Assembly: GCA_041650615.1 (NCBI GenBank)
Contig: JBAZKU010000001.1
Coordinates: 23,385-87,384 of the forward strand
DNA from: Minisyncoccota bacterium
Lineage (GTDB): Bacteria > Patescibacteriota > Minisyncoccia > Phycocordibacterales > UBA9973
Direction: 5' to 3'
DNA length: 64,000 bases
The notes below the pieces were generated by a model that was not told the origin of the DNA, searched no databases, and worked only from the letters and a program-made list of their open reading frames with translations. Shown in pieces: positions 1 to 64,000 of this stretch. The translations under genes and the position numbers were made by a program. Every line of letters starts with the position of its first letter. Position 1 is the first letter of the stretch.

Positions 1-255
1 GAAAGCTGGTGCATATCCAAACACTTGCTCGGGACCACTATACGACTGATGGAAGTAGGCACCAAATTGCAAGGGGATGGCAAGACAGAAGAAGCAAAAC
101 AAATGTTTAGTTTCGCCTATAAAATTTTTAACTTATTTTTTGGACTCAGGTTAAAAATTATCAGTATACCGGAGATTAAAGGCACCTTAGAAAAAGAGAA
201 GCCAATGACCTATGACGATATTATGAGCAAGCTTGTTGATTGTTGTAAAGAATAA
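1..255 (+). CDS. hypothetical protein, 5'-truncated by the window edge (frame is open from position 1)
   Basis: Open frame from nt 1 to the stop at 255; the listed ORF starts at TTG; no recognisable motif. Confidence 0.3.
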   Translation, partial: ESWCISKHLLGTTIRLMEVGTKLQGDGKTEEAKQMFSFAYKIFNLFFGLRLKIISIPEIKGTLEKEKPMTYDDIMSKLVDCCKE

Positions 256-260
256 ATTTT

Positions 261-349
261 ATGAATCCCGTTAGAAATAATATAAATATTGAAAACGAGG
301 TATGGAAGTCTAGTATTATTAATTAATATAAATTTCTAACGGGATGAAT
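261..349 (+). repeat. start-codon-abutting bipartite inverted repeat, copy 1 (ATGAAT-CCCGTTAGAAAT ..53 nt.. ATTTCTAACGGG-ATGAAT)
   Basis: 12-bp inverted arms; the distal arm ends at the ATG of the thioredoxin-fold gene; direct ATGAAT duplicated on both sides. Confidence 0.8.
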
Positions 350-718
350 CAAAAAAATATTTTCTTTTTAATAATCGGTCTTCTGGTTTTAGGAGCAATT
401 GCGACTGTAATAATTCAATTAGGGGAGAAATCGGCGGTCATTTCTACAAAATATGACGCCTTTGCTCAATGTCTTGCGTCAAAAAAATTAACGATGTATG
501 GAGCTGTTTGGTGTTCTCATTGTCAGGCAGAAAAGGCGCGTTTTGGGGATTCTTTTAAATATGTGCCTTATGTTGAATGTTCCGAAAATCCAGATTTATG
601 TGTCGCAAAAGGCATAGAAAGTATTCCTACCTGGGTAAACGAAAAAGGAGAAAAATATGTGGGGGAACAAGGCTTAGAAAAATTATCGGAAATAAGCGGT
701 TGTGAATTACCTAAATAG
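344..718 (+). CDS. membrane-anchored thioredoxin-fold protein (CxxC)
   Basis: N-terminal TM helix then a W-C-S-H-C redox motif (YGAVWCSHCQ), typical of thioredoxin/DsbA-like domains; start codon abuts the repeat arm ATTTCTAACGGG. Confidence 0.6.
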   Translation: MNQKNIFFLIIGLLVLGAIATVIIQLGEKSAVISTKYDAFAQCLASKKLTMYGAVWCSHCQAEKARFGDSFKYVPYVECSENPDLCVAKGIESIPTWVNEKGEKYVGEQGLEKLSEISGCELPK

Positions 719-720
719 AT

Positions 721-1266
721 CTAAAAAGATTTGAAAGATATATGTTCATGTGAACCGTACATTTTACGATAGAAATCCAAATCTGGATTTATGTTTTTTG
801 AATTAAATACAACTTGATCCATTCCTTCCCATAGTAAGAACCAAGCTGCCGGCTCTAAGAAAACAACCAAAAATGACAAGAGTAAATTTTCAGTAGGATC
901 TTTGAAGATAATAAACGTAGCAATTATCATACAAATAATTCCCACTAGTATCATAGATATGCCTAATTTTAATACTTTACGTTTTTCTTTCATTAATAAA
1001 TAATAGTGTCTCTTAAAGTGTGCTGATAATCTTTCTTGGATTACTGTCTCGTGAGATATCTCTCTCTTTTTTTCTTCTACATATAATGCGAGTTCAATTT
1101 TATCGTCCTTACTATCACTCGTTGCTCTTTTAATTTCATCAAGAAAGTCGACAGAAAGTGCCCTTTTTGAATATGGCCTAATATCAAAGTCTGAAAAGAT
1201 ATCATCATATTGTTCAAGTCTTATACTAATCTCTGAAATTTCTATTGAAGAAGCTTTATTTTCCAT
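721..1266 (-). CDS. hypothetical membrane protein (cytoplasmic N-domain plus 2 TM helices)
   Basis: ORF with two hydrophobic segments; no recognisable catalytic motif. Confidence 0.35.
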   Translation of the reverse strand: MENKASSIEISEISIRLEQYDDIFSDFDIRPYSKRALSVDFLDEIKRATSDSKDDKIELALYVEEKKREISHETVIQERLSAHFKRHYYLLMKEKRKVLKLGISMILVGIICMIIATFIIFKDPTENLLLSFLVVFLEPAAWFLLWEGMDQVVFNSKNINPDLDFYRKMYGSHEHISFKSF

Positions 1267-1387
1267 AAGGTTATATTACAATAATTATAAAAAAAATGAA
1301 AGTACTTGCATTAAAGTGTTTAATTGATTATATACTGCCTTTTAAGTATAATAATAAGTATTAAGATTTAAATTTGAGATAAATTAG

Positions 1388-1768
1388 ATGGATTCTAAAG
1401 AAGAAATAAAAGCTTGGCATGAAGTTAAAGTCAAAAATAGGTTTTTAAACGCATTCAGAGGTATGTATGTTTTTTATAAGACTTCAAAACATTTTTACAT
1501 ACTGATATTCAGCACAATAACGGTAGTATTTTTGGGATTTTATTTAAAAGTTTCAAGTTTAGAATGGATTGCCCTGATTTTCTCCATCGGCTTTGTGGTA
1601 GTCTCAGAAATATTCAATACGGCCATAGAAGTAGATATAGATCTGACATCTCCCGCATATCATCCATTTGCTCGTGATACGAAAGATCTGGCTGCAGCCG
1701 CTGTTGTTTTTTCCATATTTACTGCGGCCATTGTCGGGCTTATTGTTTTTCTGCCTAAAATTTTTTAA
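1388..1768 (+). CDS. dgkA: diacylglycerol kinase / undecaprenol kinase family (DgkA-like)
   Basis: About 125 aa, 3 TM helices, and EIFNTAIEVDIDL resembling the DgkA E-x-x-N-[ST]-A-[IL]-E signature. Confidence 0.55.
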   Translation: MDSKEEIKAWHEVKVKNRFLNAFRGMYVFYKTSKHFYILIFSTITVVFLGFYLKVSSLEWIALIFSIGFVVVSEIFNTAIEVDIDLTSPAYHPFARDTKDLAAAAVVFSIFTAAIVGLIVFLPKIF

Positions 1769-1771
1769 TGG

Positions 1772-2482
1772 ATGGATAAGGCAATTTTAAAAGAAATTAA
1801 TTTACACAAAGATCCTTTAAAAGCAAAATTGCTTGCTGGATATTTTAAGACAGGAAAAGGGCAATATGGTTTTGGTGACGTTTTCTTAGGACTTACTGTT
1901 CCACTTTCACGTTCTATTGCTTCAAAATACAAAAATATTTCACTTCAAGAAATCAATTTTCTAATAAAAAATAAAGCACACGAGGTTAGACTTATAGCCT
2001 TGTTTATTTTAATGTATAAATATAAAAATGGGCCACAAAATGAAAAGAAAAAAATTGTAAAATTTTACCTGAAGAATACAAAATTTATAAACAATTGGGA
2101 CTTAGTGGATTTATCAGCGCATAAGATACTCGGCGATTATCTTTGTAATTTTTCCCCATCACCTGGTGATGGGGAAACTCTGTTAAAATTGGCCCGTTCA
2201 AAGAATTTGTGGGAGCAAAGAATGGCCATAATTTCCACTTTTGCATTTATAAGTAAAGGGAACATGGAATGGAGCATAAAAATTGCCAAAATGTTTTTGG
2301 GTCATGATCATGATCTTATCCACAAGGCCTCGGGTTGGGTATTACGGGAAGTGGGGAAAAAAGATATGAAAACCTTGCGTAAATTTCTGGAAAAAAATAT
2401 TTCCTGCATGCCTCGCACTATGCTTCGTTATGCGATAGAAAAGTTTCCGGAAAAAATTCGTAAGGAATACCTTAAAAAATAA
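1772..2482 (+). CDS. DNA alkylation repair enzyme (AlkD/AlkC-like HEAT-repeat glycosylase family)
   Basis: N-terminal AKLLAGYFKTGKGQYGFGDVFLGLTVP matches the conserved start of DNA alkylation repair proteins; size about 235 aa. Confidence 0.55.
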   Translation: MDKAILKEINLHKDPLKAKLLAGYFKTGKGQYGFGDVFLGLTVPLSRSIASKYKNISLQEINFLIKNKAHEVRLIALFILMYKYKNGPQNEKKKIVKFYLKNTKFINNWDLVDLSAHKILGDYLCNFSPSPGDGETLLKLARSKNLWEQRMAIISTFAFISKGNMEWSIKIAKMFLGHDHDLIHKASGWVLREVGKKDMKTLRKFLEKNISCMPRTMLRYAIEKFPEKIRKEYLKK

Positions 2483-3091
2483 ATGTTAACTTTCACCCCA
2501 AAAGAAAAAGCCCTAATGCAAAAATTAAATACACCAGCTAAGGTGCAAGATTTTTTGAATGTACTCAGATTTAATTTTGAGGAAGAGGAAAAAACATTAA
2601 AATCTCCAGTTGTGATTCTAAGAACAAAAAGTGCGCATTGTATTGAAGGAGCTATTTTAGGTGCATATATACTTTCCTTACATGGTTTTCTGCCGCTTAT
2701 ATTGCATTTGCAGGCGACAAAAGAAGATTTTGACCATGTTATTTCTCCATTTAAAATTAACGGTCTCTGGGGTGCATTGTCCAAAACCAATCATGCGGTA
2801 TTACGATATCGTGAACCGATTTATAAAAATATCCGAGAATTGGCAATGTCTTATTTCCATGAATATTTTTTAGATAATGGTAGAAAAACCTTGCGAAGAT
2901 ATTCTAAACCCCTTAATTTAAATGTGTTTGAGAAAAGTTGGATATTGGAAGAGGGTGACTTATGGGGAATAGATGAAGAATTAGACAAAATAAAGCATTA
3001 CAATATCATCCCTAAATCTCACATTAAAAAACTCCGAAAAGCGGATAAAGTAGAAATAAAAGCCGGAAAAATTACAGAATATAAGAAATAG
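2483..3091 (+). CDS. hypothetical protein (possible Cys/His hydrolase-like)
   Basis: ORF immediately following the upstream gene; a conserved-looking Cys (SAHCIEGAILG); no firm family assignment. Confidence 0.3.
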   Translation: MLTFTPKEKALMQKLNTPAKVQDFLNVLRFNFEEEEKTLKSPVVILRTKSAHCIEGAILGAYILSLHGFLPLILHLQATKEDFDHVISPFKINGLWGALSKTNHAVLRYREPIYKNIRELAMSYFHEYFLDNGRKTLRRYSKPLNLNVFEKSWILEEGDLWGIDEELDKIKHYNIIPKSHIKKLRKADKVEIKAGKITEYKK

Positions 3092-3093
3092 GA

Positions 3094-4716
3094 TTAGAAA
3101 ATGCTAAAAATTTTCTCTAAAAATCTCACAAACCAGTTCCTTTTTGGAGTTTCGGTGTTTGTAGGGGGTTGGGAAAGATCAATAGCGTTTATGACTGCCG
3201 CAGCGTTTTGGTTTGCAAGGCTTTCTAGACTTGCTGTTTGTTTTATTTGTGTATCCTTTTTTGCTGTTTGTTTTGTTAACTTTTTTTCTATTTTAAGAGG
3301 GACTGGTTCCTCTTTTATTTTCTCAAATTTTTGCATTATTTGATTCCAAGTTTTTCCAGAAAGCGCCGTTACTGTATAAGCGGTTCCCCAAATTTTATTT
3401 TGTATAATGTCATCTCTTATTCCTCCATCAGGATCTTGATTGAAAGCCAAATAATCAAGGGGAGTATTTCCATTTCTTATCCAATCTTCTGGTTTTTCAT
3501 TCAACCCAAGTATGCCTTCCATCGCCCAAGCAGTAGAAGAAACATTATCCCAACCGCCATTGTCTTTTTGATTTTGTTTTAGAAACTCTTTAGCCTTTGC
3601 TAAGCTTTCTCCTATACCTGAGGTAGAAGAAAAAGCTGAAAGTGCTTCTATCCCGGCCCCAGTCATATCCACATTACTATCCCAAGAGCCGTCTTCTTTT
3701 TGTTTGCTTAAAATAAAAGCTATATCATCGGCTATCATTTTTTCGCTGGAAAGGAATCCGGCATTTTGTAAGACAATCAAAGCAAAAATATCGTCATTGT
3801 CTTCATTAATATCACCAAATTGCTTTCCATCAAAACTGTCAGTTATTTTTTTAATATAATTTTCACCGTTTGTATTATATGGATTGAGTCCTAGGGACAT
3901 CAAAGCCATCGCATGTCTTTCATAATCCGTCAAAAGCGTACCTGTATTTTTATTTTTAAATAAATACTCTATGAGCTTTATCTTTTGGTCTTGGTAATCT
4001 AAAGTTGTTGCCAGTGAAACAGCAATCCAGTCTGTATAAAGATTTTCATCGAAAGAACCATTTTCTTTTTGCTGTGAAATTATGAATTCAAAAGCCTTCT
4101 TTAAGTCAAAAATCGGTTTTATCGGATCCTTGACAATATATGATCCTCCCTTTTTACTACTTGCACTGCTTTCTTGCACTGGTGGAATTTCAGGTTCAGG
4201 TATCGGGTCAATCGGGTCAATGGGGTCTATAAAATTTAATAAAATTAAATCATTGGGTTGTAATTCATACTGATTTAAACCTGTAGTCCCATCAGTCCCA
4301 TTTAAAGACCAGCTCCAATAGTGATAGACGTCATTATTATCCTTATCTTTGGTCGTATAACCGGCTATATTATTTAAGGAATTTAAAAAAGCACCAGGAG
4401 CCCAACTCCAATTCCAATCGCTTGGAATTCCTGACTGTAAAATAGCGCAATAGGGTGTTGTTTTTAAATCCGAAGTGGCTGCATTATCATTATTACATGC
4501 ATTAACATTTATATCTTGATTAAATATTGAATCAGTTTTGTCAGTTATAGTTAAATGAATAGCAATCGGTTCTGGGGTAAGGGGAGTAATATCTTCGGTA
4601 ATTTCGGTAATTATCGGGGGATCTGTCACCCCAATTTCTTCTTCAGCGCGGACTATTCCAACGATTGAGGCTAATAAAATTAATACTATAAGCAGAATCT
4701 TTTTTATATTTTTCAT
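3094..4716 (-). CDS. secreted alpha/alpha-toroid repeat protein (prenyltransferase/squalene-cyclase-like Q-x-x-D-G-[GS]-[WF] repeats) with PIDPIDP linker
   Basis: Signal peptide MKNIKKILLIVLILLASIVGIVRA; four repeats QKENGSFD / QKEDGSWD / QKDNGGWD / QDPDGGIRD as in terpenoid-cyclase/prenyltransferase alpha6-alpha6 barrels; lies downstream of the DUF4430 gene in the same operon. Confidence 0.5.
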   Translation of the reverse strand: MKNIKKILLIVLILLASIVGIVRAEEEIGVTDPPIITEITEDITPLTPEPIAIHLTITDKTDSIFNQDINVNACNNDNAATSDLKTTPYCAILQSGIPSDWNWSWAPGAFLNSLNNIAGYTTKDKDNNDVYHYWSWSLNGTDGTTGLNQYELQPNDLILLNFIDPIDPIDPIPEPEIPPVQESSASSKKGGSYIVKDPIKPIFDLKKAFEFIISQQKENGSFDENLYTDWIAVSLATTLDYQDQKIKLIEYLFKNKNTGTLLTDYERHAMALMSLGLNPYNTNGENYIKKITDSFDGKQFGDINEDNDDIFALIVLQNAGFLSSEKMIADDIAFILSKQKEDGSWDSNVDMTGAGIEALSAFSSTSGIGESLAKAKEFLKQNQKDNGGWDNVSSTAWAMEGILGLNEKPEDWIRNGNTPLDYLAFNQDPDGGIRDDIIQNKIWGTAYTVTALSGKTWNQIMQKFEKIKEEPVPLKIEKKLTKQTAKKDTQIKQTASLESLANQNAAAVINAIDLSQPPTNTETPKRNWFVRFLEKIFSIF

Positions 4717-4734
4717 AATTGTTTAAGTTAATTT

Positions 4735-5181
4735 TTAATTCACGCTATCTTCATATTTCCAAATTACAATATCTCCCGGAATCATTTGATAATTTGAGAC
4801 TCCAATTGTTGCTTTTTTGTCATTTACATAATAAATCCAATTTTTGTCCCCGTTATTCTTTACTCCGTTTATCTCTTCAATAAATTTTCCCATCCCAGAA
4901 TAAACCTTGTCCTTAAAACTTATTTTCTTTTCCTTTTGCAGCTGTATCATGAAGTCATAGACATTTTCTTTCTCCGTTATTGATGTTTCCAACTTTTCCC
5001 CATTAATTTGGAGAAATGCTCGGTTTGTTTTTTCTATCTTAGTTGAAGAAAGAGAAGGAGGGGAAACAGAATTTGTACTCCAGCTAACATCTTTTGTAAA
5101 AACAAAAATTGAAAAGAAAAAAAGCGAGATAATAAAACCCAACCATATTATTTTTTTATTATTTTTCTTTATAGTTTCCAT
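4735..5181 (-). CDS. DUF4430 domain protein (transcobalamin/intrinsic-factor beta-domain-like), membrane-anchored
   Basis: N-terminal TM helix; C-terminal YSGMGKFIEEINGV...WIYYVND...GVSNYQMIPGDIVIWKY pattern typical of DUF4430; a cobalamin-riboswitch-like leader lies upstream. Confidence 0.5.
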   Translation of the reverse strand: METIKKNNKKIIWLGFIISLFFFSIFVFTKDVSWSTNSVSPPSLSSTKIEKTNRAFLQINGEKLETSITEKENVYDFMIQLQKEKKISFKDKVYSGMGKFIEEINGVKNNGDKNWIYYVNDKKATIGVSNYQMIPGDIVIWKYEDSVN

Positions 5182-5249
5182 CCCAGTACTAAAATTTTAT
5201 TAATAACTTTTATCTTTATGTCCCATAATCAAAAATTTAGTACGGGACA

Positions 5250-5440
5250 GGTAAAACGAAAAAAATTCTGCTCAAGCAGAATTTTGGGGCCTTCAAAAAG
5301 AAGAAGGGATATCCTGCTCGGGAAAATTAAAATGATTGATAATCGGACTTGTCTCTGACGATTATGTCAGAGCTTACCGTAGCGGCACTGTACTGGAATC
5401 TAACCAGTTTCCTCAATCATTTCTTACAATTTTTTAACGA
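5250..5440 (-). promoter_or_regulatory. candidate cobalamin (B12) riboswitch with intrinsic terminator, leader of the DUF4430/toroid operon
   Basis: The minus strand reads GGAAACTGGTTAGATTCCAGTACAGTGCCGCTACGGTAAG. This matches the cobalamin-riboswitch core GGGAA..GGTGaaAaTCC..CgGtCCCGCcACtGTaa. It is followed by the hairpin ATTCTGCTTGAGCAGAAT plus a T-run, then the start codon at 5181. Confidence 0.55.
5258..5284 (-). terminator. rho-independent terminator (expression platform of the riboswitch)
   Basis: 7-bp stem ATTCTGC/GCAGAAT followed by TTTTTTT on the minus strand. Confidence 0.5.
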
Positions 5441-5530
5441 ACCCCTTAATTTTATGCTTTCTTAATTATCTGTCAATTTTTACTGTGGATAAAGGAAATA
5501 TATTATTACAAAGAAAGGGTAAAAAATCAC

Positions 5531-5558
5531 TTGCCAAATAAAAAAATATGAATATAAT
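5531..5558 (+). promoter_or_regulatory. putative sigma70-type promoter for htrA (TTGCCA-N16-TATAAT)
   Basis: Hexamers seen by eye about 30 nt upstream of the ATG at 5589; AT-rich context makes this tentative. Confidence 0.3.
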
Positions 5559-5588
5559 TTTTTATTATTAGTAATTTTTTCAAGGCAT

Positions 5589-6902
5589 ATGCAAGAGTTA
5601 GATATCATAAAAATTATAAAAAAGACACTTTTAAATAAAAACTTTATTTATGTCTTTTTGATTAGTTTAGTTTCCTTAATTATTATTTTAGCTATTGTTT
5701 TTGGATTTGTTTGGCATTATCGTGCAAATGTTTTTGATTATTTTGCCAAAGAGTATTTACAAGAGGTACAAAATCCGAATAATGATTTAGGAAGTGACAG
5801 TAAATCAACCGCCGAAAAAATTATAGAAAAACAATCTATTTTTTCACAAGAATCTTTTGTGGTTAATGCCGTTAAAAAAACAAATCCAGCCGTTGTTTCT
5901 ATTATTATCAGCAAAAACGTTCCAAAATACGAAGCTTATATTGATCCGAACCAGCAACAAAATCCATTTGGTGATTTATTCCCCGATTTTTTCTTTAATA
6001 TTCCGCAATATCGCCAAAATGGCACGGAGAAAAAAGATATCGGTGGAGGTTCCGGATTTTTTGTATCAAGTGATGGGCTAATCGTTACCAATAAGCATGT
6101 TGTTGATCAAACAGGCGTTGAATATACGGTCTTTACAAATGACGGGAAAAAACATACGGCGAAGATAGTAGCCAAAGATCCGGTTTTAGATATCGCCCTT
6201 TTAAAAGTTGATGGTTCCAATTTCCCGTATTTAACACTAGGCAATTCCGATTCTCTACAGATTGGACAAAGTGTTATTGCTATAGGCAATGCCTTAGGAG
6301 AGTTTAGAAATACGGTTTCTGTTGGAGTAATTTCCGGCCTTGCTCGTTCCATAACAGCGGGGGACAGTCTTTCCGGTAGTATGGAAACCTTAGACCATGT
6401 CATTCAAACAGATGCAGCCATTAATCCTGGAAATTCAGGCGGGCCCTTGCTTGATTTGTCTGGAAATGTGGTTGGTGTCAATGTTGCCATAGCACAAGAT
6501 TCGCAAAATGTCGCTTTTGCTCTTCCAATAAATAGTGTTAAAAGTGCGGTTGAGTCCGTAAAAACCACCGGCAAAATAGTAAGACCATATTTGGGTATCA
6601 GATATGTTACTATAAACGCCGAAATGAAAGAAAAAAATAATTTATCAGTAGATTATGGCGTACTTGTCAAAGCGGGGCAAAATCAAAATGAACTGGCTGT
6701 TATCCCGGGTTCTCCAGCCGATAAAGCAGGAATAGTGGAAAATGACATAATTCTTGAAGTGAGTGGAGTGAAGTTAGATGATGAAACCTCTTTGGCTTCT
6801 CTTGTTAGAAAAAAAAATATTGGCGATATAATTACTTTAAAAATTCTCCATAAAGGGGCCGAAAAAACTGTTCAAGTAACCCTGGAAGCAGCCAAAGATT
6901 AA
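5589..6902 (+). CDS. htrA: HtrA/DegP-family serine protease with C-terminal PDZ domain
   Basis: N-terminal TM helix; catalytic-region motifs TNKHVV, DIALLK and GNSGGPL; PDZ-like GSPADKAGIVENDIILEVSG. Confidence 0.8.
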   Translation: MQELDIIKIIKKTLLNKNFIYVFLISLVSLIIILAIVFGFVWHYRANVFDYFAKEYLQEVQNPNNDLGSDSKSTAEKIIEKQSIFSQESFVVNAVKKTNPAVVSIIISKNVPKYEAYIDPNQQQNPFGDLFPDFFFNIPQYRQNGTEKKDIGGGSGFFVSSDGLIVTNKHVVDQTGVEYTVFTNDGKKHTAKIVAKDPVLDIALLKVDGSNFPYLTLGNSDSLQIGQSVIAIGNALGEFRNTVSVGVISGLARSITAGDSLSGSMETLDHVIQTDAAINPGNSGGPLLDLSGNVVGVNVAIAQDSQNVAFALPINSVKSAVESVKTTGKIVRPYLGIRYVTINAEMKEKNNLSVDYGVLVKAGQNQNELAVIPGSPADKAGIVENDIILEVSGVKLDDETSLASLVRKKNIGDIITLKILHKGAEKTVQVTLEAAKD

Positions 6903-6905
6903 ATC

Positions 6906-8066
6906 CTATCGTTGCTCCCTCACCACATCTTTAAGCCGTAGGGCAACAAAAAGTCCGGCAAATGATACTGTGCCTAATACAAAGAAGAGATATTCAAAAG
7001 ATGGAACAAGAAAAAGAACAAAAACAGCTGAAAGTGGAGCAATAATATAAGAAACAGAAGGAGCATTACGGAAAAAACTGATTTCGTCAGCATCCTTTTC
7101 ACTTACAATTTTAAAAAAGTAGCTTTCATTCATAGTTTCTATTGTAGCAGCACCCACGCGTGTGATAAAAAGCAATAAAGCCCATACCCAAAGTATGGAT
7201 TCTGAAATAAAAGGAATTGCTAAAACAGACGATGTCATAATTAAGAAGCCTGCAATAAGCATTTCTTTCTCCCCGATTTTGTCTGAGAATTTGCCTAAAG
7301 GAAAATTCAATATAACAAATGGAATGAGCATTATAGAAAAAATAATGCCTATTTTATCCCAACCGAAACCCATATATTCATGTAAATATATAGGCGTATA
7401 AATCACCATCCAAGAATAAAAAAAATGTAGAATGAAATTGCTCAAATATATCTTTGAAAGATGCCTATTTTTTATAAAAGATTTGATTGTTTTTAATATT
7501 GAACCCCTTTTATATTCCGGGTCTTTGAAATCACGCAAAAATAAAACAAAAATAGACATTACTAGAACCATGAATCCTGCACCTAAAAGATAAATTCCCA
7601 TAAAAGAACTTTTATTAATAATTGAACCGGAAATTAGTTGAGCAACAACCCAAGCAAAATTTATAACCATCAAAAAAAATCCTCGCAAGGCTCCCACAGA
7701 AGAATTTCTAGAAAAATCTTCAATAAAAATATCCAATGAAGCAATAATAAAGTAAATTGACAAGAAATAAAGAATAAAGGCGGGGATTATAATAAAAACG
7801 CTGTTTCCAAAGGCAAGTAAAATAAACGATAAGAACATTAACAAACAAGATAGGAGAATTGTTAAACGATTCCCCAGACGAGTCAGAATTTTAGGCATTC
7901 TTAATAAACCTCCAATAGTTACGATAGAAGCGGCTACGTAAATAATACCTACATAGTTTTTTCCAACGTAAGTTTCTAGAAAACTTGAATTTATATAAGA
8001 AACGAGGGCCATCGGTATGGAAAATAAAAAAGTAGCTAAATATATTATTTTTCTATTATGTTTCAT
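6906..8066 (-). CDS. MFS-type transporter (about 12 TM helices)
   Basis: Polytopic hydrophobic ORF. The start is taken as the ATG immediately after the ATCTCTAACGGG repeat arm (MKHNRK...); the six-frame track starts 18 nt upstream at 8084. Confidence 0.5.
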   Translation of the reverse strand: MKHNRKIIYLATFLFSIPMALVSYINSSFLETYVGKNYVGIIYVAASIVTIGGLLRMPKILTRLGNRLTILLSCLLMFLSFILLAFGNSVFIIIPAFILYFLSIYFIIASLDIFIEDFSRNSSVGALRGFFLMVINFAWVVAQLISGSIINKSSFMGIYLLGAGFMVLVMSIFVLFLRDFKDPEYKRGSILKTIKSFIKNRHLSKIYLSNFILHFFYSWMVIYTPIYLHEYMGFGWDKIGIIFSIMLIPFVILNFPLGKFSDKIGEKEMLIAGFLIMTSSVLAIPFISESILWVWALLLFITRVGAATIETMNESYFFKIVSEKDADEISFFRNAPSVSYIIAPLSAVFVLFLVPSFEYLFFVLGTVSFAGLFVALRLKDVVREQR

Positions 8067-8150
8067 CCCGTTAGAGATTTCCATGAATTATTATTAATAG
8101 TTAATTTTATTTTTTAAGTTTTTTCCGTTATCTCTAACGGGATTTCATCT
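8061..8150 (-). repeat. start-codon-abutting bipartite inverted repeat, copy 2 (minus orientation, serves the MFS gene)
   Basis: The minus strand reads ATGAAA-TCCCGTTAGAGAT, a 51-nt spacer, then ATCTCTAACGGG-ATGAAACAT. Confidence 0.8.
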
Positions 8151-8163
8151 CCATAATAATTTT

Positions 8164-10116
8164 TTATATGCTTAACACTACGGGGATAACCAAAGGCCTT
8201 TTGGCGGTTTTTTGATATAAGAATTTTGAAACTGTCTCACCTAAGTTGGCCTTAATATAATCCAGGTCTACAGGCATTCTCATTCTATCTTCCACTCCCT
8301 TTTTAATAATAATTCGTACTTGACGCAAGAGTTCTTGATTCTCTTTTAGATAGACGAATCCGCGTGATATCAAATCCGGAGATTTTTTTAACTTTCCGGT
8401 ATTTTGATCCACTAGCGCTATGATTACAAACATTCCATCTTGTGCAAGCATTTGTCGGTCTCTAATAACAACATCTTGTACATCGGAAATAGCAAGTCCG
8501 TCCACCATCATTAATCCGGACGGAGCTTTTTCTTTTCGCAAGGTTATTTTTTCTCCATCAGCGGAAATTTCAATGACCGAACCATTGTCCGGAACAACTA
8601 TATTTTTTTCAGACATACCGATTTCCATAGCAAGTTCTTTGTGAAGTTCCAAGTGATAATGATTGCCATGAATTGGAATAAAGAATTTCGGATGTGTTTT
8701 TTTATGAAGCCATCTTATGTCTTCTTTGTTGCCGTGACCGGTAGCATGAACAAAGTCTTCTCCTGCGGTACGGTAACTTATGATACGTACGCCCTGTCTT
8801 GATAAATTATCTTTTATTCGCTGAACTGCTCTTTCATTTCCGGGAACAATAGAAGCCGAAAGGATTATAGTGTCTCCTTTATTAAGCGAAAATTTGGTAT
8901 GTGATTTATTAGATGCCCGAGAAAGAGCTGCAAATTCTTCTCCTTGAGAACCGGTCATAAGTATCACAATTTTATTGGGTGGATAACTATTAACTTCTTC
9001 TATAGGGATAATGGTGCCTTTTTTGGGTTTGAAATATCCGGCTTCTATCGCTACTTCTATATTTGTTTTCATGGAACGTCCATCTATAGCGATTTTTTTA
9101 CCGAGAGATTCGGCAACCTTAACAACATGCACCAAGCGAGTTATGTGGGAAGCGAAAGCGGCAATAATTATACGTCCGTTTATTTTTTTTATTAAATTTT
9201 CAAGTCCCTGATGTACTTTTATTTCGGGCAGAGAAAATCCTTCATTTTCAATATTTGTGGAATCGGTCATTAGAAGAAGTATTTTTGCTTTATCAAAAAT
9301 GGAATATTCCTTTTCTTCCTCTGGGGTGACAACCCCGTCTATTTGGTCTAACTTATAGTCTCCCGGGGTAACAATCCAGCCATTTTTTGTTTCAACAATA
9401 ATACCCATTGAATCAGGAATAGTATGTGTGACGCCAAAAAATCGGACTTTTATCTTTCCACACACCACTGTTCCATCTTTTTCAACTATTTCCGTTTTCA
9501 TTGGTGGTAAATGTGGGAACTCTGCTTGGCGTTTTTTCATTAGAAGCACAGAAAGATTTCTGGAATATACTGTTGGGTTGCCGATACGCGAAAGAACAAT
9601 AGGCACCCCTCCAATATGGTCCAAATGTCCATGGGTTATAAAAAGCCCCCGTATCTTATCTTTATGTTCTTCAAGGTAAGTTGTGTTTGGAATAACATAA
9701 TCTACACCAGGCGTTTCTTCGTTAGAAAAATGCATACCCGCATCAATAACTATAATATCATTGCCAATTTCTATAGCGGTCATATTTTTTCCGATCTCTT
9801 CTACTCCACCAAGTGTAATAATACGAACTACTCCTTCAGAAAGGGGAGGGATTTTATTTTCATTTATATTTTCATATTTGCTTTTGTTGCCTAATGGACG
9901 ATTATGATTTCTCCCTTGCCCGTAATTTTTTTTAGAATATTGATAGGTGGAATTTTTTGTGGCCCTTTTTTTATTTTCCACAGATGTCGAATGTCCGGAA
10001 ACCGAACGTCCAACATCTGTTTTAGTAGGCTTTTTTTCTCCACTTACAACACTATGCAAAGCACTGCGAGTAGGTTCAATACTTATAGCACTGAAAGACA
10101 ATCTAGTTTTTTTCAT
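8164..10116 (-). CDS. rnj: ribonuclease J (metallo-beta-lactamase / beta-CASP RNase)
   Basis: ITHGHLDHIGG metallo-beta-lactamase motif, beta-CASP region and RNase J length; basic low-complexity N-terminal extension, so the true start may be internal. Confidence 0.75.
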   Translation of the reverse strand: MKKTRLSFSAISIEPTRSALHSVVSGEKKPTKTDVGRSVSGHSTSVENKKRATKNSTYQYSKKNYGQGRNHNRPLGNKSKYENINENKIPPLSEGVVRIITLGGVEEIGKNMTAIEIGNDIIVIDAGMHFSNEETPGVDYVIPNTTYLEEHKDKIRGLFITHGHLDHIGGVPIVLSRIGNPTVYSRNLSVLLMKKRQAEFPHLPPMKTEIVEKDGTVVCGKIKVRFFGVTHTIPDSMGIIVETKNGWIVTPGDYKLDQIDGVVTPEEEKEYSIFDKAKILLLMTDSTNIENEGFSLPEIKVHQGLENLIKKINGRIIIAAFASHITRLVHVVKVAESLGKKIAIDGRSMKTNIEVAIEAGYFKPKKGTIIPIEEVNSYPPNKIVILMTGSQGEEFAALSRASNKSHTKFSLNKGDTIILSASIVPGNERAVQRIKDNLSRQGVRIISYRTAGEDFVHATGHGNKEDIRWLHKKTHPKFFIPIHGNHYHLELHKELAMEIGMSEKNIVVPDNGSVIEISADGEKITLRKEKAPSGLMMVDGLAISDVQDVVIRDRQMLAQDGMFVIIALVDQNTGKLKKSPDLISRGFVYLKENQELLRQVRIIIKKGVEDRMRMPVDLDYIKANLGETVSKFLYQKTAKRPLVIPVVLSI

Positions 10117-10148
10117 TTTTTTTGTGTTTAATAATAAAAATAGTTTTT

Positions 10149-10187
10149 ACCCACACACTTATTTTTTTAAAAAATAAGTGTGTGGGT
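10149..10187 (-). terminator. perfect palindrome ACCCACACACTTATTTTTTT/AAAAAATAAGTGTGTGGGT, a terminator-like member of the CCCCCACACTTATTTT palindrome family
   Basis: 19-bp perfect inverted repeat immediately 3' of the solute-binding-protein gene. Confidence 0.5.
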
Positions 10188-11939
10188 TTATTTGGAAAAT
10201 ATTTTCCAAACATTATCTGTTTTAGTATACCATAAATATGAGTTTAGAAATCTATTTTCTGGTGCGACAATATAATTTATAGAAAAACCTTCCAAATTTT
10301 TTGGCACGACGTATATGAAATCAGGGCTATATAAAAAAACTACCGGCATGTCTTTTTTAATCTCACTTTCAAATTGAGCATACTTGGCAATTCTCGATTT
10401 TTCGTCAATCGTAATAAACGCACTTTCTAATATTTTATCCACTTTGGCATTAGTATACATTGCCACATTAAGACCTGGATCTTTTATTTGCGAGGAATGC
10501 CAAAAAGCAAATAGATCAGATTCATTATTTATAATCTCTCCAAAAAGCAAAGCATCATATTTGCGTGGACGAATAACACTTTGGTTTAAATTGCCAATCT
10601 CAAAAGTTTTAATATCAACTTTCATGCCAATTTCTTCCAGATCCTGTTTTATTAATTCTGCCGATTTTACAAGTTCAGGAGCATTTCCAGTCGAAATAGA
10701 AAATTCCAAATAGGTTATAGTCTTTTTCTTTTTTTTGTCGGTGATTGTTTTCTGTAAAAATCCGTCTGTTCCTTTCACCCAGCCATCTTTGCTCAAGATA
10801 TCTTGTGCTTTTTTAACTTTGTTTTCATGTGAAGTGTCATCTGCTTTTTCTAAATTTTGGTAATCAATCATGTTAGGAGGGATCGGGCTGTCAATCACAA
10901 TTCCATATCCGGAGAACACATTACGAATAATACTGCTTTTATTTATAGCAAGATCCATAGCTTTGATTATATTTTTATCAGTAAAAATTTGATTTTGACT
11001 TTGGTTAAAAAAGAGTCCGAACACTCGAGGAAGCGCCAAAGATTCTACTCGATAATTCCCCTCTTTTAATATTTGCGCATTTATAGGAGAGATAGAACTT
11101 ATTTTATCCACTTCTCCAATTCCTAGCGCTTTTATTAGATTTTCTTCACTTGAATAAAAGCGTAACGTCAATTTACTTAAATAGGGTTCGCCTAAAGCAA
11201 ATTCTGCAAAGGGTACTAAATCATAATAATCTATTGATCCGTCGGATTGTTTGCTTACTTTTTCGATCTTAAAAGGTCCTGATCCGATTGGTTGTGTGTT
11301 TACATTGTTTAACTCAATGGGTGTGGTATTCCACAAATATGCCGGCATTATGCCAAGTGTTGTGTTTTCTAAAAAAGACGCATAAGGCTGTTTTAATATA
11401 AACTTAACTGTTTTTTCATCTATTTTTTCCACACTTACGCTACTCCAATTTCCCCTTTTAGGACTTTTTATGACTGGATCCTTTATTTCATTTATAGTGA
11501 AGATTATATCATCAACAGTGATGGGGTTTTTATCATGAAAATATATATTGTCTTTTAAGGTAAAAGTATATATCAAACCATCTTTTGAAACATCGTATTT
11601 AAGAGCCAAGTCCGGGATAAGTGTGCCATCAGAATTTTTTCTCATTAGCCCGGAATAAATAAGCGATACTAAATCTTGGTCGGCATCAGAAAAGGCCAAT
11701 ACTGGATTTATAAAACGAGGAATACCGATAACTCCTTCCGTTATAGTCCCTCCTTTCATAGGCACGTTGACCATAAAAGATTTATTAATATCCTGAAGTA
11801 TTGTCAATGTGCTTATGCAAAGAATAGCTACAAAACATAAAAAAACAAAATACTCTCTTTTTGAGAAATTAGAGATAGCCTTCCTTATTTCGTTTTTTGA
11901 CGGCAATAAACTACGTATGCGACTGTAAAATTTTTCCAT
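10188..11939 (-). CDS. ABC transporter substrate-binding protein, family 5 (peptide/nickel type), membrane-anchored
   Basis: Size and the conserved YTFTLKDNIYFHD...ITVDD segment typical of SBP family 5; N-terminal TM anchor. Confidence 0.6.
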   Translation of the reverse strand: MEKFYSRIRSLLPSKNEIRKAISNFSKREYFVFLCFVAILCISTLTILQDINKSFMVNVPMKGGTITEGVIGIPRFINPVLAFSDADQDLVSLIYSGLMRKNSDGTLIPDLALKYDVSKDGLIYTFTLKDNIYFHDKNPITVDDIIFTINEIKDPVIKSPKRGNWSSVSVEKIDEKTVKFILKQPYASFLENTTLGIMPAYLWNTTPIELNNVNTQPIGSGPFKIEKVSKQSDGSIDYYDLVPFAEFALGEPYLSKLTLRFYSSEENLIKALGIGEVDKISSISPINAQILKEGNYRVESLALPRVFGLFFNQSQNQIFTDKNIIKAMDLAINKSSIIRNVFSGYGIVIDSPIPPNMIDYQNLEKADDTSHENKVKKAQDILSKDGWVKGTDGFLQKTITDKKKKKTITYLEFSISTGNAPELVKSAELIKQDLEEIGMKVDIKTFEIGNLNQSVIRPRKYDALLFGEIINNESDLFAFWHSSQIKDPGLNVAMYTNAKVDKILESAFITIDEKSRIAKYAQFESEIKKDMPVVFLYSPDFIYVVPKNLEGFSINYIVAPENRFLNSYLWYTKTDNVWKIFSK

Positions 11940-11972
11940 AAAACTAAAATTTAATGCAAAATGTAGATTTTA

Positions 11973-12215
11973 TTAGCTTCTTGCTTTTATAACAATAACA
12001 AGAATAGCAGATAAAGTAAAAAGAATTCCACAAGCAATGGATAAATAGAAAAGAAATCTTTCGAAACCTCGGCGGGTGTGGTGAAGAGTATCTCCATCGC
12101 TTCCCCCTAATGCGCCTCCTAGCCCTGCTCCTGATTGCTGGAGCAGTATCGCTGTTACTAAGACCACAGAAAGTATTATCTGCGCATAAGGCAGTATTGT
12201 AGCTACTAATTGCAT
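11973..12215 (-). CDS. secG: preprotein translocase subunit SecG
   Basis: About 80 aa, two TM helices and the Gly-rich LLQQSGAGLGGALGG segment characteristic of SecG. Confidence 0.6.
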   Translation of the reverse strand: MQLVATILPYAQIILSVVLVTAILLQQSGAGLGGALGGSDGDTLHHTRRGFERFLFYLSIACGILFTLSAILVIVIKARS

Positions 12216-12272
12216 ACAACTAGTATCTCATATTTTAACCCAAAATGCAATCCTTGAATTCTCAATTGCGTT

Positions 12273-13418
12273 GTGAATCATTTTTTCTATGATATTATAT
12301 TAAATATGTCACAACAAAAAATATCATCTTTAAGCAAAGAACTTCAAGCAAAAATATTTATGGGGGAAAGGGATTATAAATCTAACCCCAAAACACCTAT
12401 TACCAACTGGCTTGTTCACACTAAAAGACACTGCAACGGAGGCAAAACAGTAAATGCCGGACTTTGGCTGAAGAAACACACTGATAATGGAGGAAAAATA
12501 TTTTTAACTATGTCCGGGGCAGGCTCTTCTTTTCAACAGGGGATTATGATATCCGAGCTTATAAGAGCGGGGAAGATTGCCGCTATTTCTGTAACCGGAG
12601 CCAATTTGGAAGAAAGTCTTTATAGACTTGTTGCTAATAGCCATTATGCTTATATACCGGACTATGTTGAATTAACCAGAGCCGAAGAAAAAGAATTAGC
12701 TCGAGCCGGGCTTCGCAGAATCACGGATACATTCTTGCCGGAAGATGAATCAGTTAGAGTGGTTTTGCCGGAATTGGAAAAATTATGGCGTGAAGCGGAA
12801 GAAAAAAACAAACCTCTTTTGTGGCATGAATATTTCTTTCAACTTTTTGAAAGAAAAGCCATAGCTTTTGATCCGACAGCCAATCCGGAGGAGTGTTGGT
12901 TGTATCAAGCATGGTTGCATAAAGTTCCGGTTTTTGTTCCTGGGGTGGAAGATTCAACTATGGGAAATATTTTTACTCAAGCATCTTATAACGGCAATCA
13001 TCCAATATTGTCAAAATATAAATTAGAGAAACCCATAAGTCCGGAAATAATTCATCATTCATTTCGTTATATGCATGCTTTAGCCGAATGGTATATGGAT
13101 AACACTAAAGAAAAAGGATTAGCCTTTTTGCAATTGGGAGGAGGCATAGCCGCCGATTTTCCTATTTGTGTAGTTCCTCATATTAAAAAAGATTTTCTTT
13201 GGAAAGAAAGTGAAGAGATACAAGAAAAAGTAGTGCGTTCTTGGGCAGGATTTATTGAAATTCATTCTTCACCGATGAGTTTCGGTTCATACTCTGGAGC
13301 CGGTTTTAAAGAAAAAATAACTTGGGAAAAATTTGAAATTGATGCTTTTGGAGAGCAAATATTTGGTGATTACACAGAACATTTTCCAGACATCGCGGCT
13401 ATCATCTTGGGTAAATAA
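12273..13418 (+). CDS. deoxyhypusine synthase-like (DHS family) protein
   Basis: LTMSGAGSS, LGGGIAADFPI and overall about 380 aa resemble the DHS/homospermidine-synthase NAD-binding fold. Confidence 0.4.
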   Translation: MNHFFYDIILNMSQQKISSLSKELQAKIFMGERDYKSNPKTPITNWLVHTKRHCNGGKTVNAGLWLKKHTDNGGKIFLTMSGAGSSFQQGIMISELIRAGKIAAISVTGANLEESLYRLVANSHYAYIPDYVELTRAEEKELARAGLRRITDTFLPEDESVRVVLPELEKLWREAEEKNKPLLWHEYFFQLFERKAIAFDPTANPEECWLYQAWLHKVPVFVPGVEDSTMGNIFTQASYNGNHPILSKYKLEKPISPEIIHHSFRYMHALAEWYMDNTKEKGLAFLQLGGGIAADFPICVVPHIKKDFLWKESEEIQEKVVRSWAGFIEIHSSPMSFGSYSGAGFKEKITWEKFEIDAFGEQIFGDYTEHFPDIAAIILGK

Positions 13419-13451
13419 AACTGTTGCGTTAAAAAGAGTTTCTTGAATTAT

Positions 13452-13582
13452 ATGTATCCCGTTAGAGATTAATTAGTTTAATGGGAAAATTTAAATTAAA
13501 ATATTAAAAAAGTTTATTTAGTCAATAAATTATAAAAATAAGTACGAGAATCTAAAGATTCTCTATCTCTAACGGGATGTAT
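13452..13582 (+). repeat. start-codon-abutting bipartite inverted repeat, copy 3 (ATGTAT-CCCGTTAGAGAT ..95 nt.. ATCTCTAACGGG-ATGTAT)
   Basis: Distal arm ends at the ATG of the DUF167 gene; direct ATGTAT duplication. Confidence 0.8.
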
Positions 13583-13798
13583 ATAAGAGTCACAGTTACG
13601 ACAAAGGCAAAAAAAGAATCTTTTAAACAAAAATCAAAAGATTGTTTTGAAATCTCCGTCAAAGAAAAAGCCGAGCGGAATATGGCTAATACCCGTGTCT
13701 TAGAACTTGTGGCTATGTATTTAAAAGTTTCAAAAAATAAGGTCCGAATTGTAAATGGCCATCGGCATCCGAGCAAGCTCTTGGTGATAGATTTATAA
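13577..13798 (+). CDS. DUF167 (YggU/UPF0235) family small protein
   Basis: About 73 aa with V.V.AKP.AK...V..G.AN..L...LA..L.V....V.IV.G..S..K pattern; start codon abuts the ATCTCTAACGGG repeat arm. Confidence 0.5.
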   Translation: MYIRVTVTTKAKKESFKQKSKDCFEISVKEKAERNMANTRVLELVAMYLKVSKNKVRIVNGHRHPSKLLVIDL

Positions 13799-13807
13799 AA
13801 AGATTTT

Positions 13808-14476
13808 TTAGGCGAGATCGTTCCAGACAATAACTTTCCATTCATTTTTTTTAAACCAATGATGAGTGTAGGAGCAAATGGCCATACTGGCATTGTCTAT
13901 CGGATTAAAATAACTCAAATTATTATATTGCGAAGCAGTAAGGCTGTCTCCATAAAGCATGTAAGACACCACCATTTTTAGAAAAATTTTATGAGTGACC
14001 ATAATAATTCTTTTTTGCCTTCTTCTGCTAATATAAACTAATAATTTTTTTGCTCTTGCTTTTAGGTCGGAAAAATTTTCTTCATCAGAAACCCGTAAAT
14101 CGTCGGCATGATAACTATTATCAATGCGGTCAATGATTGCTCGAACTTCTCTTTCTTCTCCCGAATGGCCGATTATTTCAGAAGGATTTTTTCTTTCCAT
14201 CAAAAGATCGGAGTATTTAATTTTTAGATTAAGTTCCTTCGCAATTATTTCGGCCGTTTCTTTTGTGCGCTGATAAGGGCTTGAGATGATAATTTGAGGA
14301 CGCCCTTTATGTTTCGGGAATCTCATAGCTGTAGCTAAAGCCTGTGCTCTGCCTTTTTCAGTCAAAGACCCGTCTGGCCCTTGTCTTATGTTTTTAGCAT
14401 TAAGCACAGTTTCTCCGTGTCTTACGAAATATATTAACTTTGTTCCCATATGCATAATATTACCATAAATACTCAT
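13808..14476 (-). CDS. histidine phosphatase (phosphoglycerate-mutase-like) family protein
   Basis: LIYFVRHGET catalytic RHG motif near the N-terminus; the true start is probably an internal Met (MGTKL). Confidence 0.6.
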   Translation of the reverse strand: MSIYGNIMHMGTKLIYFVRHGETVLNAKNIRQGPDGSLTEKGRAQALATAMRFPKHKGRPQIIISSPYQRTKETAEIIAKELNLKIKYSDLLMERKNPSEIIGHSGEEREVRAIIDRIDNSYHADDLRVSDEENFSDLKARAKKLLVYISRRRQKRIIMVTHKIFLKMVVSYMLYGDSLTASQYNNLSYFNPIDNASMAICSYTHHWFKKNEWKVIVWNDLA

Positions 14477-14497
14477 AAATAAGGCTATTTTTTATGC

Positions 14498-14526
14498 TTG
14501 ACACTAAGTTTTGCTTAATATATACT
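14498..14526 (+). promoter_or_regulatory. putative rRNA promoter (TTGACA-N17-TATACT)
   Basis: Consensus-like -35 and -10 hexamers about 230 nt upstream of the 16S 5' end. Confidence 0.45.
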
Positions 14527-14758
14527 TCTCCCTGAGCGTCTAGTCCGTTTTGGATAGGACGTTTTTGTTTCAATCTTTGAAAAATGAATAGAAGTACAAG
14601 CCCCGCCACTGCGGGGCAGTGCAAGTTTGATATGTTTTTTTGAGTAATAATAATCAAAGAGCTAGGACACATGACAAAATGCAAAAACATTGCTGTTTTT
14701 TGTTTTGTTTCGTTCTAAACCCGTACACCTATTTATATAGGTGTAGGGTAAAACTTTT

Positions 14759-16295
<1,537 letters not shown>

Positions 16296-16550
16296 AATTC
16301 AATTTGAAAAATGTTCCAATTTTGATTTATCAAAATTGAGAATCCCGCCCTCGGCGGGATCTGACCTCGGAGAGGTTGAGCTTATTGAGTCGGTATTGTG
16401 TAGCTCAATTGACTACACAATAGTTTGTTTGAACTTAAAACAATCTGACAAGCGTGGAAAGACAGGCAAAACCTGCCTCGCATTGCTAGCAATAGCGACG
16501 CAAGGCGGGTAAAAAAGTTTAAAAGAACGAAACAAAACATAGAACAGCAA

Positions 16551-16580
16551 AAAAATACCTCGCGCAAGCGGGGTATTTTT
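16551..16580 (+). terminator. rho-independent terminator-like hairpin (AAAAATACC..GGGTATTTTT)
   Basis: Inverted repeat with flanking A and T runs between the 16S gene and ddl. Confidence 0.4.
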
Positions 16581-16594
16581 GTTATACTTTTTGC

Positions 16595-17650
16595 ATGTCG
16601 GAGAATAATACTAAAATCAAACTAGGAATACTTCGAGGCGGAGCAGGAAAACACTATGAATCTTCTTTGCGAAAAGGCGGAGATCTTATTTCGCATATTT
16701 TCAAAAATTTGTCTGATAAGTATAAAACAGTTGATATTTTGATTGACAAAAAAGGCGAATGGCATATTAATGGCGTACCCATAAATCCTGCGGATTTGGT
16801 ACGTAAAGTTGATATCGTTTGGAATACTACACATCCGAATGTTTCTTCTATCCTGCAAAATTTTTCTATTCCTCATATTAGCAATAGTATTTTTTCGTCC
16901 ACATTGGAAAATAGCCGAGAAATGTTAGAAGAACATATAAAAAGCATCGGAGTTCAGATGCCCAGATCCATAATCCTGCCTTTATATCAAAAAGATTTTG
17001 ATGGGACTAGAGAAAGATACGCTATTAAAAAAGCAAAAGAAATTTTTGAAAAATTTGGCTCGCCCTGGATTGTGAAATCTTTTACAAATAATTCCGATAT
17101 GGGTCCCATTAGAGGCCGCGAGGGCTCGCAGCGACCCTCTGCCTCTAACGGGATGGGCATACATCTGGCAAAAACTTTTGGAGAATTAGCGGGAGCGATA
17201 GAAGATGGAGTAATTCATGAAAAAAGTATTTTGATTGAAGAATTTATTTCAGGCAAAGTTGCTTCGGTGCATTCTGTCGTTGGTTTTCGCGGAGACCTGC
17301 CTGCGCAGGCAGGACAAATTTATACTTTTCCTCTGGGCAAACCTTTTGGCAACCCGCCTAGACTCCCGCCTAGACTTGGCGAGGCTGGCGGCGAGGCTGG
17401 TTTTTCTTCCAGTGAAAAAGAAAAATTGATTTCTCTGGCAAAAGATTTGCATAATCATATTGGAGCAAAACATTATTTAAAATCTGATTTTGTTTTAAAT
17501 TCCCGAGGCAAAATTTTTCTTTTAAATATAGAGTCTATTCCTGACTTAAAATCGGACTCGCATTTTTCCCAAGTCTGTGAATCTGTTGGCGCTAAGGCAC
17601 ATCACGTAGTTGAACATATTTTAGAAAGAGCGTTAAATAAGAGTATATAA
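16595..17650 (+). CDS. ddl: D-alanine--D-alanine ligase-like ATP-grasp enzyme with in-frame GC-rich insertions
   Basis: N-terminal IKLGILRGGAGKHYESSLRKG Ddl-like start and ATP-grasp length; about 45 extra residues include PPRLPPRLGEAGGEAG encoded by two tandem 24-nt repeat units. Confidence 0.6.
   Translation: MSENNTKIKLGILRGGAGKHYESSLRKGGDLISHIFKNLSDKYKTVDILIDKKGEWHINGVPINPADLVRKVDIVWNTTHPNVSSILQNFSIPHISNSIFSSTLENSREMLEEHIKSIGVQMPRSIILPLYQKDFDGTRERYAIKKAKEIFEKFGSPWIVKSFTNNSDMGPIRGREGSQRPSASNGMGIHLAKTFGELAGAIEDGVIHEKSILIEEFISGKVASVHSVVGFRGDLPAQAGQIYTFPLGKPFGNPPRLPPRLGEAGGEAGFSSSEKEKLISLAKDLHNHIGAKHYLKSDFVLNSRGKIFLLNIESIPDLKSDSHFSQVCESVGAKAHHVVEHILERALNKSI
17143..17155 (+). repeat. solo distal-arm-like motif CTCTAACGGGATG embedded in-frame inside ddl
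   Basis: 13-nt identity to the family's distal arm, next to a GC-rich hairpin GAGGGCTCGCAGCGACCCTC. Confidence 0.5.
17353..17400 (+). repeat. 2 tandem copies of the 24-nt GC-rich in-frame element (CCCGCCTAGACT)2(YGGCGAGGCTGG)2 inside ddl
   Basis: Same unit as in secA (20386-20409) and typA (50056-50079). Confidence 0.8.
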
Positions 17651-17652
17651 AA

Positions 17653-17723
17653 CGGGCCGTAGTATACCGGTAGTACACGCCCTTCGGGAGGGCGTAGACT
17701 GGGTTCGATTCCCAGCGGCCCGA
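17653..17723 (+). tRNA. tRNA-Pro (anticodon CGG)
   Basis: Acceptor stem CGGGCCG/CGGCCCG, anticodon stem CGCCC/GGGCG with loop TTCGGGA, T-arm CTGGG-TTCGATT-CCCAG; CCA is not encoded. Confidence 0.75.
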
Positions 17724-17892
17724 CATTTTGCTTTAATTCTCCCTTGTTGGTACAATTTACTTATAAAATTGTTTTTATCTGTAGCGGGTGATCGCACTCA
17801 CATAGGCACATATGTTGGAGTTTCGCCATCACCCGCTTCAAATGGAAACAATTTTTTTATTCTAAAACCATTTTTGATTTTCAAAAAGTTAT

Positions 17893-18027
17893 CCCCCACA
17901 CCTACTTTTGTATTATTCTGATTTTTCAATAAAATTACCAAAGTACTTTACATTTTCTCGTAAAAACTCTTTTTTAGGATTATTCTGTTAATAGAATTAA
18001 AAATTGATACAAAAGTAAGTGTGGGGG
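17893..18027. repeat. split member of the CCCCCACACTTATTTT palindrome family: arms 17893-17909 and 18011-18027 separated by a 101-nt AT-rich insert
   Basis: CCCCCACACCTACTTTT ... AAAAGTAAGTGTGGGGG; lies in the 600-bp noncoding region between tRNA-Pro and secA. Confidence 0.6.
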
Positions 18028-18191
18028 TTATCCACAGTTTTGCATAAAAACTTATTGTATTATCTTTTAATATGCGGGATAATTAAAGTGTTCCCGCAAT
18101 AATTATTTAAAAATATTTTTATTGTGTTTAAAAAAGATATTTTGAGGTCGTATTATTGCAAACTAAATTAAAAAATTAATTTAAAACTAAA

Positions 18192-18266
18192 ATGGCAAAG
18201 AAAAAGAAAAAGGCAGCAAAAAAGGGAAAGAAAAAGGCAGCAAAAAAGGGAAAGAAGCGAGCATAG
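18192..18266 (+). CDS. lysine-rich 24-aa small ORF (MAKKKKKAAKKGKKKAAKKGKKRA), speculative
   Basis: ATG..TAG ORF built from two tandem 27-nt repeats, followed by a hairpin and T-run terminator; no SD. Confidence 0.2.
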   Translation: MAKKKKKAAKKGKKKAAKKGKKRA

Positions 18267-18287
18267 TCTTTTCCTACTTCTAAAAGG

Positions 18288-18319
18288 TCTCCTCCGATTC
18301 AAGTCAGAGGGGATTTTTT
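18288..18319 (+). terminator. rho-independent terminator (TCTCCTC..GAGGGGA + TTTTTT)
   Basis: Stem-loop plus T-run downstream of the Lys-rich sORF. Confidence 0.45.
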
Positions 18320-18343
18320 AGTTTTTATGCTAATATACTAATT

Positions 18344-20908
18344 ATGAGTTTATATAGTAAAATATTTGGCGATACCAGTTCCAAATTTATCAAAAATACC
18401 AAAGGAATAGTAGCTGAAATAAACGCTTTAGAGGCTGAAATTTCAAAGTTGGCGAATGAAGATTTTCCAAAGAAAACGCAAGAATTTAAGGATAGACTGG
18501 CAAAAGGCGAGACCTTGGATGATATATTGCCGGAAGCTTTTGCCCTAGTTCGGGAAGCTGCCAAGAGAAATTTAAATGAGAGGCATTTTGATGTCCAATT
18601 GGTAGGAGGAATAGCGTTGCATCAAGGCAAAATCGCGGAAATGAAAACTGGTGAAGGAAAAACTTTAGTGGCTACCTTGCCACTTTATTTGAATGCGCTT
18701 ATGGGAAAGGGCGCGCATCTTGTGACTGTGAATGATTATCTAGCGCGCTTGGGCGCAGTCTTGATGGGTCAAGTTTATAATTTTTTAGGATTGACGGTCG
18801 GAGTTATTAATTCACAAAACGTTTCTTATTTATACGATTCAAAACATACTGAAGAAGATAAAGAACGCGACCGAGTCGGAGAATTTAAAATTGTTTATGA
18901 CTTTCTGAAACCGTGTTCACGCAAAGAAGCATATGGAGCGGATATAACTTATGGCACGAACCATGAATTTGGTTTTGATTATTTGCGAGACAATTTAGCC
19001 ACGTCTATAAATGATATTGTTCAACGAGGACATTTTTTCGCAATAGTGGACGAAGTGGATTCTATTTTAATAGATGAAGCGCGCACCCCGCTTATTATTT
19101 CTTCCGCTTCCGGAGATTCTGAAGATTTTTATGTTAAATTTTATCAAATTGCCAAGCAGTTAAAAAGAGATACCGATTATGAAGTGGACGAAAAATTAAA
19201 AGCGATAACGCTAACGGATGCGGGCATAAGTAAAGCGGAAAATTTGCTCGGGGTGGATAACATATATACCGAAAAAGGCATTAAATATGCGCATCATTTG
19301 GAAACGGCGGTTAAAGCACAGGCTATTTTTGAACGAGATAGGGATTATGTGGTAAAGGAAGGAGAAGTGATCATTGTGGATCCTTTTACTGGGCGTTTGC
19401 AGCCAGGCAGGCGTTGGAGTGAAGGAATTCATCAAGCAATTGAGGCGAAAGAAGGCGTAAAAATAGAAAAAGAAACTCGTTCTTCCGGATCCATCACTTT
19501 CCAAAATTATTTTAGGTTTTATAAAAAATTATCTGGTATGACAGGAACAGCCGAAACTTCTGCCGAAGAATTTTTGAAAGTTTATAATTTGGATGTAATG
19601 GTCATACCTACCAATCGTCCTGTAGTGAGAATTGACCACTCCGATTTAATTTTCCAAAGTGAAACTGGAAAATTTAAAGCTATCGCTAAAAAAATAAAAG
19701 AATTAAATGAAAAGGGTCAGCCGGTTTTGATTGGGACTATCTCCATTGAAAAAAATGAACTCCTGTCCGTTTATTTAAAACAAGAAGGTGTCCAGCATAC
19801 TATTTTGAATGCCAAGAATCATGAAAAGGAAGGAGAAATAATTGCCCAAGCAGGCAAGAGAGGCGCAGTGACCATTGCCACAAACATGGCTGGTCGCGGA
19901 ATTGATATTAAGCTTGGAGGTAATCCCTTAGTGCAAGAAGAATATGAATTTGTAAAAAGTGTTGGGGGTTTGTTTGTTCTTGGGACTGAAAGACATGAGG
20001 CGCGCAGAATAGACAACCAACTTCGAGGCCGTTCAGGCAGACAGGGAGACCCGGGGGAAACGCAATTTTATGTTTCTCTGGAAGATGATTTAATGCGCGT
20101 GTTCGGCTCGGAACGAATAAAAAATATGATGGGACGTTTTGGTATTCCGGAAGATCAGCCAATTGAGAACGGTTTTATAAACCGGTCGCTTGAAAATGCT
20201 CAAGCCAAAATAGAAGGTTTTCATTTTGATGCCAGAAAAAATACTCTTGAATATGATGATGTAATGAATCATCAGCGTCAGATTATTTATGAGAGACGCC
20301 AAAAAATGATGCTTTCCAATAAAGAAGAAGTTGAAGCTTTATTGAAACAAATTTTAGAGAATAGGGAAGAAAAAGAAAAGTTAGACCCGCTTAGACTCAG
20401 CGAGGCTAGAAAAATAATTGAAGAAAAGAGAGAAAAAATAGGAGACGTTAATTTTCTAGAAACTGTCCGCAGGATTGCTCTTTATACTACTGACACTCTT
20501 TGGATGGAACATCTGGAAGCGATGGACTATCTGCGTTCGTCGGTGAACTTGCGCGCTTATGGCCAGCGTGAGCCGATTGTGGAATATAAAAAAGAAGGGT
20601 TATTTATGTTCAAAGAAATGGAAGTAGCCTTTAAAGAGCAGGTTTTATCGCTTATTCAGACAATAAATACCGATATTCGCCCAAGAATAACCATAGAGGA
20701 TAATAGGCCAAAACAAACTTTAGTTACCAGCCATAATGAACCTGAAGAGTTTTCAGATACAAAGAAGGTTATAGAAAAAGAATTAAATATTGGCCGAAAT
20801 GATCCCTGTCCTTGTGGGGCAATTAATCCGGCTACCGGTGAAGTCTATAAATATAAAAAATGCGGTCTCATAAACGCTCCCCAGCATCGCAGGTCGTTGA
20901 TTAATTAA
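18344..20908 (+). CDS. secA: preprotein translocase ATPase SecA
   Basis: Full-length SecA: DEAD-motor motifs (MKTGEGKTLVATL, DEVDSILIDEARTPLIIS), C-terminal zinc finger CPCGAINPATGEVYKYKKCG; contains one in-frame 24-nt GC-rich unit (PLRLSEAR). Confidence 0.95.
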   Translation: MSLYSKIFGDTSSKFIKNTKGIVAEINALEAEISKLANEDFPKKTQEFKDRLAKGETLDDILPEAFALVREAAKRNLNERHFDVQLVGGIALHQGKIAEMKTGEGKTLVATLPLYLNALMGKGAHLVTVNDYLARLGAVLMGQVYNFLGLTVGVINSQNVSYLYDSKHTEEDKERDRVGEFKIVYDFLKPCSRKEAYGADITYGTNHEFGFDYLRDNLATSINDIVQRGHFFAIVDEVDSILIDEARTPLIISSASGDSEDFYVKFYQIAKQLKRDTDYEVDEKLKAITLTDAGISKAENLLGVDNIYTEKGIKYAHHLETAVKAQAIFERDRDYVVKEGEVIIVDPFTGRLQPGRRWSEGIHQAIEAKEGVKIEKETRSSGSITFQNYFRFYKKLSGMTGTAETSAEEFLKVYNLDVMVIPTNRPVVRIDHSDLIFQSETGKFKAIAKKIKELNEKGQPVLIGTISIEKNELLSVYLKQEGVQHTILNAKNHEKEGEIIAQAGKRGAVTIATNMAGRGIDIKLGGNPLVQEEYEFVKSVGGLFVLGTERHEARRIDNQLRGRSGRQGDPGETQFYVSLEDDLMRVFGSERIKNMMGRFGIPEDQPIENGFINRSLENAQAKIEGFHFDARKNTLEYDDVMNHQRQIIYERRQKMMLSNKEEVEALLKQILENREEKEKLDPLRLSEARKIIEEKREKIGDVNFLETVRRIALYTTDTLWMEHLEAMDYLRSSVNLRAYGQREPIVEYKKEGLFMFKEMEVAFKEQVLSLIQTINTDIRPRITIEDNRPKQTLVTSHNEPEEFSDTKKVIEKELNIGRNDPCPCGAINPATGEVYKYKKCGLINAPQHRRSLIN
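20386..20409 (+). repeat. 24-nt GC-rich in-frame element (CCCGCTTAGACTCAGCGAGGCTAG) inside secA
   Basis: Near-identical to the ddl and typA copies, in the same frame and orientation. Confidence 0.75.
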
Positions 20909-20931
20909 AAAACACCACAGAGTGTAAAGAC

Positions 20932-21396
20932 ATGAAAAGAATTCTAACACTTTGCATAATTCATCAACATCCAAGGATATTGCTCGGAATGAAAAAGCGA
21001 GGATTTGGAGAGGGGAGGTGGAATGGATTTGGTGGAAAGATTAAAGAAGGTGAGTCTATTGAAGAAGCGATGAGAAGAGAGATTAGAGAGGAATCGGGAA
21101 TTGAAGTTAAGGATCTAAGTAAAATTGGAATAATGGAATTTAAGCTTGAAAATAATAATGAAATTCAAGAAGTTCACCTTTTTAAAGCAAAAAATTTTAC
21201 CGGAGAATTGATAGAAAGCGAAGAAATGAAACCACAATGGTTTCACATTGATGAAATTCCCTTCAAAGATATGTGGCCGAATGATATATATTGGATGCCT
21301 CTATTTTTAAAAGGAAAAAAATTTAAGGGAAAATTTTCCTTAGGTAAATTTGATGCTGTTCTTGAGCAAGAATTAATAGAAGTTGATATAATATAA
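20932..21396 (+). CDS. NUDIX hydrolase
   Basis: Nudix box GGKIKEGESIEEAMRREIREESGI (GX5EX7REUXEEXGU). Confidence 0.8.
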   Translation: MKRILTLCIIHQHPRILLGMKKRGFGEGRWNGFGGKIKEGESIEEAMRREIREESGIEVKDLSKIGIMEFKLENNNEIQEVHLFKAKNFTGELIESEEMKPQWFHIDEIPFKDMWPNDIYWMPLFLKGKKFKGKFSLGKFDAVLEQELIEVDII

Positions 21397-21399
21397 TTT

Positions 21400-21648
21400 A
21401 TGAAAAAATTAGAAGTTGGGGCAGTTTATAAACATTATAAGGGGACAAAAGCGAAAGTTATCGGCGAGGCGTTTAATAGTGAAACACGGGAGCCGATGGT
21501 TATTTATATTCATTTGGAAGATGGTGTTATTTGGACCAGGCCAAAGAGAATGTTTTTGGAAAATGTGACAGTAAATGGAAAAAAAGTTGAAAGATTTAAA
21601 AAATTAAATCAAAAAATTCTAATAAAACCCGGAAAAAAGCAAGGATGA
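21400..21648 (+). CDS. DUF1653 family small protein
   Basis: YKHYKGTKAKVIGEAFNSETREPMVIYIHLEDGVIWTRP matches the DUF1653 pattern. Confidence 0.45.
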   Translation: MKKLEVGAVYKHYKGTKAKVIGEAFNSETREPMVIYIHLEDGVIWTRPKRMFLENVTVNGKKVERFKKLNQKILIKPGKKQG

Positions 21649-21670
21649 AAAAATAAGGTATTAGGGTATA

Positions 21671-22813
21671 ATGGCCAATATGGAACCACTGGCTTTTAAG
21701 ATTAGACCTAAAAATTTAAAGGAATTTATTGGACAGGAGCATTTAACGGGCAAAAATAAGCCTATTTCCGTGGCTATTGAGAAAAAACATCTTTTTTCTT
21801 TCATTTTTTGGGGTCCGCCGGGAGTTGGAAAAACAACCCTTGCCAAAATTTATGCCAAAGCATTAAATGCAGATTATCACGAACTTTCGGCAGTTTCGGC
21901 AGGAAAGGATGATATTCGTGAAATATTGGAATCGGAAGGAGCTTTGTTAGGCCCAAAAATTCTTTTTCTTGATGAGATACACAGATTTAACAAAGCGCAA
22001 CAGGATTTTCTTTTGCCGTTTGTAGAGAGTGGCAGACTTACTTTAATTGGGGCAACGACAGAAAATCCAAGTTTTGAAGTAATTCCAGCTCTTCTTTCTC
22101 GCATGCGGGTTTTTGTGATGAATGAACTTTCAGATGAAGAGATGAAAAAAATTGTCAAGCGTACCGGTTATAAAATAAAAAAGGATTCTCTAGATTGGCT
22201 TATCGGAATGTCCTCAGGTGATGCTAGACAAGCAATCGCCATGATTGAAAATACTATTTCTCTCTATAAAAATATTACTGTTGATAATTTAAAAAATACT
22301 CTCCAATCAAAATTTTTGCGTTATGACAAAAAAAGCGAAGAGCATTATAATACTATCAGTGCTTTTATAAAAAGTATGCGCGCTTCACAACCAGACGCGG
22401 CTTTGTATTATTTATCACGAATGTTGCAAGCGGGGGAAGATCCGAAATTTATTGCTCGCCGGATGGTAATATTTGCCAGTGAAGATATCGGCTTGGTGCA
22501 ACCGACTGCTTTAGTAGTGGCCAATGCGGTATTTCAGGCAGTGGATACAATTGGAATGCCGGAATGTGGAGAAAATCTGGCTCATGGGGTAGTCTATCTT
22601 ACTCAAGCCAAAAAAGATAGAAGCGCCTATAATGCATATCTGGAAGCGATGGAAGATGCAAAAAAATATGGAAATTTGCCAATCCCGATGAGTATTCGGA
22701 ATGCCCCCACGAAATTAATGAAAGATTTGGGTTATGGAAAAAATTATGAAAAATATACGAAAGAAAATTTGATGCCGGATAAATTAAAAAATAAAAAATA
22801 TTTTAAAAAATGA
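21671..22813 (+). CDS. rarA: replication-associated recombination protein A (RarA/MgsA AAA+ ATPase)
   Basis: Walker [20 protein letters not shown], and the C-terminal MgsA-C segment [20 protein letters not shown]. Confidence 0.85.
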
Positions 22814-24048
22814 AAACTTTAATTAAAAAACTAAAAACAATCTGGTGGAGAATCAAATCAATCGCAGCAATGCATTATTATGGTAATCCGTCCTCAAAGT
22901 TAAAAATTGTCGGAGTAACAGGCACTAATGGAAAAACTACGACAGCCACGCTTCTTTATAAAATAGCAACCGCTTTAGGCTATAAAGCAGGGCTTATCGG
23001 CACAGTGGAAAATATAATTGCAGGGGAAAAGAGAGGAGCTACGCATACTACACCCGATTCTATTTCTTTAACTAAACTTCTGAAGGAAATGGTAGAAAAA
23101 GGTTGCGAATATGTTTTTATGGAAGTTTCTTCACATGCTTTGGATCAAAAACGTGTTGCGGGAATAAATTTTATCGGCGGAATTTTTACAAATTTGACGC
23201 ATGATCATCTGGATTATCATAAAAACCTAGAAAATTATTTTCTGGCTAAAAAGAAATTTTTTGAAATACTTCCTAAAAATTCTTTTGCCCTTTCGAACAT
23301 TGATGATGAATATGGCGATGTTATTTTAGAAAATATCAAAGCGGAAAAATTCTTTTACGGTTTTGGAGAAGAAACAGAAATGATAGATTTTTACGGCAAA
23401 ATTTTAAAACTGAATTTCTCAGGGCTGGAGCTTGATTTTAATGGAGAAAAAATAAATTCAAAACTTTTGGGCAAATTTAACGCTTATAACCTGCTCGCTG
23501 TCTGGAGCGCTTCAAAGCTTATTGGTTTTGATATTAAAAAGGTAAATAAAATTTTAGAGAACATAGAACCTCCTCGAGGGAGATTTGAACACTTTTTATC
23601 TTCAGATGGTGTCCTTATCATCATAGATTATGCGCATACGCCGGATGCGCTGGAGAAAATTCTCTTGACGGTAAAAGAAATGAAACCTGAAAACGGAAGA
23701 ATAATTTCTGTTTTTGGTTGCGGGGGAAACCGCGATTCAACGAAGCGTTCCAAAATGGGAAAAATCGGAGCAAATTTATCCGATATTGCCATTTTTACAT
23801 CAGATAATCCTAGAAACGAAGATCCGAATAAAATTATTGAGCAAATGAAAGATAATTTGTCTCACGAGGAATCAAAAAAGGTAATAACCATTTCGAATCG
23901 TCGGTTAGCGATAGAGGAAGCAGTAGAGATGGCAAAAAATGGAGACATAATTCTTTGTGCCGGCAAAGGTCATGAAGAATATCAGGAAATCAAAGGTGTA
24001 AAGCATCATTTTAATGATATGGAAGAGTTTAAAAAAGTTTTAGATTAA
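22810..24048 (+). CDS. murE: UDP-N-acetylmuramoyl-tripeptide ligase MurE-like (short form)
   Basis: VTGTNGKTTT, HTTPDS, MEVSSHAL and TNLTHDHLDYH are Mur ligase motifs in MurE arrangement; N-terminal domain reduced. Confidence 0.7.
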   Translation: MKTLIKKLKTIWWRIKSIAAMHYYGNPSSKLKIVGVTGTNGKTTTATLLYKIATALGYKAGLIGTVENIIAGEKRGATHTTPDSISLTKLLKEMVEKGCEYVFMEVSSHALDQKRVAGINFIGGIFTNLTHDHLDYHKNLENYFLAKKKFFEILPKNSFALSNIDDEYGDVILENIKAEKFFYGFGEETEMIDFYGKILKLNFSGLELDFNGEKINSKLLGKFNAYNLLAVWSASKLIGFDIKKVNKILENIEPPRGRFEHFLSSDGVLIIIDYAHTPDALEKILLTVKEMKPENGRIISVFGCGGNRDSTKRSKMGKIGANLSDIAIFTSDNPRNEDPNKIIEQMKDNLSHEESKKVITISNRRLAIEEAVEMAKNGDIILCAGKGHEEYQEIKGVKHHFNDMEEFKKVLD

Positions 24049-25370
24049 TGCAAAACTATAAAGAACAATTCAAAGGGAAAAAGATTACAGTAATGGGACT
24101 GGGGATTTTGGGACGGGGATTGGGATATACCAAATTTTTGGCAGAATGTGGGGCAGATTTGATAGTGACAGACTTAAAGCCTTCGACTGCGCTTAGGTCG
24201 TCGCTTAATAAGCTCCGAACATTTAAGAACCCCGAAGGAAAGCGAGCTTCCTACGGGGCAAGTATTAAATTTGTGCTTAGTAAACATCGCCTTGAGGACT
24301 TTCGGGGTAGGGATATGGTAATTAAAGCTGCTGGTGTGCCGCTTGATTCTATTTATATAGAAGAAGCCCAAAAAAGTAATGTGCCGGTAGAAATGGATGT
24401 ATCGCTTTTTGTAAAATGTGCGCCGGAGGTAATGGTTATTGGAGTAACGGGTACAAGAGGGAAATCCATGGTTACGGCTCTTATTTACGAAATTCTAAAA
24501 CAAAATGAAAAGTTTTTGAATAAAAAAGTTTATATTGGTGGAAATGTTCGTGGAGTGGCTACTTTACCGCTACTTGCCAAAGTGAGAGCCGGAGATATTT
24601 TGATATGTGAACTTGATTCTTGGCAGTTGCAAGGTTTTGGTGATGCAAAGATTTCTCCGCATATCTCTGTATTCACCTCCTTTATGCCCGACCATATGAA
24701 TTATTATAAAAATGATATGAAAAAATATTTCAATGATAAAGCAAATATTTTTTCATATCAGAATAAAGAAGATGTTTTAATTATTCGTCCGGATATAAAA
24801 AAATTAATCCATAAAAATATAAAAAGCAAACTTATTGTAGTTAAACCCGATAATTTTCAGGAAGAAAATAAAGAATGTGCCATAGAGGTAGCAAAACTAT
24901 TTAAAATACCTAATTCAAAGATAAAACAAGCCATAAAGAATTTTAAAGGTTTAGAAGGGCGGTTGCAATATGTGAAAACCATAAGGGGAGTAAAAATATA
25001 CAATGACAATAATGCCACCACTCCGGAAGCCACAATGGCCGGGATAGAAGCATTAAAAGCGAAAAATATTGTGCTTATTTGTGGTGGGGCGGATAAAGGT
25101 TTAAATCTTGAAAATTTCGAAAAAACTATTAGTAGGTGTAAGGCAGTAGTATTAATTCCGGGTACAGGAACAGAGAAACTTACTAGTTTTAAGTTGAAAG
25201 TTGAAAGTCATAAAGTAAAAAGCTTAGATAATGCAATAAAAATTGCGTTAGGTCTTGCCTCACGCGGAGACATAATTCTTTTCTCTCCAGCTTTTGCCTC
25301 TTTTGGAATGTTTAATAATGAATACGAAAGAAATGATTTGTTTATGAAAATAATAAAAAAATTGAAATGA
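24048..25370 (+). CDS. murD: UDP-N-acetylmuramoylalanine--D-glutamate ligase MurD
   Basis: N-terminal Rossmann region GLGILGRGLG, central GVTGTRGKS and Mur ligase C-domain; GC-rich hairpin-rich in-frame segment at about 24170-24300. Confidence 0.7.
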   Translation: MQNYKEQFKGKKITVMGLGILGRGLGYTKFLAECGADLIVTDLKPSTALRSSLNKLRTFKNPEGKRASYGASIKFVLSKHRLEDFRGRDMVIKAAGVPLDSIYIEEAQKSNVPVEMDVSLFVKCAPEVMVIGVTGTRGKSMVTALIYEILKQNEKFLNKKVYIGGNVRGVATLPLLAKVRAGDILICELDSWQLQGFGDAKISPHISVFTSFMPDHMNYYKNDMKKYFNDKANIFSYQNKEDVLIIRPDIKKLIHKNIKSKLIVVKPDNFQEENKECAIEVAKLFKIPNSKIKQAIKNFKGLEGRLQYVKTIRGVKIYNDNNATTPEATMAGIEALKAKNIVLICGGADKGLNLENFEKTISRCKAVVLIPGTGTEKLTSFKLKVESHKVKSLDNAIKIALGLASRGDIILFSPAFASFGMFNNEYERNDLFMKIIKKLK

Positions 25371-25371
25371 A

Positions 25372-26652
25372 ATGGAATTAGATTTAACAAAAATTAAAAA
25401 GATATTTTTTATCGGAATCGGAGGCATTGGCATTTCGGCCTTAGCTAAAATGGCGCTTTCGCAGGGGATAGAAGTATCTGGGGTGAATGATGATGAAAGT
25501 CCCAAAACTCTTGACTCACTCCGCGCATCTGGTGCAGATATAAAAATGTCAAAGGTGGGCTTTGACATACCAGAGACTGATTTATATGTGTATAGTGATG
25601 CTTGGCTTTATAGAGGTCCGGAAATTATTGAAAATGCTAAAGAAACAGGCAAACCAGTTTTAAGTTATTTTGAAGCGCTTGGTATTTTCGCAAAAAAATA
25701 TAAAGTTATTGCAATTTCCGGCACTCATGGAAAAACTACTACCACTGCCATGATAGCGGAGATACTTACAGAAGCAGGACTAGACCCCACGGTTATTGTC
25801 GGCTCTTTTATTAAAAAATTTAACAGTAATTTCAGAAAAGGTAATGGTGAATATCTTGTAGTGGAAGCGGACGAATACAATAAACACTTTTTGAATTTTA
25901 ATCCATACATTACGGTTGTCACAAATATTGAGGTTGATCACTTAGACTGTTATAAAGATTTAGCTGATATACAAAATGCATTTGATAAACTTTTGTCGCA
26001 GAGTGAAAATAAAATTTTAGCCTCGCCAGTAGGCTCTGGGTCGATGGATTACACAAGATATTTGGCAAAAGTACCTAAGCTCTCTATTCTGGGAGAACAT
26101 AATAGGATGAACGCAGCGGCAGCATTGGCAGTAGCAGACCTTCTCCACATTAAAGAAGATGTTGCTCAAAAATCTCTAGCTCAATTTTCTGGTACTTGGC
26201 GCAGATTAGAAAAAAGAGGAGAGACAGAAAATAAAACTATTATATATGATGATTATGCCCATCATCCCACGGAAATAAAAGCAAGCCTGGAAGCTTTACG
26301 CGAGCTTTATCCAATTGGAGAGAAGAAAATTACAGTAATTTTTCAACCGCATCTATACAGTCGAACCAAGGCTTTATTCAACGATTTTGCCAAAAGTTTT
26401 AAAGGAGCCGATAACATATATCTGCTTCCTATCTTTTTTGCCAGAGAAACAAGAGATGAAAGCATTTCAAGTGAAAAACTAGCCCAGGCCATCTGCCTGG
26501 CTGGGGATAAAGCCAAAGCTTTTCCAGACTTTGAATCGGCAGAAAGCTTTATAAAAGGCTTAAATTTTGGAGAAAATGACGTATTTGTGACAATGGGAGC
26601 AGGGGAAGCATACAAAATAGCTGACAAAGTATTTAAATTACCCCTATTTTAG
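25372..26652 (+). CDS. murC: UDP-N-acetylmuramate--L-alanine ligase MurC
   Basis: IFFIGIGGIGISALA N-terminal motif and AISGTHGKTTTT central domain. Confidence 0.75.
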   Translation: MELDLTKIKKIFFIGIGGIGISALAKMALSQGIEVSGVNDDESPKTLDSLRASGADIKMSKVGFDIPETDLYVYSDAWLYRGPEIIENAKETGKPVLSYFEALGIFAKKYKVIAISGTHGKTTTTAMIAEILTEAGLDPTVIVGSFIKKFNSNFRKGNGEYLVVEADEYNKHFLNFNPYITVVTNIEVDHLDCYKDLADIQNAFDKLLSQSENKILASPVGSGSMDYTRYLAKVPKLSILGEHNRMNAAAALAVADLLHIKEDVAQKSLAQFSGTWRRLEKRGETENKTIIYDDYAHHPTEIKASLEALRELYPIGEKKITVIFQPHLYSRTKALFNDFAKSFKGADNIYLLPIFFARETRDESISSEKLAQAICLAGDKAKAFPDFESAESFIKGLNFGENDVFVTMGAGEAYKIADKVFKLPLF

Positions 26653-26828
26653 CCTTATTTGTCAATGGGCGTAGTATAAAATGCCCTTATTTTATAAGGT
26701 TTTTTGAGTTTGACATATAATAAAATCATTGTTTAACTATTGACATTTAATATGCAATATGCTAGTATATAAAGGTACCCTTATTAATAGGCTAAATAGC
26801 CTTTTAATAAAAGGTATTTCAGCAAAAG

Positions 26829-27494
26829 TTGAATAAACCTTCCGAGAGTTGGCGGAGCATAGACCGCCCTAATATGAATAAAAACAATTTAATACGGTTT
26901 GCTCAATCTCTTATGCTTTTGCCTTTTATGACTGGGACAACGGTGCCTTTAGGAAGTATCATAATTGACACCACAAAAGAGACTGTTCAGACTGTATTTA
27001 TACAAAAAGAGAATATTGAAGCTAATGGTATATTGGCCTTTAACCAGGTTGTAGACCAAAAAGCTGAAGACCAAAGAGCTAAAGCTAACGCTATTGATAG
27101 TTACTTTGAGTCGCGTGATATGCCACTTTCAGGTATGGGTATGAAGATGGTGATTGAGGCTGAAAAGAATGGTCTTGACTGGCGTCTTTTAGCAGCAATA
27201 GCTGTTCGAGAATCCACTGGAGGAAAATTTGACTGTAAAAAAGTTGAAAACAATCCTTTCGGTTGGGGTTCTTGTAAAATTGGTTTTGATTCCAATGAAG
27301 AAGCTATTGAAACTGTGGCTATGAATTTGGGAGGGAATAATCCAAATACTGAAAAGCATTACGACAATAAAACCACTAAACAAATTTTACGCGCTTATAA
27401 TCCGCCTTCTATAGTACCCCGTTATGCCGAACAAGTGATATCTATCATGAATGCTATTGGAGACGAAGATCTAATTACAGAAACCAGAGCATAA
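26829..27494 (+). CDS. putative peptidoglycan hydrolase (glucosaminidase / GH73-like)
   Basis: LLAAIAVRESTGG...NNPFGWG resembles the FlgJ/GH73 glucosaminidase active-site region; N-terminal region and start uncertain. Confidence 0.3.
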   Translation: MNKPSESWRSIDRPNMNKNNLIRFAQSLMLLPFMTGTTVPLGSIIIDTTKETVQTVFIQKENIEANGILAFNQVVDQKAEDQRAKANAIDSYFESRDMPLSGMGMKMVIEAEKNGLDWRLLAAIAVRESTGGKFDCKKVENNPFGWGSCKIGFDSNEEAIETVAMNLGGNNPNTEKHYDNKTTKQILRAYNPPSIVPRYAEQVISIMNAIGDEDLITETRA

Positions 27495-27496
27495 TT

Positions 27497-27526
27497 AAAA
27501 AACCCGACGAGTGTCGGGTTTTTTAA
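27497..27526 (+). terminator. rho-independent terminator (AAAAACCCGACGAGTGTCGGGTTTTTT), bidirectional
   Basis: GC stem with A-run and T-run between convergent genes. Confidence 0.6.
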
Positions 27527-27649
27527 TTTAGAAAAATCAGAAAACAAAATTTTTAAGGGGTTTCGAGCGCGACGGCGCGAGAACTTCAGGATTTTTTAAG
27601 CTTCAAAAAATCCGTACCGGCAAAAATTTTGTTTTTGATTTTTCTTCAT

Positions 27650-28765
27650 TTACTCAAGATATACCAATGTCATCTTGTGTTCTTTAGGTTCAAATAATGT
27701 AATTTGGAAATTGTAATTTTTACCAAGTTCTAGTTTTTCACGAAGTTTTGTTTCTCCGCCAAAAGTTGAATTATGCACGAGACCTGCTACGCCTTCCTTT
27801 ATAGAAACCAACGCGCCGTGTTTATTGTATTTAATTACGACACCTTTAATAATGTCACCTTTTTTCAATTTCCCTTCAAATTCTGTCCAAGGATTTTCCT
27901 TCAACGCTTTAATGGAAAGTGAAATTTTACCGTCTTTTATTTCAATTACTTTTGCGCGGACCTTATCATCTACTTTAAACATAGTGCGGGGATCTTCTAC
28001 GAGGCCCCAATCAAGTTCGGAAATATGCACAAGACCTTCCAATCCATCTTCAAGTTTTAAGAAAATTCCAAAATCCACAATTCCGGCAACCGTACAATCT
28101 ACTTCATCCCCCACATTATATTTGCTCAGAATTTCCTTTTTCTCTTCAGGATTATTATCTTTCTCGGAAAAGATTAATTTACCTTCCTTGGGAAGGGTGG
28201 AGATAATCATTACTGAAATTTTTTCGCCTACCAATTTCTTTAATTCTTTTAATATCTTGTCTTTATCCGAATCCAAAACGCGAGGATAATGGTCGGCTTT
28301 AAGTTGGGAAGCGGGCAAAAATCCTTGTATACCCTGCCATTCTAAGATTAATCCTCCCTTATTTGCATCTTTTATTTCCAGTTCTAGAACAGTTTTTGCT
28401 TTTATAGCTTTTTCGGCTTCGCTCCAAGTAAGCGCTTGTTTGGCTTCCTTGAGAGAAAGTTCCGTATATCCATTTTCATTTTCTACCTCAACGACTTTCG
28501 CCTTGATAATATCGCCGAGACTTATCTTTTTAATAATGTCTTTGGCATTGATAAATTCACGGCCGTAAATGATGCCTGTGCCAAAGGGCGATAAATCAAC
28601 AAAAACAGATGATTTTTCCACTAAAATTACCGGACCTTCAACCAGAGAATCAACCTCTGGCTTGCTTTTGCTTCGGTCAACGATAGATTTCAGCACTAAG
28701 TTCTCTTTAAAATTTTCTTCTACCTGCCCCGACTGGTCAAGGCGGGCTGTTTCTTCTTTCTTCAT
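27650..28765 (-). CDS. rpsA: 30S ribosomal protein S1 (4 S1 domains, short form)
   Basis: Four tandem S1 OB-fold repeats (GDIIKAKVVEVE.., GDEVDCTVAGIVDFGIFLKL.., GDIIKGVVIKYNKHGALVSI..). Confidence 0.75.
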   Translation of the reverse strand: MKKEETARLDQSGQVEENFKENLVLKSIVDRSKSKPEVDSLVEGPVILVEKSSVFVDLSPFGTGIIYGREFINAKDIIKKISLGDIIKAKVVEVENENGYTELSLKEAKQALTWSEAEKAIKAKTVLELEIKDANKGGLILEWQGIQGFLPASQLKADHYPRVLDSDKDKILKELKKLVGEKISVMIISTLPKEGKLIFSEKDNNPEEKKEILSKYNVGDEVDCTVAGIVDFGIFLKLEDGLEGLVHISELDWGLVEDPRTMFKVDDKVRAKVIEIKDGKISLSIKALKENPWTEFEGKLKKGDIIKGVVIKYNKHGALVSIKEGVAGLVHNSTFGGETKLREKLELGKNYNFQITLFEPKEHKMTLVYLE

Positions 28766-28906
28766 AATAATATCTTAAACAAAAAAATCCGCTAAGAAGC
28801 GGATATAAGGCTTAGGTTCTAATTTGACTTGTGTCTCCTTAGGGTTACCCTAAATCCTGCTTTTAATATATTAAAGTAATCTTACTATAATTATATAAAA
28901 AAGCAA

Positions 28907-28945
28907 GCCCCTACACTTATTTTTTTCAAAAATAAGTGTAGGGGC
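28907..28945. repeat. palindrome GCCCCTACACTTATTTTT-TTC-AAAAATAAGTGTAGGGGC, a member of the CCCCCACACTTATTTT family
   Basis: 18-bp perfect arms; lies between divergent gene starts (rpsA at 28765 and the 28959 gene), so it is not placed as a terminator. Confidence 0.7.
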
Positions 28946-28958
28946 AAGTATTTTCATT

Positions 28959-29639
28959 TTGTTTTTTGTTTCGTTTTTTGCTATACTATATATAATGATA
29001 ATCACTTATTTTGGTGAACAATTTTTTAAGATTGCCCAGGGGGATATGGTTCTTGCCTTCAATCCTGTCAGCAAAAGTGCCAAGTCTGACATAGGAGCGC
29101 ATTTCGGCGCGGACATAGCTTTTGTTACTACCAATTATCCTCTTTATAACGGAGTGGAACAACTTTCTCATGGCGAGCGTATGCCTTTTGTTATCAGTGG
29201 TCCTGGAGATTATGAAGTTAAGGAAGTTTTTATAAAAGGTATAATGTCCAATGCTTTGATTTCCGGTAAAAATTATATTAATACGATTTATTCATTTTCA
29301 TTGGATAATATTAATATCGCATTTTTAGGCGCATTGGGAGATCCTGAAATTTCAAAAGAAGCCCATGAAGCAATTGATAGTCCGGATATTCTTTTTATTC
29401 CGATTGGCGGAAAAAATTTATCTAAAGAAGTAAGCTTGCTTGATGCTAAAACGTCCGCCAAGCTTGCCTTGGAACTTGAACCGAAATTGATTATACCGAT
29501 GAGTTATGACGATAGTGCTTTAAAAATATTTTTGAAAGAAATTGGAGAAGACAGAGCTGAAGTGGTAGATAAATTAACCCTCAAGTTAAAAGATTTAGAT
29601 GGAAAGGAAGGGGAAGTGATTATATTAAAAGCTATTTAA
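28959..29639 (+). CDS. putative metal-dependent hydrolase (Lactamase_B_3-like fold)
   Basis: C-terminal DILFIPIGGKN...LIIPMSYDD resembles MBL-fold UPF proteins; weak. Confidence 0.3.
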   Translation: MFFVSFFAILYIMIITYFGEQFFKIAQGDMVLAFNPVSKSAKSDIGAHFGADIAFVTTNYPLYNGVEQLSHGERMPFVISGPGDYEVKEVFIKGIMSNALISGKNYINTIYSFSLDNINIAFLGALGDPEISKEAHEAIDSPDILFIPIGGKNLSKEVSLLDAKTSAKLALELEPKLIIPMSYDDSALKIFLKEIGEDRAEVVDKLTLKLKDLDGKEGEVIILKAI

Positions 29640-29655
29640 TTTTTTTTATAATTAT

Positions 29656-29898
29656 ATGAAAAAAATAATTCATCATTTAAGAAGACAGCCGGAGGAAGTT
29701 CGTAGACATGTTTTGCATATTACTATATTTGTAGTAGCCATTATTATGATAATGCTTTGGATTTTCAGTTTGGGGAGAAGTCTGTCAAATTCTGATACGC
29801 AAACAAAAATAAAACAGGACCTTCAGCCGTTTTCCATATTAAAAGATAATTTAGTCAGCGGATACAATAGTACTAAGAATACTAATTCCAGTAATTAA
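29656..29898 (+). CDS. small membrane protein, hypothetical
   Basis: 80 aa with a single TM helix. Confidence 0.3.
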   Translation: MKKIIHHLRRQPEEVRRHVLHITIFVVAIIMIMLWIFSLGRSLSNSDTQTKIKQDLQPFSILKDNLVSGYNSTKNTNSSN

Positions 29899-29974
29899 TA
29901 TATACTTGTCCTGTTATAAAATTAACTGGACAAAATTAAATCACAAAATCATTATTAAATAATTTTATAATAGG

Positions 29975-32431
29975 ATGGCAAAAAAAATTAACGAACCAAT
30001 TGAAACACGTACCGATGAAATACTGCCAGTGGATGTTGTGACAGAAATGAAAGATTCTTATTTGGCATATGCTATGTCCGTTATTACTGCGCGTGCCTTA
30101 CCGGATGTCAGAGACGGATTGAAACCTGTGCACCGCAGAATCTTGTTTGCTATGAATGAAATGGGGCTTACTTCCACTGCGCGTTTTAGAAAATCTTCCG
30201 CAGTAGTCGGAGATGTGCTCGGGAAATATCATCCGCATGGTGACATGGCTGTATATGATTCAATGGTTGGAATGGCCCAAGAATTCTCTTTTCGTTATCC
30301 TTTAATTTTAGGACAAGGAAATTTTGGTTCTATAGACGGAGATAATGCTGCTGCAATGCGTTACACGGAAGCCAAAATGTCTAAAATTTCAAACGAACTT
30401 TTACGCGATTTAGAAAAAGAAACGGTTGATTTCCGTCCTAACTATGACCAGACCCGTAAAGAGCCTGTAGTTTTTCCATCCGCAGTACCGGCGCTTCTTT
30501 TGAATGGCACGCTTGGTATTGCTGTCGGCATGGCGACAAATATACCTCCGCACAACTTGGCTGAAGTATTAGATGCAACAAAATATTTAATTGACAATGA
30601 AGATGCAAGCACTGAAGATTTGATGCAATTTATAAAAGGCCCCGATTTTCCTACCGGGGGTATAGCTTATAACTATCAAGATATGCTTCATGCATACGGG
30701 ACAGGGAGGGGTGGAGTTGTATGTCGCGGAGAAGCGGAAATAATAGAACAGAAAGGCGGAAATTTTCAAATCGTTATCACTTCAATTCCTTATCGTGTAA
30801 ACAAATCAAATTTAATAATGGCTATTGCCGAATTGGTACAGGAGAAAAAACTTGACGGAGTAAAAGGGCTTCGAGATGAATCAACTAAAGATATCAGAAT
30901 TGTCATAGATTTAAAAAACACGGCAGTTCCGGAAAAAGTTTTAAATTATATTTATAAAAATACTCAGCTTGAATCAAATTTCAATTTCAATATTGTGGCC
31001 TTGGTGGATGGCGTACCTCAAACTCTTTCTCTTAAATCAATTCTTTCTCTGTTTATTTCACACAGAAAAGAAGTTGTGAAAAGAAGAGGAATATATGATT
31101 TGCGCAAAGCGGAAGAACGAGAACATATCCTGCTTGGTTTGAAGAAAGCGCTTGATAAAATAGATCAAGTAATTAAGATTATCCGTGGGTCCAAAGACGG
31201 ACAAATTGCCAAATTTAATTTAATAAAAGAATTTAAATTTTCAGAATTGCAAGCAGTGGCCATACTTGAAATGAAATTGCAAAAATTGGCCGGGCTTGAA
31301 AGAAAAGCGGTGGAAAACGAGCTTGAGGAAAAACAGAAATTTATCAAAGAAACAAAGGATCTTTTGGCAAGTCCTAAGAAAATACTCGGAGTCATATCCG
31401 AAGAATTGAAAGAAACTCGGGAAAAGTATGCTGATGAGCGCAGAACAAAAATAATCAAAGGCGGAAATAAAGAAATTAATGATGAAGACTTGATACCGGA
31501 CAAAGAAACGATGCTTGTTTTTTCTGCCGGCGGATATGTTAAACGCACTGACCCATCTGAATATCGTTCACAAAAACGAGGGGGAGTCGGAGTGGTTGAT
31601 CTTGAAACCAAAGAAGAGGATTTTGTAACGATGCTTGTGTCAGGATCCACTCACAGCGATCTCTTATTCTTTACTAATTTAGGTAAAGCCTATCAGATGA
31701 AAATGTATGACATCCCGGAAGGTCGTCGTGCCACTCGGGGTAAATCAATCATGAATTTTCTGGCGCTCAATAACGACGAGAAAGTCACGTCTATTTTGCC
31801 GATGTTAAAAGATTTTGATAAAAATGGGTCTTCACTTATGCTGGTAACAAAAAATGGCACGGCTAAAAAAATGTCCAGCGCCAGCTTTAAAGATGTTCGC
31901 AGAAGTGGAATTATTTCCATTCGTTTAGATAAAGGGGACCAACTAGTTTCCGCATTATTGGTTGAAAAAGGGGATGAGGTAATGGTGGCCACTGGTGGCG
32001 GACAATCTATCAGGTTTAAAGAATCCGATATAAGGGAAATGGGTAGGACGGCCGGAGGCGTACGCGGAATAAAACTCGGAAAAGGCGATGAGGTTATTAG
32101 TGTAGATGTTGTAAAAAAAGACAATAAAGATGGCGCATTTTTGACCATGAGCGCGAATGGTTTTGGCAAAAAGACTTCCTTAAAAGAATATAAAGTTCAA
32201 AAAAGAGGAGGTTCCGGCATTAAAACTGCTAAAGTAACGCCTAAAACTGGCAGGCTTATAGTCGCCAGGGTGTTGACCGGAGGCGAAGAGGAATTGATAG
32301 CTATGTCTAAGAAAGGTCAAGTCATCAGAACGGCCCTGAAAGATATTTCATCTCTGGGTAGGCAAACTCAAGGTGTGACCATTATGCGTCTCCGCGCCGG
32401 GGATAGTATCGCTTCTCTCGTTTGCGCGTAA
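29975..32431 (+). CDS. gyrA: DNA gyrase subunit A
   Basis: [25 protein letters not shown], active-site Tyr region, and C-terminal beta-pinwheel repeats. Confidence 0.95.
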
Positions 32432-32448
32432 TAAAAATAAGAAATGCT

Positions 32449-32475
32449 ATATGTCAAAGAGTACCTTCGACATAT
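32449..32475. repeat. REP-like hairpin (variant ATATGTCAAAG-AGTACC-TTCGACATAT)
   Basis: Related to the two hairpins flanking the RAYT gene. Confidence 0.5.
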
Positions 32476-32503
32476 TGGTGTATCTTAATAGTAAAAATTA
32501 TTT

Positions 32504-33001
32504 ATGAAAAAAGCTCTAATAATAATTGATATCCAAAAAGGTTTTATAAATAAATTAACAAATAAAATTCCTTCTCGAATTAGGAGTTTTATTTTAAGGA
32601 ACAGAGGAAAATATAATTTGATTATTTTTACAAAATATATGAATCGTAAAAATAGCAATTTTGTTAAAAATTTAAATTGGAAAGGATTTATGGATGATAA
32701 ACAAACTGCCATAATTGATGAACTTAAAGAATTTATAAATAATAAAAATCTTTATAAAAAATATACCTATGGCAGTTTTGTTGATAATAAATTATTAAAG
32801 TATCTTAAAAGGAATAAAATTAAACAAGTTGATTTAGCCGGTATTGATACGGAAAATTGTGTACTTACTTTTGCCAGAGACGCTTTTGATAGGGGATTTA
32901 GGGTGGTAGTTTTTAAAAATCTTTCTGCAAGTCATTCCAATATTAAACTACATAAAGCAGCCTTAAAAATAATAGAAGAAAATATAGGTAATGTAATATA
33001 A
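32504..33001 (+). CDS. isochorismatase-family cysteine hydrolase
   Basis: ALIIIDIQKGF and VDLAGIDTENCVLTFARDA (catalytic Cys) pattern of isochorismatase/nicotinamidase family. Confidence 0.65.
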   Translation: MKKALIIIDIQKGFINKLTNKIPSRIRSFILRNRGKYNLIIFTKYMNRKNSNFVKNLNWKGFMDDKQTAIIDELKEFINNKNLYKKYTYGSFVDNKLLKYLKRNKIKQVDLAGIDTENCVLTFARDAFDRGFRVVVFKNLSASHSNIKLHKAALKIIEENIGNVI

Positions 33002-33026
33002 GATGTCAAAGTGTCTCTTTGACATC
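33002..33026. repeat. REP hairpin GATGTCAAAG-TGTCT-CTTTGACATC at the 3' end of the RAYT gene
   Basis: 9-10 bp perfect stem; near-identical copy at 33642-33664. Confidence 0.7.
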
Positions 33027-33632
33027 AAAATTTAGTGTTTCTTTTATAAAGCTATTTTGATTACCAAAAACTGAAATTAGTAGTTCTTTGTTAATTATTG
33101 GCAAGTTTCTATTAGAAGAAAAATCTTGATAGCTACTCCATTTGTAATCTTCGGGAGTTTTTACCAATCTATCTTTTACAGGATTCATATGAATATAAGC
33201 CGATGTCCACATGAGTTGAGGATTATTTTCCATAAGTACTGCCTTAAAACAATCTTGAAAAGTATGTCCGGCACTATCATATTTATTATTTATGTATTTA
33301 GAATAACTGGCACATACCTTTGAAATTAATTTTGAAATTGGAATATCTCCAACTTGTTCAATCAGTAAGTGAAAGTGATTTGGCATTAAACAGAATGTAT
33401 GCAATTTAAAATTATTTTTATTTATGTTAGTAATTCTAATTCTTGAATAGGGTATAGCAATTAATTTTTCTTTATTTAATTCTTCTTCGGTAAATCCCAA
33501 ACAAAGTCCAAGTCTAAAAAGAAAAGCCCTATAATCTTGTTCGTCAAAAAATATTTTTTTCTTGTTATTACCTCTGTTATAAATATGGGCAATTGATCCG
33601 CTATTGAATTTTTTATAGTCTCTATTATTCAT
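33006..33632 (-). CDS. REP-associated tyrosine transposase (RAYT; IS200/IS605 Y1-transposase-like)
   Basis: HuH motif CLMPNHFHLLIE and C-terminal NPVKDRLVKTPEDYKWSSY typical of RAYT; flanked by REP hairpins. Confidence 0.7.
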   Translation of the reverse strand: MNNRDYKKFNSGSIAHIYNRGNNKKKIFFDEQDYRAFLFRLGLCLGFTEEELNKEKLIAIPYSRIRITNINKNNFKLHTFCLMPNHFHLLIEQVGDIPISKLISKVCASYSKYINNKYDSAGHTFQDCFKAVLMENNPQLMWTSAYIHMNPVKDRLVKTPEDYKWSSYQDFSSNRNLPIINKELLISVFGNQNSFIKETLNFDVKETL

Positions 33633-33641
33633 TATTATATT

Positions 33642-33664
33642 ATGTCAAAGTGTCTCTTTGACAG
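33642..33664. repeat. REP hairpin ATGTCAAAG-TGTCT-CTTTGACAG just upstream of the RAYT start
   Basis: Near-identical to the 33002-33026 copy. Confidence 0.7.
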
Positions 33665-33722
33665 CAAGTACTTTTGTTGATAACTATCACACAAATATTA
33701 TTTTTTAAGCTATAATATAACC

Positions 33723-34259
33723 ATGTTCACCGACCCGGTAAAAAACTTAAAAGCCTTTGATTTAAGGGAAAATATGATTGTGGCGGATTTGGGCGCTGGT
33801 TCCGGCTTTTATACTATTCCTGCGGCAGGAATAGTTTCCAGGGGAAAAGTTTATGCCATTGAAATACAAAAAGATTTTTTAACAACAATCAAAAATAAGG
33901 CGGCAGAGGCTCATCTTAATAATCTGGAATGCTTCGTAGGGGATATTGAAAAAATAGGCGGGACAAAATTAAAAGACAATATAGTAGATGCCGTAATTGC
34001 TTCCAATATACTTTTTCAAGTGGAAGACAAAGATAAATTTATAGAAGAAGCAAAAAGAATATTGAAACCCAATGGCAAACTCCTTCTTATTGATTGGTCT
34101 GATAATTCGTCCGGTATCGGAGCCAGTTTTGATAAAATTATTCCTAAAAATAAGGCGCGGGAAATGTTTGAAAAGGAAGGTTTCATATGGCAGCGGGATA
34201 TTTCCGCTGGAGACCATCATTATGGTATGATTCTAGTAAAGGGAAATGAATCCCGTTAG
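33723..34259 (+). CDS. class I SAM-dependent methyltransferase
   Basis: Motif I VADLGAGSGFYT and motif post-I/II spacing; about 178 aa. Confidence 0.7.
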   Translation: MFTDPVKNLKAFDLRENMIVADLGAGSGFYTIPAAGIVSRGKVYAIEIQKDFLTTIKNKAAEAHLNNLECFVGDIEKIGGTKLKDNIVDAVIASNILFQVEDKDKFIEEAKRILKPNGKLLLIDWSDNSSGIGASFDKIIPKNKAREMFEKEGFIWQRDISAGDHHYGMILVKGNESR

Positions 34260-34379
34260 AGATTGCATGGTTAATAAATCAGATAATATATAAAAAATGA
34301 CTTTATGTCGAAAATTTTAATAAAAAGTAATATAACTACGGGAATGCAAAGCATTTCCTATCTCTAACGAGATGAAAGG
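34247..34379 (+). repeat. start-codon-abutting bipartite inverted repeat, copy 5 (ATGAAT-CCCGTTAGAGATT ..94 nt.. ATCTCTAACGAG-ATGAAA)
   Basis: The proximal arm overlaps the TAG stop of the methyltransferase gene; the distal arm ends at the ATG of the SBP gene. Confidence 0.75.
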
Positions 34380-35667
34380 AAATTTCCAAATTATAATTTT
34401 AATCGTATTCATTGTTGCTGCTATTTTAGGTGTTTTGGTTTTTTCGGGCGCAATACCTCTTGGAAGTGATGGAGGCGATACCGGAATACAGGGCACGGTT
34501 GTTTTGTGGGGCACAATAAAAGCGGGAATTATTAACACTTTGCTTGATGACTTTAATCGTGGCAATCCCACTTTTATCGTAAAATATGTGGAAAAATCTC
34601 CGGATACTTTTGATAACGATTTATTGGAAGCACTCGCTGCTGGAGTTGGTCCGGATATGTTTTTTATAACTGATGATTTGGTATTTAAATACAGTAATAA
34701 AATTTATACTATTCCATATGCAAGTTTCCCGGTTAATACTTTTAAAAATACTTTTGTCGGCGCGGGAGAAGTTTTTTTGACTTCAAAAGGAGTTTTAGCT
34801 TTCCCGATTACTGTTGACCCTATGATGATGTATTACAACAGAACCATTCTTGATGCGAATGGTGTTGCTTACCCTCCGGCATATTGGGATGAATTTGCCA
34901 ATTTTGTTTCGCTTTTGACTAAAAAGGACAGTAGAGGCGTGATTTTAAAAAGCACAGTGGCCATGGGGCAGTTTTCAAATGTTTTACACGCCAAAGATAT
35001 ATTATCCGCTCTTTTTATGCAGGCAGGAAATTCAATTGTAGCCGAGAAAAATGGGGTTTTTATATCTACCTTAAGCCAGAGCGATGGAAAATATGACTTG
35101 GGTTCTATCTTGGAATTTTATACGAATTTTGCCGACCCATTAAACAGTCTTTATTCTTGGAATAAATCTTTTTCCGATTCGCAAAATGCTTTCAGTGCGG
35201 AAGATTTGGCATTTTATTTTGGTTATGCGAGCGAATTGGAATCCTTGGTTAATAAAAATCCAAATCAAAATTTCTTGGTTACGTCTATGCCTCAGATTAG
35301 AAATAGCAATTTAAAATTAACTTCTGCCCGTACCACAGGCGTTGCCATCTCTTCCTTCTCTAAAAACTTTAATACTGCCTTTACGGCAGCAGGTCTTTTG
35401 TCCAGCGGGGATTTTGCTTCAGAGCTTGCTGCTTCTTTAGGAATTGCTCCGGCTCGCCGAGACTTGCTTAACGCTAAGCCAACGGATGCATATTTGCCAA
35501 CCTTTTATGCTTCGGCATTTTTTGCAAAAAGCTGGCTTGATCCATCGCCCCAGAATACCGATAATATTTTCCAAGGGATGGTTGAAAAAGTGCTTTCCGG
35601 CAGTATGTCCGTGACCCAAGCTGTGAGTGATGCCAGCGCCAAGCTTGGATTATTATTGGTTAAATAA
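34372..35667 (+). CDS. extracellular solute-binding protein (ABC SBP family 1-like), membrane-anchored
   Basis: N-terminal TM anchor, about 430 aa with SBP-like composition; start codon abuts the ATCTCTAACGAG repeat arm. Confidence 0.35.
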   Translation: MKGNFQIIILIVFIVAAILGVLVFSGAIPLGSDGGDTGIQGTVVLWGTIKAGIINTLLDDFNRGNPTFIVKYVEKSPDTFDNDLLEALAAGVGPDMFFITDDLVFKYSNKIYTIPYASFPVNTFKNTFVGAGEVFLTSKGVLAFPITVDPMMMYYNRTILDANGVAYPPAYWDEFANFVSLLTKKDSRGVILKSTVAMGQFSNVLHAKDILSALFMQAGNSIVAEKNGVFISTLSQSDGKYDLGSILEFYTNFADPLNSLYSWNKSFSDSQNAFSAEDLAFYFGYASELESLVNKNPNQNFLVTSMPQIRNSNLKLTSARTTGVAISSFSKNFNTAFTAAGLLSSGDFASELAASLGIAPARRDLLNAKPTDAYLPTFYASAFFAKSWLDPSPQNTDNIFQGMVEKVLSGSMSVTQAVSDASAKLGLLLVK

Positions 35668-35671
35668 ATTT

Positions 35672-36103
35672 ATGAAAAAAACTAATTTAAAATTATTTCT
35701 GATTGCTGCCTTTGTTTTAGTTGGATTTTTTTCATTATATTTTTTTAGTACAGAAGTCTTGGCGCAAGATACTAATTTGGTTCCTTGCGGAACAATACGT
35801 GATGCGAACAATAACATAACGAACCCCTGCGGTTTTAATGACATAATGACTTTAATAAATACGGTAGTAAAATTTATTTTTATTAATTTGGCTTTACCTA
35901 TCGCTGCTATAATGTTCGCCTATGCGGGATTTGAGCTTGTAACTTCGGGAGGGGAGACTTCCAAAAGAGAAAGAGCCAAGAGAATATTTATCAATGTAGC
36001 TATTGGTCTGATTGTAGTGGCGGCCGCTTTCCTTATAGTTCAGACAGTATTAAAAATAGCAGGATATGATACAGGTAATGGGTGGAATTGGTTTGGATTT
36101 TAA
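35672..36103 (+). CDS. VirB2/TrbC-like small pilin-like protein, paralog 1
   Basis: Signal peptide then hydrophobic helix, short charged loop (SGGETSKRERAKR), hydrophobic helix; start chosen at the internal Met (MKKTNLKL). Confidence 0.4.
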   Translation: MKKTNLKLFLIAAFVLVGFFSLYFFSTEVLAQDTNLVPCGTIRDANNNITNPCGFNDIMTLINTVVKFIFINLALPIAAIMFAYAGFELVTSGGETSKRERAKRIFINVAIGLIVVAAAFLIVQTVLKIAGYDTGNGWNWFGF

Positions 36104-36129
36104 GGTTATAAAGAATATAACCCTGTAGT

Positions 36130-36165
36130 AGAATTTTGGAAAAATTTCACTACGGGGTATAATAT
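36130..36165. repeat. inverted repeat ATAACCCTGTAGT..19 nt..ACTACGGGGTATAAT upstream of pilin-like paralog 2 (contains a TATAAT -10 box)
   Basis: 13-14-bp arms related to the CCCGTTAGA motif by a G/T swap; a second copy overlaps the stop of paralog 2 (36553-36590). Confidence 0.5.
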
Positions 36166-36169
36166 AAAC

Positions 36170-36568
36170 ATGAATTACATTAAGAAAAACTTGCCCAAAA
36201 TTATTTTAGTAACTTTTATATTAGCTTTACCGATTTTATCTTTAGCCCAAAATGGTACAAATCCTCCTCCCGCAGGTAATGGTACAAATCCCCCTGCTAC
36301 AGGTAACGTAAAAATTGTTAACCCTATACATTCAGAAACATTAACCGGGTTAATTAAGACTATTCTGGAAGGAGTAATCAAAATCGGTATGCCCATTATT
36401 GTTTTAGCTATTATTTATTCTGGTTTTCTTTTTGTCAGGGCGCAAGGCAATTCGGAAAAATTAAATGAAGCTAAGCGTACCCTGCTTTACACTTTAATCG
36501 GCGCAGCGATACTCCTGGGGTCGTGGGGTATTGCCTTGCTTATAACAAATACAGTCAAAGCCCTGTAG
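36170..36568 (+). CDS. VirB2/TrbC-like small pilin-like protein, paralog 2
   Basis: Signal peptide, NGTNPP repeat, two hydrophobic helices separated by AQGNSEKLNEAKR loop. Confidence 0.4.
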   Translation: MNYIKKNLPKIILVTFILALPILSLAQNGTNPPPAGNGTNPPATGNVKIVNPIHSETLTGLIKTILEGVIKIGMPIIVLAIIYSGFLFVRAQGNSEKLNEAKRTLLYTLIGAAILLGSWGIALLITNTVKAL

Positions 36569-36633
36569 TAGAGCATAGCTCACTACCGGGTATACATTAT
36601 TAAATAATATTTGTTGATTTTAAATAAAATTTT

Positions 36634-36924
36634 ATGTTATGCACTTTAGCAGCCAATCCTAAACTTCAAGACCTTTTAAGTTATATAAGCTGTATTATTA
36701 ATGGATCGGTGATCCCTGTTATTTTCGGCTTAGCTATAGTTATGTTTATTTGGGGAGTGGTTCAATACGTTATAAATAGCGATGAGGAAGCAAAAAAAGA
36801 GAAAGGCAAGCAATTTATGATTTGGGGCATTATCGGTTTGGCGGTAATGGTAGGTATTTGGGGACTAGTCAAGATAGTAGGGTCTACCTTTGGTATTGAG
36901 TATGTTATTCCACAATTAAATTAG
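36634..36924 (+). CDS. VirB2/TrbC-like small pilin-like protein, paralog 3
   Basis: Shared core VIPVIFGLAIVMFIWGVVQYVINSDEEAKKEKGKQFMIWGIIGLAVMVGIWGLV. Confidence 0.4.
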   Translation: MLCTLAANPKLQDLLSYISCIINGSVIPVIFGLAIVMFIWGVVQYVINSDEEAKKEKGKQFMIWGIIGLAVMVGIWGLVKIVGSTFGIEYVIPQLN

Positions 36925-36931
36925 TTGGCTT

Positions 36932-36970
36932 GCCCCCACACTTATTTTCCCTTAAAATAAGTGTGGGGGC
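36932..36970. repeat. palindrome GCCCCCACACTTATTTT-CCCTT-AAAATAAGTGTGGGGGC, a member of the CCCCCACACTTATTTT family
   Basis: 17-bp perfect arms between pilin-like paralogs 3 and 4; may act as a terminator here. Confidence 0.7.
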
Positions 36971-37056
36971 TTGCATTACTTATTTTGTTTTTTGTGATAT
37001 AATATGGGTATATTATTATTAGGTCGCTTTTATTATTAATATTATTATAAGAATTT

Positions 37057-37431
37057 ATGAAGAAAAAATTAGGTGTGTTGTCGGGTGCTGTTTTAAGTTT
37101 TATGCCACTTATGGCTTTAGCGCAAAATGCGACAGGTTGTGACAGTGTACAACTTGGAACAATCCAAAGTATAATTTGTAAAATCGGTAATATTTTGGAT
37201 ACTATTATCCCGGTTCTTGTTGTTTTAGGGGTAGTCTACTTTGTTTGGGGAGTTGTTACTTATGTCATTTCCAGTGATGAAGAAGCAAAGAAAACAGGCA
37301 GAATGAGAATGATTTACGGTATTATCGGTTTGGTAGTTATTGTTGCTATGTGGGGTCTTGTCGGTATTGTCACCAGAACCTTTGATTTGACTGGTTCTGC
37401 AAATGTCAGTATTCCGACGGTTCCTTTCTAA
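37057..37431 (+). CDS. VirB2/TrbC-like small pilin-like protein, paralog 4
   Basis: Signal peptide MKKKLGVLSGAVLSFMPLMALA and core VYFVWGVVTYVISSDEEAKKTGRMRMIYGIIGLVVIVAMWGLV. Confidence 0.4.
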   Translation: MKKKLGVLSGAVLSFMPLMALAQNATGCDSVQLGTIQSIICKIGNILDTIIPVLVVLGVVYFVWGVVTYVISSDEEAKKTGRMRMIYGIIGLVVIVAMWGLVGIVTRTFDLTGSANVSIPTVPF

Positions 37432-37450
37432 AACATAAAATATGTTCACG

Positions 37451-37525
37451 GATCCCGTTAAAAATTCACAAACGGGATTGTTGTTGGGTGTTTATTAGTT
37501 AATTTCAATTTCTAACGGGATGAAT
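37451..37525 (+). repeat. start-codon-abutting bipartite inverted repeat, copy 6, with an extra internal AACGGGAT arm
   Basis: GATCCCGTTAAAAATT..AAACGGGATTG..ATTTCTAACGGG-ATG of pilin-like paralog 5; the three complementary segments allow alternative pairings. Confidence 0.7.
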
Positions 37526-37849
37526 TTACTCTTTATAAATGTAGCTTATGCAAGTGAAAGTGTTGATGCTTTCATTTCAAATGTTAATAAGCTCATCATA
37601 AACCCGCTCATCATACTGCTTTTCGGTTTGGCGGTAGTGTATTTTCTGTATGGCGTGTTTCAATTTATTTCAAATTCGGCAAATGAAGAAGCAAAAACAA
37701 AAGGAAAGAGTCATATGATTTGGGGTATTATTGGAATTGTTGTAATGATGGGGGTATTCACAATTTTGAATATGATTATGAATACTTTCAATATAGAGGG
37801 AATAAATCCTGAACAGGGGACAGTACAATTGCCTGATTATAATCAGTAA
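37520..37849 (+). CDS. VirB2/TrbC-like small pilin-like protein, paralog 5
   Basis: Core VYFLYGVFQFISNSANEEAKTKGKSHMIWGIIGIVVMMGVFTIL; start codon abuts the ATTTCTAACGGG repeat arm. Confidence 0.4.
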   Translation: MNLLFINVAYASESVDAFISNVNKLIINPLIILLFGLAVVYFLYGVFQFISNSANEEAKTKGKSHMIWGIIGIVVMMGVFTILNMIMNTFNIEGINPEQGTVQLPDYNQ

Positions 37850-37931
37850 ATCTAGTTTGAATTTAAATAAAAGGTAATAAAAAAGGCGATTCATTTGAAT
37901 CGCCTTTTGCGTTGCGTCCTTTAGCGCAACG

Positions 37932-38336
37932 TTATTGCCACCAAGAAAATATAATTGTATCCTTTCCAAAAGGATAAACAAAATAATTTTCTGCTGGCAT
38001 TTTCCACCATTCTTTTATGTGTTCAGAATTTATTCCTGGTTTTTCATTACATATAAAGAATTTTGTGTTATCAGAAGAAAGAACATATTTCGCTTCACCT
38101 CCACCCAATATTCGGGTATAGGATTTTAGTGGATTTAGATATGCCTTTATGGGTTTATCCATTGTGGCAAATCCTTGTCCGCATTTTGGAAATTCAACTA
38201 TTGTTTCGGTGGTTTCTGTTAATGAACAATAATTGATACTTATTATTAAGAATAAGATAAGTATCAATATTACTATCGCTATAAATGCCCCCTTGTTTGA
38301 CAAAATTCCTCCCTGACGAAATCCTTGCTTATGCAT
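37932..38336 (-). CDS. small membrane-anchored protein, hypothetical (co-transcribed downstream of the SPFH gene)
   Basis: 4-nt overlap with the SPFH gene; one TM helix. Confidence 0.3.
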   Translation of the reverse strand: MHKQGFRQGGILSNKGAFIAIVILILILFLIISINYCSLTETTETIVEFPKCGQGFATMDKPIKAYLNPLKSYTRILGGGEAKYVLSSDNTKFFICNEKPGINSEHIKEWWKMPAENYFVYPFGKDTIIFSWWQ

Positions 38337-39345
38337 TTTTTCCCTCCTTCTTCATGATAGCACTAAGAAATCCTCCGAGAATCCCTGTTTCTCCCTGTAC
38401 GGACACAATACTTTTCTTTATTGTTGGATCCATAAGAAGATCAGCTTCATCCACTGCGGTTTGAGGTGAGACGCCGATATCATTTAAAAATTGCTTCGCA
38501 ACGGTGATTCTACTTTTTGCAGCTTTTCCTCTTGCTTCGGCTTGTTTTTCTTCTTCAAGAGCTGCTTCCGTTTCTGGTGTAAATGATACATTTCCTAAAT
38601 CAAATGTTTCTACGTCAATTCCGTAACGTTGCTCAATATCTGAACGACTGTCAGATAAAGCACTCTCGTTAGCTTTTATAACTCGGATTTCAGGCCAATG
38701 AAAGTTATAAAAATCAATTAGCTCATTGGCATTAATTGGTTTATCAAATTTACAATCTGGGTTTCCACAAAAAAACCAATTAGATTTTCCCCAATTAGAT
38801 TCATTAGGATCAGGGATTTCTGAACCTTGTTTGTGCATTATGTGAGGTGGTCTTGCAAGTCGCAAGACAGCATTTACGATATCCCCAAGAGCAGGTCGAC
38901 TTTCAATAAATACGGTATGTGGATGATTCCCCCCAATTCCTCCTATTCTTGCTTCAACGGCTTCAATCACACCAGCCAAGATTACTTCTTCACTGACTGT
39001 GACAAATACGTTTCGACCATAATCAGGATGTTTTGGATCAAGATGCACCACATCTGGATCGGGTCTGTATTGGAAAACGCCCTCGATTGCCAGTTTGTAA
39101 CCATCTTTTGTAGTGAAAGTGAACTTTATATCCTTTTTTACCAATTCCATTGAAACTTGTTCAAATGAACTTATAAATGGAATAACAAAATGAGGTCCTT
39201 CTCGTAATATTCCATTTTCCCCTCGGACTCGCGCTTTAAGTATACTCAAAACATAGAATGTATACTCGGGCACAAGCACTATAGCGTTTAATAATATTAT
39301 TATTATTACGATTACTATAATACTAATAATAATGATTGTTTCCAT
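38329..39345 (-). CDS. SPFH/band-7 (stomatin/prohibitin-like) domain membrane protein
   Basis: N-terminal TM helix followed by SPFH-like beta/alpha region (KDGYKLAIEGVFQYRPDPDVV) and C-terminal coiled-coil EEEKQAEARGKAAK. Confidence 0.55.
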   Translation of the reverse strand: METIIIISIIVIVIIIILLNAIVLVPEYTFYVLSILKARVRGENGILREGPHFVIPFISSFEQVSMELVKKDIKFTFTTKDGYKLAIEGVFQYRPDPDVVHLDPKHPDYGRNVFVTVSEEVILAGVIEAVEARIGGIGGNHPHTVFIESRPALGDIVNAVLRLARPPHIMHKQGSEIPDPNESNWGKSNWFFCGNPDCKFDKPINANELIDFYNFHWPEIRVIKANESALSDSRSDIEQRYGIDVETFDLGNVSFTPETEAALEEEKQAEARGKAAKSRITVAKQFLNDIGVSPQTAVDEADLLMDPTIKKSIVSVQGETGILGGFLSAIMKKEGKNA

Positions 39346-39475
39346 CTTATTTGCCCTCCTAAGGCTGTTTTTTTATTGAATTTTCAAAGAATTTATTATG
39401 CTAAAAGTATATCACATATAAACTAAAAAGTCAACCTTTTGGGTTGACTTTTTAGGGCTTAATTTAAGGTTCGTT

Positions 39476-40009
39476 TTAAGCGTGTTTCATTGGCTCTAAC
39501 ATATAATTTTCTTTAGAACGATGGACATATCTCCATAAAAAGATTATCGCTAAAACTAGTACTATGGCAATAATCCATTGAATTAAACCGGACGGCATAA
39601 AACTATCGGAGCCGAACAAGGCGTTAGCTGTGAGGTCGCCATAACTTTCATTAATATCACTGGCGGTTGCTACTTTAGCTGGGGTCGTAGTTTTTGCAAC
39701 AGTAGTATTGGTAGTCTTTTTGGCAACTGTAGTTTTTGTCGCAGTTGTGGTAGGAGCTATATAATTTCCTACGCAAGATTGACCATTAACTGTACTATAA
39801 CCTGTATTTCTTCCTTCACATCCTGGTATTACCACTGGACCATTATTAACTGGGTTAGAGATGTATTCTACAGGGTAAGTATAAGGGGTAAAGGTTACTC
39901 CGCTTTCAACTACACCACCGCGAGCAAAAGCCGGAGAAGCTAAAGAAAGTCCAAAAATAAAGGCTAAAATACCAAAAATCAATATTAAATTGTTGTTTAT
40001 TTTACTCAT
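39476..40009 (-). CDS. hypothetical surface protein with Thr-rich linker and C-terminal TM anchor
   Basis: Signal peptide, Thr/Lys-rich low-complexity region and C-terminal hydrophobic helix; start taken at the internal Met (MSKINNN). Confidence 0.3.
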   Translation of the reverse strand: MSKINNNLILIFGILAFIFGLSLASPAFARGGVVESGVTFTPYTYPVEYISNPVNNGPVVIPGCEGRNTGYSTVNGQSCVGNYIAPTTTATKTTVAKKTTNTTVAKTTTPAKVATASDINESYGDLTANALFGSDSFMPSGLIQWIIAIVLVLAIIFLWRYVHRSKENYMLEPMKHA

Positions 40010-40059
40010 ATAGGTATAGTATAGCACTTATCAATATAAAAGTCAAGTGCTTAAGGTTG

Positions 40060-40143
40060 TGCTGGGAGGGAGACTTGAACTCCCATGAGATTTCTCTCGC
40101 TTGCTCCTAAGGCAAGTGCGTCTGCCAATTTCGCCATCCCAGC
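40060..40143 (-). tRNA. tRNA-Leu (anticodon TAG), class II with long variable arm
   Basis: The reverse complement reads GCTGGGATGGCGAAATTGGCAGACGCACTTGCCTTAGGAGCAAG...GGGAGTTCAAGTCTCCCTCCCAGC. The anticodon loop is CTTAGGA. Confidence 0.75.
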
Positions 40144-40171
40144 TTATAAAAAAATTTTCAAACTAAACTTG

Positions 40172-40244
40172 TCCGCCCAGAGGGGATCGAACCCCCGACC
40201 TTATCCTTAAGAGGGATCTGCTCTACCAGCTGAGCTATGGGCGG
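40172..40244 (-). tRNA. tRNA-Lys (anticodon CTT)
   Basis: The reverse complement reads CCGCCCATAGCTCAGCTGGTAGAGCAGATCCCTCTTAAGGAT...GGGGGTTCGATCCCCTCTGGGCGG. The anticodon loop is CTCTTAA. Confidence 0.65.
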
Positions 40245-40321
40245 ATATTATTTTTCCCTTTAAATTTAACACAAAAATTTTTATTTTGAAAGTTTTTAAA
40301 AAAATGTTAGATTATATAAAC

Positions 40322-40393
40322 GGCCTGGTAGCCAAGTGGTAAGGCAGAGATCTGCAAAATCTCTATACGGCGGTTCAATTCCGCCCCAGGCCT
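40322..40393 (+). tRNA. tRNA-Cys (anticodon GCA)
   Basis: GGCCTGG acceptor, anticodon stem GAGAT/ATCTC with loop CTGCAAA, T-arm GGCGG-TTCAATT-CCGCC. Confidence 0.75.
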
Positions 40394-40408
40394 CATGGCA
40401 GAAATGCC

Positions 40409-40490
40409 AATGCCCGAGTGGATAAAAATCAAACTGCTTTGATTTTTATCCGAATAAAATGAGGAGGCCGACACTTGGGCATTGTTTTTT
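40409..40490 (+). other. branched stem-loop with T-run; its outer stem duplicates the 5' end of tRNA-Leu(TAA); contains a perfect 14-bp inner hairpin
   Basis: AATGCCCGAGTG pairs with CACTTGGGCATT; inner GGATAAAAATCAAA/TTTGATTTTTATCC; followed by GTTTTTT. Confidence 0.4.
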
Positions 40491-40524
40491 ATAAAATAAA
40501 AAATATGCAATATATTTTTTAAAA

Positions 40525-40607
40525 TGCCCGAGTGGCGGAACTGGTATACGCGCACGACTTAAAATCGTGTCTCGTAAGGGATGTGGGTTCGATTCCCACC
40601 TCGGGCA
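40525..40607 (+). tRNA. tRNA-Leu (anticodon TAA), class II
   Basis: GCCCGAG acceptor, anticodon stem CACGA/TCGTG with loop CTTAAAA, long variable arm, T-arm GTGGG-TTCGATT-CCCAC. Confidence 0.8.
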
Positions 40608-40612
40608 CAAAA

Positions 40613-40936
40613 TCATTTTTCTCTCAGCAATTCGTCAATTTTTTGCCTGTTTTTTTCTCCGCGATCTATTTCTATATCCACAAAAGGAATAATCTTTATT
40701 TTCATAATTTTTTTGAAATATTCGCGCAATTCTCCGCGTTTTCTTTTTACAAAGTCCAAAGCGCTAGCTTCTTTTTCGTCCGGCAGTACGGTTATAAAAA
40801 TAGTCGCACGTTTCAAATCAGGAGAGACGGTGCAAGAGGTGACCGTGATGAGGGAAGAATTATTGCTTTCACGTTCCAAAAATTGAGCCCCCAACTCTTT
40901 AAGAAGATTTGCCACCTTTTCATTTCTTTGAGCCAT
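40613..40936 (-). CDS. rbfA: ribosome-binding factor A
   Basis: RbfA KH-like pattern (QRNEKVANLLKELGAQFLERE...LITVTSCTVSPDLKRATIFITV) immediately downstream of infB; start taken at the internal Met to avoid overlap with infB. Confidence 0.6.
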   Translation of the reverse strand: MAQRNEKVANLLKELGAQFLERESNNSSLITVTSCTVSPDLKRATIFITVLPDEKEASALDFVKRKRGELREYFKKIMKIKIIPFVDIEIDRGEKNRQKIDELLREK

Positions 40937-40940
40937 AGTT

Positions 40941-42461
40941 TTACTTTTGGGTGATATTAAACGATTCAATAATATCTCCTTCCACAATTTCTATTTTAGA
41001 TTCAATCATCATGCCGAATTCTGCGCCTTCTTCCACTTCTTTAACTTTTGTTTTGGCTTTTTCCAGATTCACTATTCTTCCGCGTCCGATTTCAAATTCC
41101 CGGCGCAGGATTTTGACAATTTTGTCCAAAATTATACGCCCCTTCAAAACCTTGCCTCCCACTATCTGGCGTTCCTTGGTACGGCTGAAAACCTTAAGAA
41201 TTTTTACTCTGCCCGTCGTTTCTATTGTTTCAATTTTCGGTCTTCTTTTTTCCATTTCAGCTTCCAGCCACTCTGTCATTTTATAGATAATATCAAAAAA
41301 GGAAATAGAAATACCTCGTTTAAGGGCAAGTTCTGTAGCACTCTTGTCTATTTTTACATTAAAGCCAATGACCAAAACATTTTCCCCTCCGCTTATTGTT
41401 TTTATATCCGATTCCGAAATAGGACCTACGCCTTTTTGCATAATTCTAAATTCGGCGTTCTCATTTTGTATTTTTTTGATTTCCTTTTCAATGGCTTCTA
41501 TTGAACCTGAAATGTCAGCTTTTAAGATAATTGGAATTATTTTTTTATTTTCCGCTGCATCGCTTTGTACTACATTACGGATAGGTGTTTCTTTATTCAG
41601 CTTTAGAGAATTCATATATATATCCGCCCCTTTTTTATTTTTAAAAGACTTGAATTCCGCGCCTATTTTAGGCATCTTGCTAAAACCGATAAGACGTATC
41701 GGAGAGGAAAAAGTTGCTTCATTTATGTTTATGCCTTTGAAATTTTCCATAATATTCGTGGAACAAACACTATCTTCCACCACTACTGTCATTCCCCTTG
41801 AAAGAGTTCCGTTTTTTATGACAAGCGTCGCTTGAATTCCGCGCCTAGAATCAAGATTTGCCTCAAGGACAAAACCGGAAGCATTTTCATCCTTGTTCCC
41901 GCAAAAGTTTTCCATTTCGGCAATAATATTTATTAACGACAATAATTCATCCACCTTCGCGCCGGTTTTTGCCGAAATTTCAACAAAAGGAATTTTACCA
42001 CCGTAATTTTCAAGATAAATTTCATTTTCCGCCAATTCCGTTTTTGTTTTTTCAATATTTGCATTTGCTTTATCTATTTTATTTATGGCAACAATACACG
42101 GAATTTTATTTAAAACTATTGTTTTCCAAGCCTCAATAGTTTGAGGTTTCACTCCGTCTTCAGCGGAAACGATTAGAATGGCAATATCGGCAATCAGCGC
42201 GCCACGTTCGCGCATTTTTGAAAATGATTCATGCCCAGGCGTATCAATAAAGGTTATTTTTCCAGACCCGGATTTGTCTGGCGTAGGGGCTTCCACTTCG
42301 TAGGCGGAAATATTTTGAGTTATGCCTCCAACTTCTTTTTCAACTATATTTGTCTTTCTTATATAATCAAGAAGCGTAGATTTACCATGGTCTATATGAC
42401 CCATAATTACCACTACCGGTGGTCTGGCTATATTATTTTCTTTTATATTTGTTTTTTCCAT
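40941..42461 (-). CDS. infB: translation initiation factor IF-2 (short form, G domain plus C-terminal domains)
   Basis: G1 VVVIMGHIDHGKSTLLD, G3 DTPGH, G4 NKID, plus IF-2 C-terminal beta-barrel; conserved infB-rbfA order. Confidence 0.85.
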   Translation of the reverse strand: MEKTNIKENNIARPPVVVIMGHIDHGKSTLLDYIRKTNIVEKEVGGITQNISAYEVEAPTPDKSGSGKITFIDTPGHESFSKMRERGALIADIAILIVSAEDGVKPQTIEAWKTIVLNKIPCIVAINKIDKANANIEKTKTELAENEIYLENYGGKIPFVEISAKTGAKVDELLSLINIIAEMENFCGNKDENASGFVLEANLDSRRGIQATLVIKNGTLSRGMTVVVEDSVCSTNIMENFKGININEATFSSPIRLIGFSKMPKIGAEFKSFKNKKGADIYMNSLKLNKETPIRNVVQSDAAENKKIIPIILKADISGSIEAIEKEIKKIQNENAEFRIMQKGVGPISESDIKTISGGENVLVIGFNVKIDKSATELALKRGISISFFDIIYKMTEWLEAEMEKRRPKIETIETTGRVKILKVFSRTKERQIVGGKVLKGRIILDKIVKILRREFEIGRGRIVNLEKAKTKVKEVEEGAEFGMMIESKIEIVEGDIIESFNITQK

Positions 42462-42473
42462 ATTGTTTTACTT

Positions 42474-42929
42474 CTACACCTTAGCCTTATTCAACACTTC
42501 TTTTTCTTCGGTAGTAAGTTCGTACTCTGATTTTCCGTTTTTAACGGGTTTAGCAAAGATGCTCATTCTCTCACGAGAATAAAGGCTTGAAAATACCACA
42601 CCATCGCCGTCTTCATTCAACATTCCGACCGCAAAACTTTGATTGCTGCCTTGATCAGGAAAAGGATTGAAGCGGATTGTTTCAAGACCTCTTATGCTTT
42701 TCTTTAATTTTTTATTTACTTCAATGAGTTCTCTTTCAATTTTTTCTTTTGCGGATTTTAATTCTGAAATGTTTTCCTCTAGAACTAATATATTTTCTTC
42801 CAAATCCTTCGCTTTTTTGCCGGCAAAAAACTTCTTTAGGCGTTTTTCCGTCTTAATAATCCAAAAAGCGCTGATTAAAATAGTGATTCCGATAACAATA
42901 AAAAAAATAGCTTCAAGCTTTATATTCAT
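42474..42929 (-). CDS. DUF4446 family protein
   Basis: N-terminal TM helix, coiled-coil, then RFNPFPDQGSNQSFAVGMLNEDGDGVVFSSLYSRE pattern of DUF4446. Confidence 0.45.
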   Translation of the reverse strand: MNIKLEAIFFIVIGITILISAFWIIKTEKRLKKFFAGKKAKDLEENILVLEENISELKSAKEKIERELIEVNKKLKKSIRGLETIRFNPFPDQGSNQSFAVGMLNEDGDGVVFSSLYSRERMSIFAKPVKNGKSEYELTTEEKEVLNKAKV

Positions 42930-42953
42930 ACGTTTTCAATATATACTATTTTA

Positions 42954-44162
42954 ATGGCTAAATCAAATAAAAAAGTATATTTGGACTATGCGGCAGGAGT
43001 ATCAGCTAACCCAAGTTCCATACATGAAGAAGGCATTAAGGCAAAAAAAGAACTTCAAAATGCGCGTGCGGAAGTCGCCAATATTTTAGGAGCTCGGTCT
43101 TCCGAAATAATTTTTACAAACGGGGGAACGGAATCCAATAATCTTGCAATCCAAGGCACTGTTTTAGCCTGGCAGGGTAAAAATTTGCCACATATTATTA
43201 CCACTAATATAGAACATCCTTCAGTACTGGAAACTTTTAAAATGCTTAAAAAAAGAAAACTGGCAGAAATTTCCATAGTGCCAGTCGAAAAAAATGGAAC
43301 AGTAAATCCTAAGAAAATAAAAAAGGAAATAAAGAAAAATACGGTGCTCATATCTGTAATGTATGCAAATAATGAAATTGGCACAATTCAGCCTATTCGC
43401 GAAATCGCCAGAGAAATTAGGCATTACAAAAAAACTCACCAAAAAACTTTTTTGAATGGTCTGGCTGGGGTAGGGGACCCAGGGAACCGAGGACCTGAAA
43501 AAAAGATTTTTGGCGGGTTTTTGCTGCCTATTTTTCATACAGACGCTGTGCAAGCGGTGAATTATTTAGATCTCAATGTAGAAAAACTAGGAATAGACTT
43601 GCTTTCATTGTCCGGTTCAAAAATAGAAGGAGCGGGAAGGGTAGGAGTGCTTTATAAAAGAAAAGCTGTGCCGCTTGTGGCGATATTGGGTGGCGGAGAT
43701 CAAGAAATGGGACTGCGTCCAGGGACGGAAAATTTGCCGGAAATTTTGAAATTTTCCAAAGCCTTGAAATCGGCGCAGAAAATTAGAGGAAAAGAGGTAA
43801 AGCGTATAGTTGTACTTAGGGATTATTTTTTTAAAAAAATAATTTTACAAAAAAATATTATTATCAATGGCGATTTAAAAGATAGATTGCCTAACAATTT
43901 GAATATCTCATTTCCTAAAATTCCAAGTGATCTTCTAGTGATGGAACTTTCAGCGAAAGGAATAATGGCATCATCCAAAAGTGCCTGTAAAAGTTCGCAT
44001 AAAGAAGGTTCATATGTCATACAAGCTATACGCCCTGAATCAGATATTGAAATAGGCGGACTGCGTTTTTCTCTAGGCAGGCAAACCACCAAAGCTGACA
44101 TTGACTATACAATTAGGGTTTTATCCAAAATTTTGCAAAAACTAAAAAAGTGGTATAATTGA
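42954..44162 (+). CDS. cysteine desulfurase (class V aminotransferase, IscS/NifS-like)
   Basis: N-terminal YLDYAAGVSANP..., PLP-lysine region SLSGSKIEGAGRVGVL, active-site Cys region; GC-rich in-frame segment GLAGVGDPGNRGPEKK. Confidence 0.7.
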   Translation: MAKSNKKVYLDYAAGVSANPSSIHEEGIKAKKELQNARAEVANILGARSSEIIFTNGGTESNNLAIQGTVLAWQGKNLPHIITTNIEHPSVLETFKMLKKRKLAEISIVPVEKNGTVNPKKIKKEIKKNTVLISVMYANNEIGTIQPIREIAREIRHYKKTHQKTFLNGLAGVGDPGNRGPEKKIFGGFLLPIFHTDAVQAVNYLDLNVEKLGIDLLSLSGSKIEGAGRVGVLYKRKAVPLVAILGGGDQEMGLRPGTENLPEILKFSKALKSAQKIRGKEVKRIVVLRDYFFKKIILQKNIIINGDLKDRLPNNLNISFPKIPSDLLVMELSAKGIMASSKSACKSSHKEGSYVIQAIRPESDIEIGGLRFSLGRQTTKADIDYTIRVLSKILQKLKKWYN

Positions 44163-44165
44163 GGC

Positions 44166-44936
44166 ATGGATATCAAAGATTTAAATAAACCGCAACTTAT
44201 AATGGTTGCATTATTACTTTCCTTTGTCACTTCAATCGCGACAGGTATTACGACAGTGACTCTAATGCAGCAAGCGCCTTCATCCGTGACTGTGCCTATC
44301 AATCGTATTGTTAGGCAGACAGTTGAGAAAATAGTGCCAGTCGAAGGGAAGAGCCAGACAGTTATCATTAAAGAAGAAGATTTAGTAGTAGATGCTATTG
44401 CAAAAAATAAATCAGCAATTTTTTCCGTAACCAAAGAAATAAAAGATTCATATGGTGCAATTACTGAAATTTCTTCCGGGCAAGGATTTGGGGCCACTGC
44501 TGACGGTATTATTGTCGCTGATGGTTCATCTGTGTTTGAGAATGGCACTTATTATGTAAAAAATGACAGTGGAAAATTTAATGCAACCTTCATCTCTTTG
44601 GATAAGAATGGATTTGCTTTCCTTAGGATAGGAACACCGCTCAATGTGGAAGATAAAGCTGCTTTCACTGTACCCGCTTTTGGGGATTTGAGTAAAATGA
44701 AAGAAGGACAGAAAATTTTAGTTTTAGGTAATACAATATCTTCTTTTATTTTTGATGGAAATAAGGATATAAAAATCAGTAATGCAAAATCAAATGGGGG
44801 CGGGCTGGTGCTTGATTTGGACGGAGAAGTATTAGGAATTGTTCTTTCTGGCGATACCATATCTTTCAGTCCGATTGATTCAATTGCAGAAGCTCTAAAA
44901 GCGATAACTCCAACGACTGGAACCGCAACACCATAA
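44166..44936 (+). CDS. trypsin-like (HtrA-like) domain protein, probably catalytically inactive
   Basis: SNGGGLVLDLDGEVLGIVLSG aligns to the GNSGGPLLDLSGNVVGV serine-loop of the htrA gene at 5589, but the nucleophile Ser position is Gly; N-terminal TM helix. Confidence 0.35.
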   Translation: MDIKDLNKPQLIMVALLLSFVTSIATGITTVTLMQQAPSSVTVPINRIVRQTVEKIVPVEGKSQTVIIKEEDLVVDAIAKNKSAIFSVTKEIKDSYGAITEISSGQGFGATADGIIVADGSSVFENGTYYVKNDSGKFNATFISLDKNGFAFLRIGTPLNVEDKAAFTVPAFGDLSKMKEGQKILVLGNTISSFIFDGNKDIKISNAKSNGGGLVLDLDGEVLGIVLSGDTISFSPIDSIAEALKAITPTTGTATP

Positions 44937-44997
44937 AATAAACTTAAAAGTTTTGGATTTACATTTTATAAACTTTTAACTTTATAACTTATTATAT

Positions 44998-47685
44998 ATG
45001 CCACCACTTCATAAATTTACAACTAAATCAAAAGATGCAATCAAAAAAGCTCATGAGCTTGCCATTGAACGCGGACAAAACCACGTCTCTTCTTTACACC
45101 TGCTTGCTGCTTTATTATTGCAAGAAGAAAGTATGGTAAGTTCTATTTTGGATAAATTGGAAATAGATACTGTTTTTTTAACTGATTCTATTTTAGAAGC
45201 AATTGAATCACCGGAATCTAATAGCACTCTTTCTCCGGCATACCAAATTTATCTCAATCCTGATTTGGCGCAGGTCATAGAGCATTCGGTAAAGCTGGCA
45301 GAATATATGAAAGATGATTTTGTTTCAACCGAGCATCTTTTTATTGCCATGCTGGAAGTGGCCGGAGAAGCGCGCGAGATTTTGGCACGATTCAGAATTC
45401 TAAAAGATCCGGTGATGAAAGTGTTGGAAGAACTTCGCAGTCAGAATATTACCGATGTGACAGAACCAAAAAGATTCAGATTGCTTTTGAAATATACTCG
45501 TAATTTAACCAAACTGGCCAAAGAGGATAAATTAGATCCGGTTATCGGACGAGACAATGAAATAATGCGCATCATTCAAATACTCTCTCGCCGAACTAAA
45601 AATAACCCGATTTTAATAGGGGAAGCTGGCACGGGCAAAACAGCGGTAGTGGAAGGTCTGGCGGAGCGTATTGCAAAAAATAATGTTCCTGAATCTCTGA
45701 AAGATAAAGAGCTTGTTTCTCTTGATCTGGGCTCGCTTATAGCCGGTACAAAATATCGCGGGGAATTTGAAGAAAGGTTAAAAGGTATAATGAAAGAAAT
45801 AGAAAGAGCTGACGGAAAAGTAATTCTTTTTATTGATGAAATTCATACAATTGTCGGAGCCGGGGGTTCGGAAGGAACAATGGATGCTTCAAATATGCTA
45901 AAGCCCGCGCTTTCTCGCGGAGAATTGCGGGCCATAGGCGCAACTACTCTTAAAGAATATCAAAAACACATTGAAAAGGATCCGGCTCTAGCTCGTCGTT
46001 TTCAGCCTGTTTATATTGATGAACCTAGTGTGGAAGATGCTATCGCAATACTTCGCGGACTTAAAGAAAGGTATGAATTATTCCACGGTATTCGCATTAC
46101 CGACGATAGTATAATCGCGGCCGTAAACCTTTCTACTCGTTATGTAACAAATAGATTTTTGCCGGATAAAGCGGTTGACCTTATAGATGAAGCTTCTTCT
46201 TCTTTGAAGATTTCTCTTGAGAACAAACCTCCTGTTTTGGAGGATGCTCATAGAAGAATAATGCGTTTGGAAATTGAAAAAGAAGCACTCAAAAAAGAAA
46301 TTGAAAATGACTCGAAAAAAAGCAAAATTACCAAGAATAGAATAAAAGAAATAGATAAAGAGATAGCCAATTTGCACGAAAAAACAAAAGAGCTTGAGTT
46401 AAAATGGCAGAATGAAAAAGAAACTGTGATTGAGATTCGTTCAATTAAAAAAGAACTTGATGTAATGCGTCTTCAGGCTGAAGATGCGGAAATGAAATCA
46501 GATTTGTCTCGCGCTGCGGAAATACGTTATGGCAAAATACCTGTCTTAAAAAAAGATTTGGAGGTAAAACTTTCGCGCTTGCAAAAACTTCAAAAGTCGC
46601 GAAGGATTTTGAAAGAAGAAGTTACTGCGGAAGATATTGCCGAAGTAGTGGCGCGTTGGACCGGCATTCCGCTTACTAAAATGCTTGAAGAAGACCGTGT
46701 AAAATTGCAAAGGATGGAAGAAGAATTAAAAAAGAGAGTAATGGGTCAAGATGAAGCTATTAAGCGTGTCAGTGACGTGATTCGTCGTTCACGCGCGGGA
46801 ATAGGGGACCCGGACAGGCCAAATGGTTCATTTATATTCTTGGGTCCAACAGGAGTTGGCAAGACGGAGCTCACCAAAGCCCTAGCCCAATTTATGTTCA
46901 ATGACGATAGCGCGCTTATCAGAGTGGATATGTCTGAATATATGGAAAAGCACTCGGTATCAAAACTTATCGGCTCACCTCCGGGATATGTAGGTTATGA
47001 CGAAGCAGGACAGCTTACCGAATCTGTCCGACACCGCCCGTTTTCTGTAATCCTTTTTGACGAGATTGAAAAAGCTCATCCGGAAGTTTTTAATATGTTG
47101 CTTCAAGTTATTGACGAAGGAAGATTAACCGATGGCAAGGGGAGAGTGGTTAATTTTAAAAATTCCATTATTATTCTCACTTCCAATATCGGTTCGCAAT
47201 TCATAGAAAAAATGGAATCAATTGGATTTTCTAATAATTCCGACAAGCAAGATTACAGTAATATGAAAGAAAAAGTACTAGAAGCGATGAAGGATCATTT
47301 CCGTCCGGAATTTATCAATCGCCTGGATGAAATTATTGTTTTTGATATTCTTTCAGAAGAAGCCATAAAAGAAATAGTTAATTTGAGAATGAAAGTGGTA
47401 AAAGAAAGACTGGTTGCCAAAGATATTGATTTTAAGATTTCCGATGAGGCGCTCTCATACTTGGCAAAAGAAGGATATAATCCGCATTATGGCGCAAGAC
47501 CGCTTAATCGCTTAATTCAAAATAAGATTTTAAATCCAGTTGCTTCATATATTATCTCCAATGATATGAAGAAAGGGGATACGGTTTTTGTTTCAGTAAA
47601 AAATAATGAACTGCTTATTGAAACTAAAAAAACAAAAATAAAAAGCCCGATTCGCATGCGTTCCAGTTCTACAACCAAAGCGTAA
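44998..47685 (+). CDS. clpB: ATP-dependent chaperone ClpB
   Basis: Clp N-domain, two AAA+ modules ([18 protein letters not shown]), long middle coiled-coil domain, and sensor-2 region. Confidence 0.9.
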
Positions 47686-47692
47686 AAAATAA

Positions 47693-47723
47693 AAAAACCG
47701 TCTTTGAAACAGACGGTTTTTTG
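47693..47723 (+). terminator. rho-independent terminator (AAAAACCGTCTTTGAAACAGACGGTTTTTT)
   Basis: GC-containing stem plus T-run after clpB. Confidence 0.65.
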
Positions 47724-47742
47724 TTGTTTGGAAAAACAGCTT

Positions 47743-48138
47743 TTACCCTACAGGATACCATTTCTTGGATTCCTTTTTGGGAGGCAGAAAACGAATGATT
47801 AATAAAGATATAACTATATTATAAGTAGCTGTTAATCCCAATATTATCAAGAAAAACATTTTGTATATGTTACCAGCGATTGGAAATTCTTTCGGAATAA
47901 AGAATGAAGTTAACATTGCGGATAAAAGGCCTATTGTAGCAATAAATATCTGTTCATTTCTTTCCATTATGTCTCCAATGGATGGGATTCCAATAGATAT
48001 TACATTTAAAATGGTTATGAAAATGAACAAGATTGGGTTATTCAGAGAAAAAACTACAAATATAGGGTCCACAGTATTACAGCTAGCCAATCCCAAGGAA
48101 AGTAGGATGATGTTAAGGCATAGTAAAAAGTATCTCAT
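47743..48138 (-). CDS. hypothetical 4-TM membrane protein
   Basis: Hydrophobic ORF; 4-nt overlap with the upstream ACP-like gene. Confidence 0.3.
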   Translation of the reverse strand: MRYFLLCLNIILLSLGLASCNTVDPIFVVFSLNNPILFIFITILNVISIGIPSIGDIMERNEQIFIATIGLLSAMLTSFFIPKEFPIAGNIYKMFFLIILGLTATYNIVISLLIIRFLPPKKESKKWYPVG

Positions 48139-48407
48139 TTTTTATCTCCTTCTTTAGATAATTTTTTTTCTATAAGGTTAACAATATCTTGAATAGTGCT
48201 CCCCCCTCCCACTTCTTCGTCTGATATTTTTATACCAAAAGCTGCTTCGATTTCCATCACAATTTCGACAAGGTCGAGCGAATCAGCGCCCAAATCCATT
48301 ATAGGAATAGCGCTAAGAGTTATTTCGCTTTCAGCCCGATTTAATTTTTTAATAAGAATTATAGTAATTCTTTTCAAAATTTCTGACTGTTTCATTAGTT
48401 CCTCCAA
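48135..48407 (-). CDS. acyl carrier protein-like (phosphopantetheine attachment D-S-L motif)
   Basis: LGADSLDLVEIVMEIEAAFGI matches the ACP 4'-phosphopantetheine site. Confidence 0.6.
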   Translation of the reverse strand: MEELMKQSEILKRITIILIKKLNRAESEITLSAIPIMDLGADSLDLVEIVMEIEAAFGIKISDEEVGGGSTIQDIVNLIEKKLSKEGDKK

Positions 48408-48488
48408 TATTTAGTTTTCAAAATTATTTTTTTTAAAATAAATACAAATTTAATTACCAAAAGAATACCATTTTATATGGTACGAGTC

Positions 48489-48502
48489 AATGTGCGCCGG
48501 GT
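48489..48502. repeat. 14-nt direct duplicate (TGCGCCGGGTAGGA) of the tRNA-Tyr 3' end, 155 bp from the tRNA
   Basis: Identical to 48658-48671; att-site-like scar. Confidence 0.6.
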
Positions 48503-48621
48503 AGGAATTTCTCGCCCTACGGTCGCGGGTGCTTTTCTATCTCGCTACGCTCGCAAAGAAAAGCCTTTCGAACCCTACACGGAAGCAAAGCAGTTTGCTT
48601 CCTCTCGGCGAGACATAAATT

Positions 48622-48650
48622 AAAAAGCTTGAGCAGAAGCTCAGCTTTTT
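48622..48650 (-). terminator. bidirectional rho-independent terminator (AAAAAGCTTGAGCAGAAGCTCAGCTTTTT) 3' of tRNA-Tyr
   Basis: Stem-loop with flanking A-run and T-run. Confidence 0.55.
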
Positions 48651-48657
48651 AATTTTG

Positions 48658-48740
48658 TGCGCCGGGTAGGATTCGAACCTACGTAGCCCGAAGGCGACAG
48701 ATTTACAGTCTGTTGTAATTGACCACTCTACCACCGACGC
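48658..48740 (-). tRNA. tRNA-Tyr (anticodon GTA), class II
   Basis: The reverse complement reads GCGTCGGTGGTAGAGTGGTCAATTACAACAGACTGTAAATCTGT..CGCCTTCGGGCTACGTAGGTTCGAATCCTACCCGGCGCA. The anticodon loop is CTGTAAA. Confidence 0.75.
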
Positions 48741-48893
48741 ATTCATACAAAATAACACAAAATAACTTTTTTTGCATCTTTAGGATAATTACAACTTTTG
48801 ATGTAATTGACAAAACTACTATAATTTGTTATTTTTAGCTCCAATAACTAGATCTTTTAAAATTGAAATTTTCACTTTTGGAGGAATGAAAAA

Positions 48894-49310
48894 ATGAAAA
48901 AATTTCTATGTGGTTTTGTTTTGTCTGCTGTTTTTATATTGATATTGTGTACTTTGGGTGCAATAGCCGGTGGAAATTCTTCATTTTCCGCAAAGCATTC
49001 CTTAGAACAGCTGGGAGAATATTTTTTGTTTCTCGTCATGAGTTTGGCTTTTCTTGGCTTATATTTTACTTTTCTTGACAATGAATTAAAAAGCAAGTTA
49101 AAAGAAAAGGGGGAATTAAAAATAATTGTTTCTGGTTATATTTCCGTGCTCTTTCTTCTTCTTTTTTTAATAGGAGAGCATCCCATAAGGACAAATAAAT
49201 ATATTTTGATAATTATTACTATCATAGGTATATATAATTTTATAGTATCTTCAATTCTTTTGATTTCAAAAAAGTTTCCCCGGAGGACTCTTTCAGAAAA
49301 TGGTACTTAA
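48894..49310 (+). CDS. hypothetical 4-TM membrane protein
   Basis: Hydrophobic ORF followed by a terminator. Confidence 0.3.
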   Translation: MKKFLCGFVLSAVFILILCTLGAIAGGNSSFSAKHSLEQLGEYFLFLVMSLAFLGLYFTFLDNELKSKLKEKGELKIIVSGYISVLFLLLFLIGEHPIRTNKYILIIITIIGIYNFIVSSILLISKKFPRRTLSENGT

Positions 49311-49330
49311 TATGTTCATAATAAGCTTCC

Positions 49331-49358
49331 AAAGCCGACACTAAGTCGGCTTTTTATT
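49331..49358 (+). terminator. rho-independent terminator (AAAGCCGACACTAAGTCGGCTTTTT)
   Basis: Stem plus T-run. Confidence 0.6.
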
Positions 49359-49410
49359 TTTTTTGTTATTTTAAGAAAAGTATGCTATTATTTTATTTAG
49401 AAAATTAATA

Positions 49411-49517
49411 AACGAAGTGAATATAATTTTCTTAACCCTGTTAAATAATTTTTGCTTCGCAAAAATTGCCTAAAGGCATTTAACAGGGTGATGATTTTTA
49501 TAATCACTTCGTTTTTT
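49411..49517. repeat. about 107-nt nested imperfect palindrome immediately upstream of typA
   Basis: AAACGAAGTGA..TCACTTCGTTT outer arms, ACCCTGTTAAAT..ATTTAACAGGGT inner arms, central TTTTGCTTCGCAAAAA palindrome. Confidence 0.5.
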
Positions 49518-49528
49518 AAAAATCAATC

Positions 49529-51382
49529 ATGGAAATTAGAAATATTGCAATTATCGCTCATGTAGACCATGGCAAGACGACACTGACGGATGCCTTGATG
49601 AAACAAAATGGGGGACTTCAAGACGAAGGAATATCAATGGACTCAAATGCTCTGGAAAAAGAGCGTGGTATTACTATTTACTCCAAAAATACTTCTATCA
49701 CTTACAAAGGGACCAAGATAAACATTGTAGACACTCCTGGCCACGCTGATTTTGGTTCGGAAGTGGAACGAGTATTGCGCGCTGTTGATTCTGTGCTTTT
49801 ATTGGTAGATGCGGTAGAAGGACCAATGCCCCAAACTAGATTTGTCTTAAAGAAGTCTTTAGAATTAGGTATTAAGCCTATAGTTGTTATAAATAAAATA
49901 GACAAACCGGCTTCCGACCCGCATCGAGTGCATGAAGAAATTTTAGATTTATTTTTTGAATTAGGAGCAAGCGAGGAACAGGCAAATTTTGAAACAGTTT
50001 ACGCGATAGGACGCGAGGGAAAAGCTTTTAAGCACTTAGGAGATAAAAGTAAAGACCCGCCTAGACTCGGCGAGGCTGGTTTATCTCCGCTTTTGGATTT
50101 GATATTAAAATTCGTGCCTTCAGCTTCTTTAAATAAAAGTGGAAAAATGTCCGCGCAAGTTTTCAATTTGGGGTATGACAATTTTTTAGGCCGTCTGGCT
50201 ATTGCCCGAATTTATTCTGGGAAAATTTCTTCTCCCTCTCAAGTTTTTATAAAAGGAGAAACAGGAAGCCGAACCGGAAAGATAACAAAACTTTTTACTT
50301 TTGAAGGAATAAATAGAAAAGAAGTTTCTGCGGCAACAGCTGGCGATATTATTCTTTTAGCTGGGATACCGGATATTTATATTGGTGAAACTATTTGTGA
50401 AGATGAAAGCGTGGAACAATTGCCTCATATAGCAATTGATGAACCTACTTTGTCGCTTAATTTTTTAGTAAATGATTCTCCATTTGCCGGCCACGAAGGG
50501 AAGTTTATTACCTCTAGGCAGATAAAAGAAAGATTAGAAAAAGAACTTGAAATAAATGTCGGGTTGAAAGTTGATTTTTCTCCAGATCAAGGAGACAAAA
50601 TGGGTCCAAGTTTTTTCAAAATTTACGGAAGAGGAGAATTACATATTGCCATTCTTTTGGAAAACATGCGCAGAGAAGGATTTGAAATGCAAGTTTCTCA
50701 GCCGGAAGTTATTATCAAAGAAAAAGGCGGTGTTAAAACGGAGCCCTACGAAGAATTAGTAATTGACGTGCCGATGGAATTTTCCGGAACAGTTATAGAA
50801 AAAATTAATAAACGAAAAGGAATAATGAAAGATATGATGGAGAAAGAAGGCATTGGTAGAATTATTTTTGACATACCAACGCGGGGGCTTTTGGGGTATC
50901 GGGGAGAATTTATCATAGATACGAAAGGGGAAGGCATAATGTCTTCGCGAGTTACAGGTTTTAGAGAATATGCGGGAGAAATAAAAAAACGCGAATATGG
51001 TTCCATGGTCTCTATAGTCTCTGGCAAGGCAGTAGCTTTTTCCCTTGCAAATTTGCAGCAACGTGGTATAATGTATATTGAGCACGGCACGGAAGTGTAT
51101 GAAGGGATGGTTATCGGCAATGTCTTAAAAGGAGACGATATGTCGGTAAATCCCACTAAAGGGAAACAGCTTACCAATATGCGTGCATCCGGGACCGATG
51201 AAGCTATTTACTTAAATCCGGCCTTTGTTTTAAGCATTGAACGGGGGTTGGAGGTGATGAATGGCGATGAATATTTGGAAATTACTCCAAAGTCGGTGAG
51301 AATTCGTAAAAAGTATCTGACTGAACTTGATCGAGTAAAAGCAGAGAGAAAAAAAATTAAAAAAGAAGTTAATTTACCTTGA
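49529..51382 (+). CDS. typA: translational GTPase TypA/BipA
   Basis: IRNIAIIAHVDHGKTTL, DTPGHADF, NKID; EF-G-like domain order without domain IV; contains one in-frame 24-nt GC-rich unit (PPRLGEAG). Confidence 0.9.
   Translation: MEIRNIAIIAHVDHGKTTLTDALMKQNGGLQDEGISMDSNALEKERGITIYSKNTSITYKGTKINIVDTPGHADFGSEVERVLRAVDSVLLLVDAVEGPMPQTRFVLKKSLELGIKPIVVINKIDKPASDPHRVHEEILDLFFELGASEEQANFETVYAIGREGKAFKHLGDKSKDPPRLGEAGLSPLLDLILKFVPSASLNKSGKMSAQVFNLGYDNFLGRLAIARIYSGKISSPSQVFIKGETGSRTGKITKLFTFEGINRKEVSAATAGDIILLAGIPDIYIGETICEDESVEQLPHIAIDEPTLSLNFLVNDSPFAGHEGKFITSRQIKERLEKELEINVGLKVDFSPDQGDKMGPSFFKIYGRGELHIAILLENMRREGFEMQVSQPEVIIKEKGGVKTEPYEELVIDVPMEFSGTVIEKINKRKGIMKDMMEKEGIGRIIFDIPTRGLLGYRGEFIIDTKGEGIMSSRVTGFREYAGEIKKREYGSMVSIVSGKAVAFSLANLQQRGIMYIEHGTEVYEGMVIGNVLKGDDMSVNPTKGKQLTNMRASGTDEAIYLNPAFVLSIERGLEVMNGDEYLEITPKSVRIRKKYLTELDRVKAERKKIKKEVNLP
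50056..50079 (+). repeat. 24-nt GC-rich in-frame element CCCGCCTAGACTCGGCGAGGCTGG inside typA
   Basis: Same unit, frame and orientation as the ddl and secA copies. Confidence 0.8.
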
Positions 51383-51476
51383 ATGAAGACAGCCTAGTTG
51401 ACATTAAGTTAACGCAGGTGTATTATATAAATTGTAAATCTTTAATACTTAATTTAAAAAATATATTATAAAAATT

Positions 51477-52505
51477 ATGCCAACAATATCTTTCAAACCG
51501 AAGCAAATCACTAAAAAAATAACCTCCCATCTTCAAGAACGCACGCGCGATGTCATCATGAATCGCTTTGGCTTAACTGCTGATGCTGAAAGAAAAACCC
51601 TTGAAGAAATCGGCAAAAAGTACAATATTACTAGAGAGCGCGTTCGTCAAATTGAAGACGCTGCTTTGATATTGATCAAGAAGTCTCCTATTTATAAAGA
51701 ACAGCAAATTGTTTTTGACGAACTCAAAAGCTTGATGCACTCTTTAGGTTCCATTGTGGCTGAGCACGATTTGTTATCTCATATTTCGAAAGATAAAAAT
51801 ATTCAAAATCACATTCATTTTTATTTAGAGTTGGGAGATTTTTTCAAAAAGCATCGCGAAGACAACCATTTTAAAACTCGTTGGAGTGTAGATGATGAGA
51901 TGGCAGAAAAAGTGCATGATTCTCTTAAAAAACTTTATGCAAGTTTGAATGACGAAGATCTTATTCTAGAAGCGGAAATGATTAAAAAGTTCCTTGACCA
52001 AATGAAAGACATATCAGAACAATATAGAAACGATGAAATAACTAAAAGATGGCTTTCTATGTCTAAGACTATTTCCAAAAATCCGCTGGGCGAATGGGGC
52101 AAGACAAGCTCGCCAAATGTTCATACTCGCGGAGTAAAAGATTATGCTTTCTTGGTTATGAGAAAACACGGTTCACCGATGCATTTCAGGGAAGTAGCAG
52201 ATGCTATTTCCAAAACTTTCAATCGAAAGACGCACTACGCGACTTGTCATAATGAACTCATAAAAGACCCTCGCTTTGTTCTTGTCGGTCGCGGTCTTTA
52301 TGCTTTGGCTGAGTGGGGATACAAAACGGGTATTGCCAGAGAAGTTATACGAGATATTTTAAAAAGAGAAGGTCCGCTTTCTAAAGACGGTGTGGTAGAA
52401 AAAGTAATGAAAGAAAGATATTTCAAAAAAAATACTATTTTGGTCAATCTGGTAAATCCAAAGTATTTCAAAAAGAATAAAAACGGGCTTTATACCTTGG
52501 TTTAA
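51477..52505 (+). CDS. sigma-70 region-4-like HTH domain protein with large C-terminal domain of unknown function
   Basis: TLEEIGKKYNITRERVRQIEDAAL matches the sigma70 region 4.2 HTH; no region 2; the remainder is unassigned. Confidence 0.4.
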   Translation: MPTISFKPKQITKKITSHLQERTRDVIMNRFGLTADAERKTLEEIGKKYNITRERVRQIEDAALILIKKSPIYKEQQIVFDELKSLMHSLGSIVAEHDLLSHISKDKNIQNHIHFYLELGDFFKKHREDNHFKTRWSVDDEMAEKVHDSLKKLYASLNDEDLILEAEMIKKFLDQMKDISEQYRNDEITKRWLSMSKTISKNPLGEWGKTSSPNVHTRGVKDYAFLVMRKHGSPMHFREVADAISKTFNRKTHYATCHNELIKDPRFVLVGRGLYALAEWGYKTGIAREVIRDILKREGPLSKDGVVEKVMKERYFKKNTILVNLVNPKYFKKNKNGLYTLV

Positions 52506-52516
52506 ATATAACTGCA

Positions 52517-52558
52517 CACAAGTCAGACATGTGGGAACTCCCACATGTCTGACTTGTG
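52517..52558 (+). terminator. perfect 20-bp-stem hairpin (CACAAGTCAGACATGTGGGA-AC-TCCCACATGTCTGACTTGTG)
   Basis: Unusually long perfect inverted repeat after the 51477 gene; weak T-run (GGTTTT). Confidence 0.45.
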
Positions 52559-52722
52559 GTTTTAGGGTTCAATAATTCGTTTACTTTACTTGTTTTTTAT
52601 ATTAAAATATAAGTAATGATTGAGGATTTTACAAAGGTAGTCAAAGAGCTAGGAGTGTTTTTACTTATAGTTGCATTCGCGCTTCTTAGCTATTTCACTT
52701 TTAAATTTGATGTTGTAGCTCT

Positions 52723-54054
52723 TTGGGTTTACAAGATATTTCTTTTTGGAGTTTTGCCGATAGGGCTCACAATGTTCTTGGCTATACCGCGCATCAATTT
52801 TGGTTGCATTATGTGCAAGCAAGATTCATCTCTGGTATTGAATGGGTGCTTCTGGAAATTATTCCGCCGCGCGATGTCTTACGTTCTCCGAAAGCAATGG
52901 AGCTTTTTATAACCAACGCCCTCTATCATTTTAGTTGTAAAGGAGGACTTGAGACATATCAGCAAGGAGCAGTATGGTTTTGGTTTTCTCTGGAATTGGT
53001 ATCTATTGAAGGACAAGTGCACTTTTATATACATACCCCCTCGCGTATCAAAGGATTAATTGAGACTCAAATGTATGCGCAATTTCCCCAAGCGCAAGTA
53101 AAGATTGTGGAAGATTACACTTTGGCAGTTGATAAAATTACTCCCGATAGTACTTGGAACTTATGGGGTTGTGAATTTAAATTAACAAGACCCGACTCAT
53201 TCCCAATTAGAACTTATGTGGATTTTGGATTGGACAAAGATCCAAAGGAAGAATATAAAGTGGATCCTATTTCTCCAGTAGTGGAACTTTTTGGTTCTAT
53301 AGGCAAAGGAGAACAAATGTGGATGCAAATTGTTGTTACCCCTTCCAAGAAAAAATACCGCACTATGGAGAAAGGTCCCTCTCTTATACGTTTAGTAGAT
53401 AATATGTTGAAAGATGGCCTACTTTCTTGGTATGAATATCATGACTGGGTAAAAGAAGGAGAAATAACCATAAGAAGATCTTTGGCAGAATTTACACGTT
53501 ATCATGAAAGAAAAGGGATGTCTCCTGCAAAAGAAATTCGTGCTCCAGATTTCTTGAAGCCCATGATGGAAGGAGCTGCAAGGAAAATGTTAAAGGTTGG
53601 TTTTGATACTGGTATCAGAATATGCTATGTGGCAAAAAAAGAAGCGTTTAATATGAGTAATAGAAGAAATATTCGTCTTATTTTTCGCCAATATGCTATG
53701 CCTTTCGTAAATGAACTTACCCGCATAAATTCAACTCAGGCGGATGCTTTCGGCGGTAATATTATTTCTACCTTTTTCCCGCTTTCCAAGAAAAAGATTA
53801 TGCGTTTAGCGAACAGAATGCTCAATGAATATCGGGAGAGAGAATTTTTTCATCCGCCAATGCGTCACAAAATAGTATTGCCGTGGCCACTCTCTCCGGT
53901 TATTTTTCCGAACTTTTTTCATCATCATATCAATGTTTTAAACAGCGAAGAATTGGCAACCTTATGGCATTTCCCTGGTCAGATATTGAAAGTTCCTACT
54001 TTGGAACGTATAGAATCAAAAGAAGCCTCTCCACCTACCAATTTGCCGACATAA
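52723..54054 (+). CDS. hypothetical protein (possible N-terminal membrane anchor encoded in another frame at 52616-52912)
   Basis: Long ORF with no recognisable motif; overlapped by a 98-aa 2-TM ORF in a different frame. Confidence 0.35.
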   Translation: MGLQDISFWSFADRAHNVLGYTAHQFWLHYVQARFISGIEWVLLEIIPPRDVLRSPKAMELFITNALYHFSCKGGLETYQQGAVWFWFSLELVSIEGQVHFYIHTPSRIKGLIETQMYAQFPQAQVKIVEDYTLAVDKITPDSTWNLWGCEFKLTRPDSFPIRTYVDFGLDKDPKEEYKVDPISPVVELFGSIGKGEQMWMQIVVTPSKKKYRTMEKGPSLIRLVDNMLKDGLLSWYEYHDWVKEGEITIRRSLAEFTRYHERKGMSPAKEIRAPDFLKPMMEGAARKMLKVGFDTGIRICYVAKKEAFNMSNRRNIRLIFRQYAMPFVNELTRINSTQADAFGGNIISTFFPLSKKKIMRLANRMLNEYREREFFHPPMRHKIVLPWPLSPVIFPNFFHHHINVLNSEELATLWHFPGQILKVPTLERIESKEASPPTNLPT

Positions 54055-54167
54055 TTTACTACTCGTCCCGTACTAAATTTTTGAGTAAAAATTGTTATTA
54101 TTTAATATAATTAGAAAGAAAAAATAAATGATACTTATTAGTAAGAATTTAAAATTTTAGTACTGGG

Positions 54168-55115
54168 ATGGAAAATTTACCTTCATTGAATAATACCCCC
54201 GGTTTTTTTGATAGTAATTCTTTAAAACAAATTTTTTCAAAAAATAAGTTTGTTTTTTATATAGTTGGCATAATTATTATTCTAATACTTGTCTACTTTT
54301 TTCTTTTTAGCGCGCCGGGCGATTTTCCAGCCGGAACCATAGTAAACATAAAAGAAGGTTTAAGTTTGAGATATGTTTCTAGATATTTAAAAGAAAATCA
54401 TATAATTCGTTCAAGGGTTGCTTTTGAGACTTTTGCCATAATTTTCGGAGGTGAAAAGCATATAGTGTCAGGAGATTATTTATTTGAAAATAAAACACCC
54501 GTTTTGGAAATTGCCAGGCGAATATCCAAAGGTGAATGGGACTTGGCGCCGGTCAAAGTGACCATTCCGGAGGGTTTTGATATATCCGATATTTCAAAAG
54601 CCTTTGCTTTAAAACTGACAAATTTTGATGAAGTTAAGTTTTTATTGGAAGCGACAAAAAAAGAAGGCTATCTTTTTCCGGACACTTATTTTTTTCTGAC
54701 TACGGATAATGAGGAAGATGTATTGCAATCCATGAGTGATAATTTTGAGAAAAAAATAACACCAATTCTGCCTCAAATAATATCATCCGGCAAAACCGAA
54801 AAGGAAATTATAACTATGGCTTCCATAATTGAAAAAGAATCAAAGGGAGATGTTGATAGGGAATTTATTTCCGGAATTTTATGGAAAAGAATTATTATGG
54901 ATATACCTCTTCAAGTAGATGCTGACCTTAATACCTACAAAACAAAAGGATTGCCTAAAAATCCGATTTGCAACCCTGGTCTAAAATCCATAGAAGCTGC
55001 CATCTATCCAAAAAGTTCTCCCTATCTTTATTATTTGCATGACAAAGATGGCAATATTCATTATGCTAAAACTTTTGCCGAACATTTAGTAAATAAACAA
55101 AAGTATTTAAGATGA
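54168..55115 (+). CDS. mltG: endolytic murein transglycosylase MltG (YceG family)
   Basis: N-terminal TM helix and the catalytic EGYLFPDTYFF motif. Confidence 0.8.
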   Translation: MENLPSLNNTPGFFDSNSLKQIFSKNKFVFYIVGIIIILILVYFFLFSAPGDFPAGTIVNIKEGLSLRYVSRYLKENHIIRSRVAFETFAIIFGGEKHIVSGDYLFENKTPVLEIARRISKGEWDLAPVKVTIPEGFDISDISKAFALKLTNFDEVKFLLEATKKEGYLFPDTYFFLTTDNEEDVLQSMSDNFEKKITPILPQIISSGKTEKEIITMASIIEKESKGDVDREFISGILWKRIIMDIPLQVDADLNTYKTKGLPKNPICNPGLKSIEAAIYPKSSPYLYYLHDKDGNIHYAKTFAEHLVNKQKYLR

Positions 55116-55639
55116 GAAACCACAATTTAGCTTTTATAGATATAGAAACCACCGGACTGGATGTGATAAAGCATGAAATTATTGAAATTGGCTGTGTAAT
55201 AACGACACCGAAGCTTAAAATTATTGAAAAATTTGAATTAAAAATAAAACCGGAACGAATAGAAGATGCTGACCCCATATCTCTCAAGATTATTCATTAT
55301 GATCCTCTTAATTGGAAAGATGCTCAAATCCTAGAAGAAGCTATGAAAATTTTTTCTAAAAAAGTCAAAGACTGTATTATGGTTGGGCACAATGTATCTT
55401 TTGATTCGGGATTTTTAGAACATGCTTTTTCAAAAACTGAATCTAAAAATCTTATGCATTATCATAAACTGGACACAGTTTCTATCACTTGGGCTAAATT
55501 GCACAGAAAAGCAAGTATCAGGCATTTTTCTTTACGGGAATTATGCAAACTTTTTGATATAAAAAATGAACATCCCCATAGCGCCTTGTCGGACGCCTAT
55601 GCCACCTTTGAGCTTTACAAAAAGCTTATGAAGGTGTAA
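55112..55639 (+). CDS. DEDDh 3'-5' exonuclease (DnaQ-like)
   Basis: Exo I FIDIETTGLD, Exo II VGHNVSFD, Exo III HSALSDAYAT. Confidence 0.75.
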   Translation: MRNHNLAFIDIETTGLDVIKHEIIEIGCVITTPKLKIIEKFELKIKPERIEDADPISLKIIHYDPLNWKDAQILEEAMKIFSKKVKDCIMVGHNVSFDSGFLEHAFSKTESKNLMHYHKLDTVSITWAKLHRKASIRHFSLRELCKLFDIKNEHPHSALSDAYATFELYKKLMKV

Positions 55640-55711
55640 AATAAGTGGGTTCATAAGTTAGAGTTATGAACCGTTAAAGGGTGTGAGGCAAGTCGACTTT
55701 TTTAGTACGGC

Positions 55712-57016
55712 TTGCCTTTTTTATTTACAAACGCAAATAATATAGCTATTATGGCAATAATGCCAAAAGAGTTAAAAAATAAAAAAATAGTATTTGTCGG
55801 TTTATCAGGCGGTGTTGATAGCGCTGTTTCGGCAGCGTTGCTTAAAAAACAGGGATATGAAGTTGTTGGGGTTTTTATACGCACTTGGCATCCGGGATTT
55901 CTGGAATGTAACGAAGAAGAAGAACGTCTTGATGCGATGCGGGTAGCGGCGCATTTAGATATTCCATTTTTAACTTTTGATTTGGAAAAAATATATAAAA
56001 AAGAAGTTGCCGATTATATGATAAAAGAATACAGAGCCGGTAGAACGCCTAATCCGGATGTAATGTGTAACAAAGAAGTCAAATTTGGCGCATTTCTAAA
56101 AAAAGCAATTTCCATGGGAGCAGATTTTGTAGCGACGGGACATTATGCGAGCATTTCTGCAGAAGAATGTTTTTATGAGATTCCGGAGGCGCGTAGCTTG
56201 GGGCAGTCAAGGGTTTATCCCTTGACGGCGCAGCGCCGAGGACAAAGCAAGAATGCCGCCGGAGCATTCTTGCGTGCTCAGAAAAATATTTTTCTGCAGA
56301 AGGGGATTGATCCAACAAAAGACCAAAGTTATTTTCTTTGGACTTTAAAACAAGAACAACTAAAGAAAATTTTATTTTCCATCGGCCACTTGAAAAAAAC
56401 CGAAGTTCGCAAACTGGCAAAGAAATTTAATTTGCCGGTGGCAGAAAAAAAAGACAGCCAAGGCATTTGCTTTTTGGGCGCGGTGGATTTAAAAGAATTT
56501 TTAAAACACTACATTAAAGAAAAAAAGGGGAAAGTTTTAAATGAGAAAGGGGAGGAAATAGGATATCACGATGGAGTGTTTTTTCATACCTTAGGGGAAC
56601 GTCATGGTTTTACTATTACTAAAAAAAGCCCGAGTGACGGTCCATACTATATAGTAGGTAAAAATGTAAAGAAGAATATACTTTATGTATCACAGAATAT
56701 AAAGCAGATGCTTTTTCACGGCTCGCACTCGAACCTGAATGTGGTTCACGAACCTAATATTGCGTATGCCGAAAAAAGCACTGCTTTATATTCTGTAAAG
56801 ATTAAAAACACAAATTGGATTTCCGAAATTCCTAAACTAGGGAAACAATATACTACTCAAATTCGTTATCATAGTGAATTTTTGCCGTGTAAAATTAAAA
56901 TCATCAATAAGACAAAAGCTGAAATACTATTTAAGAAGCCCGTTTTAGTCGCTTCCGAGCAATCTTGCGTTATATATGATGGAAATATTTGTCTAGGAGG
57001 AGGAATTGTTATATGA
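55712..57016 (+). CDS. mnmA: tRNA-specific 2-thiouridylase MnmA with about 30-aa GC-rich in-frame insert
   Basis: PP-loop VFVGLSGGVDSAV, CNKEVKFGAFL, GHYA...KDQSYFLW; the insert is at about 56170-56300; the N-terminal start is uncertain. Confidence 0.75.
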   Translation: MPFLFTNANNIAIMAIMPKELKNKKIVFVGLSGGVDSAVSAALLKKQGYEVVGVFIRTWHPGFLECNEEEERLDAMRVAAHLDIPFLTFDLEKIYKKEVADYMIKEYRAGRTPNPDVMCNKEVKFGAFLKKAISMGADFVATGHYASISAEECFYEIPEARSLGQSRVYPLTAQRRGQSKNAAGAFLRAQKNIFLQKGIDPTKDQSYFLWTLKQEQLKKILFSIGHLKKTEVRKLAKKFNLPVAEKKDSQGICFLGAVDLKEFLKHYIKEKKGKVLNEKGEEIGYHDGVFFHTLGERHGFTITKKSPSDGPYYIVGKNVKKNILYVSQNIKQMLFHGSHSNLNVVHEPNIAYAEKSTALYSVKIKNTNWISEIPKLGKQYTTQIRYHSEFLPCKIKIINKTKAEILFKKPVLVASEQSCVIYDGNICLGGGIVI

Positions 57017-57023
57017 TATATAC

Positions 57024-57111
57024 ATGGATCCCGTTAGAAATAGGAAATCTTTAGATTTCCGTCTAGCTAACCAGATTCATAATTATTAGCTTAATTTCTA
57101 ACGGGATGGAA
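57024..57111 (+). repeat. start-codon-abutting bipartite inverted repeat, copy 7 (ATGGAT-CCCGTTAGAAAT ..53 nt.. ATTTCTAACGGG-ATGGAA)
   Basis: Distal arm ends at the ATG of the MgtC-family gene; direct ATGGA duplication. Confidence 0.8.
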
Positions 57112-57585
57112 CAATTTTTTACACAAAATGGGGACATTATTTTAAAATTAATTATTGCAGTTGTACTAGGTATGTTTATCGGAGCTGAACGTACCTTAGT
57201 GCATAAAGAAGCTGGAATGAGAACCCATGCTCTTGTTGCTATGGGTGCGGCTCTTTTTATAATTATTTCTGAGGCTATAGCTCTCCAATATATCAACATA
57301 GAAAGTTTTGATCCCACTCGAATAGCTTCTCAAGTTATTGTCGGTATAGGATTTTTGGGCGCTGGTTCTATTATTTTTTCCGGTTCTCGTTTGAGAGGTC
57401 TTACTACAGCCGGAGGACTTTGGGTTACGGCAGGCATAGGTATGGCTTGCGGTTTTGGACTTTTTAATTTGGCCATTATTTCTAGTGTTTTAGTCCTTTT
57501 CATTTTTATTGTCTTGAATATTTTTGAAAAGCCAATTATAAAAATTTCTGATGAGAATTTAAGCAAAGAAAAACACAACAGTTAA
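57106..57585 (+). CDS. MgtC/SapB family membrane protein
   Basis: LIIAVVLGMFIGAERTLVHKEAGMRTHALVAMGAALF matches the MgtC family N-terminal signature; start codon abuts the ATTTCTAACGGG repeat arm. Confidence 0.6.
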   Translation: MEQFFTQNGDIILKLIIAVVLGMFIGAERTLVHKEAGMRTHALVAMGAALFIIISEAIALQYINIESFDPTRIASQVIVGIGFLGAGSIIFSGSRLRGLTTAGGLWVTAGIGMACGFGLFNLAIISSVLVLFIFIVLNIFEKPIIKISDENLSKEKHNS

Positions 57586-57590
57586 CTTAT

Positions 57591-59273
57591 ATGGAATCCA
57601 GTGAAATTAGATCAAGATTTTTAAAATTTTTTGAGGCCCGTGGGCATAAAATAATACCATCTTCTTCTTTAATTCCCGAAAATGATCCTTCGGTTCTTTT
57701 TACCACTGCCGGGATGCAACAATTTAAAAAATATTACACCAATCCAAAAGAGGCGGAAAAAGATTTTGGCAGTTTGAATGTGGTTACTGTTCAAAAATGC
57801 GTGCGTACCGGAGATATTGATGAAGTTGGCGATTCTTCACACCTGACATTTTTTGAAATGTTGGGTAATTTTTCTTTTGGCGGATATGGCAGGCGCGAAG
57901 CGATAGGGTACGCCTATGATTTTATTGTTAAAGAACTTGGTTTGGAAATTTCTTATGTGACAGTTTATAAAGGAAGCAAGAATGTCCCAAAAGATGAGGA
58001 ATCAGAAAAAATTTGGGAAGAAATTGGAATTAAAAATATTAAAGAAGAAGGGGAAGATGTGTTTTGGGGTCCGACAGGGGATTCCGGTCCTTGTGGTCCG
58101 ACCACAGAAATATATTGCAAAAATGCAAACGGTGAAGATGTTGAAACTTGGAACATTGTTTTTAATGAATATTTTTGCGATGGTTCTCGCGAAAAGCTGG
58201 ATAAAGGCGAAGCGGCCCTTAAAAAATTAGATATATTGGGTGTTGATACGGGGATGGGACTTGAACGCTTAGTTTCCATCGTGCAAAGAAAGAAAAATGT
58301 TTATGACACTGATTTATTTAATAACGAAAAAACTAAAGAAGAACGCATTGTGGCAGACCATGTTAAATCAGCCCTTTTTGTGATTTCGGACGGAGTAATT
58401 CCTTCAAATACTGGTCGTGGCTATGTATTAAGAAGATTAATTCGTCGTGCGGTAAGATTTTCAAAAGAATCATTAAATAATAAAATTAGTGAAATTAAAA
58501 ATATATATAAGGGTATTTATAATTTAGATGATAAAGAGATAATCAAGGAAGAGGAAGAGAAGTTTAAAAAAACATTAGATGATGGTTTAAGAATAATAGA
58601 TAAGACTGTAAATAAATCAGATATCAGTCTCTCAGCTAAATTCTTTTTCGATTTATATCAGACACACGGGTTTCCTTTTGAACTAGCAATTGAAGAAATT
58701 AATAAAAGAAGAAAACTATCCCTACCTAATGATATAAAAGATCATTTTAATAAATTGTTTGAAGAACACCAAAAGCTTTCACAAACTGCTTCCGCCGGAA
58801 TGTTTAAGGGCGGGTTGGCAGGTACAGGAGAAATGGAAATAAAATACCATACGGCGACGCATTTATTAAATGCGGCGTTGCGGATTGTCCTTGGTAATCA
58901 CGTTATTCAGAAGGGAAGCAATATTAATACGGAACGATTGCGTTTTGATTTTTCTCATCCGCAAAAAATGACCGAAGAAGAAAAGAAAAAAGTGGAAGAA
59001 ATAGTAAATGACAAAATTGCTGAAAAATTACCCGTTAGTTTTGTGGAAATGCCTAAAGTTGAGGCGGAAAAAATTGCCCTTCATTCTTTTAATGAAAAAT
59101 ATGGCGATATAGTAAAAGTTTACTTCATAGGAGATGAAAAAACGGGTTATTTTAGCAGAGAATTTTGTGGAGGTCCGCATGTGAAAAATACTTCTGAATT
59201 GGGTCATTTTAAAATTCAAAAAGAGGAAGCAGTTTCAGCCGGGGTCAGACGGATAAAAGCCATACTTGAATAG
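57591..59273 (+). CDS. alaS: alanine--tRNA ligase (short form: catalytic domain plus HxxxH editing region, no C-terminal extension)
   Basis: N-terminal IRSRFLKFFEARGHKIIPSSSLIPENDPSVLFTTAGMQQFK and HTATHLLNAALR editing-domain motif. Confidence 0.75.
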   Translation: MESSEIRSRFLKFFEARGHKIIPSSSLIPENDPSVLFTTAGMQQFKKYYTNPKEAEKDFGSLNVVTVQKCVRTGDIDEVGDSSHLTFFEMLGNFSFGGYGRREAIGYAYDFIVKELGLEISYVTVYKGSKNVPKDEESEKIWEEIGIKNIKEEGEDVFWGPTGDSGPCGPTTEIYCKNANGEDVETWNIVFNEYFCDGSREKLDKGEAALKKLDILGVDTGMGLERLVSIVQRKKNVYDTDLFNNEKTKEERIVADHVKSALFVISDGVIPSNTGRGYVLRRLIRRAVRFSKESLNNKISEIKNIYKGIYNLDDKEIIKEEEEKFKKTLDDGLRIIDKTVNKSDISLSAKFFFDLYQTHGFPFELAIEEINKRRKLSLPNDIKDHFNKLFEEHQKLSQTASAGMFKGGLAGTGEMEIKYHTATHLLNAALRIVLGNHVIQKGSNINTERLRFDFSHPQKMTEEEKKKVEEIVNDKIAEKLPVSFVEMPKVEAEKIALHSFNEKYGDIVKVYFIGDEKTGYFSREFCGGPHVKNTSELGHFKIQKEEAVSAGVRRIKAILE

Positions 59274-59288
59274 TTTTTATGGTATAAT

Positions 59289-60470
59289 TTGCACATGAGA
59301 GTCTTTTCTAAGCAAAAAGAAGAAAAGGAAACAGTATTGGTTTTTGATATAGGATCTTCTTCTGTCGGAGGTGCGCTTTTTGAAACGCAAAAATCAGGAA
59401 TTCCCAAAATAATTTTTTCTATTCGTGAACCAATAATCCTGGAAGAGAAAATTGATACTGACAGATTTTTATTCTTAACCTTAAAATCGCTTGATATAGT
59501 AACCGAAAAAATATGCAAAAGGGGCGCAGGAAAACCATCCAGAATTTTCTGTGTTCTTTCATCGCCTTGGTATGCTTCTCAAACCAGAATTATTAAATTT
59601 GAAAAAAATACGCCTTTTTTATTCAGCCCAAAACTTGCCGACGACTTGATCAAAAAAGAAATAAATCTTTTTGAAGAAGAACATTTGGCTAAATTTTCAC
59701 AAACTGATAGCAAAATTCGTCCGATTGAATTTAAAAACATAAAAACTACATTAAATGGCTATGTGACCTCTGATCCTTTCAATAAAAAAGTTAAAAGACT
59801 TGAGATGATTATTTTTATTTCAATGAGCGGGGAGAAAATATTGGGGAAAATAGAAGATATAATATTTAAGCATTTTCATTCCAAAGATATAAAATTTTTT
59901 TCTTTCGCTATGGCATCTTTTGCTGTGGCCCGGGGCATGTTTGTTAAACAAGAGGATTTTCTTTTAGTTGATATTAGCGGGGAAGTAACAGATATTTCCA
60001 TAATAAAGAAAGATATCCTTAGTAATTCTATTTCATATCCCTTAGGTCCGAATTTTATAATACGTAAGGTGGCAAAAAGCCTAAATTGCACCTTAAGTGA
60101 AGCAAAATCTTTTATTTCCCTTTATAAAGATGAACATGCAATAATGTCCGTCAAGAAAAAACTTGAGCCGATTATGGAGAAATTAAAAAAGGAATGGCTG
60201 GCTGGATTTCAAGAATCTTTAGTCAATCTTTCAAATGATATTTCTGTTCCTTCAACTATTTTTGTAACAGTAGACCAGGAATTAGCCGATTTCTTTGGAG
60301 ATATTATTAAAACTGACCGATTTAGCCAATTCACTTTGACTGAATCTGAATTTAAAATTATTTTTTTAGGCGCAGAGATGTTCCATAATATTACAGCTTT
60401 TAAAAATAACGTAAATCGTGACCCATTTCTTATGATTGAATCCATTTTCATTAATCGTTTTATTTGTTAA
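59289..60470 (+). CDS. hypothetical protein, possible actin-like ATPase fold (FtsA/PilM-like)
   Basis: N-terminal VLVFDIGSSSVGGALFE resembles the phosphate-1 motif of the actin/ASKHA fold; weak. Confidence 0.25.
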   Translation: MHMRVFSKQKEEKETVLVFDIGSSSVGGALFETQKSGIPKIIFSIREPIILEEKIDTDRFLFLTLKSLDIVTEKICKRGAGKPSRIFCVLSSPWYASQTRIIKFEKNTPFLFSPKLADDLIKKEINLFEEEHLAKFSQTDSKIRPIEFKNIKTTLNGYVTSDPFNKKVKRLEMIIFISMSGEKILGKIEDIIFKHFHSKDIKFFSFAMASFAVARGMFVKQEDFLLVDISGEVTDISIIKKDILSNSISYPLGPNFIIRKVAKSLNCTLSEAKSFISLYKDEHAIMSVKKKLEPIMEKLKKEWLAGFQESLVNLSNDISVPSTIFVTVDQELADFFGDIIKTDRFSQFTLTESEFKIIFLGAEMFHNITAFKNNVNRDPFLMIESIFINRFIC

Positions 60471-60479
60471 AATATAATT

Positions 60480-61766
60480 ATGCCAAGAAATTTACTTCAA
60501 GACATGGTAAAGGTAAAAAATCCTAGACCTACGTTTATAAAGGGGAGAGAGAGACCTGTTCGCAATACTTTTGATGTAACTAGCTTAGGCGAGAAAGAAA
60601 AAGTTCCCAGTGAAAAAAAGCCAAGTAATAAAGGGCCTAAATATAGGATTTATTTTGTTGCCTTAATCTCTGTTGTATTTCTTCTTTTTGCTCTCTCTTT
60701 TTTATTTTCCAAGGCAAAAATTACTATTATTCCCGAAGTAAAAGAAATACCTTTGAGTAATGAAAATCTATCCGCCGTTAAAGACTTAAGTACGCAAGAT
60801 TTGTCTTTTGATCTAGTAATGATTCCGGGGGAAGAAAATAAGACGATTCAAGGAGGGGAAGTGAAAGAGGTAGCAATTGCAGCTACGGGTACAGTAATGA
60901 TTTACAATGCCTATAGTTCTTCTCCGCAGAATCTTGATATAGATACCCGTTTAGAAGGTTCAAATGGAAAAATTTATAAAACAAATAAAAAAATAACCGT
61001 ACCGGGTATGGTAAAAGACAAGCCTGGAAGTGTTGAAGTTGGTATTTACGGAGCGGGGCCCGGAGAAGAATATAATAGCGCTCCGCTTGATTTTAAAATT
61101 TTTGGTTTCAAGGGGACACCTAAATATTCTAAATTTTACGGCAGGTCAAAAGGAGAAATAACCGGCGGATTTACGGGAAAATCTCCGGTTGTGTCCGAGT
61201 TAGATAAAACAATTGCGGCAAGTGAACTTAAAACAACCCTTCAAGCTAATTTATTAAAAAAAGTAACAAGCCAAATTCCGGATGGATTTGTTTTATTCAA
61301 AAATGCCGTATTTACCAATATTGATGAAAAAAATGTTAACTCTACTCTTAATGAAGATAATACGGTTTTAGTAAGTATAAAGGGTACACTTTATGGATTT
61401 ATTTTTGATGAAAAAAAACTGACAAAAAAAATAGCCCAGGATATTATTGATAAATATGACGGAAGCGAAGTTTATATACCAAATATTCAAGATTTAACTT
61501 TCTCCTTGGCTGATAAAGATAACATTTCTTTTGCGGATGTAAAAAGCATAAACTTCAGTTTATCAGGCACTCCTAAAATTGTTTGGAAAGTGGATGAAGC
61601 GAAATTTATTTCTGATCTCTTAGGTAAAAGGAAAACCGATTTCAATCAGGTTCTGGCGCAATATCCAAGCATTGATACCGCGCAACTGGTAATTCGTCCT
61701 TTTTGGAAAGCTTCTTTTCCTGACAAAAACAGCGGTTTCGAAATCATCGTAGATTATCCGAAATAA
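60480..61766 (+). CDS. hypothetical membrane-anchored protein
   Basis: Single TM helix near residue 55; no recognisable domain. Confidence 0.3.
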   Translation: MPRNLLQDMVKVKNPRPTFIKGRERPVRNTFDVTSLGEKEKVPSEKKPSNKGPKYRIYFVALISVVFLLFALSFLFSKAKITIIPEVKEIPLSNENLSAVKDLSTQDLSFDLVMIPGEENKTIQGGEVKEVAIAATGTVMIYNAYSSSPQNLDIDTRLEGSNGKIYKTNKKITVPGMVKDKPGSVEVGIYGAGPGEEYNSAPLDFKIFGFKGTPKYSKFYGRSKGEITGGFTGKSPVVSELDKTIAASELKTTLQANLLKKVTSQIPDGFVLFKNAVFTNIDEKNVNSTLNEDNTVLVSIKGTLYGFIFDEKKLTKKIAQDIIDKYDGSEVYIPNIQDLTFSLADKDNISFADVKSINFSLSGTPKIVWKVDEAKFISDLLGKRKTDFNQVLAQYPSIDTAQLVIRPFWKASFPDKNSGFEIIVDYPK

Positions 61767-61833
61767 ATTTATAGATTTATTAACGTTAAAATATTGACCT
61801 ATAGTTATAAATTTAGTATGATGAGTTATCTCA

Positions 61834-62100
61834 ATGAGTGACCCAAAAAACGAAAAAATATTAATGGCAAGGGGAGTGGTGACCGAATCACTACCCTCTA
61901 CTTTGTTTAGGGTAAAAATACCTGTCCGCAATGCTTCGCAAAGCGATACAGGCGGGGAAGATAAAGAAGAAGAAAAAGAAATTTTGGCATATCTTTCGGG
62001 GAAAATGCGCATGCATCGGATTAAAGTTTTAATCGGGGATTCGGTGGAAGTCGTACTGGATTCCTATGGTGGAAAAGGAAGAATAGTAAAAAGGTTGTAA
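61834..62100 (+). CDS. infA: translation initiation factor IF-1 with internal insert
   Basis: MARGVVTESLPSTLFRVKIPV...YLSGKMRMHRIKVLIGDSVEV S1-like IF-1 core; acidic insert DTGGEDKEEEKE. Confidence 0.65.
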   Translation: MSDPKNEKILMARGVVTESLPSTLFRVKIPVRNASQSDTGGEDKEEEKEILAYLSGKMRMHRIKVLIGDSVEVVLDSYGGKGRIVKRL

Positions 62101-62220
62101 TTTTTTTAAGGATGGTGTATCATATTAATTACGGTTTATAAAAAGTTAAAAACACTGAAAAATAAGGGTTTTTCCCTTGTTTTTGTCTTGTTTTGATAAA
62201 GTTTGCCCCGTTTTTATTCT

Positions 62221-62331
62221 ATGCGAGTCAGATCAACCATAAAAAAAATATGTGATAACTGTAAAATGGTAAAACGCCAAAGACATTTGCGCGTTATTTG
62301 TTCTAATCCGAAACATAAGCAAAAACAATAA
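62221..62331 (+). CDS. rpmJ: 50S ribosomal protein L36
   Basis: 36-aa ORF not in the supplied track: [36 protein letters not shown] with the C-x2-C-x12-C-x4-H zinc ribbon. Confidence 0.8.
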
Positions 62332-62333
62332 TT

Positions 62334-62714
62334 ATGAGAATTCTTGGAATAACAGTACCAGACGAAAAAAGACTCGAGATTGGTTTGACAGTCCTATTTG
62401 GTGTTGGTATTTCGACTGCCAGAAAAATTTTAAAACAAGTCAGTATAGATGTCGGGAAAAAGGCAAAAGATCTCACGCCTGACGAGGAAAATAAAATTCG
62501 CACTATAATTGAAAGTATGAAAATTGAAGGGAACTTAAAAAGAGAAATTGCCGGCAATATAAAAAGATTAAAAGACATAAAAACTTACCGAGGTATCAGA
62601 CATATGAAAAGATTACCAGTCAGGGGGCAGCGAACAAAAAGTAATTCCAGGACTGTCAGAGGCAATGTAAGAAAAACAATGGCATCAGGTAAGAGAAAAG
62701 AAAGTAAGACATAA
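62334..62714 (+). CDS. rpsM: 30S ribosomal protein S13
   Basis: MRILGITVPDEKRLEIGLTVLFGVGISTARKIL N-terminal S13 signature. Confidence 0.85.
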   Translation: MRILGITVPDEKRLEIGLTVLFGVGISTARKILKQVSIDVGKKAKDLTPDEENKIRTIIESMKIEGNLKREIAGNIKRLKDIKTYRGIRHMKRLPVRGQRTKSNSRTVRGNVRKTMASGKRKESKT

Positions 62715-62725
62715 TAATTAAAAAA

Positions 62726-63199
62726 ATGGCAAAGACAAAACTTACAACTAAACCAGCTGAAGAAGTAAAAACAGAAATTACTCCAAAACTTGCCTCGACA
62801 GTAGGCGGAGAGGGAGAAGTGAAGGCGGCTGTCATAAAAACACCTAGGAAAAAAATAACCTCTGGAATTTTATTTGTTGATGCGACTTTTAATAATACCA
62901 AAGTTCTTTTTGGAGATAAATTAGGAAATACATTATTTTGGTCAAGTGCAGGAACGCTTGGTTTCAGAGGAGCAAAAAAGGGGACTCCCTTTGCCGCTTC
63001 CAAGGTGGGTGATTTAATTGGTGATAAAGCAGTTGCGCTTGGAGTAAAAGATTCAGGCGTAGTAGTACGAGGTGTCGGATCCGGACGTGAACCAGCTATT
63101 AGAGCATTTATGGCTCATGGTATAGAGATAACTTCCATTAAAGATGCTACCCCAGTGCCTCACAACGGACCAAAAGCCAAAAAGCCAAGACGAGTATAA
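62726..63199 (+). CDS. rpsK: 30S ribosomal protein S11
   Basis: ATFNNTKVLFGDKLGN...AGTLGFRGAKKGTPFAA S11 core with N-terminal extension. Confidence 0.85.
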   Translation: MAKTKLTTKPAEEVKTEITPKLASTVGGEGEVKAAVIKTPRKKITSGILFVDATFNNTKVLFGDKLGNTLFWSSAGTLGFRGAKKGTPFAASKVGDLIGDKAVALGVKDSGVVVRGVGSGREPAIRAFMAHGIEITSIKDATPVPHNGPKAKKPRRV

Positions 63200-63214
63200 T
63201 TTTTACATAACAAT

Positions 63215-63820
63215 ATGATATCAAAACCAAAATTTAAAATAGGAAGAAGATTAGGGGCCGGGGTATACGACAAATGTCAAACTCCCAAGTTTTCAGCCTC
63301 TTCGGGAAAATTTGCAGGTCCTGGCGCGCGTCGTCCAAAAGCTTTATCTGAATACGGAACGCAACTTATTGAAAAGCAAAAAATTCGTTTTTCTTATGGA
63401 ATTACAGAACGTCAGCTTGCAAATTATGTTAAAAAAGCTTCTCATATTAAGGGTGCAGGCACTGCTGAGAAATTTTACGAAGAGCTTGAATCTCGCTTGG
63501 ATAATGTAATTTATAGAATGGGGCTTGCTCCAAGCAGACGGGCCGCCAGACAAATGGTTTCTCACGGGCATTTCGTTGTAAATAATCATAGAGTTACTAT
63601 TCCTTCCTATGAAGTACAGCCCAAAGATGTCATAAAAATTCGTGAAGGATCTAAGGTTAAGAAAATTTTTTACAATTTGGCTGAGAGAATTAAAGATTAC
63701 AATCCGCCGTCTTGGCTTTCTTTTGATGCAAGTAAGATGGAAGGAAATATTTTAGCTAAGCCCAAAAATACCGAGACTTTCCTTGATTTGAATGCTGTTC
63801 TGGAATTTTACAGCCGTTAA
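63215..63820 (+). CDS. rpsD: 30S ribosomal protein S4
   Basis: S4 N-terminal region and S4 RNA-binding domain (RLDNVIYRMGLAPSRRAARQMVSHGHFVVNNHRV). Confidence 0.85.
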   Translation: MISKPKFKIGRRLGAGVYDKCQTPKFSASSGKFAGPGARRPKALSEYGTQLIEKQKIRFSYGITERQLANYVKKASHIKGAGTAEKFYEELESRLDNVIYRMGLAPSRRAARQMVSHGHFVVNNHRVTIPSYEVQPKDVIKIREGSKVKKIFYNLAERIKDYNPPSWLSFDASKMEGNILAKPKNTETFLDLNAVLEFYSR

Positions 63821-63891
63821 CATTATCAATTTATTATCCGCCGTCGGCGGGACGAGTATTATTAAGTTTAAAAGTAACTTTTTATAAAATT

Positions 63892-64000
63892 ATGCCTGAA
63901 TATAAAATAATTATGCCTTCTAAACCTCGTGCTGTTTTAGAAGAAGAAAATAAAGGGATATTTGAAATAGACGGTTTGTATCCCGGATACGGCCATACTT
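63892..64000 (+). CDS. rpoA: DNA-directed RNA polymerase alpha subunit, 3'-truncated at the window edge
   Basis: MPEYKIIMPSKPRAVLEEENKGIFEIDGLYPGYGHT aligns with the RpoA N-terminus (..KPR.V.IE......A...L.PLERGFGHT). Confidence 0.6.
   Translation, partial: MPEYKIIMPSKPRAVLEEENKGIFEIDGLYPGYGHT

Follow-up and report, generated by a model that had tools for sequence, protein, structure and literature searches.

A conserved array of five divergent VirB2/TrbC-like pilin genes beside an orphan solute-binding protein gene in a Nomurabacteria-type Paceibacterota genome

Five consecutive small open reading frames on the + strand (pil1 to pil5, 35672-37849) were analysed in a 64-kb stretch of DNA, called the window here. 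The pilins they encode are ancient paralogues, kept in a fixed order and under purifying selection. We consider it probable (about 0.6) that they belong to a chromosomal pilin operon of Nomurabacteria-type Paceibacterota, which provides five non-redundant subunits from two transcription units and is used by a distant MPF-FATA-like type IV secretion system (T4SS). The features of the locus are collected in Table 1.

Table 1. Features of the pilin array and its flanks (positions in the window)
Feature	Position	Strand	Description
SBP gene	34372..35667	+	membrane-anchored orphan solute-binding protein, SBP_bac_1, distant MalE/sugar type; opens the conserved unit
pil1	35672-36103	+	143 aa; signal peptide (..VLA/QD), Cys-x-Cys loop, two-helix pilin core, C-terminal GYD..WNWFGF
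hairpin CCCTGTAGTAG...CACTACGGGG	36120..36158	+	pil1/pil2 spacer; RNA fold -18.8 kcal/mol, z -4.0
pil2	36170-36568	+	132 aa; signal peptide (..SLA/QN), NGTNPPxxG repeat, then pilin core
second CCCTGTAGTAG hairpin	36560..36591	+	overlaps pil2 stop codon, precedes pil3; centroid fold -17.7 kcal/mol
pil3	36634-36924	+	96 aa; pilin core without signal peptide, begins at mature N-terminus
palindrome GCCCCCACACTTATTTT(5)AAAATAAGTGTGGGGGC	36932..36970	+	perfect 17-bp arms, 3' of pil3
pil4 promoter and leader (predicted)	36971..37056	+	CTTGCAT 36970-36976; extended -10 TGATATAAT 36995-37003; 5'UTR motif ATTATTAGGTCGCTTT, GGTCGC 37022-37027
pil4	37057-37431	+	124 aa; signal peptide (..ALA/QN), two conserved Cys, loop DEEAKK.GR
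MITE-like element ATCCCGTTAAAAAT...ATTTCTAACGGGAT	37452..37521	+	arms 37452-37466 / 37507-37521, internal third arm 37470-37478
pil5	37520-37849	+	109 aa; pilin core, acidic C-tail GINPEQGTVQLPDYN
two adjacent GC-rich hairpins	37881..37932		AAAAGGCGATTCA..TGAATCGCCTTTT, then GCGTTGCG..CGCAACG; -31.3 kcal/mol, z -6.1

Gene content and family assignment

The initial annotation had described five small reading frames with a common core of two helices and a charged loop, and these are real: hydropathy profiles gave two hydrophobic helices with a K/R-rich loop (3-5 K/R) between them in each of pil1-pil5. Its length range of 96-158 aa stood at the lower end, but the 158-aa form of pil1 depends on a GTG start within the upstream gene, and the ATG at 35672, which gives 143 aa, is favoured by orthologues and gene callers. 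No sixth pilin copy was found in the window with an HMM built from pil1-pil5.

Each pil protein is a small membrane hairpin composed of an exposed N-terminal segment, TM1, the K/R-rich loop, TM2 and a short exposed C-tail, with the topology taken from the positive-inside rule. A two-helix hairpin with a positively charged loop and both ends outside is the arrangement of a VirB2-type pilin. Signal peptides had been assigned to all five proteins; by motif (K-rich n-region, h-region and xLA/Q site) this is correct for pil1, pil2 and pil4 only. For pil3, where comparison with L005_3 and L006_3 was part of the basis, there is none, and pil5 has an atypically short N-terminus of conserved pattern (M[ND]L.F..[IV]AYAS), here only MNLLFINVAYA/S.

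The paralogues also have features of their own. The N-terminal region of pil1 varies widely in size between species and reaches about 740 aa in relatives. The NGTNPPxxG repeat of pil2 is encoded by an in-frame tandem repeat at 36251-36306 (27 nt x 2.1). The position of pil3 is occupied in many relatives by a pilin fused from two or three units, or an extra pil4-like gene stands before it. TM2 of pil4, GIIGLVVIVAMWGLVGIV, is near-invariant in an alignment of 28 orthologues, and the exact pil4 protein is present in NCBI as "pilin [Candidatus Paceibacterota bacterium]".

All five proteins scored above the curated gathering cut-off of Pfam PF18895 (T4SS_pilin; 26.6 bits, whole-protein score), with 44.0, 35.8, 36.7, 42.8 and 34.3 bits for pil1 to pil5, and the same model matched 28/28 pil4 orthologues tested. 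With PF04956 (TrbC/VirB2), the model named for checking in the initial annotation, pil1 passed (29.4 bits, cut-off 27.9) but the others did not: pil2 (23.8 bits) and pil5 (11.7 bits) were below the cut-off, and pil3 and pil4 gave no match. Scores with NCBIfam NF045849 (Mbov_0395 family) were 23.7-34.8 bits for the five, under the equivalog cut-off of 40. Using hhalign, the pil1 profile aligned over TM1-loop-TM2 with a "Mbov_0395 family pilin-like conjugal transfer protein" (probability 96.9%, E 1.6e-10, 39% identity) and a "TrbC/VirB2 family protein" (probability 94.7%, E 6e-8, 28% identity). Both partners, found via tblastn of pil1 against plasmids, sit in genuine monoderm conjugation clusters of Firmicutes plasmids, beside VirB4-like or VirD4-like genes. 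Profile comparison also linked pil1 with pil4 (E 8.8e-6), and the pilin family comprises 10,094 representatives at 50% identity. Thus the reading as VirB2/TrbC-like pilin paralogues held with PF18895 and the hhalign matches, and pil1-pil5 are, as judged from sequence, members of the VirB2/TrbC pilin superfamily (PF18895).

The AF2 model of pil4 has helices at 36-71 and 75-108 with moderate pLDDT (67). Foldseek of this model against PDB gave no match with E < 1 and no pilin (VirB2, TraA) in the top 50, a search in which a bare helical hairpin discriminates poorly, and the pil4 profile matched no solved structure among the PDB sequences.

The SBP gene product scored 49 bits with its Pfam model and had remote matches to sugar-binding proteins of solved structure in PDB. 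Its homologue search returned close orthologues only (>=65% identity); these orthologues are 65-84% identical, and the protein is more conserved than the pilins. Its stop codon is separated from the pil1 ATG by 4 nt here, and by a median of 5 nt over 69 loci. A defence system was rejected as the identity of the locus because PADLOC gave no matches.

Conservation of the array and its transcription units

Of 79 species loci, 68 have the genes in the order GyrA-methyltransferase-SBP-pil1-pil2-pil3-pil4-pil5, and the pil genes are single-copy, with copy number and order fixed across relatives. Orthologues scored 112-174 bits and paralogues 0-83 bits, which means that each position is an orthologous group of its own. 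Orthologues of pil1 were present in 76 loci (median identity 49%), those of pil2 in 79 (54%) and those of pil5 in 79 (64%); the loci were gathered using pil4, which biases the conservation estimate for that gene. One locus (L085) is from Gracilibacteria, a group that uses an alternative code and not table 11.

At strain level the array is 100% identical in three independent assemblies (L001-L003, identical to the window). In a variant with 97.5% identity (L004) there are 21 synonymous and 5 non-synonymous substitutions, and dN is far below dS. The comparison of strains, proposed by the initial annotation as a way to find variation, thus gave the opposite picture.

Because all five orthologous groups are kept in fixed order, five different and simultaneously needed roles are indicated. 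A fixed, ordered set of five subunits in a large Nomurabacteria/Paceibacteria clade speaks for a heteromeric structure rather than for antigenic variation.

The spacers suggest how the genes would be transcribed. Median gaps in relatives are 5 nt (SBP to pil1), 19 nt (pil1 to pil2), 15.5 nt (pil2 to pil3) and 12 nt (pil4 to pil5), but 123 nt between pil3 and pil4; this last spacer is long in 75/77 loci and is the sole conserved spacer of the array. An extended -10 element (TGnTAnAAT) occurs in 64/78 pil3-pil4 spacers against 4.6% of shuffles, and the GGTCG leader motif likewise in 64/78 against 2.4% of shuffles. An Rfam gathering scan of the spacers gave no known RNA family. We infer two transcription units from these signals, SBP-pil1-pil2-pil3 and pil4-pil5. 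The first would provide accessory subunits, among which pil1 would bear a variable exposed N-terminal module, and the second would be expressed from the promoter with the conserved extended -10 element and leader. On account of this promoter and of how well it is conserved, pil4 is a candidate for the major, abundant core subunit.

It was speculated in a 2025 survey (PMC12102498) that such paralogues are alternative major pilins, one used at a time for different host strains or surfaces. Around a common TM core, the paralogues have very dissimilar exposed N- and C-terminal segments, and the wide size range of the pil1 N-terminal module would also suit this idea. However, it is difficult to reconcile with five orthologous groups in fixed order in 68/79 loci, and since relatives appear to have only two transcription units, the genes would not be separately controllable. 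In addition, pil3 and pil5 have no normal signal peptides, which suggests distinct roles. So we regard one-at-a-time use as improbable.

Intergenic repeats and the question of switching

The initial annotation had supposed that each gene is preceded by its own inverted repeat or promoter and that the subunits are independently switchable, phase- or antigen-variable. The inverted repeats it named do exist (36120-36158 with TATAAT, 36932-36970 with the extended -10 element, and 37452-37466/37507-37521 with the third arm). However, pil1 lacks such an inverted repeat, and the repeats mostly belong to dispersed families which are not specific for pilins.

Upstream of pil2, TATAAT (36158-36163) abuts the first hairpin and ends 6 nt ahead of the ATG, and TTGGAA-16-TATAAT is promoter-like (10/12 matches). 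This hairpin was not found in relatives, where the pil1-pil2 gap has the median of 19 nt. The 11-mer that it shares with the second hairpin occurs in the window at 36121 and 36561 only, and the 86-nt stretch containing the second hairpin folds with an MFE of -20 kcal/mol (z -3.8). These two hairpins are lineage-specific and absent in relatives. The palindrome behind pil3 belongs to a family with four sites in the window (its arms matched 10 times, where 0.95 matches were expected), and both its stems are identical in the 97.5% variant. It is a REP-like element dispersed genome-wide, and probably acts as terminator or RNA end-stabiliser for the SBP-pil1-pil3 unit.

The element between pil4 and pil5 is MITE-like, with six full copies of its family in the window. 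In the window and 18 loci of relatives there are 24 elements, flanked by ATGNA duplications. The element duplicates start codons, and here its 3' end provides the AT of the pil5 ATG; at this place it was not found in relatives (median gap 12 nt). A literature search for start-codon-targeting MITEs in CPR gave no relevant report. The two GC-rich hairpins after pil5 are terminators separating the array from the convergent downstream genes. Taken together, the inverted repeats are not switches but hairpins resembling terminators and dispersed elements of a selfish or REP-like kind, which corrects an attractive but wrong reading of intergenic palindromes.

A switching model could appeal to the window-specific hairpins and the TATAAT ahead of pil2, and to the tandem divergent VirB2 copies of Bartonella and Anaplasma phagocytophilum, pathogens whose arrays are tied to antigenic variation or host adaptation (cited in PMC12102498). 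In contrast, the copies in the window are ancient, ordered and under purifying selection, and three assemblies are identical, with dN far below dS in the variant. With loops of 3-5 nt, three of the four hairpins cannot be invertible promoters; the fourth is the MITE-like element, and no invertible segment was apparent, three of the four internal spacers in relatives being about 10-20 nt. There are no slippage tracts, the sole simple repeat being the in-frame 27-nt x 2 in pil2, and no site-specific recombinase was seen except a RAYT-like Y1 transposase. The repeats are dispersed or absent in relatives, and a conserved single-copy operon (68/79 loci) is what the initial annotation itself had named as refuting variation. 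Neither strain variation, diversifying selection nor switch elements were found, so a phase- or antigen-variable pilin system was rejected and we judge the model extremely unlikely.

Relation to a T4SS and to known pilin arrays

As the initial annotation stated, the window encodes no VirB4 or VirD4: its ORFs of at least 500 aa are housekeeping, solute-binding or surface proteins (SecA, GyrA, IF-2, ClpB, RNase J, BipA, AlaRS, an SBP_bac_5 protein and a cyclase-like surface protein). No virB4 was found in the window and 10 kb on each side, and none of the 77 loci with this type of operon (L005-L083) has a T4SS machinery gene closer than 10 kb to the array. The same contig carries a VirD4/T4CP-like ATPase gene, which lies about 35 kb downstream of the array. 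Among seven named genomes bearing the operon, six are VirB4-positive in published Table S1, and in a distant CPR locus a pilin array adjoins the VirB3-like protein PrgI. The T4SS of Patescibacteria is of the MPF-FATA lineage (PMC12102498).

According to the proposed model, the pil proteins would be inserted into the membrane through Sec/YidC, by homology with VirB2, and then used by the monoderm-type (MPF-FATA-like) T4SS encoded elsewhere in these bacteria. Together pil1-pil5 may assemble into a heteromeric pilus or conduit where the cell touches its host. Working with a T4SS is suggested by homology, and by analogy the proposed role would fit the essential pilin array known from Southlakia, a cultivated Saccharibacterium.

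A T4SS-independent envelope complex was also considered, in which pilin-fold hairpins exapted from VirB2-like ancestors would act with the SBP in uptake or as scaffold without VirB4. The array is tied to the SBP gene in nearly every locus and never to T4SS genes, and the SBP is the more conserved partner. Entries of Table S3 of the 2025 survey give the T4SS core cluster of relatives its own PF18895 pilin, two genes from VirB4, and so the SBP-pilin array could serve something else. GW2011_GWB1_40_7 has the operon and is entered as VirB4-negative. However, this exception to the six of seven VirB4-positive genomes is a 548-kb draft, the homology points to conjugation-cluster proteins, and no ABC permease or ATPase is found within 10 kb. 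Adjacency to the SBP gene is a weak indication of shared function because synteny in CPR is very frozen, and GyrA and the methyltransferase are equally linked. We therefore hold a T4SS-independent complex to be unlikely.

In a further reading, the SBP-five-pilin operon might be a dedicated nutrient-scavenging organelle, a heteromeric VirB2-like pilus or conduit whose co-transcribed sugar-type SBP captures host-derived molecules at the epibiont-host contact, assembled by the distant T4SS or by another route. We give it little probability. If true, it would give genomic access to the "T4SS pilus as uptake conduit" that has been proposed for Patescibacteria, and genetic coupling of the array to an SBP instead of a secretion ATPase is a testable hint toward uptake. 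The background is the question of how ultra-small CPR bacteria take host resources; a VirB2-like array is among the few envelope features shown to be essential in a cultivated member.

Returning to the T4SS pilin reading, the basic gene identity is already in databases, and tandem divergent VirB2-like arrays of Patescibacteria and their essentiality are published (PMC10633639, PMC12102498, PMC12857230). The array of Southlakia epibionticum is SEML1_0006-0019 (Wang et al. 2023), and 441 Patescibacteria arrays of 2-11 genes were reported (Quinonero-Coronel et al. 2025). The present array resembles them in its PF18895/PF04956 proteins, its tandem, divergent and structurally similar paralogues (21-53% identity; published mean 25%, maximum 54%), its monoderm CPR host and its chromosomal location without relaxase context. 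Unlike them, it keeps five orthologous groups as a fixed set throughout an entire clade, and it lies far from virB4, coupled to an orphan SBP gene beside gyrA, whereas published arrays are inside or near the virB4 cluster. Under the published definition (>=2 tandem PF18895/PF04956 genes within 20 CDS of virB4), it is tandem but not proximal, and the SBP type is missing from the rows of RAAC4_OD1_1 and GWE1_32_28 in Table S3 of the survey. As far as those rows go, the distance from virB4, the tight SBP coupling and this absence make the array modestly new.

With Gram-negative TrbC/VirB2 proteins (Agrobacterium VirB2, RP4 TrbC, F TraA), the pil proteins have in common small size, two helices with a positive loop, a signal peptide in 3/5 and a passing PF04956 score in pil1. 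They differ in that pil2-pil5 are below that cut-off, the host is monoderm without outer membrane, five co-conserved paralogues replace one pilin, there is no sign of cyclisation or acetylation, and no fold-level match to solved pili was obtained. The pilin-like proteins of monoderm conjugation (NF045849; Macrococcoides pB8 "TrbC/VirB2 family protein"; CONJScan PrgF profile) are single-copy in transfer clusters of mobile elements, unlike the chromosomal five-gene operon, and all five pil proteins are below the NF045849 cut-off, but they share the monoderm envelope and gave the best profile-profile matches.

Five pilin genes and their family

The five genes of the array stand head to tail on the plus strand. 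All five products exceeded the curated cut-off of the Pfam model PF18895 (T4SS_pilin), and pil1 passed that of PF04956 (TrbC/VirB2) too. So the initial annotation identified them correctly as VirB2/TrbC-like pilins. Public databases and published work already contain this identity; NCBI lists the exact pil4 protein as 'MAG: pilin [Candidatus Paceibacterota bacterium]', and its nearest named relatives belong to Candidatus Nomurabacteria. The top NCBIfam match of all five was the Mycoplasma-type pilin-like conjugal equivalog, below its cut-off. Pairwise identity is 21-53%, with pil3/pil4 as the closest pair (53% over 78 residues), and pil2 holds an in-frame 27-nt x 2.1 repeat. No sixth copy was detected among all window ORFs of at least 40 aa by an HMM built from the five. 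The length of 158 aa given earlier for pil1 counts from a GTG within the upstream gene; pil1 orthologues start with MKK or MTK where ATG 35672 stands.

The shared two-helix architecture was confirmed in every pilin, with two hydrophobic segments and a linking loop containing 3-5 Lys/Arg. The second helix of pil4 (GIIGLVVIV.MWGLVGIV) is near-invariant among 28 orthologues. A signal peptide had been described for each product, which holds for pil1, pil2 and pil4 (classical, ending xLA|Q) and not for the other two: the N-terminus of pil3 coincides with the start of the mature part in its orthologue, and that of pil5 is short and conserved (M[ND]L.F..[IV]AYAS).

Searching plasmids with pil1 by tblastn gave just two weak matches, each a small gene within a genuine monoderm conjugation cluster. 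One is a Pontibacillus 'Mbov_0395 family pilin-like conjugal transfer protein' with a VirB4-like ATPase 4 kb away; the other is the 'TrbC/VirB2 family protein' of Macrococcoides pB8, which adjoins a VirD4-like gene and a pLS20_p028-type gene. Both aligned by hhalign, over TM1-loop-TM2, with a profile built from 16 pil1 orthologues: the Pontibacillus protein at a probability of 96.9% (E 1.6e-10) and the pB8 protein at 94.7% (E 6e-8). The pil1 and pil4 profiles are mutually related (E 8.8e-6). AF2 predicts pil4 as a helical hairpin, with moderate confidence (pLDDT 67), but no solved pilin was matched either by Foldseek with this model or by sequence profile search.

The pil4 profile matches 10,094 representatives at 50% identity, many of them chains with 2-6 hairpins. 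Such covalent linkage of pilin units argues for different subunits packing side by side. Fusions are frequent at array position 3, as pil4-like plus pil3 doubles and as triples (loci L006, L007, L010, L013, L015 and many others), and the 552-aa database protein P0323 carries up to six pilin hairpins.

Features of the array, its surroundings and contigs L084 and L087 (window positions unless a contig is named; spacers give the window value, then the median in relatives)
Feature	Position	Strand	Remark	Spacer to preceding gene
SBP (solute-binding protein gene)	34372-35667	+		
pil1	35672-36103	+	143 aa	4 nt; 5 nt
pil2	36170-36568	+	132 aa	66 nt; 19 nt
pil3	36634-36924	+	96 aa	65 nt; 15.5 nt
pil4	37057-37431	+	124 aa	132 nt; 123 nt, at least 60 nt in 75/77 loci
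pil5	37520-37849	+	109 aa	88 nt; 12 nt
Extended -10 of pil4	36995-37003		TGnTAYAAT	
pil4 leader	36970-37056			
Terminator pair	37881-37932		strong	
CCCTGTAGTAG hairpins	36120-36158, 36560-36591		stable	
REP-like perfect palindromes	10149-10187, 17890-18030, 28895-28957, 36932-36970		intergenic; second with split arms	
Y1 transposase gene	33006-33632	-		
ATGTCAAAGTGTCTCTTTGACA hairpins	33003-33025, 33643-33665		identical	
MITE-like copies	265-345, 8065-8143, 13456-13578, 34250-34373, 37452-37521, 57028-57107		lone arm 17146-17154	
AACCCTGTTAAAT / ATTTAACAGGGTGA element	49405-49519		42-nt arms	
16S rRNA gene	14756-16304			
D-Ala-D-Ala-ligase-like gene	16595-17650			
Cobalamin riboswitch	5289-5463	-		
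DUF4430 protein gene	4735-5181	-		
Cyclase-like/DUF4430 surface protein gene	3094-4716	-	540 aa	
T4CP-like ATPase gene	L087 19701-20606		695 aa	
Tandem pilin genes of a distant CPR contig	L084 1985-11758		about ten genes	

Conservation of the array among relatives

We scanned one genome per species and classed the ORFs of 79 loci by class-specific HMMs. The array is tightly linked with SBP: the full order GyrA-methyltransferase-SBP-pil1-pil2-pil3-pil4-pil5 was present in 68 of them, and the exceptions were mostly short contigs. Host-range versatility has been offered as speculation for pilin arrays (PMC12102498). That the five are interchangeable host-specific subunits is improbable for this array, where the best match of each window pilin lay at its own array position in 76-79 loci. 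Identity to that orthologue had a median of 49% (pil1), 54% (pil2), 62% (pil3), 59% (pil4) and 64% (pil5), and bit scores were 112-174 for orthologues versus 0-83 for paralogues.

The same comparison bears on the earlier proposal of phase- or antigen-variable, independently switchable subunits. Over 7.7-20 kb, array included, three independent assemblies (ENA, Logan, JGI) match the window at 100% identity; samples that contain this strain are ENA ERZ27247363, SRR8542065 and JGI 3300037067. A fourth contig was 97.5% identical without indels; its 26 coding differences comprise 21 synonymous and 5 non-synonymous ones, and the palindrome stems are unchanged. No slippage tract was found in the array. 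The pilins are under purifying selection and keep a fixed composition of five orthologues. In relatives they form a conserved single-copy operon, the very observation that had been named in advance as an argument against variation. Differences do exist: among relatives, the length of the exposed N-terminal region in pil1 runs from about 30 to several hundred residues, and array position 3 frequently holds a double or triple fusion pilin or has an additional pil4-like gene in front of it. This is variation of another kind than was claimed. Switching is thus highly improbable, since its regulatory and variation story is unsupported and the repeats are not specific to pilins.

Promoter, inverted repeats and a MITE-like family

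Only the pil3-pil4 spacer is conserved. It carries the extended -10 in 64 of 78 spacers (4.6% of shuffles), often with CTTGCAT 21 nt upstream of the hexamer, and a leader motif ATTATTAG..AGGTCGCTTT, also in 64/78 (2.4% of shuffles), roughly 33 nt downstream of the -10 and 51 nt ahead of the pil4 ATG. The leader matched no Rfam family and showed no obvious hairpin; it might serve as a binding site for a protein or as an RNA regulatory site. Together with the terminator pair that closes the array, this suggests two transcription units, (methyltransferase?)-SBP-pil1-pil2-pil3 and pil4-pil5, within which the genes would be co-transcribed.

The window spacers are atypical, and their added length consists of hairpins. 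The CCCTGTAGTAG hairpins occur at only two window sites and were not found in relatives with 84-85% pil4 identity. The palindrome before the pil4 promoter belongs to a family of four window sites with the pattern (G)CCCC[CAT]ACACTTATTTT / AAAATAAGTGT.GGGG (10 arm matches versus 0.95 expected); in its behaviour it resembles a REP-type element or a terminator. The repeats described before the pilin genes exist, but they are not pilin-specific controls, because the hairpins are missing in those relatives while the palindrome and a MITE-like element are dispersed. The AACCCTGTTAAAT/ATTTAACAGGGTGA element, just upstream of the BipA gene in the window, recurs within the pil3-pil4 spacers of two other species (L027, L038).

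A conserved, single-copy Y1 transposase gene lies 2.7 kb upstream of the array, syntenic in relatives and flanked on both sides by the ATGTCAAAGTGTCTCTTTGACA hairpin. Among NCBIfam models it scores highest with 'REP-associated tyrosine transposase' (62 bits, under the 80-bit cut-off), and one of the palindrome families may be mobilised by it.

The 'start-codon-abutting CCCGTTAGA element' is one of six full window copies of a 70-125 nt MITE-like element, which has 14-nt inverted ends ATCCCGTTAGARAT and ATYTCTAACGGGAT carrying ATCCCGTTAGA and an internal hairpin found in either orientation. The family is also present in L005, L006, L009, L019, L024, L030 and other related loci. We analysed the flanks of 24 elements, taken from the window and from the loci of 18 relatives. 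In 18 of these elements, the six bases flanking CCCG...CGGG agreed between the two sides at 5-6 positions (1.6 expected by chance), as 5-6 nt direct repeats (ATGNA.) which co-vary (ATGTAT/ATGTAT, ATGAGT/ATGAGA, GTCAAC/GTCAAC) and are therefore target-site duplications. In 26 of 27 cases the downstream flank copy supplied the ATG of a real gene; the element precedes SBP in the window and pil4 in several relatives. Insertion at start codons which remakes the start codon looks unusual. An autonomous element did not turn up for this family, which may be a more unusual feature of the window than the pilin array.

Secretion genes and published arrays

The window comes from the chromosome of a low-GC CPR bacterium and carries genes for SecA, GyrA, IF-2, ClpB, RNase J, Mur ligases, AlaRS, 16S and tRNAs. 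As had been noted, neither VirB4 nor VirD4 is encoded within the 64 kb, and VirB6 was not found there either. SBP, a membrane-anchored member of SBP_bac_1, is of a distant MalE/sugar type, and no ABC permease gene is near it. A T4SS-independent complex associated with SBP is a possible but rather unlikely explanation of the array.

One walking step to the right, on the same contig, is a VirD4/T4CP-like ATPase gene about 9.7 kb past the window's end and about 35 kb downstream of the array. It follows dnaK, has no further T4SS gene upstream of it on L087, and carries DUF87, TrwB_AAD_bind, TraG-D_C, T4SS-DNA_transf and zinc-ribbon signatures. Proteins related to it are annotated as 'type IV secretion system DNA-binding domain-containing protein'; the family had 6,698 matches at E < 1e-30 and, among the matches listed, is 67-96% identical across many CPR lineages. 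Directly beside the L084 pilins are PrgI (VirB3-like; PF12666, 52 bits) and two proteins of roughly 778 aa that carry no annotation, an example of the pilin family located with T4SS parts.

We favour, with a probability of about 0.6, a five-pilin set made from two units, in which pil4 would be the abundant core subunit and pil1 would carry the variable exposed module, and which the distant MPF-FATA-like T4SS would build into a heteromeric pilus or conduit at host contact.

This kind of feature is already published (Wang et al.; Quinonero-Coronel et al. 2025; a 2025 review). Quinonero-Coronel et al., searching with PF04956 and PF18895, reported 441 arrays of 2-11 pilin genes (identity mean 25%, maximum 54%), assigned the Patescibacteria T4SS to the monoderm MPF-FATA lineage and found T4CP genes mostly far from virB4 (PMC12102498). 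The pilus as an uptake conduit from the host is speculation in the review (PMC12857230).

In the part of Table S3 used here, PF18895 matches are given only beside virB4, whereas the present array is virB4-distal, SBP-coupled and clade-wide. For Nomurabacteria GW2011_GWE1_32_28 this part has a single VirB2 (CDS 352) beside VirB4 (CDS 354) and no entries around CDS 62-67, where the operon lies according to its SBP locus tag UR25_C0001G0062. RAAC4_OD1_1 (GCA_000505065.1) has VirB6, VirB3, TrsD, VirB4 and VirB2 at CDS 531-537, VirB4 being CDS 535, and just one PrgF-profile match (CDS 287) in the array region (PMC12102498). The array is at about 298 kb there, by our approximate mapping of CDS to position. 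By these entries, both genomes have one pilin beside VirB4 plus a separate SBP-linked five-gene operon, which appears to be absent from this part of the table for the checked genomes. Table S1 lists VirB4 for six of the seven named genomes that bear the operon (PMC12102498). What is new is confined to the coupling with SBP, the distance from virB4 and the clade-wide spread of an otherwise known kind of array.

Elsewhere in the window, the 16S rRNA gene is followed by the D-Ala-D-Ala-ligase-like gene. With neither a 23S nor a 5S gene in the 64 kb, the rRNA genes seem to be unlinked. The cobalamin riboswitch (Rfam 34.8 bits, cut-off 31.5) and the two DUF4430 genes downstream of it probably form a locus for B12 capture in a bacterium of minimal metabolism.
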